A DNA stretch of 64,000 nt from an uncultured Verrucomicrobiota bacterium (GCA_937860055.1 CALMBO010000002.1:4594-68593), one strand, 5' to 3'; shown: positions 1 to 64,000, counted from the first letter of the stretch. The notes: generated by a model not told the origin, from the sequence alone. A program made the numbers and translations.

Positions 1-857
1 GCCACGAACCGCCATTCCTGGTTCGCCAGGCTGAATTCGCGCGCGAAGCGGAACGGGCCGCCGGCGTCCGCCGCGCCGTCCGCCGGCTCCAGCCGGACCA
101 CGAGGCCGCGCGCCCCGTCGCCCATCGCCGTCTCCAGCACGCGCTCCGGCTGGAACAGCCCCGCCGCGAAACCGACCAGTTCGAACACGCCATCCACCGG
201 CCCGTACACGATCGGAGCGAACATGTACAGCCCGGCACCCGCCGCCCCCGCCTCCAACCCCACCGGCGCCCCTCCCAGCGCGAACACCCCCACCTTCTCC
301 ATCGACGCGATCGCCGCCCGGTCCTCCGCGCGCGCGCCAAAGTCGTATCCCGGCGAAACGCCCAGCCCCCCCGGCGGCGTCTGGTAGGTCAGCACGAAAT
401 ACTCCGCCTGCTCCGGCATCGCCTCGAACCCGCCCTTGCCGTCGGATCTCACGATGGGATGCCCGGCGCCGCCTTCCTTCTCGTAGGTCGCCCGCATCCC
501 GTGCGGAAGGCGCTGGGCGAATCCGTACGCCCCGAGGATCCGCCGCTGGTAGATCATGCCCTTGCGCACGATCTCGTCGAACGCCGCCGGCGTCACCTGG
601 TCGGAAAGGCTGTGGAGCTGCCGGATGGAATCGAGCACCTCCATGAACAACTGGATCTCCCGCAGCGTTCGCGCGAACAGCTTGTCCGAGGCCTGCTGGA
701 ATTCGCGCTCGATCCGCGCGCTCTCCTGCCGCCCCTGCGCCCGCGCCAGCCACGCCGTCGTCCCCACCCCCAGCACCAGCACCAGCACGGCCAACGCCAC
801 CTGCCCCCCCGCCGTGCGGATGGCCTTCGCCTTCTCCGGCGCGTTTTTCCCTGCCAT
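1..857 (-). CDS. CHASE-like periplasmic sensor protein, N-terminal part (gene continues beyond window start)
   Basis: Own reverse-strand translation from ATG at 857: MAGKNAPEKAKAIRTAGGQVALAVLVLVLGVGTTAWLARAQGRQES... This gives a short N-terminus plus a TM helix. An extracytoplasmic region follows (FMEVLDSIRQLHSLSDQVTPAAFDEIV, ILGAYGFAQRLP, YFVLTYQTPP) that resembles CHASE sensor domains. The track does not list it because there is no stop inside the window. Confidence 0.5.
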   Translation of the reverse strand, partial: MAGKNAPEKAKAIRTAGGQVALAVLVLVLGVGTTAWLARAQGRQESARIEREFQQASDKLFARTLREIQLFMEVLDSIRQLHSLSDQVTPAAFDEIVRKGMIYQRRILGAYGFAQRLPHGMRATYEKEGGAGHPIVRSDGKGGFEAMPEQAEYFVLTYQTPPGGLGVSPGYDFGARAEDRAAIASMEKVGVFALGGAPVGLEAGAAGAGLYMFAPIVYGPVDGVFELVGFAAGLFQPERVLETAMGDGARGLVVRLEPADGAADAGGPFRFAREFSLANQEWRFV

Positions 858-981
858 GCCGTCTTGCATCGGAACCGGAGCCTACACCCGCGCCACGCCG
901 CCGCGCGACTCGAAAAAGCGCCCCGCGGAACTTTGTTGCCGTTCCGCCGGCCCCGTGCCAAAGTGGCTCGCGGTCAGGCGC

Positions 982-1344
982 ATGAAAAACAGTTTCCAGA
1001 TCCCCCGTTCCGCCGGCTTCACGCTCATCGAGGTGCTGGTCTCGCTCGGCCTCTGCGCCCTGCTGGCCACCGCCGCCGCCTCCGCCGTCGCCTTCGCCTC
1101 CCGCACCGAACGCGCCGCCTCGCGCGACAGCGTCGCCTCCCTGCTGATCCAGTCCCTCTACGCCGCCCAGCGCCTCCGCCCCGACGAACTCCCCTTCGCC
1201 CCCCCCGGTTTCCGCGTCGACCACGCCACCGAGATCGCCAAGGTCTCCGACGACCTCCTGCAGGAATGGCACCTGCTCGCCGTCGCCGCCGACGGCAACG
1301 AAATCCCCCCCTTCACCCTCCGCATCCTGGAGGTCGCGCCATGA
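982..1344 (+). CDS. prepilin-type N-terminal cleavage/methylation domain protein (pseudopilin-like)
   Basis: MKNSFQIPRSAGFTLIEVLVSLGL carries the G/FTLIE prepilin motif. The upstream part of track ORF 556..1344 is an implausible extension. The stop overlaps the next start (ATGA at 1341). Confidence 0.7.
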   Translation: MKNSFQIPRSAGFTLIEVLVSLGLCALLATAAASAVAFASRTERAASRDSVASLLIQSLYAAQRLRPDELPFAPPGFRVDHATEIAKVSDDLLQEWHLLAVAADGNEIPPFTLRILEVAP

Positions 1345-2642
1345 GCGAAGCGGCATCCAAAACCCTCGTCATCCTCGCCGCCGCCCTCGGCTGGGATCTC
1401 GTCCGAAAGCACAAGCCCGCGACGAAGATTACCTTCCGCCCCGTCGCCCCCGGCCCCCTCTCGCTCACCTGCCCTGCGCAGGCCACGCTGCGCACCGCCC
1501 TCCCGCCGTCGCGCCACGGCGTCGTCGCCTCGGGTGGATTCCACCGCGACCTCGCCCGCCCCTTTTTCTGGGAGCAGTCCGCCGCGCTCGTGCAGGGAAG
1601 CCGCATCTGGGAGGACGCCCGCGCCGCCGGCCAGACCGTCGGCATGGCCTTCTGGCAGCAAAGCCTCGGCGAACAGCTCGACCTCGTGATCTCCCCCAAG
1701 CCCATCCACCGCCACCACGGCGGAATCGTCATGGATTGCTACTCGCGCCCCGAACCCCTCTACGCCGACCTCTGCGACTCCATCGGCCGCCGCTTCGACC
1801 TCTACCACTACTGGGGTCCCCTCGCCCGCGCCAAGGTCGGCCGCTGGATCTCCGAGGCCACCCTCCGCCTCCTCGCCCGCCCCGATGCCCCCGACCACCT
1901 CTTCGTCTACCTCCCTTCCCTCGACTACGACCTCCAGCGCCACGGCCCCGATTCCCCCCAGGCCGCCGCCGCCCTCGCCGAAACCCTCTCCCAAATCGAA
2001 CCCCTCGTCGCCGCCTCCGAGGCGCAGGGCCGCGAGTGGCTCCTCGCCGGCGACTACGCCATCGAACCCGTCGTCCCCGGCGACGGCGCTGTCTTCCCCA
2101 ACCGCCTCCTTCGCGACGCCGGCCTCTTCCACACGCGCGAAACCGCCCGCATGCTCTATCCCGATTTCTTCACGTCGCGCGCCTTCGCCATCGTCGATCA
2201 CCAGGTCGCCCACGTCCACGTGCCCGATCCGGCCGACCTTCCGCGCGTCCGCGAACGCCTCGCCGCCGAACCCGGCATCGCCGAAATCCTCGACCGCGCC
2301 GCCCAGTCCGAGCGCGACCTCTACTGCGCCGAACGCTCCGGCGACCTCCTCCTCGTCGCCGCGCCCGGCCGCTGGTTCGCCTATCCCTGGTGGACCGATC
2401 CCCGCCAGGCGCCCGACTACGCGAACCAGATGGACATCCACAACAAGCCCGGTTTCGATCCCTGCGAGCTCTTCTTCGGCTTCCCCCCGCCGCACACCTC
2501 GCAAAAGACGGAAAAAATCCGCGGCACCCACGGCCGGTCCGGCGCCGGACACGAAATCGCCGCCGCCGGCCTTTTCCCCGAGGCCAGGACCTTCCTCGAC
2601 CTCGCCGCCGCCCTCCGGACCCGCTTTTCCCCGGCGCACTAG
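1341..2642 (+). CDS. alkaline phosphatase superfamily protein (nucleotide pyrophosphatase/phosphodiesterase-like)
   Basis: This is the last 433 aa of track ORF 459..2642, starting at MSEAASKTLVILAAALGWD. Segments SLTCPAQATLRTALPPSRHGV, LFVYLPSLDYDLQRHGP and VDHQVAHVHV look like AlkP/NPP metal-site blocks. Family-level call only. Confidence 0.6.
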   Translation: MSEAASKTLVILAAALGWDLVRKHKPATKITFRPVAPGPLSLTCPAQATLRTALPPSRHGVVASGGFHRDLARPFFWEQSAALVQGSRIWEDARAAGQTVGMAFWQQSLGEQLDLVISPKPIHRHHGGIVMDCYSRPEPLYADLCDSIGRRFDLYHYWGPLARAKVGRWISEATLRLLARPDAPDHLFVYLPSLDYDLQRHGPDSPQAAAALAETLSQIEPLVAASEAQGREWLLAGDYAIEPVVPGDGAVFPNRLLRDAGLFHTRETARMLYPDFFTSRAFAIVDHQVAHVHVPDPADLPRVRERLAAEPGIAEILDRAAQSERDLYCAERSGDLLLVAAPGRWFAYPWWTDPRQAPDYANQMDIHNKPGFDPCELFFGFPPPHTSQKTEKIRGTHGRSGAGHEIAAAGLFPEARTFLDLAAALRTRFSPAH

Positions 2643-2681
2643 GGCCGGTGAATCCCGCAAGGCGACCCGGCCAACCGCCGG

Positions 2682-2733
2682 TTTTCCATGCAATGGAAAA
2701 AGTTTCCGCGGTTTTTCCGCAGCAATGGAAAAA
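2682..2733. repeat. TTTTCCA-N-TGGAAAA palindrome cluster A (2 copies)
   Basis: TTTTCCATGCAATGGAAAA (2682-2700, perfect) and TTTTTCCGCAGCAATGGAAAAA (2712-2733, degenerate). Confidence 0.9.
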
Positions 2734-2822
2734 CTTTGAACGGCAAGGCCCGGCGACGGCGGCCGGCGGCCTTCGTTTCGTAGTGGCCAAGGTCATCCGG
2801 TTTTCCTATCTTGGCCTCATCC

Positions 2823-5351
2823 ATGTTGCCCATCCATGCCATCCGCAACGATCTCGCCGCCGCGTTGAAACGCTCGCGCCGGATCATCCTGACCGCGCCC
2901 ACCGGCTCGGGTAAATCCACGCAGGTGCCGCAGATGCTGCTGGACATGGGCGCGCTGGGCGACGGCAAGGCCGTCATCCTCCAGCCCCGGCGCCTCGCCA
3001 CGCGCCTGCTGGCCAAGCGCGTCGCCGAGGAGCGCGGCGTGAAGCTCGGCGGCGAAGTCGGCTACCAGATCCGCTTCGAATCCGTCTGCGGCGCCGAAAC
3101 GCGCATCCATTTCGAGACCGAGGGCATCCTCCTGCGCCAGATGCTTTCGCAGCCCGACCTGCCCGGCGTCTCCGCGATCCTCTTCGATGAATTCCACGAG
3201 CGCCACGTCTACGGCGACGTCACCCTCGCCCAGGCCCTGCAGCTCCAGAAAACCTCGCGCCCCGACCTGCTCCTGATCGTGATGTCGGCCACGCTCGACA
3301 CGCGCCTGCTCCAGCCCTACCTGGAACCGTGCGAACTCGTCCATTCCGAGGGCCGCGCCTTCCCCGTCGGGATCGAGCACATTCCCCGCCCGCTGCATCC
3401 CGACCGCGACACGCCGTGGGACGCCGCCGCGGCCGCCTACGAGAGGGCCACGCGCGAGGGCCACAATCCGGCCGACACGCTCATCTTCATGCCCGGCGCC
3501 TATGAGATCCAGCGCACCCTCGATGCTCTGCGCCAGACCGATGCCGCCAAGGGCGCCCTCCTCCTCCCCCTCCACGGCGAACTGCCGCCGCAGGACCAGG
3601 ACGCCGCCGTCGCCCGCTACGACCGCCGGAAGATCGTCGTCGCCACCAACGTCGCCGAAACCTCGCTCACCATCGACGGCATCCGCCTCGTGATCGACGC
3701 CGGCCTCGCCCGCGTCGCCCGCTTCGATCCCTGGCGCGGCATCAACACGCTCCTGGTCGAGAACATCTCGCGCGCCTCCGCCGACCAGCGCGCCGGCCGC
3801 GCCGGCCGCACCGCCCCCGGCCATGCCATCCGCCTTTGGACGGAAAACGAGCATGCCGGCCGCGCCGGACACGACCTCCCCGAAATCAAGCGCGTCGACC
3901 CTTCGGAAATCCTCCTCACGCTCAAGGCCCTCGGCGTGCGCGATGTCGTCGCCTATCCCTGGCTGGAGCCGCCCGAGCCCAAGGCGCTTGAACGCGCGCT
4001 GACGCTCCTGCGCGACCTCGGCGCGCTCGACGCCGGCGGCGCGCCCACCCCCCTCGGCCTGCGCATGCTGTCGTTTCCCGTCCACCCGCGCTACGCGCGC
4101 ATGCTTCTCGCCGCCGGCGAACGCGGCGCCGTGCGCCCCGTCTCGCTCATCGCCGCCATCGCGCAGGGCCGCCCCCTTCTCGTCCGCAATGCCGGCAAAC
4201 AGGCCGCCGAACAGCGCCGCGACATGCTGGGCGGCGGCGGCTCCGACCTCTTCGTGCTCATGCGCGCATTCAACTACGCGCGCCAGAACCGCTTCGACCT
4301 CGACCGCTGCCGCCGCCTCGGCATCCATGCCGCCGCCGCCCGCCAGGTCGGCCCGCTCTGGGACCACTTCCTCCGCATTGCCGGATCGCAGGGCCTCCCC
4401 GTCGAATCTTCGCCCCCCGAGGACGAGGAGATCGCCAAATGCGTCCTCGCCGGATTCTCCGACCAGGTCGGCCGCCGCCTCGATCGCGGCACGCTCCGCT
4501 GCGACCTCGTCCACAAGCGCCGCGGCGAACTCGCCCGGGAATCCGTCACCGACGAGGCCCCCCTGCTCGTCGCCAACGAGATCCACGAGATCGGCCGCGG
4601 CGACGGCGAGGTCAATGTCCTCCTCACCCAGGCCACCGCCATCCGCGAGGAATGGCTGCGCGAACTGTTCCCCAACGATTTCTCGGAACGCGTGGCCGTC
4701 GAATGGGATTCCTCCGCCAAGCGCGCCGTCGCCCGCCGCGAGGTCGTCTTCCGCGACCTTGCCCTCGATTCGCGCCCCCTCGACCCGCCGCCGGCCGAGG
4801 AGGCCGCGCGCCTGCTGGCCGCCGCCGTCCTCTCCGGCGAATGCGTCCTCAAGGACTGGGACCGCGCCGTGGACCAGTGGATCGCGCGCGTGAACCTGCT
4901 GGCCAAGGCCTGTCCCGATTGGGAGCTGCCCGCCTATGACGACGCCGCGCGCGAACTGCTCGTCCAGCAGATCTGCCACGGCGCCGTCTCCTACAAGGAC
5001 ATCAAGGACCGCCCCGTCCTCCACGCCGTCAAATCCCTCCTCTCCCCCGCCCAGCTTGCGCTCGTCGAGAAGCACATGCCCGAACGCATCGTGCTTTCCA
5101 ACGGGCGCGGCGTGAAGGTCCAGTACGACGGCGCCGCGGAACCCTTCGTTTCCGCCCGCATCCAGGAATTGTTCGGCGTCGAGTCGCTTCCCGCCCTTGC
5201 CGCGGGCCGCATCCCCCTCGTCATCCACATCCTCGCCCCCAGCCAGCGCCCCGTCCAGATCACCAAGGACCTCCCCGGCTTCTGGCGCGACCACTATCCG
5301 CGCATCAAGCAGGAACTGCGCCGGAAATATCCCAAGCACGAGTGGCGCTAG
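2823..5351 (+). CDS. hrpB: ATP-dependent RNA helicase HrpB (DEAH-box)
   Basis: LTAPTGSGKSTQVPQ (Walker A), FDEFHERH (DEAH-type), SATL and QRAGRAGR are present, plus the long HrpB C-terminal domain. I prefer the ATG at 2823 to the track TTG at 2811. Confidence 0.9.
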   Translation: MLPIHAIRNDLAAALKRSRRIILTAPTGSGKSTQVPQMLLDMGALGDGKAVILQPRRLATRLLAKRVAEERGVKLGGEVGYQIRFESVCGAETRIHFETEGILLRQMLSQPDLPGVSAILFDEFHERHVYGDVTLAQALQLQKTSRPDLLLIVMSATLDTRLLQPYLEPCELVHSEGRAFPVGIEHIPRPLHPDRDTPWDAAAAAYERATREGHNPADTLIFMPGAYEIQRTLDALRQTDAAKGALLLPLHGELPPQDQDAAVARYDRRKIVVATNVAETSLTIDGIRLVIDAGLARVARFDPWRGINTLLVENISRASADQRAGRAGRTAPGHAIRLWTENEHAGRAGHDLPEIKRVDPSEILLTLKALGVRDVVAYPWLEPPEPKALERALTLLRDLGALDAGGAPTPLGLRMLSFPVHPRYARMLLAAGERGAVRPVSLIAAIAQGRPLLVRNAGKQAAEQRRDMLGGGGSDLFVLMRAFNYARQNRFDLDRCRRLGIHAAAARQVGPLWDHFLRIAGSQGLPVESSPPEDEEIAKCVLAGFSDQVGRRLDRGTLRCDLVHKRRGELARESVTDEAPLLVANEIHEIGRGDGEVNVLLTQATAIREEWLRELFPNDFSERVAVEWDSSAKRAVARREVVFRDLALDSRPLDPPPAEEAARLLAAAVLSGECVLKDWDRAVDQWIARVNLLAKACPDWELPAYDDAARELLVQQICHGAVSYKDIKDRPVLHAVKSLLSPAQLALVEKHMPERIVLSNGRGVKVQYDGAAEPFVSARIQELFGVESLPALAAGRIPLVIHILAPSQRPVQITKDLPGFWRDHYPRIKQELRRKYPKHEWR

Positions 5352-5360
5352 GGCATTTTG

Positions 5361-5440
5361 GTTGTAGCCGCAGAATCCCGATGTAGGCCGGGTGCCCCCA
5401 CCCGGCGAAATCCCGCCCGGTCAGGGGACCGGGCCTACAC
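5361..5440. repeat. REP-like GC-rich nested hairpin with GTAG..CTAC ends between convergent hrpB and dnaG
   Basis: TGTAGGCCGGGT(5382..) pairs with ACCGGGCCTACA(..5440). Inner hairpins are GGGTG-CCCC-CACCC and CCCGG-TCAGGGGA-CCGGG. A partial TGTAGCCGCAG copy lies at 5362. Confidence 0.6.
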
Positions 5441-5448
5441 CCCGAATC

Positions 5449-7311
5449 TCAACCCTGGCCCTCCGCGAGCTTCTGCAGATAGAGCTCGATGATCGGGTGC
5501 GCCTGCGCCCAGCCCAGCTTCATCTTGCCCTGGTCGAGCAGCATCTGCGCGAATTCCTGCATCACCTGCTGGCGCGCCGCCCCCTCCAGCTCCTTCAGGT
5601 GCCGGCCCAGCTCGGTCCGCCTCTCATCGAGGTGGCGCTGCCAGATGCGGAGGATCAGGTCCTGCGCCGCCTTCTCCGCCCCCATGTCCTTCTCCGTCCC
5701 CAGCACCTTCTGGGGCGCATTGACGATCTGCGCGGCGAGGGCCTTGCACTCCTCGCTTTCCTCGTCGAGCGCGGCCATGAGATCGGACTCCTCCTCGGCC
5801 AGCGCATGGATGACGGCGCGGCAGGCGGGATCGGCGATCAGGGGATACGGCAGCCAGCGCCGCACCAGGCCTGCCAGCTCGGGATCGCCGTGCGTGCCCA
5901 GCAGCGTGGCCAGCTCCATTTCCTCCACCGGCCGCTTCGACGGCGCGTGGACGGGGGCTGGTTCCGCCGCGCCGGCCGGCGGCGCGGAACGGAATTTCTG
6001 GCGGACAGCCGCCTTCAGGTCGCGCCGCAGCGCGTCGTAGCCGATGCCCAGCCCGCCCGCCGCCTCGCGCAGCATCTGCTCGGTCTGCACCGCGCCCTGC
6101 GCGTGCGTGGCCAGGTCGACCGCCGCGCGCGTGGCGCGCAGCAGTCCCTCCTGCGAACGCAGGTCTTCCTTTTCCGCCAGGACGCCGAGCAGGAATCCCA
6201 TCGGCGTCTTCACGCTCTTCAGCACGGCGGCGAAGGCTTCGGGGCCCTTCTTCAGGATGAGCGAATCGGGATCTTCGCCGGCGGGCAGCGCGGCAAGCGA
6301 GACGGCCAGGCCTTCCGCCACGAGCAGCTCCGCGCTGCGCAGCGCCGCCTTCTGCCCCGCCGCGTCCGCGTCGAGCACGATGACGACATGGTCCGCATAG
6401 CGCTTGAGCAGGCGCGCATGCTCCTCGGTGAAGGCGGTTCCCTGCGAGGCCACCGTGTTCCTGAAACCACCCAGGTGGCACCGGATGCAGTCGATCTGCC
6501 CCTCGCACAGGAGCGCCTGCCGCGCATCGAGGACCTCGCGCTTGGCCTTGTCCAGCCCGAACAGGATGCGGCTCTTGCGGAACACCGCCGTCTCCGGCGT
6601 GTTGACGTATTTGCCCACCGACTTGTCGTCCGTCTTCAGCACGCGCCCGCTGAAACCCACCGCGCGCCCCAGCTCGTCGCGGATGGTGAACATCACTCGT
6701 CCGCGGAAGCGGTCGTAGAGGTTCCCCTTCTCGTTGGTGGAGAGGAGCCCCGCCGCCTCCAGCGCCTTCATCTTGGGCCCGTTGCGCGGCCCGGCCGGAT
6801 CGGACAGGAATCCCCACCCCTCCGGCGCATAGCCGATGCCCCATTCCTTCCACACCGCCGGCTCCAGCGACCGCTTGGCCAGGTACGCCCGAGCCGCCGC
6901 CGCCTCGGGGCTCTCCAGCAGCTCCTTCTGGTAGCGCTTGGAGGCCTCCTCGTTCGCCGCGAAGATCTCGTCCTTCGCCGGACCGCCCGCCGGACCGCCG
7001 GTACGGCCTTCGTCGAACTGGAGCGCGATGCCCGCGCGCCCCGCCAGCATCCGCAACGCCGTCGGGAAATCCACGTTCTCGTACATCATCACGAACTTGA
7101 ACACGTCCCCGCCCGCGCCGCAGCCGAAGCAATGGAACGCCTGCCGCGCCGGATTGACGTGGAACGACGGCGTCTTCTCCTTGTGGAACGGGCACAGCGC
7201 CTTGGCCACGTGCCCCGCCCGCTTGACCTGGATGTAGGAACCGATGACGTCCGCGATGTCCAGCGAGTTGCGGATCTGGTCGATCGTTTCCTTGGAGACC
7301 ATTCCCGCCAT
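5449..7311 (-). CDS. dnaG: DNA primase
   Basis: Zinc-ribbon CPFHKEKTPSFHVNPARQAFHCFGCGAGGD, a TOPRIM region (LLCEGQIDCI, VIVLDADAAGQKA) and a helicase-binding C-terminus. Confidence 0.95.
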   Translation of the reverse strand: MAGMVSKETIDQIRNSLDIADVIGSYIQVKRAGHVAKALCPFHKEKTPSFHVNPARQAFHCFGCGAGGDVFKFVMMYENVDFPTALRMLAGRAGIALQFDEGRTGGPAGGPAKDEIFAANEEASKRYQKELLESPEAAAARAYLAKRSLEPAVWKEWGIGYAPEGWGFLSDPAGPRNGPKMKALEAAGLLSTNEKGNLYDRFRGRVMFTIRDELGRAVGFSGRVLKTDDKSVGKYVNTPETAVFRKSRILFGLDKAKREVLDARQALLCEGQIDCIRCHLGGFRNTVASQGTAFTEEHARLLKRYADHVVIVLDADAAGQKAALRSAELLVAEGLAVSLAALPAGEDPDSLILKKGPEAFAAVLKSVKTPMGFLLGVLAEKEDLRSQEGLLRATRAAVDLATHAQGAVQTEQMLREAAGGLGIGYDALRRDLKAAVRQKFRSAPPAGAAEPAPVHAPSKRPVEEMELATLLGTHGDPELAGLVRRWLPYPLIADPACRAVIHALAEEESDLMAALDEESEECKALAAQIVNAPQKVLGTEKDMGAEKAAQDLILRIWQRHLDERRTELGRHLKELEGAARQQVMQEFAQMLLDQGKMKLGWAQAHPIIELYLQKLAEGQG

Positions 7312-7318
7312 CGCCGCC

Positions 7319-7930
7319 CTACTCCTCCGGAGCGAACATCGGCTCCGCCTGGAGGATGCCTTCGCCCTCTTCGGGCAGCGGCGGCATCACGGCCTGCGGC
7401 GCCGCGAGGCCGACGGGGATTTCCGCCTGGATCATCGCGGCCTTCTCCGCCAGCGCGTTGTAGCCCTCCACCAGCACCGGCAGGACGGCGCGCCCCGTCG
7501 CCGAATCGATCATCACCGCCCGCTGCAGCCAAGACGACGGCAGGAAGCTCGCCGCCAGCAGCAGGACCAGGAAAATCACGCCCAGCCGGCAGACCCCCGC
7601 CAGCAGGCCGCCCATCCGCTCGACCAGCCCCTTGAAGGAAAACGTCATCATCGCCCCGAGCGCGATCCGCAGCAGCCGCATGCCATAGAGCGACAGCAGC
7701 GCCAGCGCCACCACCGCCACCAGGCGCGTCATCCCCGGATCCCAGCCCCATTGCCCGCAGATCCAGAGGGAAACCGGCTCGTAGAACAGCCGCGTCACGA
7801 CCACGGCCACCACCATGCCGATCAACGTGGCCAGCTCGTGCGAAAGCCCGCGCACCAGCCCCATCGCCGCGCCGTAGAGCAGGACGACGGCGAACAGCCC
7901 GTCCACCCAGTTGTACATCGTCCAGTCCAT
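7319..7930 (-). CDS. cvpA: CvpA family membrane protein
   Basis: MDWTMYNWVDGLFAVVLLYGAAMGLVRGLSHE... with four hydrophobic helices. It is the distal part of track ORF 7319..8479, and the ATG is at 7930. Confidence 0.7.
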   Translation of the reverse strand: MDWTMYNWVDGLFAVVLLYGAAMGLVRGLSHELATLIGMVVAVVVTRLFYEPVSLWICGQWGWDPGMTRLVAVVALALLSLYGMRLLRIALGAMMTFSFKGLVERMGGLLAGVCRLGVIFLVLLLAASFLPSSWLQRAVMIDSATGRAVLPVLVEGYNALAEKAAMIQAEIPVGLAAPQAVMPPLPEEGEGILQAEPMFAPEE

Positions 7931-7953
7931 GCGCCCTCTCCTTCCCTCCCCGC

Positions 7954-8463
7954 CTAGCCTTTCGCCCCTTCGGCGGGAGGCTCCGCCTCCAGCTCGCAGC
8001 CCAGCATGATCCCTTCGTCGAACAGGAACCGCCCGCTGAAGCGGCGGCCTTGCAGCAGGAGGGGATACCACAGCCGGTCGTCGGCCCACATCTGGCCATA
8101 GGGCATCTCGCGCTCGTCCACCCACAGCGGGATCGCCTCGACGGTTTCCGTGGGCACGCCCTCGTAGGACGACGCCGTGAAGACATGGCACCGCAGCGAA
8201 TAACCGTCGGTGAACTGGAAGGCCAGCACCCCCGCCTCGCGGACGCCGATGGGCGTCACGTGCAATTCCTCCTGCGCCTCCCGGATCGCGCCCTGCTCCG
8301 GCGTCTCCCCCGGATCCACCCGGCCGCCCGGCGCGTTGATGAGCCCCGCGCCCATCCCCATCAGCTTGCGGATCAGCAGCACCATGCCGTCCATGCGCAC
8401 GAACATCAGCGTCGCCGTCTCGCGCGGCGTCCATTCCGACCAGTCGATCTTGGAAAACTTCAC
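7954..8463 (-). CDS. NUDIX hydrolase (MutT-like)
   Basis: Nudix box GGRVDPGETPEQGAIREAQEELHV. The start codon is GTG. Confidence 0.85.
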   Translation of the reverse strand: MKFSKIDWSEWTPRETATLMFVRMDGMVLLIRKLMGMGAGLINAPGGRVDPGETPEQGAIREAQEELHVTPIGVREAGVLAFQFTDGYSLRCHVFTASSYEGVPTETVEAIPLWVDEREMPYGQMWADDRLWYPLLLQGRRFSGRFLFDEGIMLGCELEAEPPAEGAKG

Positions 8464-8556
8464 AACACTCCTTCGGCAACCATCGCCGGGAAGACTAGCA
8501 CGGGGAAGGCGGCCGCGGAAAGCAAAACAGCCCCCGGGAAGGCGGCAGGGCGGCGC

Positions 8557-9126
8557 CTACTGGACCCGCTGGACGAAATCGCCCGTGCGCGTATCCACGC
8601 GGACCCGTTCGCCCTGTTCCATGTATTCGGGCACCTGCAGCTCCAGCCCGGTCTCCAGCTTCGCCGTCTTCGTCCGCGCCGTCACGCTCGCCCCGCGCAT
8701 CGAAGGCGCGCATTCCGCGATCGCCAGATCCACCGAATCGGGCAGCTGGATGCACAGCACCTTGCTCCCCTGCATCAGGGCCTTGATGCCCTCCATGCCG
8801 TCGACCAGGTACGGAACCGCGTCCCCGATCTCGTCGGCCATCAGCTCGAACTGGCTGTAGTCCTCCATGTCCATGAACGTGAACCGGTCGCCCTCCCGGA
8901 AGCTGAACGCCACCAGCCGCGTGTCGAAATCGGTTTCCTTCACCGGGTCGTCCCCCTTGAAGGTCTGGTCCAGCTTGGCGCGCGTGCGCACGTTGCGGAA
9001 CCGGATCTTGTAGAGCGTGGCCGCCCCCCGCGCGGAAGGCGACTGCACCCGCAGCTGCTCCACCACATGCGGGTCGCCATGGATCTCTACCACGCTGTTC
9101 TTCGTCAAATCGCAAGCCTTGATCAT
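8557..9126 (-). CDS. efpL: elongation factor P-like protein, YeiP/EfpL subfamily
   Basis: 189 aa. The loop QSPSARGAATLYKIRF, FKGDD, FMDMEDY and LETGLELQVPEYMEQGERVRV follow the E. coli YeiP pattern as I recall it, rather than the canonical EF-P PGKG loop. Confidence 0.8.
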   Translation of the reverse strand: MIKACDLTKNSVVEIHGDPHVVEQLRVQSPSARGAATLYKIRFRNVRTRAKLDQTFKGDDPVKETDFDTRLVAFSFREGDRFTFMDMEDYSQFELMADEIGDAVPYLVDGMEGIKALMQGSKVLCIQLPDSVDLAIAECAPSMRGASVTARTKTAKLETGLELQVPEYMEQGERVRVDTRTGDFVQRVQ

Positions 9127-9235
9127 CGGGGTCCTTTCGGAAAAGGGGTGTTTTTTGAAGAAATGCCCTTTTTTATATTCAAAACGGTGTATTTTTATGT
9201 CATAAGACCCTCAATTGCAAGTTGGAGCCTCAGCC

Positions 9236-9700
9236 ATGCAGACGCCCGCAGAACGAATTTGGCAGTTTCCAAACCGGATGGAAGCCCTTGCCGCCGTCGC
9301 CAAGGAGGTCTTCGACTGGCTGGCGGGCCTTCCCCTCTCCTCCCGCGCCAAGTATTCCGCCGGACTTTCCATCGAGGAAATGTCCACCAACATCATCAAG
9401 TACGGCTACGACGACGACCACGAACATTTCATCCGCGTCCTGATCGTCGCGGAACGAGACCACGTCAAGATCGTCTTCGAGGACGACGGCCACCCCTTCG
9501 ATCCCACCCGCTACCCCTCCCCCGACCTGGAAAGCATCGTCGAAGCCCGCAAAAGCGGCGGACTGGGCATCGAGCTCGTCCGGCGCATCTGCGAAAAAAT
9601 GGTCTACGAACGCGACGGCCGCCTCAACCGCCTCACCCTCCACATCCGCCGCCTCGAACCCAACGACACCCAGTTCATCTCCCTTTCCTCCCTGTTGTGA
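9236..9700 (+). CDS. RsbW/SpoIIAB-like anti-sigma factor serine kinase (HATPase_c_2)
   Basis: EEMSTNIIKYGY (N-box like), VFEDDGHPFDP and GGLGIELVRRI (G-box). I prefer the ATG at 9236 to the track TTG at 9215. Confidence 0.7.
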   Translation: MQTPAERIWQFPNRMEALAAVAKEVFDWLAGLPLSSRAKYSAGLSIEEMSTNIIKYGYDDDHEHFIRVLIVAERDHVKIVFEDDGHPFDPTRYPSPDLESIVEARKSGGLGIELVRRICEKMVYERDGRLNRLTLHIRRLEPNDTQFISLSSLL

Positions 9701-9720
9701 AACCGCAAGGAAACACCGCC

Positions 9721-10179
9721 ATGACCATCGCCCGCGCCGCCTGCCTCGCCCTGCCCCTCGCCTTCCTGCTGGCCGGATGCGCCACCCCCGAACAGCGCAT
9801 CCGCCAGAACCAGGATCTCTTCGATTCCTTCCCCGTCGCGGCCCAGGCCCGCATCCGCGGTGGCCAGATCGACCTGGGCTTCACCCCCGACATGGTCCGG
9901 ATCGCCCTCGGCGAACCCCAGCGCAAGCTCGTCCGCCGCACCCCCGGCGCCGACACCGACATCTGGCTCTACCTCGACAGCGACCGCCGCTATGAACGCC
10001 AGCGCGCCGACATCGACGGGCTGGTGATCTCCGGCCCGGGCGGCGCACGCTCCGCCAGCGGCACCGCATGGGTCAGCGTCCTCCAGGAACGCGAAGCCGT
10101 CCGCACCCGCGTGGAATTCCAGGGCGGCACCGTCGCCGCCATCGAAGACATCGCCAGGGAACCGGCCCAGAAGCCGTGA
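9721..10179 (+). CDS. lipoprotein of unknown function
   Basis: MTIARAACLALPLAFLLAGCATPEQ has a signal peptide and a lipobox LLAGC. It forms the last 152 aa of track ORF 8050..10179. Confidence 0.6.
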   Translation: MTIARAACLALPLAFLLAGCATPEQRIRQNQDLFDSFPVAAQARIRGGQIDLGFTPDMVRIALGEPQRKLVRRTPGADTDIWLYLDSDRRYERQRADIDGLVISGPGGARSASGTAWVSVLQEREAVRTRVEFQGGTVAAIEDIAREPAQKP

Positions 10180-10201
10180 GGACCGGCCTCCGGACTCCGC
10201 C

Positions 10202-11362
10202 ATGAAGATCGTTTGCGCCTCCAGCGTCTTGTACGCCCGCGAGGCCTTTTCCGGTCTCGGCGAAGTCCTCCTCCTGCCCGACCGCGACATCCGGCGGGAA
10301 CATCTCCGCGACGCCGACGCCCTCATCGTCCGCTCCAAGACCTCCGTCGGTCCCGCGCTGCTCGAAGGCACCTCCGTCGGCTTCGTCGCCACCGCCACCG
10401 CCGGCGCCGACCATTTCGACATCCCCTGGCTGAACCATGCCGGCATCGCCTGGAGCGCCTCCCCCGGCTGCAACGCCAATTCCGTCGCGGAATACGTCGC
10501 CGCCGCCATCGTCCTCCTCGCCCGGAAGCGCGCCGCCCTCCTTCACGGCAGGACCCTCGGCATCGTCGGCACGGGCCAGGTCGGTTCGCGCGTCGCGCAG
10601 AAGGCCGCCCTCCTCGGCCTGCGCACCCTTCGCAACGATCCGCCCCTCGCCCTCCGGACCGGATCCCGCGACTTCCTCCCCCTCGAGGCCCTCCTCGCCG
10701 ACACCGACATCCTCACCCTCCACGTCCCGCTCGAATCCTCCGGCCCCTTCCCCACGCGCCATCTCGCCGACTGCCGCCTCTTCGGCAAGCTCAAGCCCGG
10801 CGCCTGGTTCATCAATTCGTCCCGCGGCGAGGTCGCGGATTCCGATTCCCTCCAGTGCGCCCTCGACCACCATCTCCTCTCCGCCTGCGCCCTCGATGTC
10901 TGGGAAAGGGAGCCCGAACTTCCCGCCCCCCTCCGGCGCGCCGTGGATTTCCTCACCCCCCACATCGCCGGCTATTCCCTCGAAGGCCTCCTCAACGGCA
11001 CCCTCCAGTGCCATCGCGAACTGTGCCACTTCCTCGAAATCGAACCCTCCTGGGCACCCGACCCCCGCCAGCTTCCCCCCGCCCCGTTCCTCCAGATCGA
11101 AGCCGCCCGCCGCCCCGACGAGGACGTGCTCGCCGACCTCCTGGCCGCCGCCTGCCCCATCCCCGACGACGACCGCGCCTGGCGCGCCGACATGGCCATC
11201 GACGACCCCGCCGAGCTCCGCCGCCGCTTCGACCGCTTCCGCAGGAACTACCAGGCCCGCCGCGAATTCTCCGCCATCCGCGTCCACCTCTCCCACGCCT
11301 CCCCCTCCCTCCTCGAAACCGTTGCCGCCTTCGGCTTCCAGGTCTGCGCCCACCAGCCATGA
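10202..11362 (+). CDS. pdxB: 4-phosphoerythronate dehydrogenase
   Basis: D-2-hydroxyacid dehydrogenase fold with GIVGTGQVGSRV (NAD site), HVPL and the PdxB-type C-terminal dimerisation region. Length 386 aa. Confidence 0.85.
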   Translation: MKIVCASSVLYAREAFSGLGEVLLLPDRDIRREHLRDADALIVRSKTSVGPALLEGTSVGFVATATAGADHFDIPWLNHAGIAWSASPGCNANSVAEYVAAAIVLLARKRAALLHGRTLGIVGTGQVGSRVAQKAALLGLRTLRNDPPLALRTGSRDFLPLEALLADTDILTLHVPLESSGPFPTRHLADCRLFGKLKPGAWFINSSRGEVADSDSLQCALDHHLLSACALDVWEREPELPAPLRRAVDFLTPHIAGYSLEGLLNGTLQCHRELCHFLEIEPSWAPDPRQLPPAPFLQIEAARRPDEDVLADLLAAACPIPDDDRAWRADMAIDDPAELRRRFDRFRRNYQARREFSAIRVHLSHASPSLLETVAAFGFQVCAHQP

Positions 11363-11368
11363 GAAACC

Positions 11369-11398
11369 GGATTCAGGGTTCAGGGTTCAGGGTTCAGG
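11369..11398 (+). repeat. (GGGTTCA)4 heptanucleotide tandem repeat
   Basis: GGATTCA GGGTTCA GGGTTCA GGGTTCA GG, beginning 7 nt after the pdxB stop. Confidence 0.9.
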
Positions 11399-11501
11399 AC
11401 CCGTCAATCCGCCCGCAGCAGGACGCGAACACGTTGCCCGCTGTCCGCAGGACGTGGATGCAGAGGATTTCTTCCCAAAACCTCCACCCCATCCCCGCCC
11501 C

Positions 11502-12434
11502 ATGACCGCCACCCCGCCGCTCATCTTCACACCCGACCGCCCCGCGCCGCGCCTCGACGCCTACCTCGCCGCCGCCCACCCCGCCCTCTCCCGCTCCCGC
11601 TGGAAACAACTCATCGAATCCGGCCGCGTCGCCCTCAACGGCGCCCCCGCCCTCAAGCCCAACACCCCCCTCGCCCCCGGCGATTCCCTCGTCTGCACCC
11701 TCCCCGACCCCGAACCCGCCGGCCTCGTCCCCGCCGACATCCCTCTCTCCATCCTCTATGAAGACCCCGACCTCATTGTCCTCGACAAGCCCGCCGGCCT
11801 CGTCGTCCATCCCGCCCCCGGCCACCCCGGCGACACCCTCGTCAACGCCCTCCTCCACCACTGCACCGATCTCCAGGGCATCGGCGGCGAACTCCGCCCC
11901 GGCATCGTCCACCGCCTCGACAAGGATACCTCCGGCGTCCTCGTCGTCGCCAAGAACGAACAGGCCGTCGCGAATCTCGTCGCCCAATTCTCCGCCCACA
12001 CCGTCGAGAAGGAATACCTCGCCCTCGTCTGGGGCGCCCTCCGGAAACCCTCCGGCGAAATCTCCGGGCCCATCGGCCGCCACCCCGTCCACCGCCAGAA
12101 AATGGCCGTCACGGAAAAAGGCCGGCCCGCCCTCACCCGCTACGACACCCTCGCCGCCGGCCCCCTCGCCACTCTCCTCCGCATCCGCATCGAAACCGGC
12201 CGCACGCACCAGATCCGCGTGCACATGGCCCACCTCGGCCATCCCGTCGTCGGCGACGCCACCTACGGCCGCGCCCGCCACGGCCTCCCCGAAAACCTGT
12301 CCATCCCCCGCCAGATGCTCCACGCCCACGTCCTGCGCATCTCCCATCCCCGCACCGGCCGCCCCCTCGAATTCACCGCCCCCCCGCCCCCCGATTTCCT
12401 CGCCGCCCGACACGTCCTCCTGCCGCAAACATGA
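11502..12434 (+). CDS. rluD: RluA-family 23S rRNA pseudouridine synthase (RluD-like)
   Basis: S4 domain (RLDAYLAAAHPALSRSRWKQLIESGRV), the catalytic HRLDKDTSGVLVVAK, and TGRTHQIRVHMAHLGHPVVGD. Confidence 0.9.
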   Translation: MTATPPLIFTPDRPAPRLDAYLAAAHPALSRSRWKQLIESGRVALNGAPALKPNTPLAPGDSLVCTLPDPEPAGLVPADIPLSILYEDPDLIVLDKPAGLVVHPAPGHPGDTLVNALLHHCTDLQGIGGELRPGIVHRLDKDTSGVLVVAKNEQAVANLVAQFSAHTVEKEYLALVWGALRKPSGEISGPIGRHPVHRQKMAVTEKGRPALTRYDTLAAGPLATLLRIRIETGRTHQIRVHMAHLGHPVVGDATYGRARHGLPENLSIPRQMLHAHVLRISHPRTGRPLEFTAPPPPDFLAARHVLLPQT

Positions 12435-12466
12435 AATCCATCCGCCCCATCCGTCCGATTGGAAAG

Positions 12467-12517
12467 TTTTTCCATTGCATGGAAAATCCGCTGAAAGTTT
12501 TTCCATTGTGTGGAAAA
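12467..12517. repeat. TTTTCCA-N-TGGAAAA palindrome cluster B (2 copies)
   Basis: TTTTTCCATTGCATGGAAAA (12467-12486) and TTTTTCCATTGTGTGGAAAA (12498-12517). Confidence 0.9.
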
Positions 12518-12527
12518 TAAGGTGATT

Positions 12528-13064
12528 ATGCGCCACTGCCCCGTCTGCAACGTTCCGCTCGAGCCGGTGATCTACGAAACCCATCGCCTCTGGCATTGCC
12601 CCCAGTGCCGGGGAGACCTCGTCGACCTCTCCCGCTACAAGGCCATCCGGCGCCTCCCCCAAAAATCCCTCGCCGAACTCGAAGCCGAGGCCAGGGAAGG
12701 CTTCGCGGGCGACACCGCCGAAAGCCTCCGCTGCCCCCGCTGCCATGCCTCCATGTCCAAACGCCCCCTCTCCGTCCCCGGCTTCTCGCTGAACCTGGAT
12801 GTCTGCGAAGGGTGCTCCCTCGTCTGGCTCGATGGCGGCGAACTCGCCATGGCCCAGCTCGCCCACCAGGCCACCCCCGGCTTCCGCGACACGCAGGAGA
12901 TGAAACGCCGCGCCGAAGCCCTCTCCGCCGATCCCGAACGCAAGGCCGCCTTCGACGAAGCCGTCGCCCGGCTGCCCGACGCGCCCAACCCGTTCAAGGA
13001 GGCGTTCCGGGAAGCGCTCTGGGACGCCTTGTTCTCCCGCTACCCCTACCGGATCCTCCGATGA
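12528..13064 (+). CDS. double zinc-ribbon (zf-TFIIB type) protein
   Basis: There are two modules, CPVC..CPQC and CPRC..CEGC, each followed by WLD/DL-type segments. The ATG at 12528 is preceded by AAGGTGA. The track GTG at 12510 lies inside a palindromic repeat. Confidence 0.65.
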   Translation: MRHCPVCNVPLEPVIYETHRLWHCPQCRGDLVDLSRYKAIRRLPQKSLAELEAEAREGFAGDTAESLRCPRCHASMSKRPLSVPGFSLNLDVCEGCSLVWLDGGELAMAQLAHQATPGFRDTQEMKRRAEALSADPERKAAFDEAVARLPDAPNPFKEAFREALWDALFSRYPYRILR

Positions 13065-13804
13065 CCTCCGAAACCCCCTCCCTCATCCGCCTACAGAAAT
13101 TCCTCGCCGCCGCCGGCATCGGTTCCCGGCGCCGTTGCGAGGAGCTGATCGTCGCCGGCCGCGTCCGCATCGATGGCGCCGTCGTCGCGCAGCTCGGCGC
13201 GCGCGTCGATCCGGAAACGCAGCGCGTCGAGCTCGACGGCCGGCCCGTCCGCGCCGAGCCGCACCGCACCTACCTCGCCGACAAGCCCCGCGGCATCCTC
13301 TGCACCTCCTCCGACCCCGAGGGCCGCCCCACCATCGTCGAATGGGCCGCCCGGATGGGCGCCGATCCCCGCCTGCGCCTCTACACCATCGGCCGCCTCG
13401 ACTACGACAGCGAAGGCCTCATCCTCCTCACCAACGACGGCGCCCTCGCCCAGGCCTTCGCCCATCCCCGCCACCACGTCGAAAAGGAATACCGCGCCTG
13501 GATCGACCGCCTCGCCACCCGCGAACAGATCGGTGCCATGCTCGACGGCGTCGAGGAAGGCGGCGAAACCCTCCGCGCCCTCGCCATCGTCCCCGAAGCC
13601 GCCCGGCCCGGCCGCCCGCCCACCCTCCGCATCGTCCTCGGCGAAGGCCGCAACCGCCACATCCGGCGCATGCTCGAAACCGTCGGCCTGCGCGTGAAGC
13701 GCCTCCGCCGCATCCGCATCGGCCCCCTCTCCGAATCCGACCTGCGCGGAAAACCCCTCCGCGAACTCCCCCCCGCCGAACTTTCGCGGCTCTTCCCCGC
13801 CTGA
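13061..13804 (+). CDS. rluB: RsuA/RluB-family pseudouridine synthase
   Basis: S4 domain RLQKFLAAAGIGSRRRCEELIVAGRV, the catalytic GRLDYDSEGLILLTNDG, and GRNRHIRRM. ATGA overlap with the previous stop. Confidence 0.85.
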   Translation: MTSETPSLIRLQKFLAAAGIGSRRRCEELIVAGRVRIDGAVVAQLGARVDPETQRVELDGRPVRAEPHRTYLADKPRGILCTSSDPEGRPTIVEWAARMGADPRLRLYTIGRLDYDSEGLILLTNDGALAQAFAHPRHHVEKEYRAWIDRLATREQIGAMLDGVEEGGETLRALAIVPEAARPGRPPTLRIVLGEGRNRHIRRMLETVGLRVKRLRRIRIGPLSESDLRGKPLRELPPAELSRLFPA

Positions 13805-13894
13805 TTTTTTCGCGCCGGCCATTGCGTGCCGCAGCGCCCCATGCTATCGTCATTCCGTGAACCGCAATCCGACGCCATCCCAGGAAATCCCGGC

Positions 13895-15340
13895 ATGAAG
13901 TGGCATTTCCTCGGCGGCGCCGACACCGTGACCGGTTCCAAGCACCTCCTCGAATTCGACGACTCCCGCATCCTCTTCGATTGCGGCATGTTCCAGGGCC
14001 GCCGCAAGGAATCCAACGAAATCAACAAGACCCTCGGCTTCGATCCCGCCGCCATCGATGCCATGGTCCTCTCCCACGCGCACATCGATCACTGCGGCAA
14101 CATCCCCGTCCTCGTCAAGAACGGCTACCACAAATCCATCCACGCCACCTCCGCCACCGCCGACCTCCTCCCCATCATGCTGCGCGATTCGGCCCATATC
14201 CAGGAAGCCGACGCCGCCTACCTCAACCAGAAGACCAACCGCCGCGGACAGCCCCCCGTCGTTCCCCTCTACACCCTTGCCGACGCCGAAGCCTCCCTCA
14301 AGCTCATCCGCCCCCACGACTACAAGGAACCCCTCCCCCTCCCCGGCGGGGTCGTCGTCACCCACGTCGATGCCGGCCACATCCTCGGCGCCGCGCTCGC
14401 CCTCGTCGAAATCCCCTGCAACGGCGGCGACTTCCTCCGCATCGCCCTTGTCTTCGACCTCGGCCGCCGCAACCTCCCCCTCCTCCACGACCCCTTCCAG
14501 CTCCAGGACATCGACATCCTCATCGCCGAATCCACCTATGGCGACCGCCTCCACGACAACGCCCTCAACGCCCGCGAGGAGCTCCGCGAAGCCATCATCC
14601 GCGCCCTCGGCCGCGGCGGCAAGGTCCTCATCCCCACCTTCGCCCTCGGCCGCGCCCAGGAAATCGTCTACCACCTCGTCCACCTCCGCGACCGCGGCGA
14701 AATCCCCTCCGTCCCCGTCTACGTCGACAGCCCCATGGCCCATGCCATCGCCGGCGTCTTCGAGAAGAATGCGGACTATCTCGACGAGGAATCCCACGCC
14801 CTCCGCAGCTCCGCCGGCTCCGTCGTCAAGCCCGACTGGCTCACCTTCACCGAATCCGTCGAGGAATCCAAGTCCATCACCTCCTCCAAGACCCCCTCCA
14901 TCGTCATCGCCGCCTCCGGCATGTGCGAACACGGCCGCATCCTCCACCATCTCAAGCACGGCATCGAGGACGAGAAGAACCTCATCCTCCTCGTCGGCTA
15001 CCAGGCCATGAACACCCTCGGCCGCCGGATCCAGAACGGCGAAAAAAAGGTCCGCATCTTCGGCGACGAATTCGCCCTGAAGGCCGAGGTCCAGACCCTC
15101 CATTCCTTCAGTGCCCACGCCGACCGCCTCGAGCTCTTCCGCTACGTCCGCGACGCCAAGCCGAAAAAAGTCTTCCTCGTCCACGGCGAACAGGACCAGC
15201 GCGCCTCCTTCGCCCAGCTCCTCCGCGACCAGCTCCACCTCGATGTCGAACTCCCCGCCAACGGCGACAAGGTCGATCTCTCCGCTTTCCTCCCCCCTCC
15301 GCCCGCCCCCTCTCCCTCCCCGCCTTCCTCCCAATCGTAA
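13895..15340 (+). CDS. MBL-fold beta-CASP RNA-metabolising hydrolase
   Basis: HAHIDHCG (HxHxDH), a beta-CASP region and the C-terminal HSFSAHAD..FLVHGE. ATG at 13895 (MKWHFLGGA). Confidence 0.85.
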   Translation: MKWHFLGGADTVTGSKHLLEFDDSRILFDCGMFQGRRKESNEINKTLGFDPAAIDAMVLSHAHIDHCGNIPVLVKNGYHKSIHATSATADLLPIMLRDSAHIQEADAAYLNQKTNRRGQPPVVPLYTLADAEASLKLIRPHDYKEPLPLPGGVVVTHVDAGHILGAALALVEIPCNGGDFLRIALVFDLGRRNLPLLHDPFQLQDIDILIAESTYGDRLHDNALNAREELREAIIRALGRGGKVLIPTFALGRAQEIVYHLVHLRDRGEIPSVPVYVDSPMAHAIAGVFEKNADYLDEESHALRSSAGSVVKPDWLTFTESVEESKSITSSKTPSIVIAASGMCEHGRILHHLKHGIEDEKNLILLVGYQAMNTLGRRIQNGEKKVRIFGDEFALKAEVQTLHSFSAHADRLELFRYVRDAKPKKVFLVHGEQDQRASFAQLLRDQLHLDVELPANGDKVDLSAFLPPPPAPSPSPPSSQS

Positions 15341-15398
15341 TCGTAATTCTTAATCTTAATCGCAATCGTAATTCTTAATCGTAATCCCAATCCAATCC
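15333..15398 (+). repeat. degenerate 6-7-nt tandem array (AATCGTA / ATTCTTA units)
   Basis: AATCGTAATCGTAATTCTTAATCTTAATCGCAATCGTAATTCTTAATCGTAATCCCAATCCAATCC. It spans the MBL-gene stop codon and ends 5 nt before the era ATG. Confidence 0.85.
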
Positions 15399-15402
15399 CC
15401 TC

Positions 15403-16353
15403 ATGACCACCGAATCTTCTTCCAGTCCTGCATCCCCCGCCTCCCGCGCCGGGATCGCTGCCATCGTCGGCCGCGCCAACACCGGCAAATCCTCCCTCCT
15501 CAACGCCCTCCTCGGCGAAAAGATCTCCGTCGTCTCCCCCGTCGCCCAGACCACCCGCCGCCCCGTCCGCGGCATCCACAACGAGCCCGGCCTCCAGATC
15601 GTCTTCCTCGACACCCCCGGCATCCGCCAGGCCACGCACAGCCTCAGCTCCATGCTCAACCGCACCGCCCGCGGCCTCGTCACCGGCTCCGATGTCGTCC
15701 TCCTCCTCCTCGACGCCTCCCTCCCTCCGCAGGACGAAGACCGCGGCTGGATGCAGAAGCTCTCCGCCGACGCCTCCCCCGTCTTCGCCATCCTCAACAA
15801 GACCGACCTCGGCCTCCGCCGCGCCGCCTACGAAACCGCCTGGGCCGAAGTCCTCGAGAAAAACCTCGCCCGCGATCCCTCCTTCGCTCCGCCCCCCGTC
15901 CGCTGGTTCGAGGTCTCCGCCACCACCGGCCAGGGACTCCCCGAACTCCTCGCCGCCATCCGGGAAAAAATGCCCGAATCCCCGCCCCTCTTCCCCGACG
16001 ACATGCTCACCGACGACCCCGGCCCCTTCTTCATCGCCGACGTCATCCGCGGCCAGATCAACGTCCGCCTCAAGGCCGAACTCCCCCACGCCATCGCCGT
16101 CGCCGTCGACCAGATCGAGGAAACCGACGAATCCGCCACCATCCACGCCACCATCTACGTCGAAAAGCCCTCCCAGCGCCCCATCGTCATCGGCAACCAC
16201 GCCCGCATGATCCGCGATATCCGCCTCGCCGCCCAGAAGGAGCTCGCCGCCATCTACGGCAAACCCCACAAACTCGAGCTCTGGGTCAAGGTCGAACCCA
16301 ACTGGTCCCGCAACTACTGGATGCTCAAGAAATTCGGCTACGTCGGCACCTGA
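15403..16353 (+). CDS. era: GTPase Era
   Basis: GRANTGKSSLLN (G1), DTPGI (G3), NKTD (G4) and a C-terminal KH domain. Confidence 0.95.
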   Translation: MTTESSSSPASPASRAGIAAIVGRANTGKSSLLNALLGEKISVVSPVAQTTRRPVRGIHNEPGLQIVFLDTPGIRQATHSLSSMLNRTARGLVTGSDVVLLLLDASLPPQDEDRGWMQKLSADASPVFAILNKTDLGLRRAAYETAWAEVLEKNLARDPSFAPPPVRWFEVSATTGQGLPELLAAIREKMPESPPLFPDDMLTDDPGPFFIADVIRGQINVRLKAELPHAIAVAVDQIEETDESATIHATIYVEKPSQRPIVIGNHARMIRDIRLAAQKELAAIYGKPHKLELWVKVEPNWSRNYWMLKKFGYVGT

Positions 16354-16356
16354 CGC

Positions 16357-16440
16357 GGGCTCAGGGTTCGGAGTTCAGGGTTCAGGATGGACTGCCGGAG
16401 ATCCCATGCTTTTCCTGAACCCTGACCCCTGAACCCTTTT
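16357..16440 (+). terminator. long hairpin built from inverted GGGTTCA heptad arrays plus a T-tract (putative era terminator)
   Basis: The left arm GGGCTCAGGGTTCGGAGTTCAGGGTTCAGGA pairs with the right arm TCCTGAACCCTGACCCCTGAACCC, followed by TTTTCGG. The stem is about 24 bp with a few mismatches. Confidence 0.6.
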
Positions 16441-16479
16441 CGGTTGCATTCCCGCCCCCTTCGCGGCTAACTCTTTCCC

Positions 16480-17658
16480 ATGACCACCGCCGCTTTCATC
16501 CTGCTTGCCCTCGTCATCGGCGCCGCCTTCGGCTACGCCATCGCCGCCTTCCGCGCCGCCGCGCAGATCGAACGCGCCAGGTCCGACGCCATCCGCCTCC
16601 AGGCCCAGCTCGAAACCCTCCAATCCGCCCGCGAAGAACTCGCCAACCAGTTCCAGGTCCTCGCCGCGCAAGTCCTCGACGCCCAGTCGCAGAAGTTCTC
16701 CTCCCAGCACCGCGAAGCCCTCTCCGCCCTTCTCGCCCCCCTCGGCGAGAAAATCGCCGACTTCAAGCAGAAGGTCGAAGCCGTCCATGCCGAGGACCTC
16801 CAGCAGAGCAGCGCCCTCAAGCGCCAGGTCGAGCTCCTCGCCACCCAAAGCCAGGCCGTCGGCCAGAAAGCCGACCAGCTCGCCGAAGCCCTCAAGGGCG
16901 ACAACAAGGCCGTCGGCAACTGGGGCGAACTCGTCCTCCAGCGCATCCTCGAATCCGCCGGCCTCCAGCAGGGGCGCGATTTCGACCTCCAGGTTTCCGC
17001 CGCCTCCGACGAAGGCCGCTTCCAGCCCGACGCCGTCGTCCGCCTCCCCGAAAACCGCTGCGTCATCGTCGACGCCAAGATGTCCCTCAAGGACCACGCC
17101 GACTACGCCGCCGCCGCCACCGCCGATGGACGCGCCGCCGCCCTCCGCGGCCTCGTCGCCTCCGTCGAAGGCCACATCAAGCGCCTCTCCGAAAAACGCT
17201 ACCAGGACCTCCCCGCCTTCAAGGACCGCTCCCCCGATTTCGTCCTCATGTTCATCCCCTCCGAGCCCGCATTCTCCCTCGCCCTCTCCTCCCGGCCCGC
17301 CCTCTTCGAAACCGCCGCCCGCGCCAACGTCGTCCTCGCCGGCCCCGGCGGCCTCCTCGCCGCCCTCCGCCTCGTCGCCCTCCTCTGGCGCCAGGAAAAC
17401 CAGCGCGCCTCCCTCAACGAGGTCTTCGATTCCGTCCGCAAAATCTACGAAAAATACGTCAACTTCGCCGAGGACCTCCAGGAAATCGACGACCACCTCC
17501 GCAAGGCCCAGGCCGCCTACCAGGCCGCCGTCAAAAAACTCTCCACCGGCGACGGAAATCTCGTCCGCCAGCTGGAGAAATTCCGGAAAGAGAATATCAT
17601 CAAGCCCAAGAAGCTTCCGCCTTCCGCTTTCCAGGACGCCGAGGAAAACGCCACATGA
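16480..17658 (+). CDS. rmuC: DNA recombination protein RmuC
   Basis: N-terminal TM helix, a long coiled coil, NWGELVLQRILESAGLQQGRDF and the C-terminal RmuC nuclease-like region. Confidence 0.85.
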   Translation: MTTAAFILLALVIGAAFGYAIAAFRAAAQIERARSDAIRLQAQLETLQSAREELANQFQVLAAQVLDAQSQKFSSQHREALSALLAPLGEKIADFKQKVEAVHAEDLQQSSALKRQVELLATQSQAVGQKADQLAEALKGDNKAVGNWGELVLQRILESAGLQQGRDFDLQVSAASDEGRFQPDAVVRLPENRCVIVDAKMSLKDHADYAAAATADGRAAALRGLVASVEGHIKRLSEKRYQDLPAFKDRSPDFVLMFIPSEPAFSLALSSRPALFETAARANVVLAGPGGLLAALRLVALLWRQENQRASLNEVFDSVRKIYEKYVNFAEDLQEIDDHLRKAQAAYQAAVKKLSTGDGNLVRQLEKFRKENIIKPKKLPPSAFQDAEENAT

Positions 17659-18251
17659 ACAAAGCCTTCTTCAAATTCTTAATTCTTAATTCTGCATTCT
17701 TAATTCTTCTTTCTGCCGCCTGCGGCCGGAAAAAGGAAGCCCCTCCCGTCGAGTCCGGCCCGCCCCCCACCATCTCCAGCCTCACCATGAAGAACCTCGC
17801 CTCCGAGTTCCCCGGCGTCATCCGCACCGCCGACGATGCCGGCAAGGTCCAGCTCATCCTCTTCCTGCGCTCCGACGACCCCGCCTGCCGCGGATCCATC
17901 GCCGATTGGAACCGGCTCCAGAAGGATTTCGCCGACCGCGGCTTCGCCCTCGTCGGCGCCGTCGTCGATGACCGCCCCGTCGCCAAGGTCGCCGCCGAAG
18001 TCGCCGGCCTCGGCGCCTCCTTCCCCATTGGTTTGGCCGACTCCCGCATCGTCGACGTCTTCGGCGGCCCCTCTTCCATCCGCGCCATCCCCACCGCCTT
18101 CCTCCTCGGCCGCGACGGCCTCGTCGCCCGCACCTACGCCGGCCACGAACCCTTCCCCGCCCTCCGCGATGACCTCTCCCGCGTCCTCGACGGCCAAACC
18201 CTCCCCCCGCGCGATCCCAAGACCGGCAAGATCACGGGAGCCGCCCCATGA
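17655..18251 (+). CDS. TlpA/redoxin-like thioredoxin-fold lipoprotein (CxxS variant)
   Basis: Lipoprotein signal MNKAFFKFLILNSAFLILLSAACG. The thioredoxin-fold core has PACRGS where WCxxC is expected. ATGA overlaps at both ends. Confidence 0.65.
   Translation: MNKAFFKFLILNSAFLILLSAACGRKKEAPPVESGPPPTISSLTMKNLASEFPGVIRTADDAGKVQLILFLRSDDPACRGSIADWNRLQKDFADRGFALVGAVVDDRPVAKVAAEVAGLGASFPIGLADSRIVDVFGGPSSIRAIPTAFLLGRDGLVARTYAGHEPFPALRDDLSRVLDGQTLPPRDPKTGKITGAAP
17674..17716 (+). repeat. ATTCTTA-family heptad repeat inside the tlpA-like signal-peptide codons
   Basis: AATTCTT AATTCTT AATTCTG CATTCTT AATTCTT CTTTCTG, translated as FKFLILNSAFLILLS. Confidence 0.85.
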
Positions 18252-19912
18252 CCCCCCACAAACGTTTTTCCATGCTGTGGAAAAAGGTGACGGAATTTTT
18301 CCACACTGTGGAAAAAAGTTTTCCATGCTGTGGAAAATTCATCCTCTCATTCTTCGTTCTTCATTCTTCATTCCTGGTTTCTTCCGCCTTCGCCTCCCCT
18401 TTCACGGCCGCGGCCGCCCGTGATTCCTTCGAAGGCCAACCCGCCGTCCGCGTTTCCTTCGATTTCCCCGCCGGCCACCACCTCTACTCCAGCTTTTCCG
18501 TCGCCGATTCCCAAGGCAGCGCCCTCTCGCCGCTTTCCGTCCCGCCGCCCGACACGAGCGATCCCAACGACATCGAACCCACTTATTCCAAACCCTTCGC
18601 CGCCTATTACGCCCCGCCCGCCTCGGACAGCTCCATCGTCGTCGGCTTCCAAGGCTGCGCCGGCTCCCTTTGCTACATGCCGGAAAGCGTCACCCTTTCC
18701 CTCGGCGGCGAACCTGCCGCGGCGCCCGCCGCCGCGGAAACCTCCGCAGGCGCGGCCGCGCTGCGCGGCGAACCCCTCCGGCTCGCCGGCTATGCCGATG
18801 TCCCCGCGTTCCTCGCCTTCCTCGACCCCTCCGCCGCCCCGCCGGCGCCTCCCTCCGCCTGGAAGCTGTTCATCCAGGATCCCGGCGAATTCTATCTCCG
18901 CCACGGCGTCCTCCCCTCCCTCCTCCTGATCCTTGTCGGCGGATTCCTCCTCAACCTCACCCCCTGCGTCCTGCCGATGATCCCGGTCAACCTCGCCATC
19001 ATCGGCGCCAGCGCCGCCGATGTTTCCCGCCGCGCCCGCTTCGGCCTCGGACTCGTCTACGGCCTCGGCATGGCCCTCGTCTATGGCGCCCTCGGCCTCG
19101 TCGTCGTCCTCTCCGGTTCCGTCTTCGGCGCGATCAATTCCTCTCCCGTCTTCAACGGCGCCATCGCCATCCTCTTCTTCCTCCTCGCCCTCGCGATGTT
19201 CGATGTCTGGCAGCTCGACTTCAGCCGCTTCCGCAAGGCCGGCGGCCTTTCCGGACGCGCGCGCCTGCCGGCCATCCTCGTCATGGGCGGAGTCTCCGCC
19301 CTTCTCGCCGGCGCCTGCGTCGCGCCGGTCCTCGTCGCCGTCCTCGCCCTCTCCGGCTCCCTCTACGCCAAAGGCGCGACCCTCGCCCTCGCGCTCCCCT
19401 TCCTCCTCGGCCTCGGCATGGCCCTGCCCTGGCCCCTGGTCGCCGCCGGCCTCGCCATCCTCCCCAAGCCCGGCGCGTGGATGGAAAAAGTGAAGAAGGC
19501 CTTCGGCGTCCTGATCCTGCTCCTCGCCCTCTACTACGGCTGGAACACCGTCTCCGCCCTCCGTTCCCCCGGCGCCGCGGAACCGGCGGATGCCGCCGCC
19601 CCCTCCGTTTTCCGCCGCATCGATCTCGGCGCGGACTCCCCCGATGCCTTCGACGCCCTCCTCCGCGAAGCCGCCGCCTCCGGCAAACCCGTCCTCCTCG
19701 ACTTCGGCGCCCACTGGTGCAAGGTCTGCAAGCTCATGGATGCCACCACGCTCCGCGACCCCGCCGTCGTCGAAAAGTTGAAGGGCTTCTTCCCCATCCA
19801 GGTCCTGGCCGACGAACCCAACCAGCCCCCCGCCCGCGACCTCCTCGCTCCCTTCGCCATCCAGGGCTACCCCACGTTCCTCCTGTATTCACAGGAGAAA
19901 AGCAAAAATTAG
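18248..19912 (+). CDS. dsbD: thiol:disulfide interchange protein DsbD (N-domain + CcdA-type TM core + thioredoxin)
   Basis: QGCAGSLCYMP (N-domain), LNLTPCVLPMIPV and LAGACVAPVL (TM cysteines), and DFGAHWCKVCK (Trx). The start is uncertain. Candidates are ATG 18248, ATG 18272 and GTG 18308, all within or before the repeat elements. Confidence 0.85.
   Translation: MTPHKRFSMLWKKVTEFFHTVEKSFPCCGKFILSFFVLHSSFLVSSAFASPFTAAAARDSFEGQPAVRVSFDFPAGHHLYSSFSVADSQGSALSPLSVPPPDTSDPNDIEPTYSKPFAAYYAPPASDSSIVVGFQGCAGSLCYMPESVTLSLGGEPAAAPAAAETSAGAAALRGEPLRLAGYADVPAFLAFLDPSAAPPAPPSAWKLFIQDPGEFYLRHGVLPSLLLILVGGFLLNLTPCVLPMIPVNLAIIGASAADVSRRARFGLGLVYGLGMALVYGALGLVVVLSGSVFGAINSSPVFNGAIAILFFLLALAMFDVWQLDFSRFRKAGGLSGRARLPAILVMGGVSALLAGACVAPVLVAVLALSGSLYAKGATLALALPFLLGLGMALPWPLVAAGLAILPKPGAWMEKVKKAFGVLILLLALYYGWNTVSALRSPGAAEPADAAAPSVFRRIDLGADSPDAFDALLREAAASGKPVLLDFGAHWCKVCKLMDATTLRDPAVVEKLKGFFPIQVLADEPNQPPARDLLAPFAIQGYPTFLLYSQEKSKN
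18265..18337. repeat. TTTTCCA-N-TGGAAAA palindrome cluster C (3 copies)
   Basis: TTTTTCCATGCTGTGGAAAAA (18265-18285), TTTTTCCACACTGTGGAAAAAA (18296-18317) and TTTTCCATGCTGTGGAAAA (18319-18337). Confidence 0.9.
18337..18385 (+). repeat. ATTCTTC-type heptad repeat inside the dsbD signal-peptide codons
   Basis: ATTCATC CTCTC ATTCTTC GTTCTTC ATTCTTC ATTCCTG GTTTCTTC, translated as FILSFFVLHSSFLVSS. Confidence 0.8.
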
Positions 19913-19983
19913 GAATTCACAATTAAGAATGGGCGGCCGTGCCGTCTTTGAATTTCCAATTCTTCATTCTTAATTCTTCATTG
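19913..19983. repeat. AT-rich inverted repeat (ATTCTTA family) between convergent dsbD and rfaE2
   Basis: AATTAAGAATG (19921-19931) is the exact reverse complement of CATTCTTAATT (19965-19975). The 33-nt loop carries a GC-rich core. Confidence 0.75.
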
Positions 19984-20475
19984 GTTCCCCGCCCCATAGG
20001 CCTTCACGATCTTCTCGATCAGCTTCGTCGTCGACAGGCCCTCCACCATCGGCGCCAGGACCACCTTCCCGCCCCGCGCCTCGACGATCTCCCGCCCGCT
20101 GACGTAGTGCGCCCAATCCGCCGCCTTCACCAGCACATCCGGCTGCAGCTCGCCCACCAGCGCCTTCGGTTCGTCCTCGCCGAACCACGTCACGTAGTCC
20201 ACGCACTCCAGCGCCGCCATCATCCGCGCCCGGTTCTTCTCGTCCACGACCGGCCGCTTCTCCCCCTTGTGGCGCCGCACGCTCGCGTCCGTGTTCAACC
20301 CCACCACCAGCACGTCCCCCTGCCGGCGCGCGAACTCGAGATAGGTCGCGTGCCCGGCGTGCATCAGGTCGAAGCAGCCGTTGGTGAACACGATCTTCTT
20401 CCCCGCCGCCCGCAGCCGCGCGCACTCCCCCGCCAGCGCCCCCCGTTCCCAAATTTTTTTCTCGGCTTCTCTCAT
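19978..20475 (-). CDS. rfaE2: D-glycero-beta-D-manno-heptose 1-phosphate adenylyltransferase (RfaE/HldE domain II)
   Basis: VFTNGCFDLMHAGHATYL (HxGH nucleotidyltransferase motif). 165 aa, starting at MREAEKKIW. Confidence 0.85.
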   Translation of the reverse strand: MREAEKKIWERGALAGECARLRAAGKKIVFTNGCFDLMHAGHATYLEFARRQGDVLVVGLNTDASVRRHKGEKRPVVDEKNRARMMAALECVDYVTWFGEDEPKALVGELQPDVLVKAADWAHYVSGREIVEARGGKVVLAPMVEGLSTTKLIEKIVKAYGAGNQ

Positions 20476-20533
20476 GGCAGCTCCTACCCTCCCCGTCAGA
20501 TACCAAAACCCCGATCCGAATGACATCCCCAAA

Positions 20534-21379
20534 ATGGCCGAACATCCCATCCTGACGCGCCCCTCCGAAGTCCGCGCCCTGCTGACGCAGCTCGACTTCC
20601 ATCCCTCGCGCATCCTCGGCCAGAACTTCCTCATCGACCGCAACATCCTGGACATCCTGCTCGACGCCGCCGACCTCCGGCCCGGCGATGCCGTCGTCGA
20701 GGTCGGCCCCGGCCTCGGCGTCCTGACCGGCGCCCTCCTCTCCCGCGCCGCCTCCGTCACCGCCGTCGAGAAGGACAACCGCCTCGCCCCCTACCTCCGC
20801 GAACGCTTCGCCGGAAACCCCAAACTGAACCTCCTCCACTCCGACATCCTCGACTGCGATTTCCCCGCCCTCTTCCCGCGGCCCGGCCTGAAGCTCGTCG
20901 CCAACCTCCCCTACGCCATCGCCGCCCGCCTCCTCGTCGAACTCACCGCCATCCCCCACCCCCCCGCCCTCATCGTTGTCACCATCCAGCGCGAAGTCGC
21001 CGACCGCCTCGAAGCCGCCCCCTCCACCGACGACTACGGCCTGCTCTCCATCCTCATGCAGCGGCACTACGGAATTTCCACCGTCAAGCGCATCTCCCCC
21101 TCCTGCTTCTGGCCGCCGCCCGAGGTGCAATCCTCCATCTCGAAGCTCGTCCTCCGCCCCGAACCCCTGGGCGGCCCCGCCGACGAACCTGCCCTCCGCG
21201 ACCTGCTCCGCCACGCCTTCTCCCGCCGGCGCAAAACCATGGCCCGCTCCCTCCGCGATCTCGTCCCCGATCCCCTCCCCGCGCTGGAACAGGCCGGCAT
21301 CGCGCCCTCCGCCCGGGCCGAGGAACTCCCCCCCGAAGCCTGGCCCCCCCTCCTCCGCGCCCTCCGCCCTGTGCACTGA
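20534..21379 (+). CDS. rsmA: 16S rRNA (adenine1518/1519-N6)-dimethyltransferase
   Basis: LGQNFLIDRNIL, VEVGPGLGVLT (SAM site), ANLPYAI and PPPEVQS. Confidence 0.9.
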   Translation: MAEHPILTRPSEVRALLTQLDFHPSRILGQNFLIDRNILDILLDAADLRPGDAVVEVGPGLGVLTGALLSRAASVTAVEKDNRLAPYLRERFAGNPKLNLLHSDILDCDFPALFPRPGLKLVANLPYAIAARLLVELTAIPHPPALIVVTIQREVADRLEAAPSTDDYGLLSILMQRHYGISTVKRISPSCFWPPPEVQSSISKLVLRPEPLGGPADEPALRDLLRHAFSRRRKTMARSLRDLVPDPLPALEQAGIAPSARAEELPPEAWPPLLRALRPVH

Positions 21380-21380
21380 T

Positions 21381-21520
21381 CTGCCCCGCTGGACCAAGAC
21401 CCCCATGGCCTTGCGCCTGAATACACGTCCGCCCTGCTGGGCCAAGACCCCCATGGCCTTGCGCCTGAATACACGTCCGCCCTGCTGGGCCAAGACCCCC
21501 ATGGCCTTGCGCCATGGGTG
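21381..21520 (+). repeat. 48-bp tandem repeat, about 2.5-2.8 copies
   Basis: The unit CCAAGACCCCCATGGCCTTGCGCCTGAATACACGTCCGCCCTGCTGGG occurs at 21394-21441 and 21442-21489, with a partial third copy ending in the hairpin CCCATGGC-CTTGC-GCCATGGG. Confidence 0.9.
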
Positions 21521-21566
21521 AATCAGGTCGCGCGGAGCAAACACCGCCGCCCCCCCCATCCGCCCA

Positions 21567-21604
21567 AAGAAAAACCCCGGCGGGGGAAAACCCGCCGGGG
21601 TTTG
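21567..21604 (-). terminator. intrinsic terminator after the RRM-protein gene (possibly bidirectional)
   Basis: CCCCGGCGGG-GGAAAA-CCCGCCGGGG is a 10-bp stem. On the minus strand it is followed by TTTTTCTTT. It lies 18 nt downstream of the stop at 21618. Confidence 0.7.
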
Positions 21605-21617
21605 TTCGAATCCGGAC

Positions 21618-21872
21618 TTAGCGGCGAGGGGGGCGTTCCTGCGCCTCATTCACGCGAACGGGACGATCGACGATGTCGGTGTTGTTCACCTTCGCGATCG
21701 CATCGTTGCCTTGTTCCTGATTGGGCATTTCAACGAAGCCGAAACCGCGGGAGCGGCCGGTTTCCTTGTCTTTGATCACCCGTGCGGAGACCACTTCGCC
21801 ATACGGCTCGAACGCCGCGCGCAGATCATCATCCGTGGCCTTGAACGAGAGATTCCCAACGTATATTTTCAC
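21618..21872 (-). CDS. RRM-type RNA-binding protein
   Basis: RNP2 IYVGNL and RNP1 RGFGFVEM. A GTG at 21872 gives (M)KIYVGNL. The track ATG at 21896 is an alternative. Confidence 0.85.
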   Translation of the reverse strand: MKIYVGNLSFKATDDDLRAAFEPYGEVVSARVIKDKETGRSRGFGFVEMPNQEQGNDAIAKVNNTDIVDRPVRVNEAQERPPRR

Positions 21873-22072
21873 GTATCTATCAACTCCATGTACCATGGAC
21901 CGCTCTTTAACCCGCCCCCCGCAAATCGGCGATCCATGGACATGCGGAAGGTATGACGCGGAAGATATGCGAGCCGCCCGAGCCGCCGCAAGCCTATTTT
22001 CAAACTATTTTCGGCGGTTTCGCGCCTCCGATTCTGCTTTTCCTCCGCCACCCGTTGCGCCATCCTGCGGCC

Positions 22073-22906
22073 ATGACTGAAAATCCCATCCCCTCCCTCC
22101 CCCCCCGCCTCCGCCTCGACAAGCCCCTGGTCGTCTTCGACATCGAGGCCACCGGCCTCAACAAGCGCACCGACCGGATCGTCGCCCTCGCCCTCGTCCG
22201 CTTCGAACCCATCGGCACCTCCGAACAGGTCAGCTATCTCCTCAACCCCGGCATCCCCATCCCCGAGGAAGTCACCCGGATCCACGGCATCACCGATGCC
22301 GATGTCGCCGGCGCCCCCACTTTCGCCGAAATGGCCGAGACCATCGCCGACCACTTCGCCGGCGCGGACCTCGCCGGCTACAACGTCCTCGGCTTCGACA
22401 TCCAGATGCTCATGGAGGAATTCGCGCGCGCGAACCGCCCCTTCTCCCTCGAGGGCCGCCGCGTCCTCGACGCCCAGCGCATCTTCTTCCGCAACGAGCC
22501 CCGCGACCTCACCGCCGCCCTCCGCTACTACTGCGGAGACTCCCACGACAACTCCCACGACGCCCTCGGCGATGTCATCGCCACCATCCGCGTGCTCGAC
22601 GGGCAGTTCCGCAAATACGCCGGACTCCCCGCCGACATGGAGGCCCTCAACGAGTATTGCGACCCCCGCGACCCCGCCTGGGTCGACCGCACCGGCCGCC
22701 TCAAGTGGTCCAAGGGGGAGGTCGTCTTCAACTTCGGCAAGTTCCAGGGCCAATCCCTCCGCGACACCGTCGTCCACGACCCCAACTTCATCACCTGGCT
22801 CCTCCGCTCCGACTTCCCCGACGACACCAAGCAGATCGTCCGCGACGCCGTCGCCGGCAAATTCCCGGCGCCTCCTCCGCCGCCTCCCGCCGTTCCGCCC
22901 GCCTGA
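22073..22906 (+). CDS. DEDDh 3'-5' exonuclease (DnaQ-like) with C-terminal DUF3820/QSregVF_b-like domain
   Basis: VVFDIEATGL (ExoI), GYNVLGFDIQML (ExoII) and HDALGDV (ExoIII). The C-terminus reads FGKFQGQSLRD..DPNFITWLL. Confidence 0.8.
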   Translation: MTENPIPSLPPRLRLDKPLVVFDIEATGLNKRTDRIVALALVRFEPIGTSEQVSYLLNPGIPIPEEVTRIHGITDADVAGAPTFAEMAETIADHFAGADLAGYNVLGFDIQMLMEEFARANRPFSLEGRRVLDAQRIFFRNEPRDLTAALRYYCGDSHDNSHDALGDVIATIRVLDGQFRKYAGLPADMEALNEYCDPRDPAWVDRTGRLKWSKGEVVFNFGKFQGQSLRDTVVHDPNFITWLLRSDFPDDTKQIVRDAVAGKFPAPPPPPPAVPPA

Positions 22907-22914
22907 GGCGCAAA

Positions 22915-22943
22915 GCAAAAAAGCCGCCCCGGAAAGGGCGGCT
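22915..22943 (-). terminator. intrinsic terminator after the NifU-like gene
   Basis: AGCCGCCC-CGGAAA-GGGCGGCT is an 8-bp stem. On the minus strand it is followed by TTTTTTGCTTTG. Confidence 0.65.
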
Positions 22944-22965
22944 GTTCCCGTCGCGGAGGAGGGGA

Positions 22966-23190
22966 TCAGTCCATCACGCGCTCGACCGTCAGCTCGGGGC
23001 CCAGGCGCTCGCGCATCTCCGCCTCGATGCCGTTCTTCAGCGTCATCATCGCGTGCGGGCACGCATGGCACGCCCCGTGGAGGCGCAGGTTCACCGTATT
23101 CCCCTCCATCGACACGAATTCCACGTCTCCGCCGTGCCCCTGGATCAGGGGGCGGATCTCCTCGATGAACTGGACGACCTTCTCTTGCAT
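22966..23190 (-). CDS. NifU C-terminal domain (Nfu-type) Fe-S cluster protein
   Basis: MQEKVVQFIEEIRPLIQGHGGDVEFV..LHGACHACPHAMMTLKNGIE (CxxC motif). 74 aa. Confidence 0.8.
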   Translation of the reverse strand: MQEKVVQFIEEIRPLIQGHGGDVEFVSMEGNTVNLRLHGACHACPHAMMTLKNGIEAEMRERLGPELTVERVMD

Positions 23191-23271
23191 CTTTCGTTCT
23201 CCTTCCGGTTGAAAATGTCGGGGCAACCTACCCCACCCCTCCCGTTTTTTCAAGCGGCGCCGGCGCCGGGA

Positions 23272-23318
23272 GGCAAAAAAAAACAACGGCGAAACCAGTT
23301 TCGGGATTTACCGCCGTT
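23272..23318 (-). terminator. hairpin + long T-tract after the small basic protein gene
   Basis: Minus strand reads AACGGCG..CGCCGTT, then GTTTTTTTTTTG. It lies 44 nt downstream of the stop at 23362. Confidence 0.5.
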
Positions 23319-23361
23319 CATTCACCGGACCGCATTGCACGGCCCGGCACTGCGAAAGAAT

Positions 23362-23454
23362 TTACTTCTTCGCCTTCTTCGCCTTCTTGGCGACCTTCTT
23401 GACCGCCTTCTTCGCGGGCTTCTTCGCGGCCTTCTTAGCCTTCTTCACTGCCAT
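23362..23454 (-). CDS. small Lys/Ala-rich histone H1-like basic protein (30 aa)
   Basis: Own translation: MAVKKAKKAAKKPAKKAVKKVAKKAKKAKK, then a stop. It is too short for the ORF track. A hairpin plus T-tract follows at 23272-23318. Confidence 0.55.
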   Translation of the reverse strand: MAVKKAKKAAKKPAKKAVKKVAKKAKKAKK

Positions 23455-23646
23455 TGTGTATTTCCCCCCCTTCCAACCTGACGCACAAAGGCGGTCAGGG
23501 TATTCTTGAAGTTGTGCATGGAAACATTGTCCTGTGTTTCGTTTTCGCTTAAATCGCTTTTCGAGATTCTTTCCGTCTCAAAACTGCGCCGAAATTCCGA
23601 AGGGCCGCGCATCGTTTTAACCACAATCTTCATCTCGTTGATTAAC

Positions 23647-23676
23647 ACAGTAATGCGAAGTTATTAACAACGTCAA
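23647..23676 (-). promoter_or_regulatory. candidate sigma70-like promoter for the small basic protein gene
   Basis: Minus strand reads TTGACG, an 18-nt spacer, then TACTGT, inside the AT-rich tract. It would give a leader of about 190 nt. Pattern match only. Confidence 0.25.
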
Positions 23677-23695
23677 TAGATTTCCAAAATATTTT

Positions 23696-24343
23696 TCACT
23701 TTTTTTTCTGCGCGGAAATTTCTTCCAGCTCGCGCAGCAGCCGCTCCGCGCACTTCGCTTTCGTCGCGAGCGCGAGGCGACGCGCGCGGCCGTCCGCGAA
23801 GAACAGCGTCAGCGCGTTGCGGTCCGATTCGAAACCGCGGTCCTTCTTCGACACGTCGTTCGCCGCGATCGCGTCGAGGTTCTTCTCGCGCAGCTTGCGC
23901 CGCGCTTCCGGCGCGAGGCGGTCCGTCTCCGCCGCGAAGCCGCAGAACACCTGCGTCTTCCGCTTCAGCGGCGCGATCGCCTTCAGGATGTCCGGCGTCG
24001 CTTCCCACTCGATGCGCGGCGGGCCGCCGCTTTTCTTGAGCTTGCGCTTCGCGGGATGCTTCGGCCGCCAGTCCGCCACCGCCGCCGCCATCACGAGCAC
24101 GTCGCAGCCGCGCACATGCCGCCGGACCGCCGCCAGCATCTCGTCCGCCGTCGTCACGCGCACGACCCCCGCGCCGCGCGGCGGCTCGATCGCCACGGGG
24201 CCCGACACGAGGCACACCTCGTGGCCCGCGCGCGTCGCCGCCGCGGCCACCGCATACCCCATCTTCCCGCTCGACCGGTTGCTGACGAACCGCACGGGAT
24301 CGATGGCTTCCCGCGTCGGCCCCGCTGTCACCAGCACCTTCAC
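23696..24343 (-). CDS. coaB: phosphopantothenate--cysteine ligase (CoaB domain as separate ORF)
   Basis: (V)KVLVTAGPTREAIDPVRFVSNRSSGKMG. The GTG start lies 4 nt after the coaC stop, in a different frame. Confidence 0.85.
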   Translation of the reverse strand: MKVLVTAGPTREAIDPVRFVSNRSSGKMGYAVAAAATRAGHEVCLVSGPVAIEPPRGAGVVRVTTADEMLAAVRRHVRGCDVLVMAAAVADWRPKHPAKRKLKKSGGPPRIEWEATPDILKAIAPLKRKTQVFCGFAAETDRLAPEARRKLREKNLDAIAANDVSKKDRGFESDRNALTLFFADGRARRLALATKAKCAERLLRELEEISAQKKK

Positions 24344-24347
24344 GCCG

Positions 24348-24899
24348 TCAGCCCGCCGCGATCCGGCGCTCGACCGCGCGCACGATCCCCTCGAGGTCGC
24401 CCAGCCGCCCCTCGCCCACGTCGCCGCACGCCAGCTCGCCCTTCCCGGGCGGGATGATCGTCGCGCCGCGCCCCTTCAGCGCCGCCACGTTCTCCTGGAC
24501 CGCCGGATTCCTCCACATCCGCGTGTTCATCGCCGGCGCCACCAGCAGCGGGGCCTCCAGCGAAAGCGCCGCGCAGCTCAGCACGTCGTCGGCGAAGCCG
24601 TTCGCCAGCCGCGCCAGCGTCTGCGCCGAGCACGGAGCCACGACCATCGCCGCCGCGCCTTCCGACAGCCCGAGGTGCGTGTAGGTCTCCTGCTCCATCT
24701 CCGCGAAGCTCCCGTGCGCCACCGGATGCCCCGTCAGCGCGCGGAACGTCAGCGGGCCGATGTACTGCGTCGCGCAGGCGCTCATCACGACCCACACGTC
24801 CCACCCCTTCTTCTGCATCAGCCGCGCCAGTTCCGCCGCCTTGTAGGCCGCGATGGAACCCGTCACCCCCAGCAGCACTTTCGGCGGCGCCTTAGGCAT
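24348..24899 (-). CDS. coaC: phosphopantothenoylcysteine decarboxylase (CoaC flavoprotein domain as separate ORF)
   Basis: LLGVTGSIAAYKAAEL, PAMNTRMW and ACGDVGEGRL. Confidence 0.85.
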   Translation of the reverse strand: MPKAPPKVLLGVTGSIAAYKAAELARLMQKKGWDVWVVMSACATQYIGPLTFRALTGHPVAHGSFAEMEQETYTHLGLSEGAAAMVVAPCSAQTLARLANGFADDVLSCAALSLEAPLLVAPAMNTRMWRNPAVQENVAALKGRGATIIPPGKGELACGDVGEGRLGDLEGIVRAVERRIAAG

Positions 24900-25533
24900 G
24901 GTATTCCTCCCGCCGGTTGTCGTTGCGGTGCCGTTCGGCCAGGATGATCGCCCGCATGTTGTCGTAGGCCTCGGCCAGGTCGTCGTTCACCACCATGTAC
25001 TTGTACTCCTTCCAGTGGGAGATCTCCTCGCGCGCCTGCCGCATGCGCTTCTCGATGACCTCCAGGGCGTCGGTCCCGCGCGCCACCAGCCGGTTGCGCA
25101 GCACCTCCGCCGACGGCGGCACCACGAAGATGTCCACCAGCGTCCGCTTCAGCGGATCGCCCGCCGGCGCCTCCCGGATGCATCGGCGCACCGCCGCCGC
25201 CCCCTGCACGTCCAGGTTCATCAGGACGTCGCAGCCGTCCTCCAGCGCCGCCACCACCGGCCCCTTGGGCGAGCCGTAGCGGTTCCCGTGCACCACCGCG
25301 CTCTCGATGAACCCGCCCTTCGCCAGCTTCGCCTCGAAGTCCGCCATCGTCATGAAATAGTAGCTCTTGCCGTCCACCTCGTCCCCGCGCGGCGAACGCG
25401 TCGTCGCCGTGATGGCGTAGTGGATGTCCTTGAACTCCTTCTGCAGTTTGTCGCACAGCGTCGTCTTGCCCGCGCCCGACGGCGCCGACACCACGAAAAC
25501 GATGTTGTTCCAGCTCGGCTTTCTTCCGTTCAT
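24892..25533 (-). CDS. gmk: guanylate kinase
   Basis: VSAPSGAGKTTL (P-loop), TTRSPRGDEVDGKSYYF. ATG at 25533. Confidence 0.9.
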   Translation of the reverse strand: MNGRKPSWNNIVFVVSAPSGAGKTTLCDKLQKEFKDIHYAITATTRSPRGDEVDGKSYYFMTMADFEAKLAKGGFIESAVVHGNRYGSPKGPVVAALEDGCDVLMNLDVQGAAAVRRCIREAPAGDPLKRTLVDIFVVPPSAEVLRNRLVARGTDALEVIEKRMRQAREEISHWKEYKYMVVNDDLAEAYDNMRAIILAERHRNDNRREEYHA

Positions 25534-25547
25534 GTCTCCTCCCTCTC

Positions 25548-26435
25548 CTATTCGACGTTCTGCACCTGCTCCCGGAAGCGCTCCAGCTCCGCCTTGCCCG
25601 CGACGACCCGGCGCGTGATCTCCCCGTCGTTCGCCTTCGAACCGATCGTGTTGATTTCGCGCCCCATTTCCTGCACCAGGAAATCCAGGGCGCGGCCGGT
25701 CACGCCGCCCGCCTTCAGCAGGCCGGCCGCCTGCGCCAGATGGCTCTCCAGCCGCACCCGCTCCTCGGTGATGTCCGCCTTGTCCGCGAACAGCGCGACC
25801 TCCTTCAGCAACCGCTCGTCCGCCGCCCAATCCGTCCCCGGCAGCGCATCCCCGATGCGCTTCAGCAGGTTCGCGCGGTAGGCGGCGGCGACGCCCGGCG
25901 CCCGGCCGCCGATCTCGCCCGCCAGCCGCCCCAGCGTCTTCAGCCGCCCCTGCAGGTCGCGGGCCAGCGCCGCCCCTTCCTTCCTCCGCATCGCCTCCAG
26001 CCGGGCCAGCGCCGCATCCAGCGCCTTCTCCACCAGCGGCCACAGCGCCTCGAGGTCCTTTTCGCCATGCTCGAACACCACCACCCCCGGCAGCGCCAGC
26101 AGCGCCGAGGCCTTCAGGTCGTCCGGCAGGCCCAGCTTCTTCGCCGCGGCCCGCAGGGCCGACACGTTCGCCTGCGCCAGCCCCATGTCCACCCGCGCGC
26201 CCGACGCCTGCGCCGCCGCCGCCCACGTCACGCGGATCTCCCCCGTCACCCGCCCCCGCGAAAGCCGCCCCTGGATGCGCTCCTGCACGCGCGACTCGAA
26301 CGACGCCAGGAAACGGGGCAATCCGACATCCACGTCGAGCTGCTTGCGGTTCACGCTGCTCAGCTCCACCTCGACGCGCGCCAGGCGCCCCGCGGCCGTT
26401 CCCGTCCCCCGGCCTGTCATGCTCATCAAACTCAT
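25548..26435 (-). CDS. yicC: YicC/YloC family stress-induced protein
   Basis: MSLMSMTGRG.., the central helical region and the C-terminal EMGREINTIGSKAND..ELERFREQVQNVE. The start is one of three close Met codons (26435, 26426 or 26420). Confidence 0.85.
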   Translation of the reverse strand: MSLMSMTGRGTGTAAGRLARVEVELSSVNRKQLDVDVGLPRFLASFESRVQERIQGRLSRGRVTGEIRVTWAAAAQASGARVDMGLAQANVSALRAAAKKLGLPDDLKASALLALPGVVVFEHGEKDLEALWPLVEKALDAALARLEAMRRKEGAALARDLQGRLKTLGRLAGEIGGRAPGVAAAYRANLLKRIGDALPGTDWAADERLLKEVALFADKADITEERVRLESHLAQAAGLLKAGGVTGRALDFLVQEMGREINTIGSKANDGEITRRVVAGKAELERFREQVQNVE

Positions 26436-26517
26436 GGATGTTCCGTTCCTTGTCCGCCGTCCGGACGATTCCAGCCGCATCCTACGCCCGGCGGCGCCGC
26501 GCCGTCAACGCGTCCCG

Positions 26518-27360
26518 CTACGTCTCGTCCTTCTCCGGGCCCTTCTTTTTCGCCGGCTCTTCCGCCGGCTCCGCGACCTCGTCGGACACGATGGCGTCCC
26601 ACGCCTGCTTGTATTGCTCCGCCATGTCCGCCGATTCCACCCAGAGCAGGTTCTCCCAGTTCGACACCTGCGCCACCGTGGTGAAGTTGTAGCTCCCCGC
26701 CACCACCCAGCGCATGTCGAAAACCATGAACTTGTTGTGCATCGCCGAGTATTCCCCCGCCGTGTGGATCAGCGTCACGGGGACCCCTTCCTCGCGCAGA
26801 AACCCGATGAGCTTCTGCGCGCCGGCGAACTCGGCCTGGTTCGCATCCATCTTCACCTCGACGCGCACGCCGCGCCGGTGCGCCCGCACCAGCGCCGCCG
26901 CGATCCGCGTCCGCGTGAACGCATAGGCTGCCACCCAGATGCTCTCCCGGCTCTTCTCGATGCCCTCCAGCACCACCCCTTCGCATTCCTCGTTGAACGC
27001 GCACAGGGCATTGACCTGCGTCTGGACCGGAATGGGCGAATCGAAGACCTCCTGCCGCGACTTCCCGTACTGCCGCTCGTAGCGCTGGCGGATCCTCGTC
27101 CCGTAGAACGACCCCTTCGATTCCGCCGCCTTGAACTCGCCCCAGACCTCCAGCGGCACCTCGAAATAGCGAACCGCCACCGGATCGTCCCCCAGCCGCA
27201 CCGTCAGCGTCCCGTCCGCCGCCCCTTCCTCGTATTCGAAGGAGATGTCGTGCACCCAGTCGCTGTCCGTCCCCATCCGCTCCTGCACCGGGGCCGCCAG
27301 CGCCGCCACCGCGAAACCGGCGCCCAGCGCCGCCCAGACCCATCCTCGCCTTGCCATCAT
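26518..27360 (-). CDS. secreted KTSC-domain + single-HKD phospholipase D/Nuc-like protein
   Basis: Signal peptide MMARRGWVWAALGAGFAVAALAAP. KTSC-like VRYFEVPLEVWGEFKAAESKGSFYGTRIRQRY. HKD motif AMHNKFMVFD. Confidence 0.75.
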   Translation of the reverse strand: MMARRGWVWAALGAGFAVAALAAPVQERMGTDSDWVHDISFEYEEGAADGTLTVRLGDDPVAVRYFEVPLEVWGEFKAAESKGSFYGTRIRQRYERQYGKSRQEVFDSPIPVQTQVNALCAFNEECEGVVLEGIEKSRESIWVAAYAFTRTRIAAALVRAHRRGVRVEVKMDANQAEFAGAQKLIGFLREEGVPVTLIHTAGEYSAMHNKFMVFDMRWVVAGSYNFTTVAQVSNWENLLWVESADMAEQYKQAWDAIVSDEVAEPAEEPAKKKGPEKDET

Positions 27361-27474
27361 GTTCCGTGCTCCTTGGGTTGTCGGGAAGCAAGGATAGGCC
27401 ATCGCCCGGCCCGATTCAATCCGGAGTTTGCCCTTTGCATCCCTCCGTCCCATCGGCTATCTTTCCCGCATCCC

Positions 27475-28446
27475 ATGCACGAACCTGTCCAGAAACTGAA
27501 AGGCTGGTGGAGCGGATTCCGCTGGTCGACCCTTCCGGCCTCCGCGCAGCTGGAGATCGGCTTCTGGGCCGTGGTGGCGGGCGGCCTGTTCTTCCTGTTC
27601 CACCTGCACGGCAACAACCAGGAAGTCGCCACGTGCCGCCATTCGCTGTTCCTCTGGCTCCGCAGCCGCTGGGTCGGCGACTACGCCTATGGCATGCTCC
27701 TGCCGCTGGCGAGCCTGGCGGCCCTCTGGATGCGCCGCCGGGAGATCGCCGCCGAACCCCGCCGGACGGATGTCCGCGGCATCCCCGTCGTGGTCCTCGG
27801 ACTCGCCCTGCACTGGGTGGGCGTCCTGGCCCAGCAGCCCCGGATCTCCGTGGCCGGTTTGATCTTCCTGCTCTGGGGCCTTCCCTTCCTCCTGTACGGA
27901 TTCGGGCTGGCCCGCTGGCTCCTGTTCCCCTGCGGCTACCTCTTCCTCGCCATCCCGCTCAATTTCATCGACAGCATGACCGCCCCCCTCCGCCTCTTCG
28001 CCACGTCCGTCTCCGCCGCCCTCCTCAACGGCTTCGGCCTGCACGTCCAGCGCATCGGCTCCGGCATCTTCTCCACCGCCCAGAACTCGTTCGCCTTCAA
28101 TGTCGCGCCGGAATGCAGCGGCCTCCGCTCGCTCCTCGCCATGACCGCGCTGATGGCCTTCTACGCCTGGTACAGCCAGAAGACCCCCGCCCGGAAATGG
28201 ATCCTCTTTCTCTTCTGCATCCCCGTGGCCGTCGTCGCCAACATCTGCCGCATCATCCTCGTCGTGGCCGTCGCCGCCTTCTTCGGGCAGGAAACCGCCA
28301 TGGGCCTTTGGCACGACTACTCCGGCTACCCCATCTTCCTCATCAGCGTCTTCCTGATGCTCGCCCTCGACCGCCTCCTCAACATGGACTACCGAACCGC
28401 ATGGACCAAACTCAAACAACTGCTCTTGGCGCCCGCCTCTTCGTGA
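27475..28446 (+). CDS. exosortase family protein
   Basis: Polytopic membrane protein with [13 protein letters not shown] (catalytic Cys block), [10 protein letters not shown] (Arg block) and WHDYSGY. ATG at 27475. Confidence 0.8.
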
Positions 28447-29171
28447 TCGCCGCCCTGGCGGCCGCCGCCTGGGCCCTCGTCTTCAAGACCGGCGTGGCCA
28501 ACACCGACGAGGCCGGCATCGTGCTGCACCTGCCCGAACAGGTGGCCGACTGGAGCGGCGTGGACCTCCTCTTCTGCCCCAACCGCGAATGCGGCGCCCA
28601 ATATGCCGCCACCGAGGTCGAGGGCCGGGCCGCCTGCCCCCGGTGCGGCGCCCCCCTCGGCAACATGAACTGGGCCGAACGCTCCATGCTCCCCGCCGAC
28701 ACGGGCCTCGTCCGCAAATACTATGTCCGCCCCGGCGGCCGCGACGCCCTCAACGCCACCATCGTCCTCAGCGGCGACGACCGCTCCAGCATCCACCGTC
28801 CCCAGGTCTGCATGACCGCCGCCGGCAACGAGATCGCCGACGAACGCACCATCCGCATCCCCCTCGCCGGGCGCGACGCCCCCCTCGACGTGAGGGTCCT
28901 GGACATGGCCCGCCCCTACAAGCGCCCCGACGGCACCTCCGCCACCGCCTATTCCTATTACGCCTACTGGTTCGTGGGCAAGGACCGCGAAACCGCCTCT
29001 CACATCGTCCGCATGGCCTGGATGGGCTACGACCGGATCTTCCACGGCGTCTCCCACCGCTGGGCCTACATCGCCATCGCCGGCACCCGCTCCCCCGGCT
29101 CCGGCGCCCACCTCCAGACCATCGCAGACTTCGCCAGCCAGCTTCATCCCGCCTTGCTCAAACCCGAATAG
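28401..29171 (+). CDS. EpsI-family exosortase-associated protein with inserted zinc ribbon
   Basis: N-terminal TM helix ([16 protein letters not shown]), WSG, CPNRECG..CPRCG, and [15 protein letters not shown] (EpsI-like H-P-x-x-C block). The start is uncertain: ATG 28401, TTG 28425 or GTG 28443 (GTGA overlap). Confidence 0.6.
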
Positions 29172-29190
29172 TGTGGCATCCTTCCCTCCC

Positions 29191-30156
<966 letters not shown>

Positions 30157-30170
30157 CGAAAGGATCCGCC

Positions 30171-30722
30171 ATGCATCTGCGCTACATCAACAAGCTCGGC
30201 ATCCCGAAAGACATCGAACTTACCGGCGAGCCCCTCTCCATCGGCCGCTCCCGGGAAGCCGACATCCCCCTCCTTGACGACAAGGTGTCCCGCGTCCACT
30301 GCGGCATCCGCCTTTCCGAGGGCCAGTTCTACCTCAAGGACCTCAAGGCCCGCAACGGCACCTTCGTCAACGGCGTGCGCGTCGAAGACACCGTCAAGAT
30401 CAAGGCCGGCGACCGCATCCAGATCGGCTCCACCATCTTCGTCCTCGAATCCGCCTCCACGCAGGAAGACGCCGCCCGCGGCATCGGCGCCGTGCAAAAC
30501 TCCATGGACGACGGCAAGGGCTACAGCACCATCCTCAAGGAAATCGTCGAGGACATCGTCCCCACCGAAGCCACCTCCAAGCCCGCCCAGCCCCCGCCGG
30601 CGGAGAAGCCGGCCGGACGTCCCGCCATCAAGGTCCCCGCCCACGCCAAGCTTGATGCCCCCGCCCCTTCGGCGGAGGAGAAGCCCGCCCCCGGCAAGAT
30701 CAAGATCACGATCAAGAAGTAG
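30171..30722 (+). CDS. FHA domain protein with Pro/Ala/Lys-rich tail
   Basis: LSIGRSREADIPLLDDKVSRVHCGI..LKARNGTFVNG is the FHA core. Confidence 0.8.
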   Translation: MHLRYINKLGIPKDIELTGEPLSIGRSREADIPLLDDKVSRVHCGIRLSEGQFYLKDLKARNGTFVNGVRVEDTVKIKAGDRIQIGSTIFVLESASTQEDAARGIGAVQNSMDDGKGYSTILKEIVEDIVPTEATSKPAQPPPAEKPAGRPAIKVPAHAKLDAPAPSAEEKPAPGKIKITIKK

Positions 30723-30770
30723 GCGCCCCGCGGCCCCGCCGCGGCCGACGGCGGCAAATCGGAATCGGTC

Positions 30771-33431
<2,661 letters not shown>

Positions 33432-33444
33432 GGCGGCGCTTCCG

Positions 33445-34962
33445 TCATCCCGCCTGGAAGGAGGCCTTGAACTGGGACAGCAGCTGGTCGAGCTCCGCCT
33501 TCAGGTCGGTGGTCAAGTCGCCGCGCTTCGCCAGCTTCTCGCGGAAGGCGGCGTGCGGCCCCTCCAGCGCCCGGTAGAGCTGTCTCTCGAATTCGCCGAC
33601 CCGGCCCACCGGAAGGTCGTCGCACAGCCCCGCGCTGCACGCATATAGGAACACAACCTGCTGGACGACGGGAATCGGCCGCTGCGGCCCCTGCTTGAAC
33701 GCCTCCATCAGGCGCTTGCCGCGCTCCAGCTGGGCCAGCGTCGCCTTGTCGAGGTCCCCCGCGAACTGCGAGAACGCCGCCATCTCCCGGTACTGCGCCA
33801 GCGTCAACCGCAGGGTGCCGGCCACCTTCTTCATCGCCTTGATCTGCGCGTCGCCGCCCACGCGGGACACCGAAATGCCCGGGTTGATCGCCGGGCGCTG
33901 CCCGGCGTTGAACGCGCCGGCCTCCAGGAAGATCTGCCCGTCCGTGATGGAAATCACGTTGGTGGGAATGTAGGCCGAGATGTCGTTGGCCTGCGTCTCC
34001 ACGATGGGCAGCGCCGTGAGGCTCCCGCCGCCGCGCGCCGGCCCGAGTTTCGCCGCCCGCTCCAGCAGGCGGCTGTGCAGATAGAAGATGTCGCCCGGAA
34101 ACGCCTCGCGCCCCGGCGGCCGCCGCAGCAGCAGCGAAAGCTGGCGGTAGGCCTGCGCCTGCTTGGTCAGGTCGTCGTAGACGATCAGCGCATGCCCGCC
34201 CTTGTCGCGCCAGTATTCGGCCATCGCGCACCCCGTGTAGGGGGCGAGGTATTGCAGCGGCGCCGGATCCGAGGCCGTCGCCGCCACGATGGTCGTGTAG
34301 GCCAGCGCCCCGTGCTGGCGCAGCCGTTCCACCACCTGCGTCACCGTCGAGCGCTTCTGGCCGATCGCCACGTAGAAGCACATCACGCCCTGGCCGGCCT
34401 GGTGGATGATCGCGTCGATCCCCAGCGTCGTCTTGCCCGTCTTCCGGTCGCCGATGATCAGCTCGCGCTGGCCCCGGCCGATCGGCGTCAGCGCGTCGAT
34501 CACCTTGATGCCCGTCTGCAGCGGCTCCCGCACCTTCTGGCGGTCGAGGATCCCCGGCGCCGGCGTCTCGATGGGCCGCATCTCCATGTTCTCCAGCGCC
34601 GGGCCGCCGTCGATGGGCGCGCCCAGCGCGTCCACGATGCGCCCCGCCAGCGCCGGGCCGGCGGGTACCGACGCGATGAGCTTCGTCCGCCGCACGGGAT
34701 CCCCCTCCCGGATTCGCGAGGAATCGCCCATGATGGCCACGCCCACGCTCTGCTCCTCGAGGTTGAGCGCAATGCCCCGGATGCCGCCCGGGAATTCGAC
34801 CAGCTCGCCGGCCATCACGTTCTTCAGGCCGTAGATGCGCGCGATGCCGTCGCCCGCGCTCAGCACCGCGCCGCTCTCGTAGACGTCGGACGAGACGTCG
34901 AAGTTCTCGATCTGCCGCTTGAGGATCGCGGATATTTCTTCGGATTTCAGTTCCACCGCCAT
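33445..34962 (-). CDS. atpA: F1 ATP synthase subunit alpha
   Basis: [10 protein letters not shown] (P-loop). ATG at 34962 ([11 protein letters not shown]). The track start at 35034 is an upstream extension. Confidence 0.97.
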
Positions 34963-34975
34963 AGGGTCCGCTCCT

Positions 34976-35527
34976 TCACGCCTCCGCGAACCGGCGGCGC
35001 AGCCGCGCCAACCGGCTGGAAACACTGTAATCATGAACCTGCTCGCCGATCCGGGCCACGAAGCCCCCGAGGATCGCCGGATCTTCCTTGTACGAAATCT
35101 CCATCTTCCGCCCTTCGCCCGCCCCCCCGAAGCGACGCGCCAACTCGGCCTTCTGCCCCTCCGTCAGCGGACGCGCCGAAACAATCTCCGCGCGGACGCG
35201 CCCCTCGCGTTCGCCTCCCAGCCGCTCGACCTCGTCGAGGATGGCCTCCAGAAGCCCCATGTCCTGCGCCGCCTCGATGCAGGCCAGGAATTCCACCGTG
35301 ATCCGCCCCAGGCCTCCCGCGCGCGCCAGGTCCAGCAGCGCCTGCCGGCGGGCGTCCCTTCCGCCCAGGCGGCCGCACGCCGCGAACACATGGAACGCCG
35401 GCGCCTCGCCGAGCCAGCGCCTCACCTGCGCCAGGTCGGCGCGGACGGCATCCGCAGCGCCCGCCTGCCCCGCCACGTCGAGCAGGGCCTTGGCATAGCG
35501 ACGGACGGTCTGGAGCGAACGGCTCAC
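34976..35527 (-). CDS. atpH: F1 ATP synthase subunit delta (OSCP)
   Basis: (V)[18 protein letters not shown].. and [25 protein letters not shown] at 35527 overlaps the atpF stop. Confidence 0.85.
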
Positions 35528-36102
35528 CCGATCTCCCGGATCAGCCGGTCGGTCAGCTCGCGGTCCGCCTCCGCATCCAGCTTCTTCCCGAGGACCCGGC
35601 CGGCCAGGTCCAGCGCCAGGCCGGACGCCTCGCGCCGCAGCTCCGCCACCGCCTTCTCCTTGGCGCGGCCGATCTCTTCCGCGGCGGCGCGAACCCGGTT
35701 CTCCGCCTCCGCGCGCGATTGCTCCTCCGCCGCCTGGGCCGCCGCCTCGGCGGCCGACCGGGCGCGCTCGACGATGGCCGCCGCTTCGCGCCGCGCCTCC
35801 TCGAGCATCATCCGCTGCGCCTCCCGGTCCATCGCCGCCTGCGCCTGGATGTCCGCCGCCTCCTTCAGGCTCTGGCGGATCTTGTCCTCGCGCCGGTCCA
35901 GCGCCTGGAGGATCGGTTTCCACGCCAGCTTGTACAGCGCGAAGCACGCGATGAGGAACGCCAGCCACGTCAGCGTCACCATGGTGTCGGAGACCTTCAG
36001 GACGTTGCCCACCTCGTTGCGGGGCGGCATCGATGCCACCGCGGCCTCCACGGGAGGGGATGCCTCCTCCGGAACCAGGGATGTCGTTTCGGTTTCGTTC
36101 AT
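35524..36102 (-). CDS. atpF: Fo ATP synthase subunit b
   Basis: A single TM helix (LTWLAFLIACFALYKLAW) followed by a long charged helix. The N-terminal extension makes the start uncertain. Confidence 0.85.
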   Translation of the reverse strand: MNETETTSLVPEEASPPVEAAVASMPPRNEVGNVLKVSDTMVTLTWLAFLIACFALYKLAWKPILQALDRREDKIRQSLKEAADIQAQAAMDREAQRMMLEEARREAAAIVERARSAAEAAAQAAEEQSRAEAENRVRAAAEEIGRAKEKAVAELRREASGLALDLAGRVLGKKLDAEADRELTDRLIREIG

Positions 36103-36130
36103 GCGAAAGGCCCCTCCGGGCCCGCCTTCC

Positions 36131-36340
36131 CTACATCTGCAGGAAGCAGATCACCAGGCCGAACAGCGCGATGCCTTCGACCAGGGCCGCCCCGATGAAC
36201 ATCGACGTCTGGATCTTCGCCGACATCTCCGGCTGCCGGGAAATGCCCTGGAGCCCGGACGACCAGACCAGGCCGATGCCAATGCCGGCCCCGATGGCCA
36301 CCAATCCCGCGCCTACGCTGGCGAGCGCTAAACTTGTCAT
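36131..36340 (-). CDS. atpE: Fo ATP synthase subunit c
   Basis: 69-aa hairpin with ISRQPE and the ion-binding E in LVEGIALFGLV. Confidence 0.95.
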   Translation of the reverse strand: MTSLALASVGAGLVAIGAGIGIGLVWSSGLQGISRQPEMSAKIQTSMFIGAALVEGIALFGLVICFLQM

Positions 36341-36386
36341 GTCTGTACTCCTCGTCTTTCGTTCGTTTTAAACCGGTTTCCGGATC

Positions 36387-37214
36387 TCAATGCCCCTCGT
36401 AGACCATCTGGCTGATGAAGATCGCCGACAGCAGCGAAAAGATATAGGCCTGCAACAGGGACATGAAAATCTCGAAGAAATAGATGCCCACCACGATGAA
36501 GATGGCCGGGGCCGCCAACCAGCCAAACAAGACGATCATGCTCAGCAGGGCGAAAATCAGAATGTGCCCCGCCAGCACGTTGGCAAACAGCCGGATGGCC
36601 AGCGCGAACACCCGCGAGAGGAAACTGATGACCTCGACCGGGACCAGGATGGCCAGCAGGATCTTGGGCGCGCCGCCCGGAACGAAATTCCTCAGGAACC
36701 CCGCCACCCCTTTCTTCCAGATGGCCCCCCCCACCATGAAGGCGCCGGTCACCAGCGCCAAGGCGCCGGTCACGTTGATGTTGCTCGTCGCCGCGCTGAA
36801 CAGCGGGCACAGGCCCAGCAGGTTCAGGGTCAGGATCAGGAAGAAAAACGAGCAGAAAACCGGGGCGATCCGCCGCGCATCGTCTTCCTGGAAATACGGC
36901 CGGACAATCTGGTCGCGGACAAATACAACAAATAGTTCCAGCAGGTTGCTCCAGCCGTGGGGAACCTCGTCGCCGCGGCGGTAGAGAAACCCGAAGAGCC
37001 CCACCAGAAGAAGCAAGGCCAGGACCAGCATGACTTCGTCGTGCCGGAACACGTCGAGGGCAGGAATCCGGATGAACGGCAGGTTCCACACGCTGGGATT
37101 GCCGTCCGCCACATGGAAAAGCACATGGTGCTGGATATAGTCGTGCACCAGCGTCTTGCGCTCGACGGCCTCGGCGGCGGCGACAACGGTGTTGGTGGCG
37201 GCAAGGGGATCCAT
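36387..37214 (-). CDS. atpB: Fo ATP synthase subunit a
   Basis: FALAIRLFANVLAGH (essential Arg) and LQAYIFSLLS. Confidence 0.95.
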   Translation of the reverse strand: MDPLAATNTVVAAAEAVERKTLVHDYIQHHVLFHVADGNPSVWNLPFIRIPALDVFRHDEVMLVLALLLLVGLFGFLYRRGDEVPHGWSNLLELFVVFVRDQIVRPYFQEDDARRIAPVFCSFFFLILTLNLLGLCPLFSAATSNINVTGALALVTGAFMVGGAIWKKGVAGFLRNFVPGGAPKILLAILVPVEVISFLSRVFALAIRLFANVLAGHILIFALLSMIVLFGWLAAPAIFIVVGIYFFEIFMSLLQAYIFSLLSAIFISQMVYEGH

Positions 37215-37229
37215 GGCCAGGCCCGCGAA

Positions 37230-37457
37230 CTAGTTCGCGCCCCCTTTGGATTCTCCGCTTCGCAACACCTTGCGGATTTCGTAGAAAACCGCCGCCATCC
37301 CCGCCACCCATCCCGCCAGCACGCCGGCGACCGGCGAGCCGAACCACCGCCCCGCGCCGTAGCCAAGGCCGATGTAGACCGCCAAGAGGACCGGTATCGA
37401 CCAAGCCAGGCCGATCGCCCGCTGTCCGCCGGACGACGATGGAATACTATCCTTCAC
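37230..37457 (-). CDS. AtpZ/AtpI-like small membrane protein
   Basis: 75 aa with two TM helices, positioned first in the atp operon. GTG start. Confidence 0.65.
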   Translation of the reverse strand: MKDSIPSSSGGQRAIGLAWSIPVLLAVYIGLGYGAGRWFGSPVAGVLAGWVAGMAAVFYEIRKVLRSGESKGGAN

Positions 37458-37644
37458 GTCATTGAACCGTTTTGGCGCATTGTGGACTCCCCCCCCCGCT
37501 TTTCAAGGCAAATTCGGCGCCCCTCCTCCCTCGCCATCGACATCCGCTTCGCTTCTCTCCCATGCGGGAAGGCACCCCAGACTGCTCATTTTTGGCACAG
37601 GAAGAGGCCTTCATGGGATTTCCGGTCCGGAGGGATGCCTCGAA

Positions 37645-37674
37645 TAAAAACGGCCCGCCGGATTCCGGCGGGCC
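37645..37674 (-). terminator. intrinsic terminator separating the four-gene membrane operon from the atp operon
   Basis: GGCCCGCCGG-ATT-CCGGCGGGCC is a 10-bp GC stem. On the minus strand it is followed by GTTTTTATTCG. It lies 19 nt downstream of the stop at 37693. Confidence 0.75.
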
Positions 37675-37692
37675 GCGCAGGAAAGAAAGCCT

Positions 37693-38913
37693 CTACAGGT
37701 CGCCGCCGCCGCCGCCAAAGTCCTCGACGCCTTCGTCCTCCTCGCCGAAGTTGATCATTCGCTTGGCGAAGTAGAGCTTGCGGTGGACGAGGGCGATCAG
37801 ATAGGCCGCCAGCAGCGGAATGGCCACCACCACGGTCGCATAGTTCAGCAGCGACACCAGATAGTAGAGGGGATCGCCAAAATCCCCCGCGATCCGCGCC
37901 GCCCACGGCATCGTGAACACCGCTTTCGGCCCGTAGGCATTGATGTTCCACAGGATGATCGTCGCGGAAATGTAGTTGACCATCTGGTTGCCGAAGGCCG
38001 AGGACGAGGTGCTCCACTTGAACCCCAGCGAACGCCAATGGGTCCACGGCGGATAGAGGTTCGACCCCAGATGTCCCAGCTGGTCCACGAAGACATGGCT
38101 CCAGAACGCCAGCGGCCCGATGAACAGGGCAGCGATGGCAAACGGATTCAGGAACCCCAGGCCGGACAGCAGGCCGGACAGCCCGAACAGCAAAAGCCCC
38201 AGCGGCCCCAGCAGCAGCCCGAGGGTGATGCTGTGCGACCAGTGGCGGTGCCACGGGATGAAGTCGATGCGCACCCGGCCGTCCTCCTGCTTGGCGAACT
38301 GCCAGTCGGGGCCGGAGAAGATGCCGATTTCGGTGTCGGCGTAGTAGGTGTTGTTGACGTCCGCCTTGAACTTGGCGACGTGCGCGATCTCCGGCTCCGG
38401 AATGGTCCCCGGCAGGCTCGCCGATTTCTGCGCGATGTCGCGCAGGACCGGGATGGGCCCCTTTTCCGCGATGGAGCGGTAGCGCGCGGCGTCGCTGGGC
38501 AGGGTTTCGCCCCGGGCCATGACGTGGCTCATGGTCTTCAGCGGGCCGACGTAGGTGGTGACCTCCTTGCGCTCGCCGTCGATCTGGACCGTGACCGTCC
38601 GGTAGTAGTTGGTCGAGACGCGCATCACGTTGAGCTTCACGCGCACCGGCTTGCCCGTCTCGGCCGCCTCGTCGATCGCCTTGGCCACGGTCTCCGCCGC
38701 CAGCTTGGCGTCGAGGTTGTCCTCCGTCAGGTTCACGATGTGGTCGAACTTCCAGAAATAGCGCGCGAACTTGAAGTCCAGCGTGTCGGGCAGGATGCCG
38801 CAGAAACCGCCGTAGAGCATCAGGAACGACTTGTCCGCGAAGGCCGTCTGGATGGCCAGCGGAAAGCAGGACGCCGTGGCGACGCCGGTCAGGAAATGTG
38901 TAATGCCTTTCAT
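37693..38913 (-). CDS. DUF457/YdjM-like membrane-embedded metal-dependent hydrolase with about 180-aa soluble insertion
   Basis: N-terminus MKGITHFLTGVATA..ILPDTLD and a distal HRHWSHS..SHVFVDQLGHLG. Both are His/Asp blocks typical of DUF457, and they are separated by a non-hydrophobic segment. Acidic Gly-rich tail. Confidence 0.6.
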   Translation of the reverse strand: MKGITHFLTGVATASCFPLAIQTAFADKSFLMLYGGFCGILPDTLDFKFARYFWKFDHIVNLTEDNLDAKLAAETVAKAIDEAAETGKPVRVKLNVMRVSTNYYRTVTVQIDGERKEVTTYVGPLKTMSHVMARGETLPSDAARYRSIAEKGPIPVLRDIAQKSASLPGTIPEPEIAHVAKFKADVNNTYYADTEIGIFSGPDWQFAKQEDGRVRIDFIPWHRHWSHSITLGLLLGPLGLLLFGLSGLLSGLGFLNPFAIAALFIGPLAFWSHVFVDQLGHLGSNLYPPWTHWRSLGFKWSTSSSAFGNQMVNYISATIILWNINAYGPKAVFTMPWAARIAGDFGDPLYYLVSLLNYATVVVAIPLLAAYLIALVHRKLYFAKRMINFGEEDEGVEDFGGGGGDL

Positions 38914-38927
38914 GTTCTACTCCCGGG

Positions 38928-40265
38928 TTATCTGAAGCCGAACCAGCTCGCGACCTTGGCACCCACCCCCGCCATGTTCAGGCACACCGGGACCAGCAGC
39001 ACGGCCAGCAGGGGAATGCGCCGCGTGTGCCAGAAGTTCGGGACCATGCCCAGCGCCGTCGCCACGCCCATCAGCACCACCCCGCGCCAGCTCGTGACAT
39101 ACCAGACCATCGCAATCAACAAGATCATCCCACCGAGGGAAATCCAGCGGAAATCGATCTTCTGGGTGACGTTCGCGCAGAACTTGCAGTAGCGCCCCAG
39201 CAGAAGCAGCGAGGCCGCCCCGGCCACCGCGATGATGCCCGAAATCAGGAAGTACTGCTCGGCGGTCTCGGGCACGAAGAACAGGCTGATGTTGATGGCC
39301 GCGCCGCCGCGCCGCATGTAGACGTCGGGCATGAAGAACAGCACCAGCGCGCCGATGTAGTACAGCACCCGCGCCGTGCCGCCGCCGATGATGAACTGCT
39401 TCTCGCCGGACGAGGCCGTGGCGTGCGCGCTCATCAGCAGCGCCGGGCCGGGCGTCAGGCCCGGCGTCAGGCTGGAAAACATTCCGCCCACCGTCCCCGT
39501 CAGCGCCCCGCGGGCCAGGTCCTGCGGCGCCGCGTCCACGCTCCCGGCGAAATACTGCTTGGGGATCCGCGCGTGGGCGATCACCGTCATGAGCTGGCTC
39601 GGAATCGCGAAGAGGCCGATGAACACCGGCATCAGCGACTGGAACGCGTTGTCCACCGGGATGATGGTGTTGCAGAAGACGAACAGGCCCAGGATGCCCG
39701 AAACCACGAAGACGAACAGCCCCATGCCGAGCTGCACCCACGCATCGGCCAGCCGCTGGCCGGTGGTCTTCCCGACGCCATGGTCCTTGGGCCACTCGCT
39801 CATCAGGATGAACAGGCTCACCAGCCCCAGTATCCAGTAGATGTGCGGGCGGATCAGCTGCCGCAGCGTGCCGATGGCGCCCGTGACGAACGGGAACAGG
39901 CCGGAGATCATCAGCAGCGCGAACATCGAGCCGATGCCGCTGAGCATGGCCGCCTCGTAGCCGCGGCCCTCGAACAGGAACCGCTCGTGCGGCAGCATCA
40001 TGGAGCGGTAGCTGTCGTCGCACGGCTGGAAGAACTGGCTGGACACCGTGAACAGCACGGAGAATCCCACCACCAGGCCCATGATGAAGCACGTCGTGAT
40101 CAGCGGATCCATCGTCTTGAAGAGGTCGAGCGCCGCGAAGGCGATCATCATCGTGAACGCAATGACGTTGTAGATGTGGAGCCCCGGAATCAGGGAGAAG
40201 ACCGAGGCGATGGCGACGCCGGCAAGCGCCGCGAGGCAGCAAATGAGGATGATGAATATGTCCAT
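38928..40265 (-). CDS. TctA/DUF112-like polytopic permease
   Basis: 445 aa with at least 10 hydrophobic helices. Repeated SLIPGLH and SLTPGLTPGP blocks resemble the duplicated PG motifs of the TctA family. Family assignment is by eye only. Confidence 0.55.
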   Translation of the reverse strand: MDIFIILICCLAALAGVAIASVFSLIPGLHIYNVIAFTMMIAFAALDLFKTMDPLITTCFIMGLVVGFSVLFTVSSQFFQPCDDSYRSMMLPHERFLFEGRGYEAAMLSGIGSMFALLMISGLFPFVTGAIGTLRQLIRPHIYWILGLVSLFILMSEWPKDHGVGKTTGQRLADAWVQLGMGLFVFVVSGILGLFVFCNTIIPVDNAFQSLMPVFIGLFAIPSQLMTVIAHARIPKQYFAGSVDAAPQDLARGALTGTVGGMFSSLTPGLTPGPALLMSAHATASSGEKQFIIGGGTARVLYYIGALVLFFMPDVYMRRGGAAINISLFFVPETAEQYFLISGIIAVAGAASLLLLGRYCKFCANVTQKIDFRWISLGGMILLIAMVWYVTSWRGVVLMGVATALGMVPNFWHTRRIPLLAVLLVPVCLNMAGVGAKVASWFGFR

Positions 40266-40269
40266 GGCT

Positions 40270-41157
40270 TTATTCGCTTGTCCCGTCCGTCAGGACGATC
40301 ACGGCTCCCTTGTCCCAATCCCGCACCTGGATCTCCCAGTAGCCCTTCTTCTCATAGTAGATGAACTTCCCGCGCACGGAGATCTGGTCTCCCACGGCGG
40401 GCAGCTCGCCCTTGTAGCCGATCACCACCAGCTGCGGCTCCGGCTTTCCCTCGTCGCTCACGCGGAAGAACGGCAGGGCCTCGGGAACCTCCACCACTTC
40501 CAGCGGACGCGCGATGACCACCTGGTCCCGGAACTTCTCCGGATCGGCCAGCAGCTCCGCCACCGTCGCCTTGGGCGCGGGAGCGGCCGGCGCATACCGG
40601 GAGCCGGAGGCGGCGGAGGGATCGATCGGCGCCCCGCTCCCCTTCTCCAGGATCCGGATGAACTGCATGCTGCTGAGGCTCAGATGGCGATAGTTGTCCC
40701 CCGCGTACAGCGAGGCCGCCACATCGATCAAGTCGCCCCGGTTCAGGAAGCCCGGATTGGACAGGAAGTCGTTCGCGGGCTCGCCCTCCAGCCGGACCGA
40801 GATCCGGTTGTCGGAATACCGCCCGCCCCCGCCTTCGCCTTCCAGCTCGATGCGCACCTGGTGGTGGTCGTAGGCCTCCCGGACGATCTGCACGTCCGCA
40901 ACCCGGCCCTTGACCCGGACGCGCTCGAAGTTCCGGTCCGGCGTCAGCGAGGGAATCGCCGCATAGTCCGGCGCATAGCTCATCGCCAGGTAGAAATGCG
41001 CCGCCGCGATGGCCAGCAGCAGGACGATGCCCAGGGAAACGATCTTCAGGGAGATCCTCTCCACCGTCGACGCGCCGCAGAAATGGCAGACCGTGGAGTC
41101 GGGCGGATTCTCCTTGCCGCAACTGGGGCAGCAACGGGGGATTTCAGGGGTTGCCAT
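40270..41157 (-). CDS. zinc-ribbon / single-TM / tandem OB-like domain protein (second of two)
   Basis: MATPEIPRCCPSCGKENPPDSTVCHFCG (CxxC-x10-CxxC), a TM helix IVSLGIVLLLAIAAAHFYLAM, then VRVKGRVADVQIV..VRLEG and ISVRGKF beta-rich segments. ATG at 41157 overlaps the upstream gene by 14 nt. Confidence 0.6.
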   Translation of the reverse strand: MATPEIPRCCPSCGKENPPDSTVCHFCGASTVERISLKIVSLGIVLLLAIAAAHFYLAMSYAPDYAAIPSLTPDRNFERVRVKGRVADVQIVREAYDHHQVRIELEGEGGGGRYSDNRISVRLEGEPANDFLSNPGFLNRGDLIDVAASLYAGDNYRHLSLSSMQFIRILEKGSGAPIDPSAASGSRYAPAAPAPKATVAELLADPEKFRDQVVIARPLEVVEVPEALPFFRVSDEGKPEPQLVVIGYKGELPAVGDQISVRGKFIYYEKKGYWEIQVRDWDKGAVIVLTDGTSE

Positions 41158-42037
41158 TGTCGTTCCTCCATGCCGTTTCGTCGGCGGCCACCAGATCATC
41201 CGGCGCGGCCGGCGCCACTTGCCAATAGCTTTGGCTCGAACGGCTCCGGCTCCGGGCCAGGCTGCCGTAGCACGTGATGTAGTCGCCGGCCTTCAGGCCT
41301 TCGACGAACTTCACGGACGGATGGTCCGGCCCGTGCGCCGCCAGCATGCCGGCCGAGATCGAAATGGCCGTCCCCGCCCCCGCCGGATCCAGCACCCACA
41401 GGCGGCGGTCATAAGCGCCCGACTTCATGTCCTCGATGCGGCCGGTGATCTTCAGCCGCTGGGCCGCCTTCAAGCCCTTTTCCTCCGGATTCCGCAGCCA
41501 GCCGATCGGCGTGGCGGCTTCCGGCTTCTCCCGCCGGATCTGGAGGTCGTCCGCCGAACCCAGGATGATGAAATGCCGCCGGGCCTTGTACTGGTAGCTG
41601 CCGTCCACGACAACCTCGTCGCCGAAGCCGGGGATCTTGCCCGCCTTCTGCACTTCGTCGCTGACGTCGTCGTAGGCCCGGATCCGGATCGTGTCCGTCC
41701 CGTCGTCCACCTCGAATTCCAGGCTGCCGCCACTGGCCTCCTGGTCCGAGGAGTGGAAACGGATCTCGTCGCTGACGCGGCCGGTCAACCGGACCTGCGC
41801 ATAGTTGGACTTGCGGGTGAGGTCCTGGATCTGGACCGGCTGCACGCCGTATTTCTTGCCCATGGAACTGAGCAGGAACAAGCCCAGCACCGCCAGGATC
41901 GGCATGCTGTACTTGAAGATCCGGACCTGCCACCTCTTGGGATTCCAGTGCCGGCAGAAAGGGCACCGCTCCCAGGAGCCGATGAACCGGCCGCAGGCGG
42001 AACATTCTGTTTCTCGGCGGTTCTGGCTGTAAACCAC
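41144..42037 (-). CDS. zinc-ribbon / single-TM / tandem OB-like domain protein (first of two)
   Basis: (V)VYSQNRRETECSACGRFIGSWERCPFCRH (CxxC-x9-CxxC), a TM helix MPILAVLGLFLLSS, then VRLTGRVSDEI..LEFEVDDGTDTIRIRAY..GDEVVVDGSY and LKITGRIEDM. GTG start. Confidence 0.6.
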   Translation of the reverse strand: MVYSQNRRETECSACGRFIGSWERCPFCRHWNPKRWQVRIFKYSMPILAVLGLFLLSSMGKKYGVQPVQIQDLTRKSNYAQVRLTGRVSDEIRFHSSDQEASGGSLEFEVDDGTDTIRIRAYDDVSDEVQKAGKIPGFGDEVVVDGSYQYKARRHFIILGSADDLQIRREKPEAATPIGWLRNPEEKGLKAAQRLKITGRIEDMKSGAYDRRLWVLDPAGAGTAISISAGMLAAHGPDHPSVKFVEGLKAGDYITCYGSLARSRSRSSQSYWQVAPAAPDDLVAADETAWRNDNGNP

Positions 42038-42297
42038 CTTTTCGACTTCAGGGTTCAGTTGAATGGCGTCACCTCTGGGAATGTTATGGTTTCGTAAAAC
42101 GTCCGCCGCCGGACAATGCCCTCAACGCCGGGCCTGTCCGGACACCGCAACACATCGGGCAAACGGTAATGAACTCTTATATTTGAAAACAAGCGCAATC
42201 GACAGGATCCGGAAAACCGCTTTACCCCGGAACCCGCCACCCCCGCCGGCCGGTTTTTGTGGTGGAGAAATTCCGCCGCGATTGATACATTGCCGAC

Positions 42298-43020
42298 ATG
42301 AACCAAGCCGACGTGGTCAGGCGATACCTCCATGAGCCCCGCGATGTGGACTTCCGCGACACCGGATTCCCCCTGGTCACGATCTCCCGCGAGACGGGAA
42401 CGGGGGCCCATGCCCTGGGCCGCCATCTCATCATGCGGCTGGCGGAATATGCCGATCCCGACCTGCGCTCCGGCTGGGACCTCTTCGACCAGAAGCTGTG
42501 CGCCTTGATCGCCCAGAACAAAAGCCTCGACGCGGACTACGACACCCTGGTGAATGAAAAATACCGCGCGGGGGGAAGCCTCCACCGCATGCTCTACGAG
42601 ATGTTGATCGGCACGCCGCAGGAATACCGCATCCAGAAGAAGATCGAAGAAGTCGTCCGCCTCCTGGCCCGCCTGGGCAAGGTGGTGATCATCGGGCGCG
42701 GCGGATTCCAGCTCGCCCGCCACATGCCCGGCGCCATCCATCTCCGCCTGGTGGCTCCCATGGAATACCGCGTGAAAGCCGTGATGGAACACGACGGCCT
42801 TCCCGAAGAAGAAGCCGCCCGCAAGATCCGGAAGACCGACGAGGAACGCACCCGCTTCCTGAAAAGCCACCACAACTGCGATATCCGCGACCCCGCGAAT
42901 TTCGACATCGTGTGGAACATGGACCGCTTCCGGGTTCCCGAGATCGTCCACGCCACCGCCGAACTGGTCCGCCTGCGCCTGCAGCATCTGCGGGAAACCA
43001 AGGCGATCCACGCCTCTTAG
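42298..43020 (+). CDS. cytidylate kinase-like family protein (Cytidylate_kin2)
   Basis: PLVTISRETGTGAHALGRHL and VIIGRGG.. with a C-terminal helical region. Confidence 0.7.
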   Translation: MNQADVVRRYLHEPRDVDFRDTGFPLVTISRETGTGAHALGRHLIMRLAEYADPDLRSGWDLFDQKLCALIAQNKSLDADYDTLVNEKYRAGGSLHRMLYEMLIGTPQEYRIQKKIEEVVRLLARLGKVVIIGRGGFQLARHMPGAIHLRLVAPMEYRVKAVMEHDGLPEEEAARKIRKTDEERTRFLKSHHNCDIRDPANFDIVWNMDRFRVPEIVHATAELVRLRLQHLRETKAIHAS

Positions 43021-43133
43021 TCCGCCGCCTGGCACCTCGCCCGGTATTTTTCCCCGGCGGAACAGATTTGGGCTTGAATTGCCAACCAAACGGAAGAGAA
43101 TGGCGCGAGTTTATTGTGGGTTGGAGCCAAGAC

Positions 43134-43580
43134 ATGAATCTGAAAAAACCGTTGACCGTGGAAACCATCCGCCTGGACCTGAAGGGCGAGACCAAGGACG
43201 CCATCCTCGCCGAGATGGTGGACCTGCTGGTGGCTTCCGGCCATATCCGGGACCGGGACGCCGTCCTGAAGGCCATCATGGAACGCGAAAAACGGATGAG
43301 CACCGGCATGCAGAACGGCATCGCCATCCCCCACGGCAAGACCGACAGCGTGGATTGCCTCGTCGCCGCCCTCGGCATCAAGCGCGGCGGCGTGGATTTC
43401 GGCGCCCTCGACGGCCAGCCCTCCAACATCTTCGTCATGACCGTCTCGCCCGACAGCCGCACCGGCCCGCATATCCAGTTCCTGGCCGAAATCAGCCGCC
43501 CCCTCAACGACGCGGCCGTGCGGACCAAGCTCCTCGCGGCCACCAGCCCGGACGAAGTCCTCCACTTGCTGATCGGCTGA
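43134..43580 (+). CDS. ptsN: PTS EIIA(Ntr)-type protein (PtsN-like)
   Basis: EREKRMSTGMQNGIAIPHGK contains the phospho-His block of PTS_EIIA_2. 148 aa. Confidence 0.8.
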   Translation: MNLKKPLTVETIRLDLKGETKDAILAEMVDLLVASGHIRDRDAVLKAIMEREKRMSTGMQNGIAIPHGKTDSVDCLVAALGIKRGGVDFGALDGQPSNIFVMTVSPDSRTGPHIQFLAEISRPLNDAAVRTKLLAATSPDEVLHLLIG

Positions 43581-43599
43581 ACCGGACGGGAAATCCGGC

Positions 43600-45216
43600 G
43601 TGTTCTCCTCTGAACTCCAGTTCATCTTTCAACTGGGGATCCTGATTGTCTTCACCCGCATGGGCGGCCATTGGCTGCGGCGCTGGCTGCACCTGCCGGG
43701 CGTCCTGGGCGAACTGATCGTCGGCATGATCATCGGCCCCTATGCGCTGGGCCAGTTCCATTGGCCGCTCATCGGCAAGCTGTTCCCTCTCGGCGCCTCC
43801 GGCTCCCCCGTTTCCCCCGAGCTGTACGCCTTCTCCACCTTCGCCTCCATCCTCCTCCTCTTCCTCTCGGGCCTGGAAACGGATTTGTCCACCTTCCTGC
43901 GCTATTCCCTCGCCGGCACCGTCGTCGGCATCGGGGGTGTCGTCTTCTCCTTCTTCCTCGGCGCCGGCTGCGCCGTCTGGTCCGGCCTCGCCCCCGGCTG
44001 GCTGGATCCCCGCGCCCTCTTCCTCGGCGCCATTGCCACCGCCACCTCCGTCGGCATCACCGCGCGCATCCTCAGCGAACGCCGCAAGATGGATTCGCCC
44101 GAGGGCGTCACCATCCTGGCCGCCGCCGTCTTCGACGATGTCCTCGGCATCATCGTCCTCGCCATCGTCGTCGGCACCGTCCGCGTGGAGTCCGACCTGG
44201 GCGTCTCGTGGTCGCACATTCTTTGGATCGCCTTCAAGGCCTTCGGATTCTGGATCGGCGCCACCACCCTGGGCCTGCTGCTGGCGCGCCGGTTCTCCCG
44301 CATGCTCAAGCATTTCAAGAGCGCGCCGGCCATCGCCGCCCTCGCCCTCGGCTTCGCCCTCCTCCTCGCCGGCCTCTCCGAAATGGCCGGGCTGGCCATG
44401 ATCATCGGCGCCTACATCATGGGCCTCTCCCTCTCCCGCACAGATCTCGTCCAGGTCATCCAGCGGGAAATCGAAGGCCTGCACAACGTCCTGGTCCCCG
44501 TCTTCTTCGCCACCATGGGCATGATGGTCAACTTCGGGGTCATGCTGCCGCAGTTCAAGATCGGCCTCGTCTATGCCCTGCTGGCCATCGTCAGCAAGGT
44601 CGGGGGATGCGGCCTGCCCGCCCTCTTCTGCGGTTTCAACCGCCATGGAGCCGTCCGCATCGGCGTCGGCATGCTGCCCCGCGGCGAGGTCGCCCTCATC
44701 GTCGCCGGCATCGGCCTCACCTCCGGCGCCATCGGCCAGGACGTGTTCGGCATCGCCATCCTGATGACCGTCGCCACCACCCTCCTCGGCCCCATCCTGC
44801 TTTCCGGCAGCTTCGAGAACCCCGCCCCCGGCCTGCGCCATCCCGAAGACATCGCCCAAAGCCAGACCAAGACCCTCTTCCTGACGTTCCCCTCCCCCGA
44901 CATGGCCGACTTCATGGCCTCCCGCATCGTCCGCGCCTTCCGGCAGGAGGAGTTCTACGTCTACCGCCTCACCCCCGAAGAACGCACCTACCACATCCGC
45001 AAGGACGACATCTTCTTCATCCTGGAATACGATGGGCGGGATATCCGCCTCACCGCCCCCGCCCGCTACGAAACCCTCGCCCGCCTGATGGTCGCCGAAG
45101 AAATGCTCACCCTGCGCAGCATGCTCCATGTCGCGCAGGCAAACAGCGAACTCAACACCATGGAGCACAGTCTGATCGCCGAACTGTTCGGCGGCCCCCA
45201 GGATTTCAAGCCATGA
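43600..45216 (+). CDS. CPA2-family cation:proton antiporter with about 150-aa C-terminal soluble domain
   Basis: Na+/H+-exchanger-type TM core (LGELIVGMIIGPYALG, LLFLSGLETD, MLPRGEVALIVA). GTG start. Confidence 0.8.
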   Translation: MFSSELQFIFQLGILIVFTRMGGHWLRRWLHLPGVLGELIVGMIIGPYALGQFHWPLIGKLFPLGASGSPVSPELYAFSTFASILLLFLSGLETDLSTFLRYSLAGTVVGIGGVVFSFFLGAGCAVWSGLAPGWLDPRALFLGAIATATSVGITARILSERRKMDSPEGVTILAAAVFDDVLGIIVLAIVVGTVRVESDLGVSWSHILWIAFKAFGFWIGATTLGLLLARRFSRMLKHFKSAPAIAALALGFALLLAGLSEMAGLAMIIGAYIMGLSLSRTDLVQVIQREIEGLHNVLVPVFFATMGMMVNFGVMLPQFKIGLVYALLAIVSKVGGCGLPALFCGFNRHGAVRIGVGMLPRGEVALIVAGIGLTSGAIGQDVFGIAILMTVATTLLGPILLSGSFENPAPGLRHPEDIAQSQTKTLFLTFPSPDMADFMASRIVRAFRQEEFYVYRLTPEERTYHIRKDDIFFILEYDGRDIRLTAPARYETLARLMVAEEMLTLRSMLHVAQANSELNTMEHSLIAELFGGPQDFKP

Positions 45217-45641
45217 CGCACCATCCGTTCCGCGCCGTTTCCCTCCTCGCCTCTTGCGCCGCGTTCCTGCTCTGCGCCGCTCCCCGCCCTGCCGGCGGCG
45301 AGGAGGGGCAGCCGGCCGCCCCCGCCCCTCTGAACAAGGGCGACGCGCTCCTCGTCCGCATCGAAGGCATCGGCGGCAACCTCCCCGAATACCGCGAAAT
45401 CGTGGATAGCGACGGGAACATCGAGCTGCCCTTCATCGGCTTCCATTCCGCCGAGAGCAAGCTCCCCGCGGTCGTCGAGGCCGAAATGGCCGCCGCCTAT
45501 TCCAACGCCAACCTGTCGGCCACCTCCTCCGTCCACATCGCCTTCGTCACGCATTTCGACCCGCCGCCCAGCCGGACCAATCTGGTCCGTTCGCAGGATC
45601 CCCGACGCCCCGTCCCGGCGCCTGCTCCCGCCGCCCCTTAG
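45213..45641 (+). CDS. small secreted protein with Poly_export (Wza N-terminal)-like domain
   Basis: A signal peptide, then LNKGDALLVRIEGIGGNLPEYREIVDSDGNIELPFIGFHSAESKLPAVVEAEMAAAY. ATGA overlap with the antiporter stop. Confidence 0.5.
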   Translation: MTHHPFRAVSLLASCAAFLLCAAPRPAGGEEGQPAAPAPLNKGDALLVRIEGIGGNLPEYREIVDSDGNIELPFIGFHSAESKLPAVVEAEMAAAYSNANLSATSSVHIAFVTHFDPPPSRTNLVRSQDPRRPVPAPAPAAP

Positions 45642-45706
45642 CCTCTCCACTCCCCTGCAAAAAAGTCGTGCCTCCCACCCCGTTCTTCCGGTAGGATTCC
45701 ATTTTC

Positions 45707-46603
45707 ATGACTCCGTCGACCATCCGGGAACTGCTTGCGGCGCGGCGCCAGCCGACGCTCTCCCTTGAATTTTACCCCCCCAAGGATCCCCTCGGCTTCG
45801 GCATCCTCGGCGGTTCCATCGAACGGATGCGCCCCGTCCACCCCGATTTCGTCACCTGCACCTATGGCGCCGGCGGATCCTCCCGCGAGTTCAGCTTCGC
45901 CGCCTGGGATCTCCTCGGCCGCATGGGCTTCACCCCCGTCGTCGCGCACCTCACCTGCGTCGGCGCCTCCCGCGCCGACCTCGCCGCGCAGATCGACCGC
46001 ATCCATGCCTCCGGCATCCGCAACATCATGGCCCTGCGCGGCGACCCCCCCCGCGGCGAAACAACGTTCAAGCCCGCCCCCGACGGCCTCGCCCACGCCT
46101 CCGACCTCGTCGCCCTCATCAAGTCCCGGCATCCCGACATCTGCTGCGGCGTCGCCGGCTATCCCGAAACCCACCCCGAAGCCCCCTCCCCCGCCGACGA
46201 CCTCCGCCATCTCAGGGAAAAGGTCGATGCCGGCGCCGATTTCATCAACACCCAGCTCTTCTTCGACAACGCCGCCTACTTCCGCTTCCTCGATGCCGCC
46301 CGCGCCGCCGGCATCCGCGCCCCCATCCTCCCCGGCCTCATGCCCGTCGCCTCCGCCGCGCAGCTCGACCGCTCCCTCGCCTTCAGCCGCGCCACCGCGC
46401 CGCAGAAACTCCGCGAGGCGCTCCAAACCCCCGATCCCGAAGCCGCCCGCGCCGCCGGCATCGAATGGCTCGTCGCCCAGATCGACGGCCTCATCGCCCA
46501 CGGAGCCCCCGGCATCCACCTCTACATCCTGAACCAGGCCAGAACCATTCTGGATCCGCGCCTCGCCGAATGCCTCGCGCGCTGGCGCAAAGCGTCATCT
46601 TGA
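45707..46603 (+). CDS. metF: methylenetetrahydrofolate reductase
   Basis: SLEFYPPK, TCTYGAGGS, HLTCVG, NIMALRGDPP, DFINTQLFFD. Confidence 0.92.
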   Translation: MTPSTIRELLAARRQPTLSLEFYPPKDPLGFGILGGSIERMRPVHPDFVTCTYGAGGSSREFSFAAWDLLGRMGFTPVVAHLTCVGASRADLAAQIDRIHASGIRNIMALRGDPPRGETTFKPAPDGLAHASDLVALIKSRHPDICCGVAGYPETHPEAPSPADDLRHLREKVDAGADFINTQLFFDNAAYFRFLDAARAAGIRAPILPGLMPVASAAQLDRSLAFSRATAPQKLREALQTPDPEAARAAGIEWLVAQIDGLIAHGAPGIHLYILNQARTILDPRLAECLARWRKASS

Positions 46604-46650
46604 AACCCGCAACCTTCAACCCGTAACCTGCAACCACGAAGGATTCCCGC

Positions 46651-47529
46651 ATGAAAATTCTCGTCACCGGCGGATGGGGCCAGCTCGGCTGGGATTGCCG
46701 CGAAGTGTTCAGCCCCAGGCACGAAGTCCTCTCCCTCGACCTCCCCAACCTCGACATCACCGAAGCCGCCAGCGTCGACGGCATCCTCAACCTCTGGAAG
46801 CCCGACGCCATCGTCAACTGCGCCGCCTACACCGCCGTCGACCGCGCCGAAAGCGATGTCGCCAAGGCCTGGCGCGTCAACCGCGAAGGCCCGGCCCTCC
46901 TCGCCTCCCGCGCCAAGGCCTACGGCATCTTCCTCGTCCACGTCTCCACCGACTACGTCTTCGACGGCCTCCGCCCCGTCCCGCAGCCCTACCTCGAGAC
47001 CGACCAGCCCAATCCCTCCAGCGTCTACGGCAAGAGCAAGCTCGCCGGCGAACGCGAAATCCAGGAGAAGGATCCGCGCCACGCCATCCTCCGCACCGCC
47101 TGGCTCTACGGCGCCCACGGCTACAACTTCCTCAAGACCATCCTCCGCCGCGCCGTCAACGACCCCCGCAAGGGCCTCCGCGTCGTCTCCGACCAGTTCG
47201 GCACCCCCACCTGGTCCCGCCGCCTCGCCCACCAGGTCCTCGCCGTCCTCGAGGCCGACGCCGCCGGCCTGTTCCACGCCTCCGGCGAGGGCTACTGCTC
47301 CTGGTACGACTTCGCCAAGGAGTTCATCTCCCTCATGAAGCTCGACTGCGAAGTGCGCCCCTGCACCACCGCCGACTACCCCACCCCCACCGTCCGCCCC
47401 GCCAATTCCATCCTCGAGAACGCCGCCCTCAAGAAGGCCCGTCTCAACGTCATGAAGGACTGGCGCGAAGACCTCGGCGAATACGTCCAGCGCTACCGCG
47501 AAGCCCTCCTCAACGAAGTCCGGGCCTGA
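46651..47529 (+). CDS. rfbD: dTDP-4-dehydrorhamnose reductase
   Basis: MKILVTGGWGQLG, NCAAYTAVDRAE, STDYVFDG, YGKSKLAGE. Confidence 0.9.
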   Translation: MKILVTGGWGQLGWDCREVFSPRHEVLSLDLPNLDITEAASVDGILNLWKPDAIVNCAAYTAVDRAESDVAKAWRVNREGPALLASRAKAYGIFLVHVSTDYVFDGLRPVPQPYLETDQPNPSSVYGKSKLAGEREIQEKDPRHAILRTAWLYGAHGYNFLKTILRRAVNDPRKGLRVVSDQFGTPTWSRRLAHQVLAVLEADAAGLFHASGEGYCSWYDFAKEFISLMKLDCEVRPCTTADYPTPTVRPANSILENAALKKARLNVMKDWREDLGEYVQRYREALLNEVRA

Positions 47530-47531
47530 CC

Positions 47532-48596
47532 ATGTCCCGCACCTTCCGCAACCTGATGGTCACCGGAGGCGCCGGCTTCATCGGCGTCAACTTCATCCGC
47601 TGGCTCTTCGACCAGCCCGATGGCCCCGCCCGCATCGTGAACGTCGACAAGCTCACCTACGCCGGAAACCCCCTCTCCCTCCTTGATGTCGAAAAACGCG
47701 CCGGCGACCGCTACGTCTTCGTCAAGGCCGACATCTGCGACGCCGCGAAGATGAAAGAGGTCATCGAGAAATACCAGATCGACGCCATCGCCCACTTCGC
47801 CGCCGAAAGCCACGTCGACCGCTCCATCGTCCGCCCCGACGAATTCGTCCGCACCAACATCTTCGGCACCTACACCCTCCTCCAGGCCGCCCGCGAGCAC
47901 GCCTCGCAAATCCAGCTCTTCCACCACGTCTCCACCGACGAGGTCTTCGGCACCCTCGGCGACACCGGCTTCTTCACCGAAGACACCCCCTACGCGCCCA
48001 ACTCCCCCTACTCGGCGTCCAAGGCGTCCAGCGACCACCTCGTCCGCGCCTACCACGAGACCTACCGGCTCCCCACCACCCTCTCCAACTGCTCCAACAA
48101 CTACGGCCCCTACCAGTTCCCCGAAAAGCTCATCCCCCTCATGATCCTCAATGCCCTCGAAGGCAAGCCGCTGCCCGTCTACGGCGACGGCATGAACGTG
48201 CGCGACTGGCTCTTCGTCACCGACCACTGTTCCGCCATCTGGCGCGTCATGACCCGGGCCGCCTTCGGCTCCACCTACAACGTCGGCGGCCGCAACGAAC
48301 TCCCCAACCTCCGCGTCGTCGAAAAAATCTGCGACCTCGTCGACGCCAAGGCCCCGCCCCTCCCCGGCGGAAAACCCCGCCGCTCCCTCATCACCTTCGT
48401 CAAGGACCGTCCCGGCCACGACCGCCGCTACGCCATCGATTGCTCCAAAATCGAGCGCGACCTCGGCTGGAAACCCGCCGAAACCTGGGCCACCGGCTTC
48501 GAGCGCACCGTCGCCTGGTACCTCTCCCACTTCGAGTGGTGCGCCCAGGTCCGCTCCGGCGACTACCAGAAATGGATCGCCACCCACTACGCCTGA
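47532..48596 (+). CDS. rfbB: dTDP-glucose 4,6-dehydratase
   Basis: VTGGAGFIGVNF, HFAAESHVDRS, STDEVFG, YSASKASSDHL, DRPGHDRRYAID. Confidence 0.92.
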   Translation: MSRTFRNLMVTGGAGFIGVNFIRWLFDQPDGPARIVNVDKLTYAGNPLSLLDVEKRAGDRYVFVKADICDAAKMKEVIEKYQIDAIAHFAAESHVDRSIVRPDEFVRTNIFGTYTLLQAAREHASQIQLFHHVSTDEVFGTLGDTGFFTEDTPYAPNSPYSASKASSDHLVRAYHETYRLPTTLSNCSNNYGPYQFPEKLIPLMILNALEGKPLPVYGDGMNVRDWLFVTDHCSAIWRVMTRAAFGSTYNVGGRNELPNLRVVEKICDLVDAKAPPLPGGKPRRSLITFVKDRPGHDRRYAIDCSKIERDLGWKPAETWATGFERTVAWYLSHFEWCAQVRSGDYQKWIATHYA

Positions 48597-48627
48597 TCGA
48601 CCCGCCTCCAACGGGACGGGATCGGAC

Positions 48628-48872
48628 AGGACGGGCGGCTTCCAGCCTCCTATGGCCATACCGGTTCCCACGGGACGGGCGGCTTCCAGCCGCCCCGCTT
48701 CTCTCCCCATTCCCGGTGGCAAGATGCCGCCGCTCCCTTCCCCCTCCCCACGGGACGGGCGGCTTCCAGCCGCCCCATTTCCCCCTTCCCGGTTCGAACG
48801 GGACGGGCGGCTTCCAGCCGCCCCATTTCCCCCTTCCCAGTTCGAACGGGACGGGCGGCTTCCAGCCGCCCC
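48628..48872 (+). repeat. REP array upstream of RAYT (5 copies; the last three form a 48-bp-period tandem)
   Basis: The core ACGGGACGGGCGGCTTCCAGCCGCCCC ends at about 48650 (degenerate copy), 48695, 48775, 48824 and 48872. Confidence 0.9.
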
Positions 48873-48922
48873 GCTCTCTTTTTCTCTTGCCTCCTCCCGA
48901 CCGCTCCCGCTACCTCTTCGGC

Positions 48923-49570
48923 ATGGACGCCACCCCCTCGCCATTCTTCGATCCACGCGCCTCCATCGCCCAACATCACAACCGTCTGCCCCATTGGCAA
49001 CAGGAACAACGCCTCCAATTCGTGACTTTTCACCTCGGCGATGCCCTTCCCGTCGAAACCCGCCGCCAACTCGCCATGGAACAGGAAACCTGGAGAACAC
49101 GCCACCCGGAACCTTGGTCCGAGGCCGTCGAAGCCGAATACCGCCGCCTGTTTTCAGAACGCCTCCACGATTGGCTGGATGCCGGCCTGGGATCCGGTCT
49201 GCTGCGAGATCCGAATCTCTCGCAAATCGTGCTCGATTCCCTCCTGCATTTTGACGGCTCCAGGTTCCGCATGGATGCCCTCGCCATCATGCCCACCCAC
49301 GTGCACGTCCTGTTTCAATTGGTGCCCGACCACAAGCTGGAAGACGTCGTGCATTCGTGGAAGAGCTATTCCGCCAAACGGCTGAACGAGAAGCTCCGCA
49401 GCACGGGCGCCGTTTGGATGAAGGACTACTGGGATCGCATGATCCGCAGTCCCGAACACGGGTGGAAAACCCGGGAATACGTCCTGACCAATCCGGCCCG
49501 AGCCCGCCTGCCGGAAGGACATTTCCGCATCTGGCAGCGAACCCCGCCGCTGCTGGCCGAAATACGATAG
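48923..49570 (+). CDS. REP-associated tyrosine transposase (RAYT; IS200/IS605 Y1 HUH family)
   Basis: NRLPHWQQEQRLQFVTFHLGDALP, the HUH motif in MPTHVHVLFQL, and the Tyr block VWMKDYWDRMIRSPEH. The track ORF 48440..49570 has its N-terminus extended through translated REPs. Confidence 0.8.
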   Translation: MDATPSPFFDPRASIAQHHNRLPHWQQEQRLQFVTFHLGDALPVETRRQLAMEQETWRTRHPEPWSEAVEAEYRRLFSERLHDWLDAGLGSGLLRDPNLSQIVLDSLLHFDGSRFRMDALAIMPTHVHVLFQLVPDHKLEDVVHSWKSYSAKRLNEKLRSTGAVWMKDYWDRMIRSPEHGWKTREYVLTNPARARLPEGHFRIWQRTPPLLAEIR

Positions 49571-49576
49571 CGGATC

Positions 49577-49683
49577 GAACGGGACGGGCGGTTTCCAGCC
49601 TCCCCTTTTCTCTCCCCATTCCCGGCGGCAAGATGCCGCCGCTCCTTTCCCGATCCCACGGGACGGGCGGCTTCCAGCCGCCC
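49577..49683 (+). repeat. REP array downstream of RAYT (2 copies + GGCGGCAAGATGCCGCC hairpin)
   Basis: GAACGGGACGGGCGGTTTCCAGCCTCCCC (49577-49605), GGCGGCAAGATGCCGCC (49624-49640) and CACGGGACGGGCGGCTTCCAGCCGCCC (49657-49683). The same composite occurs at 48633-48776. Confidence 0.9.
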
Positions 49684-49696
49684 TCGCTCCTTGCGG

Positions 49697-49822
49697 TTTT
49701 TCCACGCCGTGGAAAAATAGTTTCCACACTATGGAAAAAATCGCGTATGTTTTTCCACGCTATGGAAAAAACAGGCCGGATTTTCCACGCTATGGAAAAA
49801 AGTTTTCCACACTGTGGAAAAC
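49697..49822. repeat. TTTTCCA-N-TGGAAAA palindrome cluster D (5 copies, largest)
   Basis: Copies start at 49697 (CCACGCCGTGG core), 49721 (CCACACTATGG), 49750 (CCACGCTATGG), 49781 (CCACGCTATGG) and 49803 (CCACACTGTGG). Confidence 0.9.
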
Positions 49823-49833
49823 GTCCAACCGCC

Positions 49834-49868
49834 ATTCTTAATCCTTAATTCTACATTCTCAATTCATC
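49834..49868 (+). repeat. ATTCTTA-family heptad array abutting the lysA-like start codon
   Basis: ATTCTTA ATCCTTA ATTCTAC ATTCTCA ATTCATC, followed directly by the ATG. Confidence 0.85.
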
Positions 49869-51128
49869 ATGAAAACCTTCCCCCTCACGCTCCAGCAGAC
49901 CGAAGAACTCGCCCGGAAGTTCCCGACGCCTTTCCATCTCTACGACGAATCGGCGATCCGGAACAACGCCCGGCGCCTGACCAAGGCCTTCTCCGTCTTC
50001 CCCGGCTTCCGCGAATTCTTCGCCGTCAAGGCCGCCCCCAACCCCTTCCTCCTCAAGATCCTCGCCTCCGAAGGCTTCGGCGCCGACTGCTCCTCCCTCG
50101 CCGAGCTCCGCCTCTGCGAAGCCGTCGGCCTCTCCGGCGACCGCGTCATGTTCACCTCCAACGAAACCCCCGACGCCGAATTCCGCGCCGCCCGGCAGCT
50201 GGGCGCCATCATCAACCTCGACGACATCACCCACATCGACGCTCTCGTCGCCGCCACCGGTTCCATGCCCGGAACGATCTGCTTCCGCTACAACCCCGGC
50301 CCCCTCAAGGCCGGCAACGCCATCATCGGCCATCCCGAGGAAGCCAAGTACGGCCTCACCCGCGACCAGCTCTTCGCCGCCTACGCCAGGGCCCGCGAGC
50401 TCGGCGTCAAGACCTTCGGCCTGCACACCATGGTCGTCTCCAACGAGCTCGACGAGCAGTACCACATCGAAACCGCCCGCATGCTCTTCGAGCTTGTCGT
50501 CGACATCCAGGACCGCCTCGGCATCCGCATCTCCTTCATCAACACCGGCGGCGGCATCGGCATCCCCTACCGCCCCGAGCAGAAGGCCGTGGACTACGAA
50601 ACCATCGCCCGCGGCGCGCGGAAGCTCTACGACCAGATCATCGTTCCCGCCGGCCTCGACCCCCTGGCCTACAACATGGAATGCGGCCGCGCCATCACCG
50701 GCCCCTACGGCTGGCTCGTCACCCGCGCCATCCGCCGCAAGGAAACCTACCGCTCCTACGTCGGCGTCGACGCCTCCATGGCCAACCTCATGCGCCCCGG
50801 CCTCTACGGCGCCTACCACCACATCACCGTCCTCGGCAAGGAAAAGGCCCCTGTCACGCACACCTGCGACGTCGTCGGCTCGCTGTGCGAAAACTGCGAC
50901 AAGTTCGCCATCCAGCGCACGCTCCCCGAAATCGCCATGGGCGACCTGCTCGTGATCCACGACACCGGCGCGCACGGCCACGCCATGGGCTACAACTACA
51001 ACGGCAAGACCCGCTCCGCCGAGCTGCTCCTGCGCCCCGACGGCTCCGTCATCCAGATCCGACGCGCCGAGACGCTCCACGACCTCTTCGCGACGCTCGA
51101 CCTCGGATCGGTTTCCTCGTTCCGGTAG
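49869..51128 (+). CDS. lysA: PLP-dependent fold-III decarboxylase, diaminopimelate decarboxylase-like
   Basis: FFAVKAAPNP (PLP Lys), GFGADCSS, INTGGGIGIPY, CDVVGSLCENCD. Confidence 0.75.
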   Translation: MKTFPLTLQQTEELARKFPTPFHLYDESAIRNNARRLTKAFSVFPGFREFFAVKAAPNPFLLKILASEGFGADCSSLAELRLCEAVGLSGDRVMFTSNETPDAEFRAARQLGAIINLDDITHIDALVAATGSMPGTICFRYNPGPLKAGNAIIGHPEEAKYGLTRDQLFAAYARARELGVKTFGLHTMVVSNELDEQYHIETARMLFELVVDIQDRLGIRISFINTGGGIGIPYRPEQKAVDYETIARGARKLYDQIIVPAGLDPLAYNMECGRAITGPYGWLVTRAIRRKETYRSYVGVDASMANLMRPGLYGAYHHITVLGKEKAPVTHTCDVVGSLCENCDKFAIQRTLPEIAMGDLLVIHDTGAHGHAMGYNYNGKTRSAELLLRPDGSVIQIRRAETLHDLFATLDLGSVSSFR

Positions 51129-51165
51129 GGCGGGCGGGCCCAACCCGCCGCTCGATCCGGGGTCG

Positions 51166-51295
51166 CATCTGCAATTGAGCGCCTGCGGGGGTCATGTTGA
51201 GCGGAGGCGCAACGCGCCGAAGTCGAAACATCCCGGCTTCGTGGAACGGCCAGCCGGCGGGACCAGACCGGGATCCCTCGACAAGCCCGGGATGA
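51166..51295 (+). repeat. about 130-bp dispersed element, copy 1
   Basis: Shares a 42-nt block (TCATGTTGAGCGGAGGCGCAACGCGCCGAAGTCGAAACATCC, 40/42 identical) and a 24-nt block (GATCCCTCGACAAGCCCGGGATGA, 23/24) with the reverse complement of 57354-57484. Confidence 0.85.
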
Positions 51296-51364
51296 TCGCG
51301 AAAAACGTCCACCTTGTCTCGCCGCGCAGCGGCGCGTATGCTTCGGCCTCATTGGAGCAATCCC

Positions 51365-53179
51365 GTGAAATATTTCCGCCCGGTTTTCCTCGCCGCCCTG
51401 GTTTCCGCCGCCGTCGCCGCCTCCGCCCAATCTGCGCGCCCCGGCATGGGTTCGGTCCCGCATGCCGGCGGAACCACCTTCCGCGTCTGGGCGCCCTTCG
51501 CCACCTCCGCCGCCGTCGCCGGCGAATTCAATTCGTGGAACGCCGCGCCCCTGGCCCGCGATCCCTCCGGCGGCACCTGGTCCGCCGACATCCCCGGCGC
51601 CCGCCCCGGCCAGCGCTACAAATATCTTTTCAATGGCTATATCTGGAAGCGCGATCCGCGCGCGCGCCAAGTCACCCACTCGAACGGCGATTCCGTCGTC
51701 TATGACCCCGCCGCCTTCGACTGGGGCGGCGCTCCGGCGCCCGACGTCGCCCGCAACGATCTCGTGATCTACCAGCTCCACGTCGGCACCTTCGCCGGCA
51801 AAAATCCTCCGGCCACTTTCGACGACGCCATCGCGCGCCTCGACCACATCCGTGCCATCGGCGCCACCGCCGTCCAGCTCATGCCCGTCAACGAATTCCC
51901 CGGCGGCCGCAGCTGGGGCTACAACCCCTCCGACCCCTTCGCCATCGAAACCGACTACGGCGGCCCCGACGCCCTCAAGCGCTTCGTCCGCGCCGCCCAC
52001 GAGCGCGGCCTCGCCGTCTTCGTGGATGTCGTCCACAACCACTACGGCCCCACCGACCTCGACCTGTGGAGCTACGACGGCGCCTCCTGGAACGGATTCG
52101 GTGGAATCTACTTCTACAACGACGACCGCGCCCACACCCCCTGGGGATCCACCCGCCCCGACTATGGCCGCCCCGAAGTGCGCCAATATATCCGCGACCA
52201 GGTCTTCATGTTCGCCGAGGAATACCGCGTGGACGGCTTCCGCTGGGACTCCGTCTTCCATATCGTCAGCTTTTCTGAGCAGAATCCGGCGCCCAATCCC
52301 GAAGGCATCCAAATGCTGCGCGACATCAACCTCGAACTCGCCCGGAAACATCCCCGCCTCGTCCGCATCGCCGAAGACCACGCCTTCCACCACGACATGG
52401 GCTTCGACGCCCAATGGGACATCGGCTACCGCTGGGCCATCTTCCATCCGGTCGCCGACGCCTGGGATGTCGAACGCAACATGCGCGACGTGGCCGGCGC
52501 CCTCTCCGACTGGCCCGGGTTCCGCCGCATCGCCTTCACCGAAGCCCACGACTACGTCGCCGGCATGAACTACGGACGCAGCCGCGTCCCGACCATGATC
52601 CATCCCGAGGATCCCGCCAGCCTCTGGGCCCGCAAGCGCGCCCTCCTCGGCGCCGCCATCGTCTTCACCACCCCCGGCATTCCCATGATCTTCCAGGGCC
52701 AGGAAATGAACGAAGCCCGCTCCTTCCACGACGATGTCCCCATGGATTGGAATCTCACCAACACCTTTTCCGGCATCGTCCGCGCCTATGCCGACCTGAT
52801 CCGCCTGCGGCGCAATCTCTGCGGCACCACCCCCGGACTCCAGGGAACCGGCGTCTACATCCACCATGTCGACAACGACAACAAGGTCGTCGCCTTCGTC
52901 CGCTGGAACCAGGGCGGACCCGCCGACGACGTCGTGGCCGTCGCCAACTTCTCCAGCCTGGACTTCGACCAGAACGACTACGCCATCCGCTTCCCGTCCG
53001 CCGGCACCTGGTACCGCCAGTTCAGCAGCGACTCCAAGCTCTACTCCGAAGACTTCGGCAACGTCGGCGCCGCCCAGGTCGAAGCCGCCGGCGATCCCCC
53101 CGCCGCCACCGTCTGCATGGGCAAGTACTCCCTACAGATTTTTTCCAGGAATCCCCCCGCCTTCCCGTCGCCGAATTGA
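51365..53179 (+). CDS. secreted GH13 alpha-amylase-family enzyme with N-terminal CBM48-like module (branching-enzyme-like)
   Basis: Signal peptide (V)KYFRPVFLAALVSAAVAASAQS. Also TTFRVWAP..GEFNSWN, VFVDVVHNH, VDGFRWDSV, AEDH and EAHDY. I chose the GTG at 51365. The track start at 51314 or the ATG at 51338 are also possible. Confidence 0.8.
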   Translation: MKYFRPVFLAALVSAAVAASAQSARPGMGSVPHAGGTTFRVWAPFATSAAVAGEFNSWNAAPLARDPSGGTWSADIPGARPGQRYKYLFNGYIWKRDPRARQVTHSNGDSVVYDPAAFDWGGAPAPDVARNDLVIYQLHVGTFAGKNPPATFDDAIARLDHIRAIGATAVQLMPVNEFPGGRSWGYNPSDPFAIETDYGGPDALKRFVRAAHERGLAVFVDVVHNHYGPTDLDLWSYDGASWNGFGGIYFYNDDRAHTPWGSTRPDYGRPEVRQYIRDQVFMFAEEYRVDGFRWDSVFHIVSFSEQNPAPNPEGIQMLRDINLELARKHPRLVRIAEDHAFHHDMGFDAQWDIGYRWAIFHPVADAWDVERNMRDVAGALSDWPGFRRIAFTEAHDYVAGMNYGRSRVPTMIHPEDPASLWARKRALLGAAIVFTTPGIPMIFQGQEMNEARSFHDDVPMDWNLTNTFSGIVRAYADLIRLRRNLCGTTPGLQGTGVYIHHVDNDNKVVAFVRWNQGGPADDVVAVANFSSLDFDQNDYAIRFPSAGTWYRQFSSDSKLYSEDFGNVGAAQVEAAGDPPAATVCMGKYSLQIFSRNPPAFPSPN

Positions 53180-53206
53180 CATCGAACAGAACCGGAACAC
53201 GCGCAG

Positions 53207-53488
53207 ATGTCTCCCCACGCCCCCAACTGGCCGCTCATGCCGAAGCCGATCAAGACGAAGAAGCGCGGCGGGACGGACCGGCTTTTCGCCTTCGCCGTGC
53301 ATTTCTTTTTCGGCGCGATCCTCGGCTCCGTGTTCGGCCTGGGATTCTGGGCCTTCCATTTCTCCGGCTCGGAATCGGCCCGGACCGGCCTCCTGTGCAT
53401 CGGGGGCGGCGCGCTGCTTTGCGGCCTCGTCGCCGGCATCGCCAAGGATGAATTCTGGACCCGTCTCTGGAAAATGATGGTTCCTTGA
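53207..53488 (+). CDS. small two-TM membrane protein, unknown function
   Basis: Two hydrophobic helices (FAFAVHFFFGAILGSVFGLGFWAF and LLCIGGGALLCGLVAGI) with genome-typical codon bias. Confidence 0.45.
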   Translation: MSPHAPNWPLMPKPIKTKKRGGTDRLFAFAVHFFFGAILGSVFGLGFWAFHFSGSESARTGLLCIGGGALLCGLVAGIAKDEFWTRLWKMMVP

Positions 53489-53622
53489 GCCGCCGGGGCC
53501 GGCACCTCCCCCTCCCTCTCCCGGGCCGGAAGCCGAAGGACGGCAAAAATATCCGTATTTCCTAAAGAAAAACGCTTTACTTTCCCCTTGCCTCCCCGCC
53601 GGATCCTGCTACCCTCGCCCCC

Positions 53623-54255
53623 ATGATCAACCTCCTTCGACGTCTCATGGGCCATAACGACAAGTTCTTCGCCCTGCTGGAGGCCAGCGCGGCCGAAGCC
53701 CGCGCCAGCGTCCAGCAGCTGGCCCGCCTCCTGCACCAGGACGGCGGACCGGCGACCATCGACGACCTGGTCCGGACGCGCCGCAACGAAAAGCGCATCA
53801 CCGAGGAAATCTCCCAGGAGCTCTGCAAGACCTTTGTCACCCCCTTCGAACGAGAGGATATCGAGGCGCTTTCCTTCGCCCTCTACAAGATCCCCAAGTG
53901 CATCGAGAAGTTCGGCGAAAAGTTCCTGCTGGGCCATCCCCGCATGGAACCCCGGGAGTTCGACCGGCACCTGGATCTGCTGACCCGGTCCGTGGATACC
54001 GTGGTGGAAATGGTCCAGGGCCTGCGCCAGCACGAGGACCTGGAAACCATGAAGGAACGGAACGACCGGCTGCACCGCCTGGAATCCGACGCCGACCGGC
54101 TGATGATGGAAATGACGCGCGAACTCTACAGCGGCCGCCACGAAGCCCTGCGCGTGATCGTCATCCTCGACCTCTACAGCACCCTCGAAAAAGTCGTGGA
54201 CCGCTGCCGCGACGCCGGCAACATCATCTTCCAGATCGTGCTGAAGTATTCCTGA
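53623..54255 (+). CDS. DUF47 (PhoU-like) phosphate-transport regulator
   Basis: FFALLEASAAEA..EKRITEEISQELCKTFVTPFEREDIEALSFALYKIP. Paired with the PiT gene. Confidence 0.85.
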   Translation: MINLLRRLMGHNDKFFALLEASAAEARASVQQLARLLHQDGGPATIDDLVRTRRNEKRITEEISQELCKTFVTPFEREDIEALSFALYKIPKCIEKFGEKFLLGHPRMEPREFDRHLDLLTRSVDTVVEMVQGLRQHEDLETMKERNDRLHRLESDADRLMMEMTRELYSGRHEALRVIVILDLYSTLEKVVDRCRDAGNIIFQIVLKYS

Positions 54256-54268
54256 AAGGCGGGCGCGC

Positions 54269-55333
54269 ATGACCCTGATCCTGCTCGCCCTGCTGATCGC
54301 GGTGGCCTTTGAATTCATCAATGGCTTCCACGACACGGCCAATGCCATTGCCACCAGCGTCTCGACCAAGGTCCTGACGCCCCGGCAGGCCATCGTCCTG
54401 GCGGCCTTTTCCAACCTCCTCGGCGCCATGGCGGGGGTTTCCGTGGCGACCACCATCGGCAAGGGGCTGGTGGACACCGCGTTCGTCACCCCCCAGACCC
54501 TCTTCTGCGCGCTGATCGGCGCGGTGCTTTGGAACCTGCTGACGTGGTGGCTCGGCCTGCCCTCCAGTTCGAGCCATGCGCTGATCGGCGGCCTCTGCGG
54601 CGCCACCCTCGCCTCCGCGCGAAACCAATGGTCCGTCATCCACTGGGCGGTCCGCAATCCAGCGTCCGGCAGGCTCGAAGGGCTTTGGCCCAAGGTCGTG
54701 GCCCCGATGTTCACCTCGCCGGTGATGGGCGTTTTCCTGGGCTTCCTGGTCATGTTGGCGCTGTTCCTCCTCCTCTACCGCCTCCGCCCCTCCACCATCA
54801 ACCGCGTCTTCGGCAAGCTGCAGATCGCCAGCGCCGCCTTCATGGGATTCAGCCACGGCACCAACGACGCCCAGAAAACCATGGGCATCATGGCGCTCAT
54901 CCTGTTCTCCGGCACCCAGGGCGGCGCCTTCGACCACCTGCCGGCGGCCCTGGCGTTCCTGCATACCCCCGAATTCAAGATCGCCTTCTGGATCAAGCTG
55001 CTCTGCGCCTTGACCATGGCGGCCGGCACCACCATGGGGGGCTGGCGGATCATCCGGACCCTCGGCCACAAGATGGTCCGCCTCCAGCCCATCCACGGTT
55101 TCGCCGCCGAAGCCACCGCCGCCACGATCATCCAGATCGGAAGCCATTGGGGAATCCCCCTCTCCACCACCCACGTGATCTCCGCCTCCATCATGGGTGT
55201 CGGCGCCACCAAGCGCCTCAGCGCCGTCAAGTGGGGCATCGTCGGCCGCATGGTCTGGGCCTGGGTGCTGACCATCCCCGTCACCGCCATGCTCGGCTAC
55301 GGCCTCGAACGCCTGATGCTTCTCTTCGGCTGA
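54269..55333 (+). CDS. pit: inorganic phosphate transporter, PiT family
   Basis: FEFINGFHDTANAIATSV and GFSHGTNDAQKTMGI, the duplicated PiT signature. Confidence 0.92.
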   Translation: MTLILLALLIAVAFEFINGFHDTANAIATSVSTKVLTPRQAIVLAAFSNLLGAMAGVSVATTIGKGLVDTAFVTPQTLFCALIGAVLWNLLTWWLGLPSSSSHALIGGLCGATLASARNQWSVIHWAVRNPASGRLEGLWPKVVAPMFTSPVMGVFLGFLVMLALFLLLYRLRPSTINRVFGKLQIASAAFMGFSHGTNDAQKTMGIMALILFSGTQGGAFDHLPAALAFLHTPEFKIAFWIKLLCALTMAAGTTMGGWRIIRTLGHKMVRLQPIHGFAAEATAATIIQIGSHWGIPLSTTHVISASIMGVGATKRLSAVKWGIVGRMVWAWVLTIPVTAMLGYGLERLMLLFG

Positions 55334-55420
55334 CCCCTTCCGGTTTTCCCGCGTCCAGGCTTGTTCCGGCCTCCTGTTTCGGGATATAAAGGTTCCGAAC
55401 GGAACCACGCGAGGTTTTCC

Positions 55421-56734
55421 ATGTCGCAAAAACAGATCCGATGGCTGCTGGGCGAATTGCCGACGCTGCTGAACGAGGGCGTCATCAACGGCGCCGCCGC
55501 CGACCGTCTCCGGCAGCACTACGAATCGGCGGCCGGCAAGGGCCGCAACTGGGCGCTGACCGTCTTCGGCATCCTGGGCGGCACCCTCGTCGGCCTCGGC
55601 ATCATCCTCCTGCTCGCCCACAACTGGACGGACATGTCCCGCGCCATGCGCACCGCGCTGGCGTTTTCGCCGCTCGTCGCCTCCCTCCTCCTGGCGGGCG
55701 GCATCCTCCGCTCCGGAAACGATTCGCCGGCCTGCCGCGAAGGCATCGGCATCTTCTGGATGCTCTCCATCGGCGCGGCCATCGCGCTCGTCGCCCAGAC
55801 CTACCACATCCCCGGCGATGCCGGCCGCTTCGCGATGACCTGGATGCTGCTGTCGCTGCCGGTCGTCTATCTGCTCAACGCCACCGGCCCCGCGCTGGCC
55901 TACCTGGCCGGCATGACGTTCTGGGCGATCGATGCCCAGGAAGGCGGCGGACACGCGATTCTCTTCTGGCCCCTCGCCGCGCTGGTCCTGCCGCACACCG
56001 CCGCCGCCGCGCGCGGCAATCCCTACGCCTCCCGCCCCGCCGTCCTCTTCTGGGGCATCTCGGCCGCCTTGTGCGTCGCCACCGGCGTCACGCTGGAAAA
56101 GGTGCTGCCCGGCCTCTGGATCATCATCTATGCCTCTCTCTTCGCCGGTCTCTACCTGGCCGGCGAGTTCTGGTTCGGAGCGGCACCGTCGTTCTGGCAA
56201 AAGCCCTTCCAGACCGTCGGTTCGTTCGGGGCGGTCGTGCTGGCGCTCCTGCTCACCTATGAATGGCCATGGGAGGAGATCGGCTGGCATTATTGGCGCC
56301 ATGGCGCCCCGTACCACGGCCTCGCCGCCGCCCTGGACTATGCGCTGGCCGCGGCTCTTCCGGTGGCGGCCATCGTCCTCCTCGCGAGCAGCGTCCGCCG
56401 CGGCAAGGCCGGCGCGATCTTCCTCGGGGCGATGCCCATCCTCGCGGTGATGGGCTACGCCCTCGCGGCCCGGACCGGACAGGAAGGCGGCGCCATCGCG
56501 CTGTTCAATGCCTTTGTCCTGGCCATCGGGATCGAACGGCTCGTCCACGGCTTCCGGGCCCGCCTCATCGGCACGGTCAACGCCGGCTTGCTCATCGTCT
56601 TCGCCCTGATCCTGCTGCGGTTCTTCGATGCGGATCTGGACTTTGTCTTCCGGGGCGTCGTGTTCGTCCTGCTGGGCATCGCCTTCCTCGCCGTGAACCT
56701 CGTGCTGGCCCGCCGGAAAGGAGCGGCCCCATGA
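55421..56734 (+). CDS. DUF2157 polytopic membrane protein
   Basis: MSQKQIRWLLGELPTLLNEGVINGAAADRLRQHY, followed by more than 10 TM helices. Confidence 0.7.
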   Translation: MSQKQIRWLLGELPTLLNEGVINGAAADRLRQHYESAAGKGRNWALTVFGILGGTLVGLGIILLLAHNWTDMSRAMRTALAFSPLVASLLLAGGILRSGNDSPACREGIGIFWMLSIGAAIALVAQTYHIPGDAGRFAMTWMLLSLPVVYLLNATGPALAYLAGMTFWAIDAQEGGGHAILFWPLAALVLPHTAAAARGNPYASRPAVLFWGISAALCVATGVTLEKVLPGLWIIIYASLFAGLYLAGEFWFGAAPSFWQKPFQTVGSFGAVVLALLLTYEWPWEEIGWHYWRHGAPYHGLAAALDYALAAALPVAAIVLLASSVRRGKAGAIFLGAMPILAVMGYALAARTGQEGGAIALFNAFVLAIGIERLVHGFRARLIGTVNAGLLIVFALILLRFFDADLDFVFRGVVFVLLGIAFLAVNLVLARRKGAAP

Positions 56735-57300
56735 AAACCAAATCCCTCCTCTTCCTCTTCGCCGTCGCGGCCATCCTCCAGCTCGTCGTTCCCGCCTCGA
56801 TGATCCTCCGGCGCGAACGGGTCCTCCAGCACGGGCAGGTCTTCAAGTTCCGCACCGCGCCGGTGGATCCCTACGACGCCTTCCGCGGCCGCTATGTGGC
56901 CCTGCGCTTCGATCAGGACTCCGCCCCCGTTCCGCAGGGCGCCGATTTCAAGCGCAATGAAAAGGTGTATGCGCTCATTTCAGAGGATGCCGGCGGCTTC
57001 GCCTATTTTTCCGGAATCCGCCGGTCGCGCCCCGCATCGGAACCGCATCTGGCCCTCAAAGCCCGCCATGTTTCCGGCACCAATGTCTATCTCCGCCTCC
57101 CCTTCGACCGGTTCTACATGGACGAGCGCGAAGCCCCCCGCGCGGAAGAGGCCTATTGGGAAAACAGCGTCCGCAGCAACCAGAACGCCTATGTCCAGGT
57201 CCGCATCGAAAAGGGTTTCGGCGTGATCGAGGACCTCTACATCGCCGGAACCCCCATCCGGGACTATCTCGCTCAACACCCCCCGGAACCCTCGCGCTAG
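56731..57300 (+). CDS. GDYXXLXY-domain membrane-anchored protein
   Basis: N-terminal TM helix, then FRTAPVDPYDAFRGRYVALRF (GDYxxLxY-type block). ATGA overlap with the DUF2157 gene. Confidence 0.7.
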   Translation: MKTKSLLFLFAVAAILQLVVPASMILRRERVLQHGQVFKFRTAPVDPYDAFRGRYVALRFDQDSAPVPQGADFKRNEKVYALISEDAGGFAYFSGIRRSRPASEPHLALKARHVSGTNVYLRLPFDRFYMDEREAPRAEEAYWENSVRSNQNAYVQVRIEKGFGVIEDLYIAGTPIRDYLAQHPPEPSR

Positions 57301-57353
57301 AATCCGCCCAAAATGCATCTGCGGTTCCGTCCGGCCTTGGGCGCTTGGGGCTG

Positions 57354-57484
57354 TCATCCCGAGCTTGTCGAGGGATCTGGGCATCGTTCCGCAGGCTCGC
57401 CGTGGGGACAATGCCTGGATGTTTCGACTTCGTCGCGATGCGCCTCCGCTCAACATGACCAGAGACGGCATTCAATCGCAGATG
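57354..57484 (-). repeat. about 130-bp dispersed element, copy 2 (inverted relative to copy 1)
   Basis: See copy 1. The same block order is seen when this copy is reverse-complemented. Confidence 0.85.
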
Positions 57485-57572
57485 GACCTGGCTTCCGGCA
57501 GCCCCCCCCGGAATCGCACTTGTCCCGCCCCCCTCCGGAGTCTATGATGGGCCTGTTTCCCGGAGAATTGCC

Positions 57573-57947
57573 ATGAAATCCATCCAGACCGAAAAGGCCC
57601 CTCCCGCTATCGGGCCCTATTCCCAGGCCGTCTCGCACCACGGGCTTCTCTTCATCTCCGGCCAGCTCGGCCTCGATCCCGCTTCCGGCGCGCTCGCGGA
57701 AGGCATCGAGGCCCAGACCCGCCGCGCCCTGCAGAATCTCGCCGCCATCCTCGCCGCCGCCGGACTCGCTCCCGCCCATGTCCTCAAGGCCACCGTCTAC
57801 GTGGCCGACATGGACGACTTCGCCCTCGTCAACCGGCTCTATGCCGAAGTCTTCGCGCCGCCCTTCCCCGCGCGCGAAGTCGTCCAGGCCGCCCGCCTGC
57901 CCAAGAACGCCCTCGTCGAAATCTCCGCCATCGCCGCCACGCCATGA
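57573..57947 (+). CDS. ridA: RidA/YjgF family reactive-intermediate deaminase
   Basis: APPAIGPYSQAV..FISGQLGLDP..AREVVQAARLPKNALVEI. Confidence 0.92.
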   Translation: MKSIQTEKAPPAIGPYSQAVSHHGLLFISGQLGLDPASGALAEGIEAQTRRALQNLAAILAAAGLAPAHVLKATVYVADMDDFALVNRLYAEVFAPPFPAREVVQAARLPKNALVEISAIAATP

Positions 57948-58792
57948 TCATCATCGAACCCCACATCCACATGCTTTCCCGCACGACGGACGACTACACG
58001 GCGATGTACAACGCCGGCATCCGCTGCGTCGTCGAACCGTCCTTCTGGCAAGGCTCCAACCGCCGACACGCCGGCACGTTCTTCGATTACTTCTCCCTCT
58101 CGCTCGACTTCGAGCATACCCGCGCCCTCCGCTACGGCATCGACCACTATTCCTGCATCTCCGTCAATCCCAAGGAGGCGGAGGACATCTCCCTCGCCCG
58201 CGAAACCCTCGCCGGCATCGGCGCCTATCTCGAGCATCCCCGCTGCGTCGCCGTCGGCGAAATCGGCTTCAACCGCATCACCCCGAACGAAGAAGAGGTC
58301 TTCCAGCGCCAGCTCGAAATGGCCAAGGCGCACGCGCTCCCCGTCCTCGTCCACACCCCCCACGACACGCCCGAAGTCAGCAAGAGAAAGGGCACCGCCC
58401 GCATCCTCGACATCCTCCGCGAGTTCGCCTACGACCCCTCCCTCATCGTCGTGGACCACAACACCGAGGAAACCATGCCCCTGACCCGCAAGACCGACTA
58501 CTGGGCCGGCCTCACCGTCTATCCCTATTCCAAGCTCAACCCCCGCCGCGTCGTCGACATCCTCCAGCGCTGGGGCCTCGACCGCGTCCTCGTCAATTCC
58601 TCCGCCGACTGGGGCGTCTCCGATCCCTGCTCGCTTCCCAAGACCGCCGCCTTCATGGCCGACCAGGGATTCACCAAGGCCCAGATCCGCAAGATCATGC
58701 ACGACAATCCGCTGGCCTTCTATTCGCAGACCCCCAAGTTCAAACCCCAGCTGGACCTCCCCTGCATTGACCCCGCCACCTACCAGCGATGA
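57944..58792 (+). CDS. TatD-related metal-dependent hydrolase (EboB-like)
   Basis: IIEPHIHMLSRTTDDY, VAVGEIGF, LPVLVHTPH, VVDHNTEET, NSSADWGVSDP. ATGA overlap with ridA. Confidence 0.75.
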   Translation: MIIIEPHIHMLSRTTDDYTAMYNAGIRCVVEPSFWQGSNRRHAGTFFDYFSLSLDFEHTRALRYGIDHYSCISVNPKEAEDISLARETLAGIGAYLEHPRCVAVGEIGFNRITPNEEEVFQRQLEMAKAHALPVLVHTPHDTPEVSKRKGTARILDILREFAYDPSLIVVDHNTEETMPLTRKTDYWAGLTVYPYSKLNPRRVVDILQRWGLDRVLVNSSADWGVSDPCSLPKTAAFMADQGFTKAQIRKIMHDNPLAFYSQTPKFKPQLDLPCIDPATYQR

Positions 58793-58856
58793 GCGGCCTC
58801 CGCGCCGCGAAAAACCCTTTTCGGCGCTCCGGCAGAAGGCGATCGAAGCCTACTAC

Positions 58857-59606
58857 ATGGTGGAGGATTCCCTCCCCCGCCCGAAGCACGCCGACGCCTG
58901 GCTCCGCCTCCTGCGCCTGCCCAACCTGCTGACGGTCCCCGGCGACATCCTCGCCGGCTTCCTCCTCGCCCCCGCGGCGGCCTCGGAAGATTGGGGCCAG
59001 CTCCTTCTCGCCATCCCCGCCGGCATCTTCCTATACGCCGCCGGGCTCATCCTCAACGATCTCTTCGACTACGCCGAAGACCTGCGCCAGCGTCCGCGCC
59101 GCCCCCTCCCTGCCAACGAAATCCACCGCGAGAACGCCGCCGCCGCCGCGCTGATCCTCCTGTGGATCGCCGTTTTCTCCGCCGCCTTCTTCGATGCCCT
59201 CCCCGTCGCGATCCCCCTCGCCCTGTGCATCATCCTCTACGACATCGGCCTCAAGCGGAACCGGTTCCTCGGCCCGCTGCTCATGGGCGCCTGCCGCGCC
59301 GGCAACCTCCTTCTCGGCGCCGCCGCCGCATCCGATGGCCTGCCCGCCCACGCCGCCCCCTGGATCGGCGCGGCCGTCCTCGGCCTCTACATCGCCGCCG
59401 TCACGCATCTGGCCCGTAACGAAACCCTCCCCGGAACGAAGTTCCCGCCGTCACGCATCGGCCGGCTCCTCGGCCTGCTCATCCCCCTCCAGGCGCTTCT
59501 CGGCGTCGCCGCCGTCCACCGCTTCCCCGCCAACCTCCTCGCCCTCGCCCTCCTCCCCCTCCTCCGCCTCCACCGCCGCCTCGCGTCCCGCTTCCCCCCC
59601 AGCTGA
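58857..59606 (+). CDS. UbiA-family prenyltransferase-like membrane protein (EboC-like)
   Basis: LRLPNLLTVPGD and the Asp-rich motif LILNDLFDYAEDLRQRPRRPLP. Polytopic. The start is uncertain (ATG 58857 or TTG 58767). Confidence 0.7.
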   Translation: MVEDSLPRPKHADAWLRLLRLPNLLTVPGDILAGFLLAPAAASEDWGQLLLAIPAGIFLYAAGLILNDLFDYAEDLRQRPRRPLPANEIHRENAAAAALILLWIAVFSAAFFDALPVAIPLALCIILYDIGLKRNRFLGPLLMGACRAGNLLLGAAAASDGLPAHAAPWIGAAVLGLYIAAVTHLARNETLPGTKFPPSRIGRLLGLLIPLQALLGVAAVHRFPANLLALALLPLLRLHRRLASRFPPS

Positions 59607-59661
59607 TTCCCCCTGTTCCGGGGTGGACGGCCTCCCTTTTTTCGGCTATCTTCCCCTCTCC

Positions 59662-60498
59662 ATGCGTCGCCGCTTCTACATTCTGCTGGCCCTCTTCTCC
59701 GCCACCTGCTGCGGCGCCGCGGAGCGCAACGCGATTTCCTTCACCATCGCCTCCGCCAACCTCTCCGACAGCACCAGCCAGGCCTACGAAGATGCCGGCA
59801 TCCGCATCCTCCAGGCCCTCAAGCCCGACGTCGTCGCCATTCAGGAATTCAACTACAAAAGCGGCAATTCCCAGGACCTCGTCCGCAAGCTCTTCGGCCC
59901 CGCCTACCACTTCGCCCGCGAAAAGGGCGGCGCCCGCCTCCCCAACGGCATCCTCAGCCGCTACCCCATCGTCGCCTTCGGCCAGTGGGACGACCCCTAC
60001 GTCCTCAACCGCAAGTTCGCCTGGGCCACCCTCCAGATCCCCGGCCCCAAACCCCTCCATGTCGTCAGCGTCCACCTCGTCCAGAACCGCGCCGAACGCC
60101 GCATCCCCGAGGCCCGCCTCCTCCTCCGGCTCATCCGCGAGAAATTCCCCGCCGGCGACTATGTCGCCCTCTGCGGCGATTTCAACATCGCCAGCCGCGA
60201 GTCCGAAGCCCTTGCCGAATTGACCGGATGGTTCGTCGACGACCACCATCCCGCCGACCAGGAAGGCAACAAGAACACCAACGCCAACCGCAACCGCCCC
60301 TACGATTTCGTCCTCCCCAACCCCGCCCTCGCCCCCTGCCACGTCCCCACCACCCTCGCCGGCCGGAAGTTCCCCGACGGCCTTGTCTTCGACACCCGCC
60401 TCTGGAATCCACCCCCCGCCCCCGCCGAATGGGAGGACACCGCCCGCAACCTCCAGCACCTCCCCGTCATGAAAACCTTCCGCATCCCCCTGCGCTGA
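59662..60498 (+). CDS. secreted endonuclease/exonuclease/phosphatase (EEP) family protein
   Basis: Signal peptide MRRRFYILLALFSATCCGAA, then VVAIQEF, VVSVHL, LCGDFN and the terminal H in NLQHLPV. Confidence 0.75.
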   Translation: MRRRFYILLALFSATCCGAAERNAISFTIASANLSDSTSQAYEDAGIRILQALKPDVVAIQEFNYKSGNSQDLVRKLFGPAYHFAREKGGARLPNGILSRYPIVAFGQWDDPYVLNRKFAWATLQIPGPKPLHVVSVHLVQNRAERRIPEARLLLRLIREKFPAGDYVALCGDFNIASRESEALAELTGWFVDDHHPADQEGNKNTNANRNRPYDFVLPNPALAPCHVPTTLAGRKFPDGLVFDTRLWNPPPAPAEWEDTARNLQHLPVMKTFRIPLR

Positions 60499-60564
60499 CG
60501 CCCCCTTCCGCTCCCCCGCCCCCCCCCGGGGGGAGGCAAGGCGCCGCCCAATTTGGAGCTTCCC

Positions 60565-60637
60565 TTTTTTCCACAGTGTGGAAAAATCGCCCCCGCTTTT
60601 TCCATGGTGTGGAAACATTTTTCCACGGCATGGAAAA
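60565..60637. repeat. TTTTCCA-N-TGGAAAA palindrome cluster E (3 copies)
   Basis: TTTTTTCCACAGTGTGGAAAAA (60565-60586), TTTTTCCATGGTGTGGAAA (60597-60615) and TTTTTCCACGGCATGGAAAA (60618-60637). Confidence 0.9.
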
Positions 60638-60658
60638 CCCAGACCCAGGAGCCGCCCC

Positions 60659-63298
60659 ATGATGACTTCATCCGAAATCCGCCAGTCGTTCCTCGACTTC
60701 TTCGCCTCGAAGAACCACGAGATCGTCCCCTCCTCCCCCGTCGTCCTCCCCACCGACCCCACCCTCCTCTTCGCCAACGCCGGCATGAACCAGTTCAAGG
60801 AAATCTTCCTCGGCGCCCGCAAGTCCTCCTGGAAGCGCGTCGCCGACACCCAGAAGTGCATCCGCGTCTCCGGCAAGCACAACGACCTCGAGGAGGTCGG
60901 CCGCGACACCTACCACCACACCTTCTTCGAAATGCTCGGCAACTGGTCTTTCGGCGACTACTACAAGCGCGAAGCCATCTCCTGGGCCTGGGAACTCCTC
61001 ACCGTCGTCTGGAAGCTCCCCAAGAACCGCCTCTGGGTCACCGTCTACAAGACCGACGACGAAGCCGAAAACATTTGGAAGACCGTCACCGACGTCGATC
61101 CCTCCCACATCCTCCGCTTCGGCGAAAAGGACAATTTCTGGGAAATGGGCGAGACCGGCCCCTGCGGCCCCTGCTCCGAAATCCATTTCGACCTCACCCC
61201 CAACGGCTGCACTCCGGACATGATCAACGCCGGCACCCCCCAGGTCATCGAGATCTGGAACAACGTCTTCATGCAGTACAACCGCAAGTCCGACGGCTCC
61301 CTCGACGAGCTCCCCGCCAAGTGCGTCGACACCGGCATGGGCTTCGAACGCGTCGTCGCCGTCATCCAGGGCAAGACCTCCAACTACGACACCGATGTCT
61401 TCATGCCCCTCATCGACGCCGTCTCCAAACTCTCCGGCAAGCCCTACCTCCAGGACGAAACCGCCGTCGCCATGCGCGTCATCGCCGACCACCTGCGCGC
61501 CCTCTCCTTCGCCATCGCCGACGGCGTCATGCCCTCCAACGAGGGCCGCGGCTACGTCCTGCGCCGCCTCCTGCGCCGCGCCGCCCGCTACGGCCGCAAC
61601 ATCGGCCTCGTGAAGCCCTTCCTCTGCAAGCTCTTCCCCGTCCTCGAAAAGCAGATGGGCGCCTTCTTCCCCGAACTGACCGCCCGCCGCGAGGAAATCG
61701 TCCGCGCCCTGCGCGCCGAAGAGGAATCCTTCGCCGCCACCCTCGACCGCGGCATCGCCCTCTTCGATGAAACCGTCGCCGAGCTCAAGAAAACCGACGC
61801 CACCGTCTTCCCCGGCGAACAGGCCTTCAAGCTCTACGATACCTACGGCTTCCCCTTCGACCTCACTGTCCTCATGGCCGCCGAAAAGGGACTCGATGTC
61901 AACCAGCCCGAATTCGACCGCTGCATGGAAGAACAGCGCGCCCGCGCCCGCGCCGCCCGCAAGGACGGCTCCGCCGCCGAAAACGACCTCGTCGCCCACT
62001 TCGTCGAACAGGGCATCCAGTCGACGTTCACCGGCTACGCCTCGCTCTCCAACGGCACCGAGATCGTCGCCATCCTCTCCGGCGGCCAGCTCGTCGATTC
62101 CCTCGCCGAGGGCCAGAGCGCCGAAATCCTCCTCAAGCAGACCCCCTTCTACGCCGAGTCCGGCGGCCAGGTCGGCGACACCGGCATCATCACCACCTGC
62201 TCCGGCGCCCTGTTCACCGTCGCCGACACCCAGAAGCCCGCCCAAGGCATCCTCCTCCACAAGGGCAAGCTCGCCAAGGGCTCGCTCGCCAAGGGCGCCG
62301 CCGTCACCGCGACGGTCGACGAGGCCCGCCGCGCCGCCATCCGCCGCCACCACACCGCCACCCACCTCCTCAACGCCGCCCTGCGCAAGGTGCTCAACAC
62401 CGATTCCATCAAGCAGGCCGGCTCCTATGTTTCCCCCGACCGCCTCCGCTTCGACTTCACCTGGTTCGAAGCCCTCACCGCCGAGCAGATCGACGCCATC
62501 GAACGCCTCGTCACCGAGTTCATCGTCGCCAACCGCCCGGTCAAGACCTTCGAGATGGCCCTCAAGGACGTCCCCGGCTCCGGCATCATCGCCGTCTTCG
62601 ACGAGAAGTACGGCGATACGGTGCGCGTCGTGGACACCGAAGGCATCTCGCGCGAACTCTGCGGCGGCACCCACGTCGAGCGCAGCGGCGACATCGGCCC
62701 CTTCCGCATCGTCATGGAAACCTCCATCGCCGCCGGCGTGCGCCGCATCGAGGCGCAGGCCGGACTCCCCGCCTGCGACCATACCGCGCAGGAGCACGCC
62801 ATCCTGGCTTCCCTGGCCCAGCGCCTGTCCATCGGCGCCGCCGATCTGCCCGCGCGCGTCGAAGCCCTGCTCGAGCAGACCCAGAAGCTCGAAAAGGAAA
62901 TCAAAGCCGCCGCCGAAAAGAGCGCCCTCGAAAAAGGCGCCGCGCTGGCCGGCCGTTTCTCGCCAATCGGCGGCATCCCCGTGCTGGTCGAGTCCGTCGG
63001 CGAACTCGCCGCCGACCCCCTGCGCGCCCTCGTCGAAAGCCTGCGCAAGCAACATCCCGAAAGCGTCATCCTGCTGGCGGCCGTCGCGGACGGCAAGATC
63101 ACCTTCATCCTGAACGCGGGTCCCGCCGCGCAGGCCAAGGGCGTCAACGCCGGCAAGCTCGTCGGCGCCATCGCCAAGATCGCGGGCGGCGGCGGCGGCG
63201 GCAAGCCCGACAAGGCCCAGGCCGGCGGCAAGGATCCCGCCAAGCTCCCCGACGCCCTCGCGGCCGCGCGCGACCTGATCGCCCAGGCCCTCGCCTGA
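60659..63298 (+). CDS. alaS: alanine--tRNA ligase
   Basis: MMTSSEIRQSFLDFFASKNH, FANAGMNQFK, FFEMLGNWSFGDY, the editing-domain HTATHLL and CGGTHV, and the C-terminal GGGGGK. The track start at 60578 runs through palindromic repeats. Confidence 0.97.
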   Translation: MMTSSEIRQSFLDFFASKNHEIVPSSPVVLPTDPTLLFANAGMNQFKEIFLGARKSSWKRVADTQKCIRVSGKHNDLEEVGRDTYHHTFFEMLGNWSFGDYYKREAISWAWELLTVVWKLPKNRLWVTVYKTDDEAENIWKTVTDVDPSHILRFGEKDNFWEMGETGPCGPCSEIHFDLTPNGCTPDMINAGTPQVIEIWNNVFMQYNRKSDGSLDELPAKCVDTGMGFERVVAVIQGKTSNYDTDVFMPLIDAVSKLSGKPYLQDETAVAMRVIADHLRALSFAIADGVMPSNEGRGYVLRRLLRRAARYGRNIGLVKPFLCKLFPVLEKQMGAFFPELTARREEIVRALRAEEESFAATLDRGIALFDETVAELKKTDATVFPGEQAFKLYDTYGFPFDLTVLMAAEKGLDVNQPEFDRCMEEQRARARAARKDGSAAENDLVAHFVEQGIQSTFTGYASLSNGTEIVAILSGGQLVDSLAEGQSAEILLKQTPFYAESGGQVGDTGIITTCSGALFTVADTQKPAQGILLHKGKLAKGSLAKGAAVTATVDEARRAAIRRHHTATHLLNAALRKVLNTDSIKQAGSYVSPDRLRFDFTWFEALTAEQIDAIERLVTEFIVANRPVKTFEMALKDVPGSGIIAVFDEKYGDTVRVVDTEGISRELCGGTHVERSGDIGPFRIVMETSIAAGVRRIEAQAGLPACDHTAQEHAILASLAQRLSIGAADLPARVEALLEQTQKLEKEIKAAAEKSALEKGAALAGRFSPIGGIPVLVESVGELAADPLRALVESLRKQHPESVILLAAVADGKITFILNAGPAAQAKGVNAGKLVGAIAKIAGGGGGGKPDKAQAGGKDPAKLPDALAAARDLIAQALA

Positions 63299-63323
63299 TC
63301 CCACGGGAACCTCCAAAAAGCAA

Positions 63324-63356
63324 AAGGGCGGCCCACCGGCCGCCCTTCGCTTTTTC
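63324..63356. terminator. bidirectional intrinsic terminator between alaS and the gtrA-like gene
   Basis: AAGGGCGGCC-CACC-GGCCGCCCTT is a 10-bp stem. It is followed by CGCTTTTT on the plus strand and by TTTGCTTTTTGG on the minus strand. Confidence 0.75.
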
Positions 63357-63376
63357 CCGCCCCGATGGGCCTGCGC

Positions 63377-63877
63377 CTATCCCTTGAAGACGAAGAATTT
63401 CCTCATCACGTAGTTGATCGCCAGCGAACTGAGGATGTTGGCCCCGAACGCGTACGTCGTCTGCATGCCGAACTGCTTGATCAAAACCCCCATCATCGTC
63501 GTGCCCACCACCATGCTGATCGCCGACACCCCCAGGAACAGCAGGAATTCGATGACAACATGGTGGCGGCCGGGCTTGAACACAAACCACCGGTTGGCGA
63601 GGTAGCACACCGTGTTCGATACGAAGAACGCGATGATGTTTGAATAAACCGCGTAGCGCGCGCGCAGGTCGGCCACGACGTCCGGCGCGTCCAGCCCGAA
63701 CAGCTTCACCAGCGGATCCTCCGGCGTCACGCACGGGAACAGCAGGAACCCCGCCAGGAAAAACGCCAGGATGTGCATGGCCGTCGCAAGGCCCCCGGCC
63801 ACGCCGTATTTGATGAACTGCACAAGAGGCGGGGCGTCGTGGGACAGATAATGGTTCCACCGCTCCTTCAGGTTCAT
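63377..63877 (-). CDS. GtrA-family membrane protein
   Basis: FIKYGVAGGLATAMH.., CYLANRWFVFK, INYVMRKFFVF. Four TM helices. Confidence 0.8.
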   Translation of the reverse strand: MNLKERWNHYLSHDAPPLVQFIKYGVAGGLATAMHILAFFLAGFLLFPCVTPEDPLVKLFGLDAPDVVADLRARYAVYSNIIAFFVSNTVCYLANRWFVFKPGRHHVVIEFLLFLGVSAISMVVGTTMMGVLIKQFGMQTTYAFGANILSSLAINYVMRKFFVFKG

Positions 63878-63878
63878 G

Positions 63879-64000
63879 CTACTTCACCCATTCCTTGATT
63901 TCGGCGGGCAGGTCCTCGACCGATTGCAGCGTGCATTCGATCTCCGCCCCCTCTTCCGTCGGCACCAGGACCTTTTCGCCGGCCGGCTTGCCGGCCAGGG
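63879..64000 (-). CDS. C-terminal end of an unidentified protein (gene starts beyond window end)
   Basis: Own translation: ..LAGKPAGEKVLVPTEEGAEIECTLQSVEDLPAEIKEWVK, then a stop. The stop lies 1 nt before the gtrA-like start. The family cannot be called from 40 aa. Confidence 0.35.
   Translation of the reverse strand, partial: LAGKPAGEKVLVPTEEGAEIECTLQSVEDLPAEIKEWVK

Follow-up and report, generated by a model that had tools for sequence, protein, structure and literature searches.

Archaea are without ComEC, and the transfer of DNA across their membranes is therefore an open question. To our knowledge, the only lead on archaeal DNA translocation comes from genetics in two methanogens and concerns a TctA-like protein together with one of OB fold. 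In Methanococcus maripaludis, the adjacent genes MMJJ_13020 and MMJJ_13030 encode an OB protein with one transmembrane (TM) helix and an 11-TM TctA-like protein, respectively, and clean, complemented deletion of either gene abolishes natural transformation (Fonseca 2023, PMC10133366). Deletion of the TctA-like gene SAMN04488571_104187 of Methanoculleus thermophilus likewise abolishes transformation, and it has been proposed that the TctA-like protein serves as the channel in archaea (PMC10133366). For ComEC, the beta-lactamase-like hydrolase domain has been proposed to degrade the nontransported strand, and a ComEC-like protein was present in every Chloroflexi strain surveyed (PMC6299819). The YdjM/YbcI (DUF457) proteins are LexA-regulated inner-membrane proteins in E. 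coli and S. aureus (PMC11442139). This SOS regulation hints at a link between the YdjM family and DNA metabolism.

The locus described here consists of four minus-strand open reading frames (ORFs), g1 to g4, packed at positions 37693 to 42037 of the window, by which we mean the whole 64-kb stretch of bacterial DNA that was analyzed. According to the ORF coordinates, g1 and g2 overlap by 14 nt, and gaps of 4 and 14 nt separate g2 from g3 and g3 from g4, respectively, the same values as in a preliminary description of the locus. The operon is closed by an intrinsic terminator (37650 to 37676, minus strand) that lies 17 nt past the g4 stop codon, ahead of the atp operon, and is composed of a 12-bp stem with 11 G-C pairs and a 3-nt loop, followed by TTTTTATT. 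The terminator noted previously is real, but it is stronger than the 10-bp hairpin that had been placed at 37645 to 37674. On its flanks, the operon has atp genes and genes for a cytidylate-kinase-like protein, PTS EIIA, and a Na/H exchanger. No TctB gene was found in the operon or near it in the window, nor was a gene for a TctC (Bug-family) binding protein near it, in agreement with what had been stated for the permease. The context of the 64-kb window is one of housekeeping, and pilus genes, DprA, ComEA, and any further competence genes are absent from it. A sigma-70 scan gave no credible promoter, as the single site near g1 falls within the g1 coding sequence. Rfam models, applied at permissive thresholds to positions 37300 to 42500, revealed no riboswitch or leader, and none of the four proteins was matched to a defense system by PADLOC.

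The first gene, g1 (41144 to 42064, minus strand), encodes 297 aa if read from the GTG at 42037 (41144 to 42037). No canonical in-frame start is present between the upstream stop and this GTG. Among 10 relatives, an AT(T/C) at 42064 was invariant and the next 27 nt varied in a wobble-like manner; a Shine-Dalgarno (SD)-like AGAGGTGA precedes the conserved ATT (42062 to 42076, minus strand). The start of g1 probably lies 27 nt farther upstream, at this noncanonical ATT. Apart from the SD and the start block, the aligned upstream region (alignment A4) was without a conserved noncoding motif. The second gene, g2 (40270 to 41157, minus strand), encodes 295 aa from the Met that is common to its homologues, the mechanical ORF extending to 41199. 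Its architecture is that of g1, of which it is a distant paralogue (BLASTP E value, 3e-5), and its synteny is kept in loci L001 to L013.

Both translations contain the cysteine spacings that had been claimed for them, CxxC-x9-CxxC in g1 and CxxC-x10-CxxC in g2. In a confident AlphaFold (AF2) model of g1 (pLDDT, 87.5), a four-Cys zinc ribbon is followed by a TM helix (residues 36 to 63 when counted from the GTG) and a pair of OB barrels; the C-terminal helix of g1 is conserved. The N-terminal ribbon is kept in 20 homologues. The architecture of a ribbon, one TM helix, and two OB-like domains given in the preliminary description was borne out by this model for g1 and by Pfam and BLASTP for g2, which matched Zn_Ribbon_1 at 1.7e-5. 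Directly N-terminal to the g1 helix lies a K/R-rich stretch, PKRWQVRIFK, and because of this position, by reading of the sequence rather than by computation, the ribbons would be cytoplasmic and the OB domains outside. Pfam gave a weak OB match for g1, to the tRNA_anti-codon family, and a weak OB match for g2 too. In addition, g2 matched DUF4131, the N-terminal OB domain of ComEC, below threshold (18.3 bits against a cutoff of 31.6; E value, 0.002), and a related 702-aa OB protein showed faint DUF4131 matches as well. A Foldseek search with the g1 model yielded 281 PDB matches at an E value of 0.001 or less, and nearly all of the best 50 are tandem-OB binders of ssDNA or dsDNA. The leading matches were Teb1-AB, RPA70 DBD-AB with ssDNA, POT1, HIN, and the SSB of Deinococcus/Thermus (E values of 4e-10 to 1e-7). 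From the modeled tandem-OB fold of g1, we infer that the OB domains bind DNA. The OB proteins lie outside the CcmE, NfeD, and YgiW/BOF families, which had been named as possible homes for them. CcmE was rejected at 16.8 bits against a Pfam cutoff of 24.6, the fold matches being DNA-binding tandem OBs, and NfeD and BOF were rejected since neither gave a Pfam match and the folds were those of RPA, POT1, Teb1, SSB, and HIN.

The third gene, g3 (38928 to 40265, minus strand), encodes a TctA-family permease of 445 aa, as expected from the earlier assignment of a polytopic TctA/DUF112-like protein. It matched Pfam TctA (PF01970) at 5.4e-24, with 85 bits against a cutoff of 28.9, and covered profile positions 2 to 422 of 423, that is, end to end. 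Hydropathy indicated about 11 hydrophobic stretches. TctA-family members are ion-coupled secondary transporters. An alignment (A1) showed that g3 belongs to a distinct clade with the invariant motifs EWPK and F-x-GLFA. The profile of this clade had only 1822 matches among 1.84 billion representatives, which suggests that the clade lies far from most TctA proteins. Relatives of g3 occur in at least 357 GTDB species genomes of bacteria and archaea. No PDB sequence was matched by the g3 alignment profile.

Comparison with the archaeal proteins revealed homology at the family level. The positional orthologue of the M. thermophilus gene in M. palmolei aligned with g3 over its full length at 27% identity (E value, 1e-25), and the Methanoculleus TctA-like protein matched the g3-clade profile at 4e-39. 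Orthology was anchored by an exact 21-nt match to the upstream deletion-flank primer and by a 13-nt match just past the stop codon, the latter being the core of one junction primer and seen by eye. Within 3 mismatches, locus L087 was matched neither by the two junction primers nor by ML1-28, the primer for the downstream flank. For M. maripaludis, where the comparison covers primer-encoded peptides only, the peptide FSGILGI resembles VSGILGL of g3. For a 24-mer rebuilt from the deletion primers of strain JJ, the only match was by chance, to a glycosyltransferase locus of Omnitrophota. When the Methanoculleus protein was searched against plasmids by tblastn, no canonical TctA was retrieved.

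The fourth gene, g4 (37693 to 38913, minus strand), encodes a YdjM/DUF457-type membrane His/Asp protein of 406 aa. Its match to YdjM (PF04307; 3.2e-8, 33.7 bits against a cutoff of 29) is split in two stretches. Residues D43, D46, H222, H227, H273, and D277 were invariant in 42 sequences, and H6 was nearly so. An AF2 model (pLDDT, 87.9; pTM, 0.84) places a soluble alpha/beta insert of ~166 aa (residues ~54 to 219) between membrane helices, interrupting the YdjM profile after position 53. A split by a soluble insert had been predicted correctly, at a length of ~180 aa. Because of the insert, g4 is about twice as long as usual YdjM proteins and departs from their compact all-membrane plan, for which the Pfam model has 176 positions. 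The homologues measured 312 to 410 aa in 120 of the 120 listed. Like YdjM/YbcI proteins, g4 scores above the family threshold and has conserved His/Asp residues; it differs from them in its insert, which is without a structural match, and in its operon linkage to OB and TctA-like genes. Foldseek found nothing in the PDB below an E value of 0.28 for the g4 model, and the g4 alignment profile matched no PDB sequence. A literature match for "DUF457" in fact concerned DUF4579 of Cap1, and it was discarded as irrelevant.

The grouping of these genes holds well beyond this genome. The lack of synteny that would have spoken against the preliminary description was not seen, as the genes are syntenic in many phyla. 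The order OB, TctA-like, YdjM recurs in Lentisphaerota, Kiritimatiellota, Chloroflexota, Wallbacteria, Myxococcota, Planctomycetota, Muiribacteriota, Asgard archaea, and Thermoplasmatota. A same-strand OB gene lies upstream of the TctA-like gene in 67 of 75 related loci and a YdjM gene downstream in 46 of 68, with both present in 42 of 61; YdjM is absent from about one third. Linkage of the OB and TctA-like genes was also seen when the search began from YdjM homologues. With its gene order conserved across bacterial and archaeal phyla, the cluster is far beyond chance. Shorter archaeal TctA-like proteins (~400 aa) and those of cyanobacterial plasmids are likewise preceded by genes for TM+OB proteins, and these OB proteins match the g1/g2 profiles. 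The cyanobacterial OB proteins matched tRNA_anti-codon above threshold (1e-10 to 2e-11), in contrast to the weak matches of g1 and g2. Natural fusions join an OB protein to the TctA-like protein in a single ORF of 852 to 857 aa (P0265, L027) and a zinc ribbon and TM helix to the TctA-like protein (P0336). Neither TctB nor TctC was encoded in any Pfam-annotated related locus.

Neighboring genes in the related loci belong to several recurrent classes. Nine to 10 loci encode a PLDc_2 protein of 1000 to 1300 aa; among those scanned, the majority carry LTD domains. The best NCBIfam matches of these neighbors, DISARM DrmC and the nuclease NucT, were weak, and scores against cardiolipin synthases were similarly weak; a profile of the LTD-PLD protein matched no PDB sequence. 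ComM/YifB (TIGR00368, 633 bits) was found in 5 loci. Five loci (L017, L031, L065, L082, and L083) have N6_N4 and Dam-type DNA methyltransferases within the module, and 4 have a DnaB-like helicase. A NERD protein lies beside the module in a cyanobacterial plasmid. On a Thermococci contig, the OB and TctA-like genes adjoin genes for an archaeal MinD and an A24 prepilin peptidase as well as a pilin-like gene of 55 aa, and these neighbors are of the same classes as the genes recovered in the M. maripaludis transformation screen (PMC10133366).

The operon thus shares with the archaeal pair a single-TM OB gene immediately upstream of an ~11-TM TctA-family permease, full-length permease homology at the family level, and the absence of TctB and TctC. 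It differs in that the host is a bacterium (Lentisphaerota-like), that two OB paralogues are present, both of which combine a zinc ribbon at the N terminus with a pair of OB barrels, that g3 falls in a separate clade with the EWPK loop, and that the YdjM-type protein is a conserved third component. The preliminary description held that no described system combines these parts. This does not apply to the core, as the OB and TctA-like pair is known from M. maripaludis (PMC10133366). The YdjM partner, the paired zinc-ribbon OB proteins, and the bacterial distribution appear to be undescribed in the literature. Compared with TctABC, the operon has in common that g3 passes PF01970, whereas it has neither TctB nor TctC, ~11 rather than 12 TM helices, and OB partners and neighbor genes unlike those of TctABC. 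A canonical TTT system was rejected, since TctB and TctC are absent.

We estimate a probability of roughly 55% that the operon is a membrane machine for the uptake of nucleic acid, most likely DNA, and is homologous to the archaeal OB and TctA-like pair. The conserved linkage, the fusions, the DNA-binding folds matched by the g1 model, the neighbors in the related loci, and the absence of TctB and TctC speak for the same reading. The archaeal core pair is essential for transformation; therefore, nucleic acid is the likely substrate, rather than some envelope component left unspecified. The general logic of the preliminary description, in which a substrate from outside is captured, translocated, and processed, holds with this change of substrate, as does its anatomy. 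As the bacterial version of the archaeal pair, the operon would be a candidate second DNA route besides ComEC. In the proposed mechanism, g1 and g2 would each be anchored by one helix, with the ribbons in the cytoplasm and the tandem OBs outside the membrane. As receptors, their OB domains may take hold of periplasmic DNA and pass it on to g3, the putative 11-TM conduit. Since the TctA family consists of ion-coupled transporters, g3 would presumably be driven by an ion gradient. The metal-hydrolase-like g4 would process the substrate at the membrane, one possibility being degradation of the nontransported strand, as proposed for the beta-lactamase-like domain of ComEC (PMC6299819). The partners recruited by this core in other lineages would be a surface PLD-type protein with weak similarity to nucleases, DNA methyltransferases, ComM (a helicase), or pilus genes.

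It should be noted that several observations weigh against DNA uptake. g3 is only 27% identical to its archaeal relative and forms its own clade, the archaeal TctA-like protein is itself no more than the proposed channel, the known substrates of the TTT family are small anions, OB folds bind oligosaccharides and proteins too, and no competence gene lies in the 64-kb window. The PLD neighbors match cardiolipin synthases similarly weakly, YdjM proteins have been guessed to be phospholipases, and YdjM is missing from about one third of the related loci.

ComEC, the DNA uptake channel of bacteria (with ComEA), follows the same functional logic with an OB domain outside the membrane, a polytopic conduit, and a metal-dependent hydrolase. 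Here, the corresponding parts are spread over separate proteins, the proposed conduit being of TctA fold and the proposed hydrolase of YdjM fold. No Competence domain (PF03772) or metallo-beta-lactamase match was found in the four proteins at an E value of 1 or less in Pfam. The operon would be an analogue of ComEC and not a homologue. Because every surveyed Chloroflexi strain has a ComEC-like protein, the module is not a simple replacement of ComEC, at least in Chloroflexi. This coexistence (PMC6299819) is consistent with an unlikely but plausible alternative, in which a nucleic-acid module would serve a purpose other than transformation alongside ComEC, namely, the import of DNA, RNA, or oligonucleotides as a source of P, N, and C or the export of DNA. 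The housekeeping context without competence genes in the window agrees with this, and degradation for nutrition would fit the nuclease-like partners. However, the archaeal mutants lose transformation, which needs intact incoming information (PMC10133366), and the recombination helicase ComM and DNA methyltransferases adjoin the module in some lineages.

We consider it improbable that the operon is an envelope or lipid system, a reading close to that of the preliminary description. The OB domains would then bind oligosaccharide or glycolipid, as OB folds can do, the permease would flip or import it, and the YdjM protein, together with the PLD protein elsewhere, would be of phospholipase type. 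The annotation of YdjM proteins as possible phospholipases (PMC11442139) and the weak cardiolipin synthase matches of the PLD neighbors, besides their nuclease matches, fit this explanation. On the other hand, all Pfam OB matches are to the nucleic-acid-binding tRNA_anti-codon family, if above threshold only in the cyanobacterial proteins, and the best fold matches are ssDNA and dsDNA binders. ComM, DnaB-like, DNA methyltransferase, NERD, and pilus neighbors have no lipid logic, and archaeal genetics point to DNA (PMC10133366). Least probable is a noncanonical TTT-type transporter of a small solute such as a carboxylate, in which the anchored OBs would stand in for the TctC binding protein and the TctB subunit, and the YdjM hydrolase would be accessory or unrelated. 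In favor of it, g3 scores above the Pfam TctA gathering cutoff along its entire length, the only TctA proteins characterized biochemically move tricarboxylates (PMC10133366), and the window is one of ordinary metabolism. Against it, TctB and TctC occur in no Pfam-annotated related locus, the OB folds match DNA binders and not solute-binding proteins, archaeal relatives have a transformation phenotype (PMC10133366), recurrent neighbors are ComM, pilus genes, DNA methyltransferases, and proteins resembling nucleases, and the narrow reach of the g3-clade profile suggests distance from bulk TctA.

These findings define the core as a conserved module across bacteria and archaea. New here are the occasional fusion of the partners into a single protein, the YdjM-type membrane protein as a third conserved partner, and the recurrent company of ComM, pilus genes, DNA methyltransferases, and proteins that resemble nucleases. 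A single-organism phenotype is turned into a defined multicomponent candidate machine that is testable in bacteria, and two large families, the archaeal-type TctA/DUF112 and YdjM/DUF457 proteins, would receive a first functional context. More tentatively, we propose a ComEC-independent DNA translocase common to archaea, including Asgard archaea, and many mostly uncultured bacterial phyla, in which tandem-OB receptors might pass DNA to a secondary-transporter channel of TctA fold and an intramembrane metallohydrolase of YdjM fold might be the strand-processing nuclease. If true, this would provide a mechanism at once for the TctA fold, for YdjM/DUF457, and for the archaeal DNA importer. If the module is a second bacterial DNA uptake route, competence and the potential for horizontal gene transfer would be predicted differently from genomes.

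The four minus-strand genes g1 (41144-42037; 297 aa), g2 (40270-41157; 295 aa), g3 (38928-40265; 445 aa), and g4 (37693-38913; 406 aa) follow one another with a 14-nt overlap and gaps of 4 and 14 nt. A strong intrinsic terminator on the same strand (37676-37650), with a T-run and 11 G-C pairs in its 12-bp stem, closes the series after g4 and is followed by the atp operon. On the upstream side, the operon is flanked by a divergent gene resembling cytidylate kinase, which begins at 42298. Pfam searches assigned g3 to the TctA family over its full length (5.4e-24), g4 to YdjM/DUF457 in two pieces (3.2e-8), and g2 to the zinc ribbons (1.7e-5). A further match of g2, to the ComEC OB domain DUF4131, was sub-threshold, and the OB matches of g1 were weak. 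NCBIfam, PADLOC, and Rfam yielded nothing further for the operon. The open reading frames (ORFs), their junctions, the terminator, and the Pfam results confirm the preliminary description of a four-gene membrane operon, including its domain calls.

The structure predicted for g1 was confident (pLDDT 87.5) and comprised an N-terminal ribbon, one transmembrane (TM) helix (residues 36 to 63), two OB barrels, and a short C-terminal helix. Comparison with the PDB using Foldseek returned 281 matches at E <= 0.001. The top matches were tandem-OB DNA binders almost throughout, among them Teb1-AB (3.6e-10), RPA70 DBD-A/B with single-stranded DNA (1.8e-9), POT1, HIN-200 domains with double-stranded DNA, and the SSBs of Deinococcus and Thermus. 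TM-scores reached only about 0.3, since the two barrels are oriented differently relative to each other, and g1 therefore matches an architecture and no one specific protein. g1 and g2 are distant paralogues. The g4 model, also confident (pLDDT 87.9, pTM 0.84), contains six long helices with an alpha/beta insert of approximately 166 aa between the second and third. Neither fold nor sequence searches returned a solved relative of g4. Six residues (D43, D46, H222, H227, H273, and D277) do not vary across 42 homologues, and H6 hardly does, a conservation pattern that is compatible with a metal site.

Judging from sequence conservation, g1 probably starts at a non-canonical ATT at position 42064, 9 codons upstream of the GTG (42035-42076, minus strand). 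AT(T/C) is invariant at this site in 10 relatives, in which the subsequent 27 nt vary at third codon positions and encode I-Q/K-L-N/D-P-E-V/I-E-K. The sequence AGGTGA lies 4 nt upstream of the ATT, and no canonical in-frame start of g1 was found after the upstream stop. Initiation at AUU or AUC is uncommon and can serve regulation, as in infC. The public gene call of g1 (P0241; 253 aa) begins at Met45, which cuts off the conserved zinc ribbon together with some of the TM helix; database entries of this family may be systematically short at the N terminus.

Homologues of g3 are widespread and strikingly constant in length (439 to 446 aa). A motif-based scan identified 357 species genomes with g3 relatives, the best 80 of which were analyzed together with five loci found separately. 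These loci represent Lentisphaerota, Verrucomicrobiota, Kiritimatiellota, many Anaerolineae and other Chloroflexota, Wallbacteria, Myxococcota, Planctomycetota, Cloacimonadota, Thermoplasmatota, and Promethearchaeota (Asgard). Partners were counted by profile searches across all of their ORFs. An OB gene lies directly upstream of the TctA-like gene on the same strand at 67 of the 75 loci with enough flanking sequence, a YdjM gene lies downstream at 46 of 68, and both are in place at 42 of 61; where YdjM is missing, unrelated genes occupy the downstream position. Searching from g4 homologues retrieved a Muiribacteriota contig with OB, TctA-like, and YdjM genes joined by overlapping stop and start codons and an Anaerolineae-like contig with YdjM only. 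Fusions were also found: three OB domains and a TctA-like permease share one ORF of 852 to 857 aa (the protein P0265 and L027:1403-3976, the latter in a Cloacimonadota MAG), and in the protein P0336 a zinc ribbon and TM helix are fused to the permease. The association drawn in the preliminary description thus recurs across loci both as conserved gene order and as fusions, which argues that the OB, TctA-like, and YdjM proteins physically work together.

One Lentisphaerae MAG (JAIOPI010000027; L091:1655-7945), likewise reached from g4 homologues, carries two divergent OB-TctA-like-YdjM copies back to back on opposite strands, with OB proteins of 287 aa and of 174 aa (a single OB domain), respectively. 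Three proteins (P0384, P0400, and P0411) contain an insert of about 100 aa between the permease halves with a faint OB-like match. At three Anaerolineae-type loci (L017, L031, and L082), a PD40/TolB-like beta-propeller protein of about 300 aa is encoded between OB and TctA-like genes (e.g., L017:5036-5953), and at L017 a GEVED/hemolysin-type Ca-binding protein of 873 aa follows the permease.

Genetic evidence on the function of such pairs comes from archaea. In M. maripaludis JJ, two adjacent genes, MMJJ_13020 (OB fold, one TM helix) and MMJJ_13030 (TctA family, 11 TM helices), are each essential for natural transformation, as demonstrated by transposon hits and clean, complemented deletions; deletion of the TctA-like gene of M. 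thermophilus causes the same loss, and Fonseca et al. (2023) proposed the TctA-like protein as the missing archaeal DNA transporter (PMC10133366). We found no follow-up paper in the literature, nor any work tying TctA to YdjM or DUF112 to OB folds. To link the operon to these genes, genomic sequence was rebuilt from the published primers (PMC10133366). A primer-derived 24-mer did not lead to the M. maripaludis target genes. The M. thermophilus flank primer matched Methanoculleus palmolei, in which 13 nt of the deletion-junction primer directly follow a 406-aa TctA-like ORF, which is therefore the positional orthologue of the M. thermophilus gene. Along its whole length, the encoded protein shares 27% identity with g3 (E, 1e-25), and it matches the g3-clade profile at 4e-39, so that the link is one of family-level homology; g3 forms a clade of its own, recognizable by its invariant EWPK loop and by the motif F-x-GLFA. 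No OB gene adjoins the TctA-like gene in M. palmolei. Between that gene and the uroporphyrinogen-III synthase gene lies an ORF (L087:1253-2821; CP137641) which parts the TctA-like gene from its upstream region and whose translation, judged by eye, looks like TnpB of an IS200/IS605-type element.

Genes encoding a TM helix and OB domain also lie beside TctA-like genes on two cyanobacterial plasmids, on one of which a NERD nuclease-related gene comes next, and upstream of shorter (about 400-aa) TctA-like genes on two archaeal contigs. In a small search space, the profiles of g1 and g2 recovered all of these OB proteins, with E values between 1e-7 and 1e-19. By these comparisons, the OB/TctA-like pairing predates both TctA-like clades. 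Only 1822 of 1.84 billion representative proteins matched the g3-clade profile, a reach which suggests that the OB-linked TctA-like proteins form a limited set, far removed from most canonical TctA proteins.

We propose that the operon encodes a DNA-uptake module. Its OB domains would face the periplasm and bind DNA, an orientation predicted from the K/R-rich stretch that precedes the g1 TM helix. g3 would form a conduit powered by an ion gradient, g4 may process the substrate in the manner of a nuclease, as an analogue of ComEC's beta-lactamase-like domain, and the cytoplasmic zinc ribbons would take over the strand as it enters or provide docking sites for partners in the cytoplasm. The likeness to ComEC/ComEA lies in the way of working; the module stands outside that family, and Pfam detected neither a Competence nor a metallo-beta-lactamase domain in g1 to g4.

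A nucleic-acid module for nutrition or export ranks next after DNA uptake. The 64-kb window contains no pilus or competence genes and only housekeeping genes, including those for DnaG, HrpB, Era, RmuC, the atp genes, an Na/H exchanger, and AlaRS. Furthermore, every Chloroflexi strain surveyed has a ComEC-like protein (PMC6299819), and the module there is therefore not simply a ComEC replacement. The homology of g3 to genes with a transformation phenotype speaks for uptake. Nucleic acid enzymes 15 to 25 kb from the operon (a beta-CASP/RMMBL metallo-beta-lactamase nuclease, RmuC, and an RNase T/ExoX-like exonuclease; 13826-17658 and 21953-22906), as well as TatD (57944-58792), are probably unrelated housekeeping genes. 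Plus-strand GC skew is negative in all 2-kb bins (cumulative, -6.6) and weakest (-0.01 to -0.13) at 30 to 44 kb, a stretch of minus-strand genes; it does not switch within the window, which therefore contains neither origin nor terminus.

Recurrent neighbors were clustered across loci, and representatives were annotated. A secreted-looking protein of 1000 to 1300 aa that carries two PLD domains and, in most cases, Lamin-tail domains is encoded right after YdjM or before OB at 9 to 10 loci, Asgard included. Its best NCBIfam similarities, all sub-threshold, were to the DISARM nuclease DrmC, the H. pylori nuclease NucT, and cardiolipin synthases, so that by sequence these neighbors are ambiguous between nucleases and lipid enzymes. 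ComM/YifB (TIGR00368, 633 bits) is divergent and upstream at 5 Chloroflexota loci, N6_N4 and Dam-class DNA methyltransferases lie between TctA-like and YdjM genes at 5 loci, and a DnaB-like helicase with a zinc ribbon is encoded just upstream of OB at 4 loci. On a Thermococci contig (L093:904-7236), an S-layer-like gene precedes a block encoding archaeal MinD, a 116-aa membrane protein, an A24 prepilin peptidase, a 55-aa pilin-like product (MRSSGQASAEYMVL...), a TM-plus-OB protein, and a TctA-like protein. The same functional classes turned up in the M. maripaludis screen, whose other hits included a MinD-like ATPase, the prepilin peptidase EppA, and pilins (PMC10133366). None of the associations is universal and several are limited to one lineage; all point to DNA over carboxylates or lipids. 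A small-solute role, to which TctA membership would lend itself, is accordingly less likely, as is an envelope-lipid role, for which the guessed phospholipase function of YdjM proteins, whose only known feature is LexA regulation (PMC11442139), could be cited.

We put the probability of the DNA-uptake reading at roughly 0.55, in view of that guess, the ambiguous PLD neighbors, the ComEC-like proteins of Chloroflexi, and the housekeeping window. The capture, translocation, and processing of an envelope or extracellular substrate suggested in the preliminary description is supported in part, with extracellular DNA favored over envelope lipid. The operon represents a new four-component form, from a bacterium, of a system that had been known through archaeal genetics alone. 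It provides a candidate second type of DNA translocase that can be tested.

Follow-up and report, generated by a model that had tools for sequence, protein, structure and literature searches.

Arrays of an AT-rich palindrome form a clade-wide dispersed repeat family in Verrucomicrobiota

Short AT-rich palindromes, assembled into arrays with a few fixed spacings, constitute a real, clade-wide dispersed repeat family that is found in at least 29 species. They are described here from a window of 64,000 nucleotides (the whole stretch of DNA that was analysed, from an uncultured Verrucomicrobiota bacterium) and from related genomes. We give a little better than an even chance to the reading that these arrays are clade-specific, non-autonomous selfish repeats, symmetric and untagged but otherwise of the REP, BIME or RPE kind, whose arms would be held constant by a putative sequence-specific protein. 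No published description of this palindrome family turned up in the literature examined, which covered the motif itself, repeats of Kiritimatiellae and Verrucomicrobia REPs and whose sole relevant work concerns tagged REPs (PMC3733652); within this literature the family is apparently undescribed.

The G+C content of the window is 66.8%. The pattern TTTTCCA-N5-TGGAAAA has 14 matches in it when up to two mismatches are allowed, against 0.07 expected (mean of shuffled sequences, with a maximum of 1 in 100 shuffles). A 15th, degenerate copy starts 32 nt past the first copy of array 1 and has a centre 1 nt longer (Table 1). An earlier reading of the window made from its sequence alone (hereafter the sequence-only reading) had counted 15 copies in five clusters with a modular spacing, and both statements hold, the steps in the window clusters being of 21–22 or 30–32 nt. 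It had also confined the copies to intergenic spacers. All five clusters do lie in gaps between called genes, with one partial exception: the GTG at 18308, the likely start codon of dsbD, is inside the second palindrome of array 3. The same reading called the motif stop-free in all three frames, which is right for most centre variants and wrong for centres such as TAGTG. No functional coherence appears among the genes that border the window arrays. A CRISPR array, with repeats of 23–50 bp and unique spacers of like length, was rejected, as it had been before, since the spacers here measure 3, 11 or 12 nt and are themselves conserved.

Table 1. Palindrome arrays and decayed palindrome pair in the window (positions counted from its first nucleotide; spacings are start to start)
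Feature	Position	Starts of motif matches	Flanking genes	Description
Array 1	2682..2733	2682	phosphodiesterase-family gene / hrpB	Intact palindrome 2682-2700 and degenerate copy 2714-2733
Array 2	12468..12517	12468, 12499	pseudouridine synthase / Zn-ribbon gene	2 palindromes 31 nt apart, centres TTGCA and TTGTG, 12-nt linker TCCGCTGAAAGT; array end to Zn-ribbon gene ATG, 10 nt
Array 3	18266..18337	18266, 18297, 18319	redoxin gene / dsbD	3 palindromes, spacing 31 then 22 nt
Array 4	49698..49821	49698, 49720, 49751, 49781, 49803	RAYT and its REPs / diaminopimelate decarboxylase gene	5 palindromes, spacing 22, 31, 30, 22 nt; linkers, in order, ATA, AATCGCGTATGT, AACAGGCCGGA, AAG
Array 5	60567..60637	60567, 60598, 60619	endo/exonuclease/phosphatase-family gene / alaS	3 palindromes, spacing 31 then 21 nt; starts 68 nt past the upstream stop codon, alaS ATG 21 nt beyond the array end
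Decayed palindrome pair	58797..58837			cctccgcgccgcgaaaaa ccc ttttcggcgctccggcagaa; intact pairs with a 22-nt spacing at the orthologous site in L015 and L081 (alignment; flanking orthology at 70-85% aa identity)

The sequence-only reading had proposed a genome-wide motif census and a comparison with Rfam. One genome per species (185,579 species) was scanned for two palindromes 3–16 nt apart. The palindrome, with the same spacings, was found at 114 loci or more, in at least 29 species-level MAGs. Among the matches listed, 28 of the 29 assemblies are labelled Verrucomicrobiota, Kiritimatiellia/-ae, “Lentisphaerae” or “Opitutia” and the remaining one “uncultured bacterium”, a taxonomic range that is a lower bound (at least 29 species) and does not prove exclusivity to the clade. 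The G+C content of the loci is 53–72% among the matches listed, and the pattern is carried by 2 of 2.9 million viral contigs. With Rfam 15 the window gave no family match at the gathering threshold, the best sub-threshold score under permissive settings being 21 bits for a cut-off of 63.

The unit is a 19-bp palindrome composed of two 7-bp arms, TTTTCCA and TGGAAAA, around a 5-bp centre, and it reaches 21 bp with a frequent outer T/A. The arms are invariant over the approximately 404–406 copies among the matches listed (those used for the consensus having at most one mismatch per arm). The centre has the consensus Y-R-S-Y-R (about 404 copies among the matches listed) and is best understood as ancestrally CA-S-TG, drifting by transitions. 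At position 8 of the half-site C reaches 68% and T 31%, and at position 9 A reaches 46% and G 40% (copies among the matches listed). As the loci were chosen because they carry the pattern, frequencies of conservation are biased.

Comparison of orthologous arrays gives an identity of 97.4% for the arms and of 53.6% for the centres, while random pairs of centres give 46.6%. The spectrum of arm mismatches is sharply peaked: 301, 74, 33 and 46 copies have 0, 1, 2 and 3 mismatches respectively (23 expected for 3), single mismatches are almost exclusively at the outermost base, and decayed intermediates are few. Together, the arm identity and the mismatch spectrum indicate that the arms are maintained actively, by selection or homogenisation, inside ORFs too. 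Gene conversion, rather than recognition by a protein, could yield such an arm invariance. Mirrored arm changes are nearly all at the outermost base, where 7 of 11 are complementary, with one compensatory change in the core; this test is uninformative because the arms hardly vary. A restriction site was rejected: the CCA-N5-TGG core, which we take to be a PflMI-type site, is present 20 times outside the arrays for about 20.5 expected, i.e. neither avoided nor enriched.

The half-site also recalls the general DnaA box, TTWTNCACA, in which the positions of the CACA end are strongly conserved. The consensus half-site TTTTCCA-C-A (TTTTCCACA) fits this box, and the arrays could be inverted DnaA-box clusters by which DnaA would be titrated or positioned. 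But conservation within the half-site is lowest at positions 8 and 9, and head-to-head boxes 1 base apart, many arrays and copies within genes are unlike known clusters. We regard this explanation as highly improbable.

The spacing between units is quantised. Among the matches listed, 117 steps are of 22 nt and 138 of 30–32 nt, with almost none between; the few longer gaps correspond mostly to interrupted arrays. Linkers fall into three classes: 3 nt, mostly AAG/CTT; 11 nt, similar to AACGGGCCGGA; and 12 nt, with the oriented consensus ATCGCGAAAAGT or its complement. The triplet P-[CTTTTTCGCGAT]-P-3nt-P, where P is the palindrome, is found in both orientations. The sequence-only reading had described a fixed order, a 31-nt step followed by a 22-nt step; this does not survive, since the mirror form, 22 then 31, is equally common and the 12-nt linker flips along with it.

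Some composite modules recur at loci that are unrelated. P(TTGTG)-ATCCGAAAAAGT-P(TTGTG) is present in array 2 of the window and at unrelated loci in L065, L055, L048 and L101, and the five-unit mosaic of array 4 (22, 31, 30, 22) recurs in L025, L100, L034, L048 and L055. Linkers and asymmetric centres common to unrelated loci point to common descent by copying, not to independent evolution of binding sites. Adjacent units are also related to each other. For neighbours 31 nt apart the identity of the centres is 72.6% in direct and 29% in inverted orientation, for neighbours 22 nt apart 59% and 48%, and for random pairs of centres 46.5% and about 46%. This likeness in direct orientation shows growth of the arrays by tandem duplication of palindrome-plus-linker units; arrays also shrink in this way and can invert. 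The spacings of 22, 30–31 and 53 bp amount to nearly 2, 3 and 5 helical turns, and out-of-phase classes are absent among the matches listed; a fixed spacing could just come along with copied linkers. No target-site duplication or insertion consensus was found, the terminal flanks showing only a weak palindromic AG...CT that corresponds to linker halves.

The largest array of the window starts 128 nt downstream of a gene (48887–49570) that encodes a Y1_Tnp (RAYT-type) transposase. On this basis the palindromes could be REPs mobilised by the adjacent RAYT acting on single-stranded hairpins. They are indeed foldable as DNA hairpins (about -6 to -7 kcal/mol), and they have the pentamer TTCCA of their arm in common with a GC-rich REP, GGACGGGCGGCTTCCAGCC, located beside the gene. 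But it is this GC-rich REP that brackets the RAYT gene, with five copies upstream and two downstream, and these seven copies are the only ones in the window. No RAYT homologue was found in the 114 array loci among the matches listed. In one relative (L119), a RAYT-like gene has another GC-rich REP, cccacgggcttgccccgtggg, on its flanks and AT palindromes on neither side. The identity between REP loop and palindrome arm, which the sequence-only reading had pointed out, is thus true of the window and is not found in L119, where the REP loop differs. GTAG, CTAC, CGTC and GACG are each found within 10 nt of at most 2% of the approximately 406 copies among the matches listed, GTAG and CGTC being the tags that define two large REP super-families (PMC3733652). 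Finally, at least 29 species have the same AT palindrome, whereas the RAYT-linked REPs of the window and of L119 differ from each other.

The own GC-rich REP of the RAYT, the array loci devoid of RAYT, the case of L119 and the lack of tags together argue that the AT palindromes are not the REPs of this RAYT, and we give next to no credit to their mobilisation by it. The adjacency of the RAYT and array 4 is most simply explained by both having lodged in a large permissive gap. The sequence-only reading had suggested a BIME-like mosaic mobilised by the RAYT. Its first half is borne out by the fixed-length linkers that recur at non-orthologous loci, while the link with the RAYT, which has its own GC-rich REP, has to be abandoned.

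We then considered the position of the arrays relative to genes, with gene contexts drawn mostly from a simple codon-usage gene caller written for these loci. Among the matches listed, gaps with an array are co-directional in 62 cases, convergent in 14 and divergent in 10, against 390, 55 and 50 for gaps without an array. For divergent gaps this corresponds to an odds ratio of 0.6 (p = 0.23, not significant; most gene calls from the simple caller). In co-directional gaps the median distance is 32 nt to the upstream stop codon and 47 nt to the downstream start codon (p = 0.37), and the 12-nt linker is oriented without preference as to the direction of transcription (11 vs 16, p = 0.44). A strand or position bias, which the sequence-only reading had proposed to look for, is therefore not significant for gap type, distance or linker orientation. 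Around orthologues of the diaminopimelate decarboxylase gene, 85 kb sampled without bias contain four arrays, two of them between convergent genes according to database gene calls. The same reading had noted that all clusters lie upstream of plus-strand genes. This is correct within the window, but in relatives arrays occupy all gap types on either strand, and the convergent and divergent placements there make the window pattern a local coincidence. These data show that arrays sit wherever they are tolerated, in any type of gap, in either orientation and at times in-frame in loops or linkers of proteins.

About 20 pairs of the sampled arrays are orthologous, with flanks identical at 55–94% (aa), one flank reaching up to 100%. 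Upstream of pheS arrays of 3 to 8 units are present in five species, and the L085 and L114 arrays are mirror images of each other at an orthologous locus. Where the window has three copies at dsbD, the orthologue of L067 (aa identity 63%) has six. Presence is nevertheless patchy. The array upstream of hrpB is missing in a close relative (L083, hrpB 90% identical in aa), in which homology upstream of hrpB is lost. The five-unit array upstream of the decarboxylase gene is found in the window and in L118 and is missing in L117, L119 and L120. A strain approximately 97% identical to the window, represented by metagenome contigs, differs across 12448–12508, i.e. at array 2. Taken together, these comparisons show that arrays are gained, lost and sometimes decay between related species. 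Among the compared loci we caught neither a dispersal event nor a pair of empty and filled sites resolved at the nucleotide level. Metagenome contigs have a very high depth over the window arrays. That arrays stay intact in the same gap at 55–90% flank identity, e.g., upstream of pheS, is explained no less well by a site that benefits the host than by a purely selfish element.

Arrays are also found in-frame inside five genes, for about 6 of 136 clusters among the matches listed. A dihydroorotase-like gene of L009 holds four copies, which span 31 residues, and its L084 orthologue holds two. In TatD/YcfH (L051, L108) the array accounts for 11 residues that E. coli YcfH (1yix) lacks, inserted directly before the HCF motif, and in TilS (L053) it lies between the PP-loop and C-terminal domains. 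The other two cases are an ABC permease (L011) and a further ORF (L044) that reads through the array in-frame. In addition, the DsbD frame in the window and in L067 appears to begin at the RTG of a palindrome (M-E-K...). The constraint on the arms at the DNA level is kept inside ORFs in two species pairs. That two to four units are transcribed and translated in genes that are not destroyed by them argues against a role as efficient terminator or roadblock.

This bears on the possibility that the arrays act as RNA, through hairpins located in 3' ends, intercistronic regions or 5' UTRs that would attenuate transcription, make mRNA more stable or take part in its processing, a role already suggested for many REPs. 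Folding of a single copy yields -6 to -10 kcal/mol, two copies spaced by 22 nt fold into a long nested hairpin, and the z-scores of arrays range from -4.6 to -8. Moreover, many arrays begin at most 15 nt past a stop codon and fill tight co-directional gaps that are probably co-transcribed, and metatranscriptome contigs span the array region at alaS, although these contigs are uninformative on strands and ends and a single repeat is matched by many loci. Several results are nevertheless at odds with a function in RNA. Besides the unbiased linker orientation, the arrays in divergent gaps, the copies tolerated in translated genes and the absence of an Rfam match, positions 8 and 12, which would face each other in a stem, avoid pairing. 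They are anti-correlated (CG 154, CA 118–119, TG 92–93 and TA 30, the latter for about 46 expected; chi-square 13.3, p = 3e-4). The stems are A/U-rich and lack a 3' U-tract, whereas an ordinary GC-rich bidirectional terminator is present, e.g., at 63323–63348. We consider a role as RNA to be very unlikely, and the RNA hairpins put forward by the sequence-only reading are poorly supported, given the lack of bias relative to transcription, the anti-correlated positions 8 and 12 and the tolerance of arrays in genes.

Two more specific candidates were considered. Intrinsic terminators have a GC-rich stem followed by a U-tract, whereas the stems here are A/U-rich and end in an A-run, as the sequence-only reading had recognised when it set the motif apart from classical GC-stem terminators. 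A loose terminator scan lets through only 49822–49802 (minus strand) and a linker-spanning hairpin at 49760–49743, both in array 4, because the neighbouring unit supplies the T-run. That reading had also proposed an operator array for a dimeric DNA-binding protein; operators of a gene-specific regulator fit poorly with copies located between convergent genes, inside ORFs and beside functionally unrelated genes.

The anti-correlation of positions 8 and 12, the lack of strand bias, the arrays in divergent gaps, the ordinary terminators and the absence of an Rfam match favour the recognition of two half-sites on duplex DNA, rather than of a hairpin, as the probable mode of reading. For the selfish repeats that we favour, the following scheme can be proposed. 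Multi-unit modules would be copied to new loci, which we infer from the same linker and centre modules at unrelated loci. A putative trans-acting protein, conserved in the clade, would keep the arms constant, and would most likely be a dimer that reads both half-sites in double-stranded DNA. With spacings near whole helical turns (22, 30–31 and 53 bp), neighbouring sites could be filled on one face of the helix. This putative protein may be a mobilising enzyme, a host nucleoid or topology factor (compare gyrase and IHF for BIMEs), or both. An all-against-all comparison of flanking proteins, in which a master copy or transposase would appear as a recurrent gene beside the arrays, returned only orthologous neighbours.

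The main live rival is that the arrays are host-beneficial landing pads for a putative DNA-binding dimer that would act chromosome-wide, as a nucleoid-associated, topological or insulator factor or as a global regulator. Selection would then act locus by locus and the repeat-like spread would be secondary. We hold this to be rather unlikely, while noting how much it accounts for: arms conserved at 97% at orthologous sites next to nearly random centres, the constraint at the DNA level inside ORFs of two species pairs, spacings of about 2, 3 and 5 helical turns with no out-of-phase classes, positions 8 and 12 anti-correlated as if the half-sites were read separately, the scarcity of decayed intermediates, and the array upstream of pheS kept in five species. 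But the linkers and asymmetric centre modules common to unrelated loci indicate copying, with which the fixed spacing may have been inherited. Furthermore, presence at orthologous genes is patchy, the pair at 58797–58837 has decayed, and the flanking genes are functionally incoherent.

Among known systems, the family is most like the BIMEs of E. coli in its mosaic arrays of variable copy number. Both consist of short palindromic units joined by a few fixed-length linkers, short and long ones alternating, in many extragenic copies whose number varies between relatives. Differences nevertheless appear. The units described here are near-perfect, symmetric and AT-rich in a genome of 67% G+C, they have no GTAG tag and no association with a RAYT, and one unit is common to at least 29 species. 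Neighbours are direct tandem copies instead of alternating in Y/Z orientation (centre identity 72.6% and 59% direct, against 29% and 48% inverted). BIMEs are bound by host proteins (IHF, DNA gyrase, Pol I), and this is the kind of role that may, by analogy, be envisaged for the putative palindrome-binding protein.

The work on REPIN-RAYT systems is reportedly that of Bertels and Rainey 2011, as cited in Di Nocera et al. 2013 (PMC3733652). The window, which carries a true RAYT with its REPs, allows a direct comparison. As for tagged REPs (PMC3733652), the palindromic units are short (19–21 bp here vs 20–40 bp), of high copy number and mostly extragenic, with doublets at fixed spacing and some copies in genes. 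Unlike them, the palindromes have no unpaired GTAG or CGTC at one end and flank no RAYT gene that they would serve, so that by the defining features the family qualifies neither as tagged REPs nor as a REPIN-RAYT system. Tagged REPs are predominantly in unidirectional and convergent gaps and rare in divergent ones (PMC3733652); for the palindrome arrays, with most gene calls from the simple caller, a depletion from divergent gaps is not significant.

Where it is in-frame in genes the family resembles the RPEs of Rickettsia, palindromic repeats that add a peptide to coding genes while the ORF stays open, as do the insertions in conserved genes described above. This likeness is by description: RPEs are single elements of about 100–150 bp and not arrays of 19-bp units, and the intragenic copies are here a small minority. 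The MIRU-type VNTRs of mycobacteria are similar as tandem units of tens of bp, variable in copy number, located in gaps within or between operons. However, they are non-palindromic direct repeats of 46–101 bp, and they are tied to the translational coupling of flanking ORFs, a relation that was not seen here.

Most of what is known of interspersed palindromic repeats comes from Proteobacteria, with RAYT transposases as the drivers that are understood best. The present family belongs to an uncultured, poorly studied branch of the Verrucomicrobiota, in which an identical 14-nt core extends over at least 29 species and a wide range of G+C. It combines distinctive features: no REP tags, no link with a RAYT, a quantised spacing, and tolerance in conserved enzyme and permease genes. 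This set points to a putative trans-acting protein, be it a mobiliser or a host factor. A bolder proposal is that the arms are the site of a putative clade-conserved DNA-binding protein on phased arrays, a chromosome-organising or topology system in which repeat and factor would be partners independently of RAYTs; we regard it as rather unlikely. In that case the constraint at the DNA level, which persists inside ORFs and over at least 29 species, would mark the arrays as such a system and not as junk.

The family has practical consequences in any case. The repeats inflate ORF calls, supply spurious ATG and GTG start codons and break assemblies. As variable-number markers, the arrays could be used for typing Kiritimatiellia strains of wastewater and digesters. 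The window itself comes from a sediment metagenome, and its relatives are abundant in lake and wastewater metagenomes.

The Y1_Tnp transposase gene (RAYT) is accompanied by GC-rich REP copies, five of them upstream and two downstream, each made up of ACGGGAC followed by the stem GGCGGC, the loop TTCCA and the stem GCCGCC (Table). No copy was found in the rest of the window outside the flanks of the gene. The Y1_Tnp gene and its flanking GC-rich REPs resemble a classic RAYT together with the REPs that belong to it. The surroundings of the neighbouring diaminopimelate decarboxylase gene are variable, and every relative has genes of a mobile or defence type there. Array 1 (at 2682) also lies at a synteny break, between the window and L083, a close relative.

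In wastewater metagenomes the bin 18010-18676, which bears an array of AT-rich palindromes, reached about 10-20x the depth of the flanking genes, and that of bin 12007-12673 was likewise raised (about 3-fold in X7). In a biofilm metatranscriptome, array sequence (60569-60609) was deeper than alaS. The raised array depth in these communities fits a high-copy, transcribed repeat, the signal not being locus-specific.

Every palindrome contains RTG-GAA-AA, i.e. a potential ATG or GTG start followed by Glu-Lys. The ORFs at 12510, 49814 and 60578 are inflated because the palindromes carry these potential starts. The DsbD frame itself seemingly opens at a palindrome RTG inside the array, both in the window (18308) and in L067, an array-bearing locus from a relative (about 255-300). 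Near-G-free, C+T-rich stretches occur directly upstream of or at gene starts (49822-49868 and 18338-18375) in this 67% GC genome, e.g. cattcttaatccttaattctacattctcaattcatc, which precedes the decarboxylase ATG; resembling strings are present in two loci from relatives, L085 and L114. These C/T-rich, G-poor stretches may be unstructured translation-initiation leaders. At the other end of a gene, the terminator following alaS has a GC-rich stem of 10-11 bp and T-runs on both strands.

Features located in the window and in loci from relatives (L-numbers)
Feature	Location	Detail
GC-rich REP copies (n=7, direct)	window 48629-48867 and 49582-49679	bracketing Y1_Tnp gene 48887-49570
Decarboxylase neighbourhood	window 48596-49869	RAYT
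Decarboxylase neighbourhood	L118 6565-10000	AbiEii and AAA_14/DUF4143
Decarboxylase neighbourhood	L117 12143-14060	RloB and AAA_21
Canonical bidirectional intrinsic terminator	window 63323-63348	convergent gap after alaS
Heptamer-like runs	L022, L036, L008; L114 about 1480-1510	beside arrays at 5119, 745 and 1035 (first three loci)

Disparities appear between the arrays of relatives. A small palindrome rich in GC, with the sequence tccggccgcNgccgga or tcccgcgggcgcggga, lies in or adjoins the T-run of a palindrome in L078 (about 3600-3632), L109 (about 3000-3024) and L077 (about 3145-3167); the unit is thereby truncated and the spacing stretched to 41-43 nt. L087, whose flanks are nearly identical to those of L109, is without it. 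This small palindrome may be a second mini-element landing in arrays. L085 (2543) and L114 (1303) carry mirror-image three-unit arrays in an orthologous gap whose flanks share 87% amino acid identity: in one the 22-nt step precedes the 31-nt step and the linker is forward, in the other the 31-nt step comes first and the linker is reversed. This points to either an inversion between palindromic units or an independent re-insertion.

Variant sub-families were seen at L060 (346 and 3483), L094 (1951 and 3518) and L120 (113 and 15714). ‘Uncultured bacterium AM-2014 bin-1020’ has ATTTCCA...TGGAAAT units spaced 32 nt apart, set in long stretches without called genes. Among the relatives sampled, the most distant one, whose decarboxylase is 71% identical, has spacings of 21 and 42 nt. 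Within one orthologous group, heptamer-like repeats (ggttcag / ggttcgg, or the complement) form runs that separate a stop codon from the array.
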